A stretch of 14,500 nt of DNA from Okeania sp. (GCF_035285525.1 NZ_JAYKGW010000194.1:1-14500), one strand, 5' to 3'; shown: positions 1 to 14,500, numbered from the stretch's first letter. Program-made: numbers and translations. Notes: generated from the letters alone by a model not told the origin.

Positions 1-173
1 AGGGTGTGTTAGGCGCTAGCCGTAACGCACCAGTATTAATTCAAAAATCCCTAAAGTCGGGTAGGGTGTGTTAGGCGCTAGCCATAACGCACCAGTATTA
101 ATTCAAAAATCTCTAAAGTCGGGTAGGGTGTGTTAGGCGCTAGCCATAACGCACCAGTATTAATTCAAAAATC
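1..173. repeat. 62-bp tandem repeat, two full units plus a partial third (unit starts 1, 63, 125); the array is cut by the window edge
   Basis: Units AGGGTGTGTTAGGCGCTAGCC(G/A)TAACGCACCAGTATTAATTCAAAAATC(C/T)CTAAAGTCGGGT are almost identical. Each contains an imperfect hairpin GGTGTGTTA...TAACGCACC (9 bp including one T.G pair on the + strand). Confidence 0.9.
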
Positions 174-231
174 GCCTCTAGAACCCATTTGGTATTTATT
201 TTTTTATACATAAGCTTGCTGATGTAATATT

Positions 232-329
232 ATCAGGACTTACGCAAAGGCACTATATATATAGAGTTTCGGTCTATGACACTAGCGCTTTCACACCCTA
301 CCAATAGCGTTCATGGCTTTAGTCCTAAT
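232..329. repeat. MITE-like dispersed repeat, copy 1 (ATCAGGACTTA...TTAGTCCTAAT ends)
   Basis: About 85% identical to 590-685. The termini are short inverted repeats (ATCAGGACT / AGTCCT(A/G)AT). The interior carries CACACCCTAC, the reverse complement of half of the 62-bp-repeat hairpin core. Confidence 0.75.
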
Positions 330-347
330 TATGTGAAAGTATCGGTA

Positions 348-476
348 ATATCATGTCCGGTAGCATCGGATTTTTCGGGCATCCTGCGTGCATAAAATCA
401 AGGTCGAAATTCCATAAAAGCTTCTGCCTTCAGCCTTCCTTCTACCAAAGTCTAATTATTCAACCGGACATGATAT
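348..476 (+). mobile_element. 129-bp MITE with perfect 13-bp terminal inverted repeats (ATATCATGTCCGG / CCGGACATGATAT), copy 1
   Basis: The TIRs were read directly. It has no coding capacity. A second copy (~92% identical with a 7-bp indel) lies in inverted orientation at 3557-3678. Confidence 0.85.
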
Positions 477-589
477 GAGCGCTCATTGCTATAATATAGC
501 TTCCGTGAAAAACGAACGGTGCGTTAGCGAAGCATAACGCACCCTACTGGACTACTGGACTTTGCTAAAAATTATCGGAATTTGATATA

Positions 590-685
590 ATCAGGACTTA
601 TGCAAAGGTACTATATATAGTGTTTCGGTCTGTGACGCTACCGCTAACACACCCTACCAGTCGCCTTCATGGCTTTAGTCCTGAT
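590..685. repeat. MITE-like dispersed repeat, copy 2 (same family as 232-329)
   Basis: Aligns end to end with 232-329. It ends 4 nt before the stop codon of the 690-2225 CDS. Confidence 0.75.
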
Positions 686-689
686 AATT

Positions 690-2225
690 CTATTCTAACA
701 ACCTACAAGACTTCCGCAGACGAGTTTCTTCAATATGTTGCCAATCGTAAGAAAAATGACTAATAGAATCAATCTGAGGAGTCGCTCTCCTAATAGCTCC
801 CATTTGTATTTCCAAAGAAGGACGATTTTGAAAAGGTTCTCCCCAAGTACCAGCGATCGCCGGAATAACTCTCACCCCTCTAGGAGCCATACTCAAAACT
901 CTCTGAACTTTAGCCACAATGCAACTAGGATCTCGCTCTCCACAAACTGCATACGCCATTGGATGCCATTCCATCCAACTAGGAAATTGATCCCAAGGTT
1001 GGAGACGAGAGTCAAAACCACTATCTCGTATTCTCATATTGCCACCAGGGAAAAATACAGCACCACTAGACAAACCTTTGCGTCGCACTGGTTTAGTTGC
1101 CGCCTGGAGAAAATCTAATATTCCTTGAGCAGCATGGGCAATACTTAATTCCCAAACCTGTGTTCCCGAACCTCCTTTCGGTAGTTTATTACCATCAGCA
1201 GAAGGTGAAAAGAAACCTTGCCATTGAGGAGGTTCCTTTTCCGAAACAGCAGAAATATCAGCAGCAGTAACATACCCTTTGTCTAAAAATCTTCTAATTA
1301 ATTCTTTTCCGCCTTGATTTCGAGCGCGTTGCAATAGGACATTCTGAGAAGCTTCACCATATATCCATAAATCTTTGACATCATCCGCTACAGAATCACC
1401 CCCCACTCCCCGCAAATAACGCACATAGTCAAATAAAACTCCTTCAGGTTGGCGTTTTAACACCTCATCTACCATAACTCTATAATCTTGACGCGCTTGT
1501 GGACTGTAGGGATCGACAAAAGTGTGAAAAGCATGACTTGCACCTAAATCGCTATGCAAACTATTACTATCAGGGATTATATCCAGGGTGGTTTGACCTC
1601 GACCATTACGCGCTAAAGCTTGTTGACGGTTAGGTAGTTGGGAATAGGTGTACCCGAAGTTCATAGTAAATACCCAAGCATAAGCACGCAAACCTCTTTC
1701 TTTGGCTTTTCTGAGGCCATCTGCTAATAAATCAACATTTTCATAACCAGGTACACGGAGTACAGACGGCCAAACTGTGGGGTTTTTGGCTGCCGGTAGA
1801 AGCACTTGTCCGTCATAGAAAGCTTCTATGTATACCTCGTTATAACCATAATTAACGATTTTATCTAGGATCCTGTCAATTTCTCCTGTTCTCACATCAC
1901 AAGGATATAGTCGCAACCAAATACCTTGTTTTTTTGGCCAACCTCTCTGGCGACATTTGTTAACTTCTCTAATGTGTTGAGTCTGAAGATCTCGATATTG
2001 TTTTTCTGCACTTTTATTTCCCTGTAGGGTTGCTTGGCGAAGATTTTCTTTTTCAGCGATCGCTTCTGCTGATAACCGACAATAATAATCTGTTTGTGCT
2101 TGTGCTTTGGTAGGAAACCATAGGCAAGAATGTACTACCAAACTCAAAAAAATAGCTCCCAAACTACTTATCTGGAAACATTTTCTATTTTTATTTTTTT
2201 TCACGGTAGTAGGATATTTTGGCAT
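690..2225 (-). CDS. Secreted glycosyl-hydrolase-like family 10 (GHL10 / PF02638-type, YngK-like) protein
   Basis: A long uninterrupted ORF. After a basic N-terminus there is a hydrophobic signal-like segment (LGAIFLSLVVHSCLWFPTKAQA-Q). Motif pattern typical of GHL10: GIWLRLYP, NYGYNEVYIEAFYDGQVLLP, LRAYAWVF, FVDPYSPQARQDY..VDEV...GVLFDYVRY. The ORF-track start at 2255 is a TTG, so I prefer the ATG at 2225 (MPKYPTT...). The family call is from memory of the motif pattern, not from a search. Confidence 0.7.
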   Translation of the reverse strand: MPKYPTTVKKNKNRKCFQISSLGAIFLSLVVHSCLWFPTKAQAQTDYYCRLSAEAIAEKENLRQATLQGNKSAEKQYRDLQTQHIREVNKCRQRGWPKKQGIWLRLYPCDVRTGEIDRILDKIVNYGYNEVYIEAFYDGQVLLPAAKNPTVWPSVLRVPGYENVDLLADGLRKAKERGLRAYAWVFTMNFGYTYSQLPNRQQALARNGRGQTTLDIIPDSNSLHSDLGASHAFHTFVDPYSPQARQDYRVMVDEVLKRQPEGVLFDYVRYLRGVGGDSVADDVKDLWIYGEASQNVLLQRARNQGGKELIRRFLDKGYVTAADISAVSEKEPPQWQGFFSPSADGNKLPKGGSGTQVWELSIAHAAQGILDFLQAATKPVRRKGLSSGAVFFPGGNMRIRDSGFDSRLQPWDQFPSWMEWHPMAYAVCGERDPSCIVAKVQRVLSMAPRGVRVIPAIAGTWGEPFQNRPSLEIQMGAIRRATPQIDSISHFSYDWQHIEETRLRKSCRLLE

Positions 2226-2280
2226 AATATTAGTTTGATAAATTTTTATTACCAATGATAATTAGAGGTAGTGCAATAAA

Positions 2281-2311
2281 CGTAGGTTGGGTTTCGTTTC
2301 TCAACCCAACC
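2281..2311. repeat. Short palindromic element GTAGGTTGGGTT-tcgtttctc-AACCCAACC (solo form of the 8812-8906 element)
   Basis: Its arms match the termini of the 95-bp element at 8812-8906. It is followed by a CCCTACT-like heptamer-rich stretch at about 2326-2350. Confidence 0.7.
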
Positions 2312-2654
2312 AAAATTTTGCTCCCCTACTCCCTTACTCCCCCACTCCCTAATGCACTATTATGCAACAGTCCAGTAGGGTGTGTTAGACGGCTAAAATT
2401 TAGACTATGAAAAGGATTCAGCAATCCGTCGTCACGCACCATTTGAGACTTGTCAGTCCAGTAGTTTAGAGCAAGCAGTTGCCTAACCCAACAAAACCTG
2501 ACTATACCTCTCAAATATAGCAGTCGAAGCAAAAGACGCGGACATTTATAAATCCTAAAACCCTTTGATATTCAACTGTTCCCTGTTGACAGTTAAGTGT
2601 TCCCTATTCCCTAGCGCTATTATAAAAAATAAAATTAACTTTGGCACAGAAATA

Positions 2655-2746
2655 CAGGACTTACACAAAATCTGAAAATATACACCATTTGTAGAGGTTA
2701 ACGACGGTTAACTGTTACTATCTATAGTGTTTCTGCGTAAATCCTG
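2655..2746. repeat. 92-bp MITE-like element with imperfect 16-bp TIRs (CAGGACTTACACAAAA / CAGGATTTACGCAGAA)
   Basis: The TIRs match at 13/16 positions. It shares the CAGGACTTAC terminus and the ACTAT(C/A)TATAGTGTTTC core with the 232-329 and 590-685 elements. Confidence 0.6.
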
Positions 2747-2768
2747 ATTTTTTGATAAATATTGGTAT

Positions 2769-2787
2769 GTCAGAAATAACTTCTGAC
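2769..2787 (-). terminator. Stem-loop immediately downstream of psb27 (GTCAGAA-GTTAT-TTCTGAC); possible terminator
   Basis: A 7-bp perfect stem with a 5-nt loop, starting 20 nt after the psb27 stop. It is followed on the minus strand only by a weak A/T-rich stretch with no clean U-tract. It overlaps 3 copies of the heptamer ACTTCTG. Confidence 0.35.
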
Positions 2788-2806
2788 TTCTGACTTCTTT
2801 GTAGTG

Positions 2807-3205
2807 CTATACTCCACGTTTTAAAGCAAGTTCTGCTTGTTTAAATTCTTGTTCTAAACGCTTCTTTAATTTTTCAGGTATAGGGCGGTTTGGATAAGAA
2901 CTATAATGTCCTGCTAAAGAATTTAAAGCAGTTCTCATTGTCGTAAATGATGGTAAAGTAGACACAGCAGGGTCTCGACGATAGCGAGAGGCATAGTCAT
3001 TTATTATTTGACGTGCTATTGCTTGAGCTTCACTTTTAGCTTCTGTCTTTTCTGGTAACTCAATCGCTGTTCTTAAACTATCTATTAGGTTTAATGTATC
3101 TTCTGAATAATTTCCAGTTAAAGTTGAAGAGTTATCAGAACAACCCATTAAACCAATAACACAAACTAAAACTAAGGCTAGTAGACGAGAAATCAAACGT
3201 TTCAT
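2807..3205 (-). CDS. psb27: Photosystem II assembly lipoprotein Psb27
   Basis: 132 aa with a lipoprotein signal and lipobox (LVCVIGLMG-C). Strong recognisable identity to Synechocystis Psb27 (slr1645) along the whole length: TGNYSEDTL, LRTAIELP, INDYASRYRR, FTTMRTALNSLAGHYSSY..RPIPEKLKKRLEQEF.QAE...RGV. ATG start at 3205. Confidence 0.93.
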   Translation of the reverse strand: MKRLISRLLALVLVCVIGLMGCSDNSSTLTGNYSEDTLNLIDSLRTAIELPEKTEAKSEAQAIARQIINDYASRYRRDPAVSTLPSFTTMRTALNSLAGHYSSYPNRPIPEKLKKRLEQEFKQAELALKRGV

Positions 3206-3342
3206 AGAACTTTCTTTTTTTACTATGGTATGAACTGATACGAATTATCTCATAGTTTGACTTAACTTGGGACTTTTGTATGGGGACTTAAGAGGAAGGA
3301 AGGCAGAAGGCAGTTTTTCTATACTTTTTAGAAAAAATAGGC

Positions 3343-3461
3343 GTAGGCCCTTGTTGTTCCCGTTAGAGTTCGCTGTATAGAACGTAGCTTGCTTCTTCGT
3401 AGGAGTAACCCAACACGCGCCTTACTAATCTTGGGTTTCACTCCGTTCTACAAGGGCCTAC
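3343..3461. repeat. 119-bp palindrome-ended element (12-bp perfect TIR GTAGGCCCTTGT / ACAAGGGCCTAC)
   Basis: The TIRs were read directly. The interior shares GTTGTTCCCGTTAG(A/G)GTT and TTGGGTTTC blocks with 8812-8906. Confidence 0.7.
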
Positions 3462-3556
3462 ATTTTGAAGCATAGAATATTGGTTATACCTTCAGTATTA
3501 GAAAAAAGTTTTAATTTGTAGAGGTTGTGGAGACCAAAACCCTACGATAGCTGATA

Positions 3557-3678
3557 ATATCAAGTCCGGTTGAATAATTAGACTTTGGTAGAAGGAAGGC
3601 AGAAGCTTTTATGCCATTTCCACCTTGATTTTATACACGCACGATGCCCGGAAAATCCGATGCTACCGGACATGATAT
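3557..3678 (-). mobile_element. 122-bp MITE, copy 2, inverted relative to 348-476
   Basis: Its reverse complement aligns with 348-476 over the full length (~92% identity, 7-bp deletion). The TIRs are ATATCAAGTCCGG / CCGGACATGATAT. Confidence 0.85.
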
Positions 3679-3721
3679 AACTAATATCAGATAACTGTTA
3701 ATTTATACACTATCTGTAATT

Positions 3722-4190
3722 ACACCATCCCTGTAGGGGCGGGTCTCATCACTAAACTAACGACTCTTCACCTTAAACTACCTAGACCCGCCCCTCCTAC
3801 TACACCATCCCTGTAGGGGCGGGTCTCATCACTAAACTAAGAACTCTTCACCTTAAACTACCTAGACCCGCCCTTCCGACACCATCCCTGTAGGGGCAGG
3901 TCTCATCACTAAACTAAGAACTCTTCACCTTAAACTACCTAGACCCGCCCCTCCTACTACACCATCCCTGTAGGGGCAGGTCTCATCACTAAACTAAGAA
4001 CTCTTCACCTTAAACTACCTAGACCCGCCTTCCGACACCATCCCTGTAGGGGCAGGTCTCATCACTAAACTAACGACTCTTCACCTTAAACTACCTAGAC
4101 CCGCCCTTCCGACACCATCCCTGTAGGGGCAGGTCTCATCACTAAACTAACGACTCTTCACCTTAAACTACCTAGACCCGCCCTTCCTAC
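3722..4190. repeat. Tandem array of six 76-80-bp units, each with an 11-12-bp GC-rich inverted repeat (GGGGC(G/A)GGTCT ... AGACCCGCCCC) around a ~45-nt loop
   Basis: Unit starts (ACACCATCCCTGTAGGGG) are at 3722, 3802, 3879, 3959, 4035 and 4112. Three polymorphic sites (G/A in the 5' arm, CTAACGAC vs CTAAGAAC, junction CCCCTCCTACT vs CC(C)TTCCG) occur in mosaic combinations. All frames are closed by stop codons. Confidence 0.92.
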
Positions 4191-4196
4191 AGCAGA

Positions 4197-4215
4197 GGGT
4201 TTGGAGACCAAACCC
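4197..4215 (-). terminator. Stem-loop GGGTTTGG-AGA-CCAAACCC about 40 nt downstream of the S8 peptidase stop; possible terminator or processing hairpin
   Basis: An 8-bp perfect stem with a 3-nt loop and no U-tract. A near copy (GGTTGTGG-AGA-CCAAAACC, 3523-3541) lies on the other side of the MITE plus tandem-array block. Confidence 0.25.
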
Positions 4216-4254
4216 CTACCTCATTAAATTTTACTAATGCTAACGGATTTGATG

Positions 4255-7200
4255 TTACATTCCAGCTACATCCCAAACAGTAGGTACACTTCCTGGGTTA
4301 ACAGAACTGTTGCGAGTGCCGTTCTCATTCATCATCCAGATAGCGTTACTTCCATTTTCATTACGCCACAATATGTCTGCTACTCCATCGGCATTAAAAT
4401 CGTCTACTCCAACTACATCCCAAACAGTAGGTACACTTCCTGGGTTAACCGAACTGTTGCGAGTGCCGTTCTCATTCATCATCCAAATAGCGTTGCGTCC
4501 ATTTTCATTACGCCACAATATGTCTGCTACTCCATCGGCATTAAAATCAAAACGAACTGATTCAGTTTTTAGAGATAAGTTACCGAAATTAATCTCTCCA
4601 ATATTCTCACCATTAACTACTTCTACAGTGTGGAAAGGATCATCTTCTGAACTTGTTACTGTCACATCATCAATGTACCAGCCTTCAAATTCATTCAATG
4701 CTCTGTCTCCAGTATCAAACTCGAAGCTAATTTCGATTTGTTGACCGACATAGGAACTTAGGTCAAATTCAGCATTAGTCCAGCCTGTAGTAGGGTCTTT
4801 CAATTCTTCTGCATTAGAAGCAATGGGAACAAAATCACCACCATCTACTGAGACCAACACCTTAGCTACATCATACTCAGAACCTAAACCTTCTGTTTCT
4901 AAGAAGTAGTTAAAGGAAAGTTGAGCGCTGTCTAATTCACTTAAGTCAATAACTGGAGAAATAATTCGCCCTGCAGTATATCCGGCATCATAATTGCCAG
5001 TTTCTTCGACTCCATAATACATACTGTCTACACCACTATGACCGTTTTCACCTCCACGTCGGGTGGATAGATGCCATAAACCCTCAGTTGGTGCTCCGGT
5101 GTTGTCAACAGTGAAGCCGTCTAAGTTGGGATTCTCGTTATCACTGAAGTCTGCCTCAAAGATTACTTCCACTTGTTTGCTAGGATAAGTTTGCTTCCAT
5201 CCATCTTGCATGACTTCCGCAACTCTATAAGTTCCAATCTCAAGACCATCGAACTCATAGTAACCTTCTGCATCAGTGACAGTAGAATTTTCCCCTTCAT
5301 CGAGTTCGCCGTTTTCATTCTCATCTATATATATTGTCCAGCCTTCTAGTCCTACTTCATTATCGTCCCACTCACTGTTACCATCCAGATCATTCCACTT
5401 GTATCCAGATATGAAACCAGAGATTTCCCGGTTGCCGAAGTTAATATCAGTAACATTCTCACCAACTTCCAATTCTACAGTATGAGTTCCTAGTCCCCCT
5501 GGTTCCCCTGGTTCTCCTGGTTCTCCTACTTCCGAAATGGCGTTGAACGCATTCAAACGACGACCTGTTAATGTTTTTCCATCTAGTGCTGAAATCGGAT
5601 CGCCACTCTCCAGAATAATTTCCTTGACCTCTTGAGAACTCAACTCTGGATTTTCTGACCATACTAACGCTGCTACCCCTGCTACATGAGGAGTTGCCAT
5701 CGAAGTACCACTGTATGAAGCGTAACCGCCTCCCGGTATGCTGCTATAAATATTGGAACCAGGAGCACCCAAGTCTACAGATTTGGCTCCGATGTTCGAG
5801 AAACTAGATAAATTATCGTTGTGGTCTGTAGAAGCAACTGCTATGATGTTGTCTAAATCGTAGCTAGCTGGGTACTGAGGGTTAGTATCATTGTTACGGC
5901 CATAGTCATTACCTGCTGCTGCCACGAATAAAGAATCTGCTGCACCTGCTGCGGCGATCATATCATGCAATCCCTGAGAAAAGCCTCCGCCTCCCCAACT
6001 GTTGTTGGTTAGGTCTGCTCCCATCATCGTTGCATATTCTACTGCCAATACGGCGTCGAATAAATCACCAGAACCACCATCATTGAGGAACTTGATTGCC
6101 ATCAAATCAGCGTTCCAGTTTACCCCTACTATTCCTGTTCCATCATCACCTTTGGCTCCAATGGTTCCAGCCACATGAGTTCCGTGAGAGTGAATATCTA
6201 ATGGGTCGCCGTCATCATAGGCAAAGTCATAACCATAAACATCGTCTACATAGCCATTGTTGTCATCATCTACCCCGTTATCAGGTATTTCACCAGGATT
6301 AGTCCACATATTGTCTACTAAATCTGGGTGAGTGTAGTCGATACCTGTATCAATGACTCCCACTAATACGTTCTCACTTCCCGTTTGAATATCCCAAGCT
6401 TCCGGTGTATCAATATCTGCATCAGATGTTCCTCCAGTTTGCCCAGTGTTGTGCAGTCCCCATAGTTGACTGAAACTGGGGTCATTAGGAACTGTGGAAT
6501 CAACCGTAATAATGTAGTTAGGTTCGATGTATTCAAATGCAGAGTTGTTTTGGTTATTACTAATAAATTCCTCTACAGCCCCGGAAATTGACCACAGTTG
6601 AATATCTAGCTCTTCACTTTTGGTTGTCTTGATGGTGGTAGCTCCCAAGCTCTCTTGCAGGCTACTCAGAGCGCTAATTTCATAACCTTCACTAAGTTTG
6701 ACAATTACTTCTCCTGATGCAAATACTGCTTCTAAGGGGATTTCTGACCCTGGGTTTTCTTCAGTAGTCTCAGTATCGGACTGACTAGCCTCTAAGCTAT
6801 CCACAGATGAACTTGAGCGAACTGAATCCTCTTCTACCGTCGCACCACTAGATACAAATGGTCCGTATATTTCTGCATCTTCTGTAGATGAACTTGAGCG
6901 AACTGAATCCTCTTCTACTATGGCAGCAGCATCTGTGGCTTGATTATTTGGTTCTGAGGTATCCACAGATTCACTAGGCAAAGGTGTTGTGCCACCCTCG
7001 ACCATAGAAGAACCTTGATTACCAGTCTCAATGGTGATATTATCAAACTGATGGTATGGAGATTCTTGTAACCACTCTACAGCCACAACTTGGTTAAAGT
7101 CATCGTTGAAGACAAAAGTTTCAGGGTCAAAAGCATTGCCGTCTAAGGTAAAGGTCTGAGTTACTGTTCCTCCCCCTTCTAGTTCTCCGACAAATGTCAC

Positions 7201-8388
7201 GTTAGCCACATTTGAACCATTGAGTTCAGTTATATCAATGGAAACTAGGTCAAATGCTTGATTGTCTGTGGCACTCAAACGGGTGATACCATTAACAGTG
7301 TTATTAAATAGTGCTGTAGACCCAGAAAAACGTCGTTCTAAAGTGCCAAAGGCTGCAAATGGATAGGGTTGGCTCAAATTATTTAGAGCAAAACCATCTT
7401 CTTCATAGTTAAAGCCATGGTTTTGGTAACCACTATCCTCATTTTTCAGGGATTCAAAATCAATAACAACGGTTTCCCCAAAGCCTGGGTATGTTTGCTC
7501 CCACCCCTCTTCCAAAACTTCAGCAATAGTATAAGCTCCGGCGATTAAATCCTCAAAGGTGTAGGAACCATCTTCAGCGGTGACAGTGGATGTTTCTCCT
7601 GCGTCCAGTTGGCCGTTATTATTCTCATCTATATATATAGTCCAACCTGCTAATCCCTCTTCATTACTGTCCCAGATACCATCGCCATTCAGGTCATTCC
7701 ATTTGTACCCTGATATGGAACCTAAACCTCCAGGTGTATAGACTAAATCATCAATGACAAAATGTGCTCCGCTCCCACCAAGACCAGCATTAGTCCCACC
7801 AGAAGATGAGAATTGGACTTCATCGACATTAACAAAATTGAAATCAAATAGAGTAGGGCTGTAGGGATCCACAGTAACAGTCTCGGAATACAACTGATTC
7901 CCATCATTCAAACCTTTGACTTCAATGTTCAGACCCTCATTCCAAGCTGCAGTCAAATAGGCACTGTCGAATGTAAAGTCTTCTTCTGAAGTAATGCTTA
8001 CTGGATTCGCCCAACTATTAAACCCAGAATAGAGTGGAGAAACATTCCCATTTTCATAGCCATCCCCTGAACGACTATCTCTGTTTATAACTGCCCAATC
8101 ATTACTCCAGAAAAAATCTCCAATTTGTTGATCTCCAAATATGGTGTCAGTAGAAGTATTTGAAATGTCATCAAAATCAAATACTATCTGTCCCTCAACA
8201 AGTTCAAGTGGCTCTATTTCAATATCAATTGGAGTATTATCAGCGACGGGATTTTGATTTTCCCCATTTACACCAGTACCAGTAGGATCTTCCAATAACC
8301 CTAATGCCTCTTCATTATTGTCCTCCAAGTCCTCATCCAAAGGAGTTTGTGAAGCAACTAAATCTGCGGTTTCTTCTATTTTATCCAT
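4255..8388 (-). CDS. Giant acidic multidomain subtilisin-like serine peptidase (MEROPS S8 fold), 1377 aa
   Basis: The ORF is uninterrupted for 4.1 kb, with an ATG at 8388 preceded by AGGA 11 nt upstream. S8 catalytic motifs: VGVIDTGID (Asp680, nt 6349-6351), HSHGTHVAGTIGA (His735), AAAGND (Asn827), GTSMATPHVAG (Ser896). An I9-like prodomain signature lies upstream (EVIVKL...YIEPNYIITV). There are two SdrD-B-like Ca-binding repeats (GYKWNDLNGDG.WD..E.GL.GWTIYIDEN.NG.LD.GE.STVT...G.Y.F..L..G.Y.(I/V)AEV; aa 224-300 and 992-1069). A beta-sandwich ending GWYIDDVTV spans aa ~1075-1245, and two FG-GAP/VCBS-like repeats sit at the C-terminus. Confidence 0.92.
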   Translation of the reverse strand: MDKIEETADLVASQTPLDEDLEDNNEEALGLLEDPTGTGVNGENQNPVADNTPIDIEIEPLELVEGQIVFDFDDISNTSTDTIFGDQQIGDFFWSNDWAVINRDSRSGDGYENGNVSPLYSGFNSWANPVSITSEEDFTFDSAYLTAAWNEGLNIEVKGLNDGNQLYSETVTVDPYSPTLFDFNFVNVDEVQFSSSGGTNAGLGGSGAHFVIDDLVYTPGGLGSISGYKWNDLNGDGIWDSNEEGLAGWTIYIDENNNGQLDAGETSTVTAEDGSYTFEDLIAGAYTIAEVLEEGWEQTYPGFGETVVIDFESLKNEDSGYQNHGFNYEEDGFALNNLSQPYPFAAFGTLERRFSGSTALFNNTVNGITRLSATDNQAFDLVSIDITELNGSNVANVTFVGELEGGGTVTQTFTLDGNAFDPETFVFNDDFNQVVAVEWLQESPYHQFDNITIETGNQGSSMVEGGTTPLPSESVDTSEPNNQATDAAAIVEEDSVRSSSSTEDAEIYGPFVSSGATVEEDSVRSSSSVDSLEASQSDTETTEENPGSEIPLEAVFASGEVIVKLSEGYEISALSSLQESLGATTIKTTKSEELDIQLWSISGAVEEFISNNQNNSAFEYIEPNYIITVDSTVPNDPSFSQLWGLHNTGQTGGTSDADIDTPEAWDIQTGSENVLVGVIDTGIDYTHPDLVDNMWTNPGEIPDNGVDDDNNGYVDDVYGYDFAYDDGDPLDIHSHGTHVAGTIGAKGDDGTGIVGVNWNADLMAIKFLNDGGSGDLFDAVLAVEYATMMGADLTNNSWGGGGFSQGLHDMIAAAGAADSLFVAAAGNDYGRNNDTNPQYPASYDLDNIIAVASTDHNDNLSSFSNIGAKSVDLGAPGSNIYSSIPGGGYASYSGTSMATPHVAGVAALVWSENPELSSQEVKEIILESGDPISALDGKTLTGRRLNAFNAISEVGEPGEPGEPGGLGTHTVELEVGENVTDINFGNREISGFISGYKWNDLDGNSEWDDNEVGLEGWTIYIDENENGELDEGENSTVTDAEGYYEFDGLEIGTYRVAEVMQDGWKQTYPSKQVEVIFEADFSDNENPNLDGFTVDNTGAPTEGLWHLSTRRGGENGHSGVDSMYYGVEETGNYDAGYTAGRIISPVIDLSELDSAQLSFNYFLETEGLGSEYDVAKVLVSVDGGDFVPIASNAEELKDPTTGWTNAEFDLSSYVGQQIEISFEFDTGDRALNEFEGWYIDDVTVTSSEDDPFHTVEVVNGENIGEINFGNLSLKTESVRFDFNADGVADILWRNENGRNAIWMMNENGTRNSSVNPGSVPTVWDVVGVDDFNADGVADILWRNENGSNAIWMMNENGTRNSSVNPGSVPTVWDVAGM
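4258..4545. repeat. In-gene tandem duplication (147-nt period, ~96% identical) encoding the two C-terminal FG-GAP/VCBS-like repeats
   Basis: FNADGVADILWRNENG(R/S)NAIWMMNENGTRNSSVNPGSVPTVWDV occurs twice (F1282 and F1331). There are about 5 nt differences in ~140 nt. Confidence 0.9.
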
Positions 8389-8548
8389 AATAGTATCATC
8401 CTATGATCGCTACTTTGTTGACACCAATTTCATCCAGCTATTGCTACAAATCTTTACATCAAGTAAAATAAAATATGTGTAGGTTTTACTGTCAGGATTT
8501 TAATGTCTACGATAAACAATCATAATTGATTGTAATATGTTTTGCATA

Positions 8549-8577
8549 GGGGGGTGACACCCCTTATTTTGTTTTTT
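8549..8577 (+). terminator. Orphan intrinsic-terminator-like hairpin plus T-tract on the + strand
   Basis: GGGGGGT-GAC-ACCCCTT (5 G-C/A-T pairs plus 2 G.T) is directly followed by TTATTTTGTTTTTT. No + strand CDS lies upstream. Confidence 0.3.
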
Positions 8578-8811
8578 ACCCATCTGAATTATTTAGGAGC
8601 GATCGCATGGCCTTTTTTCTAGAAAAAACTGCATAGTTTTTCACCCTAAAAACTGATATATATTAATTGGGTGTAATAACATCACATCAAAAAAATTCCA
8701 GGTTCTTAGGCCAAATGTGGGTTTTAGATGTATCGTCCAATATAAAAACAGAAATTTATATCATACTTTCTTTTTTTGTCAAATTAAGGTAGAGAATAAT
8801 TGTATCTAACC

Positions 8812-8906
8812 GTAGGTTGGGTTGTTCCCGTTAGGGTTGCGTAGCATGGAACTGAAACCAAATAAACCTTTGCTATTGTTGGGTTTCGTTCCTCAACCCA
8901 ACCTAC
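8812..8906. repeat. 95-bp palindrome-ended element (12-bp perfect TIR GTAGGTTGGGTT / AACCCAACCTAC)
   Basis: The TIRs were read directly. It is related to 3343-3461 in its interior and to 2281-2311 at its termini. It lies downstream of recF. Confidence 0.75.
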
Positions 8907-8930
8907 ATTGTTCTACATTTTTCTCCCTCT

Positions 8931-8970
8931 TCCCTACTCCCTACTCCCTACTCCCTACTCCCTATTCCCT
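8931..8970. repeat. Heptamer (STRR-like) array, TCCCTAC x4, then TCCCTAT and a partial unit
   Basis: Perfect 7-nt periodicity read directly. The array runs into the recF stop codon (8969-8971). Confidence 0.9.
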
Positions 8971-10141
8971 AAAAATCAAAAAAATAACTAATCTCTCCTG
9001 AATGTACGGACAGAATTTGAGTATCCTGCAACCACTGACCATCAAAACACCCCAAATGAGTAGTAGTAATCAATGTTTGAAAGCGATCGCTAATCACCTC
9101 TAACAATTGATTTTGTCGATGCAAGTCTAATTCTGCTAAAACATCATCCAATAATAATAATGGCGGTTCCTCCACCACCTGTTCAATAAGTTGCAACTCT
9201 GCTAACTTCAAAGCTAAAACCAAAGTCCGCTGTTGTCCCTGGGAACCATATTGTCGTGCGGGAGTATCATTAATAGTAAAAGTTACATCATCCCGATGGG
9301 GACCAACTACCGTAGTTCCTTGATATTGTTCAGCGATCGCTCGTGCTTTAATTTTCTCTAAAAAAGCTTGACGTACTCCCTCCAAACTATCTTGTATAAT
9401 TAACTCTTTACTATCAACCGTTACATTTGCCAAATATTCCATCTGCAAAACTTCTTTACTACCACTAATAGCACGATGCCATTCACTTGCTAAGGGTGCT
9501 AACCTCTTTAAAACCCGTTCTCGTCGCCGAATCACTCGCGCTCCAGTAGTTGCCAACTGAGCATCCCACAAAGCTAACTCTTGAGCAGGAATAGAATACA
9601 ACGAACCCACACTTTCTGCTGCGATATTTTGCTGACGAATTTTCTTTAACAAAGCATTACGCTGACGAAGAACTTGATTATATTGTTGGAGAATGTGAGC
9701 ATATACAGGTTCCAGTTGCACCAAAAGTCGATCTAACCACTGACGACGAAATTCTGGTCCACCTCTAACTAAGTCTAAATCTAGACTAGAAAACTGCACT
9801 ACATTGAGAATGCTTAAAAAATCTAAATGGCGACGTAAATTTTCACTATTGACTACTACAGTACGTCTACCTTGACTCCGCAAAGTCAGAGTCAGGTCAA
9901 TATTTCCTACTTGTCTTTCTAAAGTTCCTTGGATTTGACCTGCTGTTTTCCCATCTAAGATTAAGTCGCGATCGCGAATCGCTCGGTGAGATTTGAGAGT
10001 AGAAAGTAATTCTACAGATTCTAGGAGATTAGATTTACCTTGAGCATTATCTCCCACCAAAATTGTTTTGGCAGCATTAAATTTAACTTGTTGGTCTCGA
10101 TAGTTCCGAAACTGTCGTAAATGTAAATGTCTCAGGTACAT
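8969..10141 (-). CDS. recF: DNA replication and repair protein RecF (390 aa)
   Basis: MYLRHLHLRQFRNY start, Walker A GDNAQGKSNLLE, ABC/SMC signature YGSQGQQRTLVLALKLAE, Walker B LLLLDDVLAELD. The ORF-track N-terminal 42 aa (…SLSSPSSLSSPSSPSSPSS) are translated CT-rich repeat, so I place the start at the ATG at 10139-10141. Confidence 0.93.
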   Translation of the reverse strand: MYLRHLHLRQFRNYRDQQVKFNAAKTILVGDNAQGKSNLLESVELLSTLKSHRAIRDRDLILDGKTAGQIQGTLERQVGNIDLTLTLRSQGRRTVVVNSENLRRHLDFLSILNVVQFSSLDLDLVRGGPEFRRQWLDRLLVQLEPVYAHILQQYNQVLRQRNALLKKIRQQNIAAESVGSLYSIPAQELALWDAQLATTGARVIRRRERVLKRLAPLASEWHRAISGSKEVLQMEYLANVTVDSKELIIQDSLEGVRQAFLEKIKARAIAEQYQGTTVVGPHRDDVTFTINDTPARQYGSQGQQRTLVLALKLAELQLIEQVVEEPPLLLLDDVLAELDLHRQNQLLEVISDRFQTLITTTHLGCFDGQWLQDTQILSVHSGEISYFFDF

Positions 10142-10145
10142 ATTG

Positions 10146-10221
10146 AAGGAAGAGGGGGAGGATGGGGAAGAGGGGGAAGACAAGGAAGAGGGGGAGGACA
10201 AGGAAGGGGGGAGGAGGAGGG
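10146..10221. repeat. Purine-rich (GGAAGAGGGGGAGGA-type) low-complexity tract immediately 5' of the recF start
   Basis: About 75 nt that are almost exclusively G/A on the + strand, with internal reiteration of GGAAGAGGGGGA(A/G)GA. It is CT-rich on the recF coding strand. Confidence 0.85.
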
Positions 10222-10445
10222 AGTAATGCCAATTATCAAAAGTATTGCTATACTTGGAAACTGGCAAAATTTCTTTTGTCCATAACCGAAGTTACCAGAT
10301 ATCAAGAATTTGCTCAAATAAATAGTATTTATAAATATAAAATCCAAATATAGCAAAGTTTATGGTAATTGGTATAAGAATTCTGTCTACATTCCTCACT
10401 GATAGTGTATTGAATTAGACACTTTTTTGATAACTGTAGACAGTA

Positions 10446-10520
10446 TTCTTCTTCCCCCTCCTCCCCATCTTCCGCACCTTCCCCATCTCCCCCTTTCAAA
10501 GGGGGGTAGGGGGGATTTCT
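10446..10520. repeat. Pyrimidine-rich tract (inverted counterpart of 10146-10221) ending in the palindrome CCCCCTTTCAAAGGGGGG
   Basis: The reverse complement of CTTCCCCCTCCTCCCCATCTTCC resembles the GGAAGAGGGGGAGGATGGGGAAG units at 10146-10221. It lies directly 3' of the 416-aa CDS on the minus strand. Confidence 0.8.
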
Positions 10521-10525
10521 TCTAC

Positions 10526-10816
10526 TCAACTCAACTGTACAACAACCTGCTCATTTAATAAGGTTTCATTTGTCAATAAATCTTCTACTGTTATTCTCAG
10601 AAACCTAGACTCATCTACCCTAAATAAAACTTTAATTTGATCGCTTCCTGGATTTCCGGGAGGATTCAACTGAGCAATACTACGACCTCCTTCTCGATTG
10701 TTTAAAGGTTGTACTGAAGTTTGTTCTCCAGATATTTTCCGAGTAATTAAGCGATCGCCATTAAAGTAAATTTCTGTACCCTCAGATTCAACTCCTAATT
10801 CTGCTAAAATTAACTC
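10526..10816. repeat. 291-bp duplicated 3' coding module, copy A (pairs with 12249-12539)
   Basis: About 10 substitutions over 291 nt. Similarity ends abruptly at about 10820. Confidence 0.92.
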
Positions 10817-11776
10817 TAAACTATGCTTAAGTTTGAGCAATTTTTTCTGTCTACTTATTAGCGGGAAATCTATCGTATTTGTTTCAAATTTTATTTGCTT
10901 CAATTTGTCTTTAATCTCTTCTAACTTAGATTGCCATTCTCTAAGTTTGATTAATCTGCTTTCCCATTCTTGGGTTTGTAATGATTGTACCGTTTTTATT
11001 CCCATTTTATCTTGCTCTGAGCTAATCAATTGCAACTTATTCCCATATAATTTCCATGTATGATAATTATTTATAAAATGAGCATCGTTGTCCTTTGGTA
11101 AATGAAACTCTTTTTTTAAGATTCCTGTTTCTCGATCTAGAGTTTCTTGAAGAAAGTCACCATAAGCTAGATTATTTTTTTGACAAAAAATATTTAATAT
11201 TTTATTAAATAAAATACTTCTATTTGTTCTTTCATATATATCAGGTAGATGATTGAATAAATGTGTTTTTAGTTCTTTAACTTTCTCTTTATCTTGAATT
11301 GCACGAGTTATTCTTTTATGTGTTGTTTTAAGTACATAGTTCTGATTAAAAATAGATGGTAAATTAATACCCAAAATATAAATTCGACTTTTTTCTAAGG
11401 CTAAACTGTTAATAAAATCAAAATACATTGAGATTACTTTCTCAGCAAAATCAATAAACTTTATATTTTCTTGCTTAACAACCAACCTGTAATAATATCC
11501 TAGATCGACATCTACTTGACCAAACTTTAAAATTAGTAAATCTAAATCTGGATACTCATAAATTTTTTGTCTGATTTGATCGGCAACCTTTAAGGTAGAT
11601 TCTCTCTTACCAAAACCTGTCATTGAAGCTGCCGGTATTTTATGTAAATGAATTTCTATGTCTTTGTGGCTTTGGCGACGACCAAAAAATTGAGAATGGG
11701 AGTCTCCAAAGATAATATATTTTTTATTTCTATTTAGGTTTTCTCCAGAACTAGGTATTAAACGATAATTCAACAT
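10526..11776 (-). CDS. Chimeric 416-aa protein: AT-rich N-terminal hydrolase-like region (GDSH motif; SGNH/GDSL-like assignment is tentative), a K/E/L-rich predicted coiled coil, and a C-terminal 96 aa copied from the Hsp70 SBD-beta
   Basis: An intact ORF with an ATG at 11776. The N-proximal YIIFGDSHSQFFG resembles SGNH block I, but the later blocks are not convincingly canonical. The heptad-like stretch is QEWESRLIKLREWQSKLEEIKDKLKQIK. The last 96 aa are 90/96 identical to the C-terminus of the 12249-13841 product. Confidence 0.7.
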   Translation of the reverse strand: MLNYRLIPSSGENLNRNKKYIIFGDSHSQFFGRRQSHKDIEIHLHKIPAASMTGFGKRESTLKVADQIRQKIYEYPDLDLLILKFGQVDVDLGYYYRLVVKQENIKFIDFAEKVISMYFDFINSLALEKSRIYILGINLPSIFNQNYVLKTTHKRITRAIQDKEKVKELKTHLFNHLPDIYERTNRSILFNKILNIFCQKNNLAYGDFLQETLDRETGILKKEFHLPKDNDAHFINNYHTWKLYGNKLQLISSEQDKMGIKTVQSLQTQEWESRLIKLREWQSKLEEIKDKLKQIKFETNTIDFPLISRQKKLLKLKHSLELILAELGVESEGTEIYFNGDRLITRKISGEQTSVQPLNNREGGRSIAQLNPPGNPGSDQIKVLFRVDESRFLRITVEDLLTNETLLNEQVVVQLS

Positions 11777-11798
11777 ACTGATACCATCAATAAATTTG

Positions 11799-12226
11799 CT
11801 AACTTAACTGTACAACAACCTGCTCATTTAATAAAGTTTTATTTGTTAATAAATCCTCCATTAAAGCTCCCCTTACTTTATATAAGTTTCTATATCTTTG
11901 TGGCTTTGGCGAGCCAAAAATTTAGAATTGGAGTCTCCAAAGATCACATATTTTTTATTTCTATTTAGGTTTTCCCCAGAACTAGATAATAAAGGATAAT
12001 TAAGGATAATTAGGGTTTGCTGATTTCTCGGGAACCGTAAAAGTCTTTTTCAGGAGATGGGTTGATGGGAAGGTGGGGAGTAATTTCTTGGCCCAACTCT
12101 CGCCCAAAATTCGCTCCTTTTTCAGTATGAGTAGCTCAAACCAGCGCACTTTTTTACACCATAAAAATTTTCAAGTCTTTACTGATCAAGGTTTTTATAT
12201 TTACTCAACAAACCCTAATGAAACAT
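11799..12226 (-). pseudogene. Decayed, internally deleted and MITE-disrupted copy of the 416-aa gene type
   Basis: It has the same 22-nt junction and ATG after the Hsp70-like stop (ATG 12224-12226). Homology to codons ~3-52 of the 416-aa gene is retained (about 11860-12009, with frame disruption). That segment is joined directly to the last ~60 nt of the shared tail (11799-11858), which has an internal TAA. The central ~345 codons are missing. Confidence 0.8.
12010..12218. mobile_element. 209-bp MITE-like insertion with 14-bp TIRs (TTAGGGTTTGCTGA / TTAGGGTTTGTTGA in reverse complement)
   Basis: The TIRs match at 13/14. The element interrupts the pseudogene between ATGTT and AATTATCC, which are contiguous (ATGTTGAATTATCG) in the intact paralogue. 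Confidence 0.7.
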
Positions 12227-12248
12227 ACTGATGCCATCAATAAATTTG

Positions 12249-12539
12249 CTAACTTAACTGTACAACAACCTGCTCATTTAACAAGGTTTCATTTGTCAAT
12301 AAATCTTCTACTGTTATTCTCAGAAACCTAGACTCATCTACCCTAAATAAAACTTTAATTCGATCGCTTCCTGGATTTCCGGGAGGATTCAACTGAGCAA
12401 TACTACGACCTCCTTCTCGATCGTTTAAAGGTTGTACTGAAGTTTGTTCTCCAGATATTTTCCGAGTAATTAAGCGATCGCCATCAAAGTAAACTTCTGT
12501 ACCTCCAGATTCAACTCCTAATTCTCCTAAGATTAATTC
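12249..12539. repeat. 291-bp duplicated 3' coding module, copy B (pairs with 10526-10816)
   Basis: See copy A. A third, truncated copy of the last ~60 nt is at 11799-11858. Confidence 0.92.
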
Positions 12540-13841
12540 TATACTTGTTTGACTATTTACGGAAGCACCTAAAACTAATTCTACAGGATTAGTCATGGGA
12601 TATGGTTGACCAGATTTTATTAAGGGATGCCAACTATGAGCATTTTTCTTTCTATCCCAATACCGAATACCATAACTGTGATACAAAAAGTCTTTAATTT
12701 CTACTCCTTGAGTTAATTGTAAGGCTCCTTGAGAAATTGCTTCAAAAGGTTTTTCACAACGAATTTTTTTTTCATCAAAATATTCTTTTACCCACCTCTG
12801 CAATGCGGGGATTTGAACTGTTCCTCCTACTAATAAAACTGCATCAATTTCTGATAGTTCTATTCCTTGTCTTTTGGCTTGTTGTAAAACCCGATTCATG
12901 GAATTATCAAGACTGGTAAAAAATCCATTTTCTTTGAGAATTTCTTCAAAGTTATTTCGCTCTAATTCTAATTCATAACTTTCTAAATTTTCATCATCAA
13001 AAAAAACTTCTGTTGCTTGTTGTTGCCAAGACAATTGAATCTTTAATTTTTCTGCCAAACGAGTTGTTAAAGGAGTCTTTTCAATACCTTGATTTTTCAC
13101 AAAATAATCCACTAACCAATTATCAATATCCGAACCTCCTAAATTCTGTCCTGCCTTGGCTAAAACTCTGGCAATTTTTGGCTTTTGATTTGAACTTTTA
13201 CCAAAGGATTTTTCACCCCATTTCAGAATAAAACCTAAAGGTTGTTTTTGCACCGAATTATCTAACCTTACTAAAGATAAATCTAAAGTTCCTCCACCAA
13301 AATCAACTACTAATAAAATTTCTGCATCTTTCATTCCATAACCTAAAGCTGCGGCAGTAGGTTCATCAATCATTTGTACTTGGGGAACTTCTAAAGACTG
13401 AGAAACTTCTCCTAACCAATTACGATAAGTTTCAAAACTATCAACTGGAACCGTAAAAATTAAAGATTCTACTGGCAAAGGAACATTTCTAATACCAGCG
13501 ACAACTTGTTCTAAAAATAATTTTCCTACTTGTTCAAAAGAAATAATTTGACTGTCTATTTCTGGTAAAAATCCTTGAATATTTGTACCAATACCTCTTT
13601 TAAAATTACGAAAAAATCGAGAATCTGTATTAACATCGAAACCTTTATCTCTAACTTGTTGACCTATTATTGCTTTATTTTCAGCAGCATTTTCTACATA
13701 AACTAAGCTAGGTATTAGAGGTGGATTTTGCCCAGAAATAATTGATAAGTTTGGTAATTTAATAGTTTCTGGTTGTTGAGTTGTTTGATTCCAACGGGAA
13801 ATTACGGTGTTACTGGTTCCGAAGTCTATAGCTATAGTCAT
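12249..13841 (-). CDS. Short, lidless Hsp70/DnaK-family ATPase (530 aa)
   Basis: Actin-fold ATPase motifs: AIDFGTSNT (phosphate 1), VVDFGGGTLDLSLV (phosphate 2), LLVGGTVQIPALQ (adenosine). A DnaK-like interdomain linker IKDFLYHSYGI follows, then an SBD-beta-like end (IKVLFRVDESRFLRITVEDLLTNE, compare DnaK IEVTFDIDANGIL.V.A.D..TG.E). There is no alpha-helical lid. ATG at 13841. Confidence 0.88.
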   Translation of the reverse strand: MTIAIDFGTSNTVISRWNQTTQQPETIKLPNLSIISGQNPPLIPSLVYVENAAENKAIIGQQVRDKGFDVNTDSRFFRNFKRGIGTNIQGFLPEIDSQIISFEQVGKLFLEQVVAGIRNVPLPVESLIFTVPVDSFETYRNWLGEVSQSLEVPQVQMIDEPTAAALGYGMKDAEILLVVDFGGGTLDLSLVRLDNSVQKQPLGFILKWGEKSFGKSSNQKPKIARVLAKAGQNLGGSDIDNWLVDYFVKNQGIEKTPLTTRLAEKLKIQLSWQQQATEVFFDDENLESYELELERNNFEEILKENGFFTSLDNSMNRVLQQAKRQGIELSEIDAVLLVGGTVQIPALQRWVKEYFDEKKIRCEKPFEAISQGALQLTQGVEIKDFLYHSYGIRYWDRKKNAHSWHPLIKSGQPYPMTNPVELVLGASVNSQTSIELILGELGVESGGTEVYFDGDRLITRKISGEQTSVQPLNDREGGRSIAQLNPPGNPGSDRIKVLFRVDESRFLRITVEDLLTNETLLNEQVVVQLS

Positions 13842-13990
13842 TTAGTTATTTAAGTTAAATATTTTATATTTTCAAATATTATAATAGATTGGTTGACAAA
13901 TCTAAACTAGATGTGATATTTTAATCATAATGGGAAAGGTGCGCTCATATGTACTAAAACTAGATTTTGCCAAAAAAAACCATATTTTCC
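13821..13990. repeat. Promoter, 5'UTR and first 21 coding nt of the Hsp70-like gene (master copy of a reiterated ~170-bp segment)
   Basis: Aligns with 14097-14270 (~90% identity) and, for its first ~50 nt, with 14295-14344. It contains the palindromic ATTATAAT (13878-13885), which gives a TATAAT on both strands. Confidence 0.85.
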
Positions 13991-14063
13991 TGGTCAAGGA
14001 AAATCTTAATAACTAATAACTGATTTTTCACGCCATCTGATTTTTCAAGCCATCCGTAAAAGC

Positions 14064-14096
14064 TAATAACTGATAACTGATAACTGACAACTGATA
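14064..14096. repeat. Heptamer (STRR-like) array TAATAAC TGATAAC TGATAAC TGACAAC TGATA
   Basis: 7-nt periodicity read directly. It lies immediately beside stub copy 2. A short AGCTAATAACTGATA version precedes stub copy 3. Confidence 0.85.
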
Positions 14097-14270
14097 GAAG
14101 TCTATAGCTATAGTTATTTAGTAATTCCAAGTTAAATATTTTATATTTTCAAATATTATAATAGATTGGTTGACAAATACAAACTGGATGTGATGTTTTT
14201 AATCATAATGGGGAAGGTGCGCTCATATATACTAAAAGTGCGATTTTGCCAAACAAACATATTTCTTTTT
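14097..14270. repeat. Stub copy 2 of the Hsp70-like 5' region (start codon mutated, ATG to ATA)
   Basis: On the minus strand, CTAAATAACTATAGCTATAGACTTC compares with the master CTAAATGACTATAGCTATAGACTTC. Homology to the gene stops after 21 coding nt. Confidence 0.85.
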
Positions 14271-14294
14271 ACCACGAAAAGCTAATAACTGATA

Positions 14295-14344
14295 CAAGTT
14301 TATAGGTATAGTCATTTAGTTACTTAAGTTGAATATTTTATATA
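14295..14344. repeat. Stub copy 3 of the Hsp70-like 5' region (partial, more diverged)
   Basis: On the minus strand, TATATAAAATATTCAACTTAAGTAACTAAATGACTATACCTATAAACTTG aligns with the master 5'UTR plus ATGACTATAGCTATAGACTTC. Confidence 0.75.
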
Positions 14345-14500
14345 GAAATTTCTACAGCCCGTGAAATACATTCACAATTCCCCTAAATCCTCTTTTGAGA
14401 AGGTGATTTTTTGTTTACTCCTCCCTTACCAAGAGAAGCAGGGGGGAAACACCATACCTCATAGATTAAAGAACTACTAACTATATTTTCAGAATTATAT

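Follow-up and report, generated by a model that had tools for sequence, protein, structure and literature searches.

How does a predicted hydrolase come to end in a near-identical copy of the C-terminus of the Hsp70-like protein that is encoded beside it? The question is raised by a contig of Okeania sp. (NZ_JAYKGW010000194.1), whose whole length of 14,500 nucleotides is referred to here as the window. Here, we have compared this locus with related cyanobacterial genomes and argue that the extra tail is the displaced end of a resident gene.

Results

Nucleotides 10528-10822 and 12251-12545 of the window form a direct repeat of 295 nt with 96% identity. Each copy forms the 3' end of an open reading frame on the minus strand, which encodes a 530-aa Hsp70-like protein (12249-13841) in one case and is a chimeric ORF of 416 aa (10526-11776) in the other. 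We refer to the Hsp70-like gene's own tail, its last 96 codons and stop, as T1 (12249-12545, minus strand, repeat D2) and to the copy in frame with the head of the 416-aa ORF as T3 (10526-10822, minus strand). A preliminary description of the locus had reported the near-identical 96-residue tails, and 90 of the 96 residues are indeed the same. It had counted six non-synonymous changes among about nine codons; we find the same six (G/A, G/E, V/I, D/N, D/N and R/Q) among ten differing codons, and the stop codons also differ (TAG versus TGA). Upstream of about 10825 and 12548 the similarity falls away, in keeping with the abrupt end noted before.

A 22-nt spacer, CAAATTTATTGATGG[C/T]ATCAGT, followed by ATG, can be read directly from the sequence twice on the minus strand: at 12227-12248, between the stop of the Hsp70-like gene and the next ATG, and at 11777-11798. 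Both occurrences had been taken as preceding a gene start; the spacer is there twice, but the first ATG opens a wrecked third copy and not a gene. The first spacer and the head gene 3' of it are kept in relatives L001-L004 and L008. The spacing is tight and a promoter and terminator scan found no terminator-like site between the paired genes; judged from the sequence, the Hsp70-like and head genes are probably co-transcribed. On the 3' side of T3, the window continues into G-rich repeats and then recF.

The wrecked copy lies at 11799-12226 on the minus strand and is delineated by repeats D3, D8 and I9 and by short ORFs. It consists, in order, of ATGTT, an insertion of roughly 215 nt (about 11997-12221) with 28-nt inverted ends, about 45 head codons (from about 5 to 52), and the final 20 codons of the tail (11799-11861), and is best described as a head::tail pseudogene. 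Its tail fragment is followed by a stop codon and spacer of the T1 type, as expected for the product of an unequal crossover between T3 and T1. Compared by eye, one internal site (nt 258) appears T3-like, at a position that is also variable among the outgroups.

The first 374 or so residues of the 530-aa protein contain an actin-like ATPase nucleotide-binding domain (NBD) that matches the Pfam HSP70 model PF00012 above the gathering score (E 3.9e-30), and residues from about 94 to 374 match the NBDs of DnaK and BiP in the PDB (E 1e-21 to 1e-15). Its C-terminal 170 residues (361-530) are modelled by AF2 (pLDDT 80) with the fold of the Hsp70 substrate-binding beta domain, and the top 20 Foldseek matches in the PDB are all substrate-binding domains (SBDs) of Hsp70/DnaK (E about 1e-4, TM about 0.5). 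A sequence profile of the C-terminal region found no match among PDB sequences, so the relationship to the SBD is seen at the fold level only. These observations bear out the earlier reading of an Hsp70 NBD joined to a lidless SBD-beta. The order of domains is that of Hsp70/DnaK, whereas the protein terminates directly behind the sandwich with no alpha-helical lid, carries an extra sandwich hairpin (TEVYFDGDRLITRK) and scores only 85-96 bits with the NCBIfam DnaK/HscA models, far under their cut-offs of 620-1019. Lacking the lid and scoring under the equivalog cut-offs, it would not be a canonical DnaK/HscA chaperone. The gene is a single-copy conserved cyanobacterial gene, with orthologues of about 70% identity in Nostoc, 535 relatives found in genomes and an omega of about 0.09-0.12 against its relatives. 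Its tail is strongly conserved across cyanobacteria (mean column identity 82%).

The head of the 416-aa ORF had been described as hydrolase-like, and Foldseek supports this assignment. Residues 18-235 (11072-11725, minus strand), modelled mostly at pLDDT above 80, resemble sialate O-acetylesterases and GDSL lipases (6xpg, 4hf7, 3p94 and 7pzg; E 2e-5 to 1e-4, TMt 0.55-0.65). As in SGNH/GDSL hydrolases, a flavodoxin-like fold is combined with an N-proximal block I GDS(x) nucleophile motif, here FGDSHS at residues 23-28, which is conserved in homologues P0002, P0007, P0008 and P0009. A conserved stretch of the D-x-H type, DNDAHF (DNDPHF in relatives), is a candidate, at the sequence level, for the block V Asp-x-x-His catalytic pair. 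Unlike known members of the family, the head matches no Pfam or NCBIfam model at E ≤ 0.01 and adds a C-terminal helix of roughly 60 residues (aa 238-301; 10874-11065, minus strand), seen in the AF2 model; in relatives, the protein ends at about residue 296-303. No PDB sequence matched the head at E ≤ 1. Among 1.84 billion cluster representatives 423 homologues were found, the best 150 of which are mostly stand-alone proteins of about 230-260 aa. At 28% GC, against 32.5% for the body of the Hsp70-like gene, the head is as AT-rich as had been noted. The models suggest that it is an SGNH-fold esterase- or acyl-hydrolase-like accessory protein of the Okeania/Dapis clade.

Between head and T3, the 416-aa ORF reads through what was once the 3' flank of the head gene (10820-10891, minus strand; now codons 296-319, KFETNTIDFPLISRQKKLLKLKHS), as recognised by tblastn and DNA colinearity. 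In L001/L002 the same stretch is non-coding, with two in-frame stops in the tblastn alignment, and AF2 models residues 301-322 of the ORF, the linker, at pLDDT below 50. The shared tail takes up only where the fourth predicted strand ends. Strands one to four of the sandwich are thus missing from it, consistent with the earlier remark that the first SBD strands are absent. The only database member of the 416-aa ORF is the contig's own protein (P0001). Recurrence of the tail on such heads, for which a search had been suggested, was not seen: no protein matched both head and tail among the best 150 of the 423 matches from the 1.84 billion representatives. The ORF itself is intact, with GDSHS kept and no stop over the 24 former-flank codons, so that it may be translated and have some function. 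Most likely, it is a head fused in frame with T3 by chance.

The preliminary description had proposed a comparison of orthologous loci, and this comparison reveals a tail-less head gene directly behind the Hsp70-like gene in six related assemblies representing four or five distinct lineages, among them the gene pairs, separated by a short spacer, of L001/L002, L003, L004 and L087. Nucleotides 11860-10820 of the window are colinear with 1937-2961 of L002, and the homology ends exactly at the junction of head flank and tail, beyond which L001/L002 run into unrelated sequence. Colinearity with the head-bearing haplotypes thus spans Hsp70-like gene, spacer and head and ends at the junction. Okeania hirsuta (L008) has the same junction: its nucleotides 8534-9800 are colinear with 11858-10528 of the window, which shows that the junction is not unique to this contig. 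In L008, the head is a pseudogene with an in-frame stop (FG*VD) and the motif GDSYS, and T3 is in a different frame from the head. Its T3 together with 340 nt of flank (9521-10138) is 88.7% identical to the gene end and flank of the head-less L009 (8312-8956), and is colinear also with the head-less L011. It follows that the second tail represents a 3' end of the Hsp70-like gene that was duplicated or displaced. Three kinds of haplotype are found in the Okeania clade: cargo-type (L001/L004), empty-type (L009/L011) and recombinant (L008 and the window). Microhomology at the junction is minimal or ambiguous. The flank of T3 in the window differs from that in O. hirsuta, which requires either one more rearrangement or a separate, independent transfer. 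The head gene has stops in L001/2, L003, L008 and L087, retains just codons 1-81 in both L006 and L007 and is almost lost in L005; this accessory gene appears to be decaying across the clade.

When polarised with outgroups, all six amino-acid replacements between the tails turn out to have arisen in T3, and T1 has no derived amino-acid change. An omega of about 0.1, as in the Hsp70-like gene, is rejected for the T3 branch (p = 0.01), on small counts of 6 non-synonymous and about 3 synonymous substitutions; the contrast between T3 and T1 does not by itself reach significance (Fisher p = 0.18). For the head, 8 synonymous and 30 non-synonymous substitutions fall on the window branch, and 8 and 33 on that of the O. 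hirsuta pseudogene. The omega of the head on the window branch since the split from O. hirsuta is about 0.9; values of 0.35 or below are rejected (p = 0.01) and neutrality fits, with counts again small. Constraint on both T3 and the head gene is shown to be relaxed.

Tail identity is 96% between T1 and T3 of the window, 88% between those of L008, and 82% between the T3 copies of the window and L008. At 14 sites, T1 and T3 of the window have the same state, one not found in the five closest relatives. The 96% identity therefore reflects later homogenisation by gene conversion and not the age of the junction. Of the second reading offered in the preliminary description, a young chimera or one-off scar, the scar holds, whereas the O. 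hirsuta junction speaks against a one-off and the homogenisation removes the argument for youth. Between the window and L008, dS of the head is 0.12 and that of the adjacent Hsp70-like gene is 0.56 (about 4.5 times higher), which indicates that the cassette has been exchanged laterally.

A parallel case was found in Microcoleus. In L033 and L037, the Hsp70-like gene is followed by a cargo gene for a SnoaL-like protein of 218 aa and then by a second, 156-nt copy of its own end (47 codons plus 12 nt). This second copy and its flank align colinearly with genomes whose site is empty, such as L014, L018, L022, L027 and L038, and genomes that have the cargo only (L016, L043, L044 and L047) diverge exactly at the junction. 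In L033, the copy within the gene is 97.4% identical to that of the cargo-type L043, while the displaced copy matches those of the empty-type L022, L018 and L027 with 96-97% identity. Microcoleus provides an independent instance of a displaced gene end behind a cargo gene.

Discussion

The comparison shows how the locus is built, that its junction is shared, that the tail-and-flank segment is colinear with empty sites, that the two Microcoleus copies differ in haplotype affinity and that the substitution pattern is relaxed. From these results, read together, we infer an order of events and a mechanism of one-sided homology resembling homology-facilitated illegitimate recombination (HFIR). With a probability of roughly three in four, we take the locus to be a recombination product, the scar of a one-sided-homology (illegitimate) recombination that was later modified by unequal crossover and gene conversion. 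An incoming segment with the Hsp70-like gene, the spacer, the accessory gene and about 70 nt of 3' flank would have entered a chromosome that had no accessory gene. The Hsp70-like gene would have served as the homologous anchor at one end, and the other end would have been joined illegitimately to the resident copy of that gene, 96 codons short of its 3' end. The resident tail, T3, would then be stranded, with its own flank, as a direct repeat 3' of the accessory gene, while the Hsp70-like gene would have remained intact because the incoming tail, T1, was retained. In the window, the two tails would have recombined unequally to give a second head::tail unit, which a deletion and a small insertion later disrupted, and gene conversion would have homogenised both copies. 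Since the accessory gene had no stop before T3 and the frames would have matched by chance, the 416-aa ORF resulted. The event could have been HFIR following DNA uptake, a deletion between two transient gene copies or a Campbell-type insertion.

It is conceivable that the chimera is instead a functional modular fusion, in which an Hsp70-derived half-sandwich docks the hydrolase onto the Hsp70-like partner or competes with it, for example by beta-strand complementation. Such a role, suggested in the preliminary description, would fit an ORF that is open, in frame and intact in GDSHS, tail strands that are predicted at pLDDT 60-85, and a tightly spaced gene pair with no terminator-like site in between. 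We consider it very unlikely, as the head gene has no tail in L001/L002, L003, L004 and L087, the tail of O. hirsuta is out of frame, the linker is a poorly modelled former non-coding flank (pLDDT below 50), the tail lacks four sandwich strands, all six replacements fell on the head-attached copy, the omega of the head is about 0.9, and the best 150 of the 423 matches hold no second example. A purely local origin, by tandem duplication and deletion within the chromosome of one lineage, with the remainder explained by vertical inheritance, losses and gene conversion and no exchange of haplotypes, is improbable to a lesser degree. The locus is prone to duplication, as seen in the wrecked middle copy, the tandem 5' units and the partial 5' copies of L005 and L009, and unequal crossover between the tails is certain. 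A simple tandem duplication, however, predicts spacer and head after the second tail, where a head-less flank is found; the two copies of Microcoleus L033 differ in haplotype affinity, and the head dS between the window and O. hirsuta (0.12) is far below that of the Hsp70-like gene (0.56).

The direct repeats of a target 3' end around a cargo gene in two genera, and the presence of both occupied and precisely empty sites, also recall islands that insert at the 3' ends of tRNA or protein genes. The tails would then be attL and attR of a site-specific integrative cassette that carries a replacement end for the Hsp70-like gene. Yet no integrase or transposase was found in or beside the 1.2-1.7-kb inserts, which hold a single cargo ORF each (SGNH-like or SnoaL-like), and the duplications differ in length (295 versus 156 nt) and in junction position. 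Moreover, the cargo-only haplotypes pass through the junction into unrelated sequence, which fits a donor chromosome and not the end of an element; this model seems to us a shade less plausible even than the modular fusion. An assembly artefact, with strain variants mis-joined across the repeat, might be suspected of a protein seen once and of a window that is an entire 14.5-kb metagenome-assembled contig. The junction, however, leads from unique head-flank sequence into the tail, outside the interior of the repeat, and is identical in the independent assembly of O. hirsuta PAB10Feb10-1, so that such an error is hardly credible.

Among known systems, the one-sided recombination that we favour is closest to HFIR, described for Acinetobacter, Streptococcus pneumoniae and Pseudomonas stutzeri (PMC5361080; PMC3240628). 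As in HFIR, one end of the exchange lies in a conserved gene able to anchor homologously and the other is joined with little or no microhomology, and donor-, recipient- and recombinant-type haplotypes are all seen here in two genera. It differs in being reconstructed by comparative genomics alone, with DNA uptake in these cyanobacteria as an assumption, and in having duplicated 96 codons (for Microcoleus, 47 codons plus 12 nt) instead of causing a deletion, as follows when the illegitimate join falls upstream of the anchor gene's end. Displacement of 3' ends that leaves 'orphan' 3' fragments is reported for Rhs, CdiA and T6SS effector loci (PMC5361080, referring to Jackson et al. 2009). There, too, a new module brings its own 3' end and the resident end is pushed downstream and persists as an orphan. 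In those systems, what is displaced is a variable toxin domain accompanied by an immunity gene, and diversity is selected, whereas the ends here are homologous and 96% identical, no toxin/immunity logic is visible and the cargo is decaying. Displacement of polymorphic-toxin C-termini was rejected as an explanation, the tails being homologous and strongly conserved.

More speculatively, the 3' end of the Hsp70-like gene could be a recurrent landing pad that moves small accessory genes between filamentous cyanobacteria, an idea we regard as unlikely. If it were true, every transfer would supply a replacement gene end while the resident one stays behind as a direct repeat, through which the cargo could later be lost by precise excision or amplified, making a cassette system that needs no recombinase of its own and is driven by host recombination. 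In its boldest version, the in-frame head::tail product would be made and would interfere with, or dock to, the Hsp70-like protein.

The upstream region of the Hsp70-like gene is itself present in tandem copies (13822-14343, minus strand; repeats D9, D11 and D13 and alignment), spaced by 276 and 198 nt, each of which closes with the opening 21 nt of the coding sequence. The promoter scan places a promoter-like site within these copies at 13878-13906, and comparable partial 5' copies occur in L005, L009, L010 and L001/2. Both these start-region copies and the wrecked third copy had been missed in the earlier reading of the locus.

RESULTS

Two neighbouring genes end in a near-identical repeat

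The window spans a whole contig (14.5 kb) of a MAG from Okeania sp., and the genes relevant here all lie on its minus strand. A direct repeat of 295 nt (10528-10822 and 12251-12545, 96% identical) encodes the last 96 residues, the tail, of both a 530-aa protein (ORF 12249-13841, minus) and a 416-aa ORF (10526-11776, minus). The tail copy of the 530-aa Hsp70-like gene is referred to as T1 and that of the 416-aa ORF as T3. At the protein level, 90 of the 96 residues are identical. Upstream of the tails, the likeness of the two proteins collapses inside about 10 codons, in line with the sharp boundary reported in the preliminary description. The other features that it had read from the sequence also held: the same 22-nt spacer preceding ATG occurs twice in the window, and the N-terminal part (head) of the 416-aa ORF is AT-richer (28% GC against 32.5%). 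Of its count of about nine changed codons with six non-synonymous changes, the six were confirmed, and the codons that differ number 10. The repeat in the window is real and was well described. No Rfam family matched in the window, and no terminator-like site was found in 10200-14500.

The 530-aa protein has the canonical Hsp70 nucleotide-binding domain claimed for it (Pfam E 4e-30), scores well under the DnaK and HscA cut-offs and is without a lid. Its last 170 residues are predicted to form a beta-sandwich (pLDDT 80), for which the top PDB fold matches are all substrate-binding domains of Hsp70/DnaK. The assignment as SBD-beta is one of fold comparison alone: at the sequence level against the PDB, phmmer with the whole protein reached the nucleotide-binding domain only, and an HMM of the C-terminal domain gave no match. 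The common tail sets in only where the fourth predicted strand ends, and so lacks the first four. The protein is conserved in cyanobacteria (∼70% identity from Okeania to Nostoc) and has 535 relatives in the genome collection. With an omega of 0.09-0.12, its gene is under strong purifying selection.

A tail search also found many 115-aa "tail-only" proteins, which begin at the conserved Met of PYPM and raised the candidate of the tail as an independent gene. This candidate was ruled out by look-ups on two long contigs (L085 and L086, 3757-5348 in both), where the "tail-only" proteins are fragments of frameshift-broken Hsp70-like genes, probably assembly errors or pseudogenes. In these two loci and in L003, a YkuD-domain gene and an aldolase (PF01081) gene lie downstream of the Hsp70-like gene on the opposite strand. 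That these neighbours recur in distant cyanobacteria suggests an older conserved neighbourhood that was lost in the Okeania clade.

In the predicted model of the 416-aa ORF, an SGNH/GDSL-hydrolase fold with the FGDSHS motif (aa 18-235), in agreement with the proposed hydrolase-like head, is followed by a long helix (aa 238-301), a low-confidence linker (aa 301-333) and the C-terminal tail. The head had no match in Pfam, NCBIfam or PDB sequences and belongs to no curated family there. It has 423 homologues among cluster representatives, the best 150 of which are mostly stand-alone proteins of ∼230-260 aa.

The junction in relatives of the Okeania clade

In close relatives, the Hsp70-like gene is followed by a short spacer and the head gene, and no tail is attached to the head in L001/L002, L003, L087 or L004. 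The head has a stop within its motif in L001/L002 (FGD*HS), an in-frame stop in L003 and L087, and is intact in L004 (303 aa, ending ...KLKQIH). Codons 1-81 alone are kept in L006 and L007, a trace is left in Dapis (L005), and L009 and L011 have none. A metagenome scan with the head yielded one extra locus, L087, which is of cargo type (an accessory gene without second tail) and carries the stop codon.

Colinearity of the window (11860-10820) with L002 (1937-2961) breaks off precisely at the junction of head flank and tail; what the 416-aa ORF reads as codons 296-319 is non-coding 3' flank in L001/L002. Gene order and junction are the same in Okeania hirsuta (L008), except for a 60-nt indel; there, the head is a pseudogene (FG*VD, GDSYS) and the second tail lies in another frame. 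This second tail with ∼340 nt of flank is 88.7% colinear with the gene end and flank of the head-less L009, and also with L011, and is therefore the resident 3' end of an Hsp70-like gene with its native flank. Judged from these alignments, the segment of tail, spacer, head and flank acts like an insertion that came with a replacement tail of its own.

Homogenised tails and a relaxed head

The two tails are 96% identical in the window and 88% in L008, and T3 of the window is 82% identical to T3 of L008. Moreover, 14 sites are common to T1 and T3 of the window and found in none of the five closest relatives. This pattern indicates an old junction and a later homogenisation of the copies, by either gene conversion or unequal exchange. 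The six amino-acid changes that arose afterwards are all in T3 and none in T1. An omega of 0.1, typical of the Hsp70-like gene, was rejected for the T3 branch (p = 0.01, on small counts), and the direct contrast of T3 with T1, also on small counts, was not significant.

Between the window and O. hirsuta, dS is 0.12 for the head (10889-11776) and 0.56 for the adjacent Hsp70-like gene (12252-13841). The cassette was therefore shared far more recently than its host gene, which points to lateral exchange of cassettes between Okeania lineages. When changes were polarised with L001, the head had 8 synonymous and 30 non-synonymous changes on the window branch, and 8 and 33 on the branch of the O. hirsuta pseudogene. 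For the window branch, omega ≤ 0.35 was rejected (p = 0.01) and neutrality fits, which gives the open 416-aa ORF the look of a gene whose constraint is relaxed and in which no stop has arisen so far.

Further rearrangements at the locus

Between the two genes lies a third, wrecked copy (11799-12226), which the preliminary description had overlooked. It is made up of the spacer and ATGTT, an insertion of ∼215 nt, the head as far as about codon 52, the final 20 codons of the tail and the second spacer. Its end in tail codons shows that the parent unit was already a head-tail fusion. The tail fragment runs into a T1-type stop codon and then the spacer, the outcome expected if T3 and T1 had crossed over unequally. 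One internal site (nt 258) seems T3-like when compared by eye and is also variable among outgroups, and so lends this crossover weak support. The insertion (11996-12232) has 28-nt imperfect inverted ends (75% complementary) and may be a MITE-like element; it was not assignable to a MITE family, its sole other match in the fetched loci being one of 71% in L009.

The 5' end of the Hsp70-like gene is also a rearrangement hotspot, as its start region is repeated or partially copied in several loci. In the window, tandem copies with a spacing of 276 and 198 nt lie at 13822-14343 (minus), and all of them close with the gene's first 21 nt. Comparable sites were found in L005 (3397-3995), L009 (6064-7021) and L001 (6021-6057). 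The partial upstream copy in L005 covers gene positions -11 to 251, and a 37-nt remnant in L001/L002 likewise ends at position 251.

An independent case in Microcoleus

In two Microcoleus loci (L033 and L037), a SnoaL-like 218-aa gene lies behind the Hsp70-like gene, and after it the end of the Hsp70-like gene recurs as a second copy of 156 nt. The displaced copy and its flank are colinear with empty-site genomes, and genomes with cargo and without duplicate diverge precisely at the junction. The gene-resident copy of L033 is 97.4% identical to cargo-type L043, and its displaced copy matches empty-type L022, L018 and L027 with 96-97% identity; these affinities match the prediction for a recombinant of cargo and empty haplotypes. 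A scan for the left crossover with informative sites at fixed coordinates, confounded upstream of the gene by indels, gave no more than a mosaic inside it. Short database ORFs with the Microcoleus-type displaced end (P0119-P0127, up to 19 members each) indicate that the arrangement is common in nature.

DISCUSSION

The repeat is best accounted for by recombination of two haplotypes, one with cargo and one without, for which the conserved Hsp70-like gene would have served as anchor. The opposite end of the exchanged segment would have been closed by an illegitimate join, as in homology-facilitated illegitimate recombination (HFIR), a concept treated in PMC5361080 and PMC3240628. Such an exchange would have duplicated the 3' end of the Hsp70-like gene, and unequal crossover, gene conversion and decay would have followed later. 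The in-frame fusion of head and tail is most simply a chance outcome, for which a one-in-three frame and 24 stop-free codons would suffice. A purely local duplication, in comparison, does not explain the flank colinearity, the affinities of the haplotypes or the dS discordance. A site-specific element as the origin of the repeat-flanked cargo lacks any recombinase, and the repeat lengths are unlike between the two genera. Misassembly of the window is ruled out, as the junction is also present in O. hirsuta, whose assembly is independent.

The proposal of a modular head with a docking tail is unsupported, as the head evolves in a neutral-like manner and no protein among the best 150 of its 423 homologues combines head and tail. 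The alternative that the fusion is a recombination scar is favoured by the shared junction, the colinearity with empty sites and the relaxed substitution pattern. The locus is a new example of an already known kind of event, and the nearest described analogue is the displacement of 3' ends that is found at Rhs and T6SS loci (PMC5361080), from which it differs in having no visible toxin or immunity logic.

Its interest is modest and lies mainly in its recurrence: two genera show it, and in both the full set of intermediate haplotypes (donor-type, recipient-type and recombinant) can still be observed. It is a clean natural example of an exchange of accessory genes for which a conserved core gene provides the homology anchor, and could help the study of gene flux and of the repeat-rich and pseudogene-rich genomes of the Okeania/Trichodesmium group. 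It also cautions that a striking domain common to two neighbours can be the displaced end of a gene instead of a designed module, and that an intact ORF can already evolve like a pseudogene.

Other repeats are present in the window. Inverted repeats at 340-476 and 3557-3686 (∼140 nt total, 90-96% complementary) flank a 3.1-kb segment with a GHL10-like gene (690-2255) and a Psb27 gene (2807-3205). A 1377-aa ORF, with putative subtilisin-type motifs by eye, is directly followed by six tandem units of ∼77-80 nt, and the C-terminal FNADGVADILWRNENG... module of this ORF recurs in a 141-nt duplication with 96% identity (3714-4267 and 4261-4548 for both). G-rich 9-nt repeats (GGGGAAGAG-like) add a spurious Ser/Pro-rich extension to the N-terminus of the recF ORF call, and an inverted copy lies just past the 416-aa ORF on its downstream side (10137-10228 and 10450-10493 for the two). 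CTCCCTA heptamer repeats of a similar kind are found at 8923-8971 and in L003, and the contig end (1-186) consists of three tandem 62-nt units, the later two 97% and 79% identical to the first.
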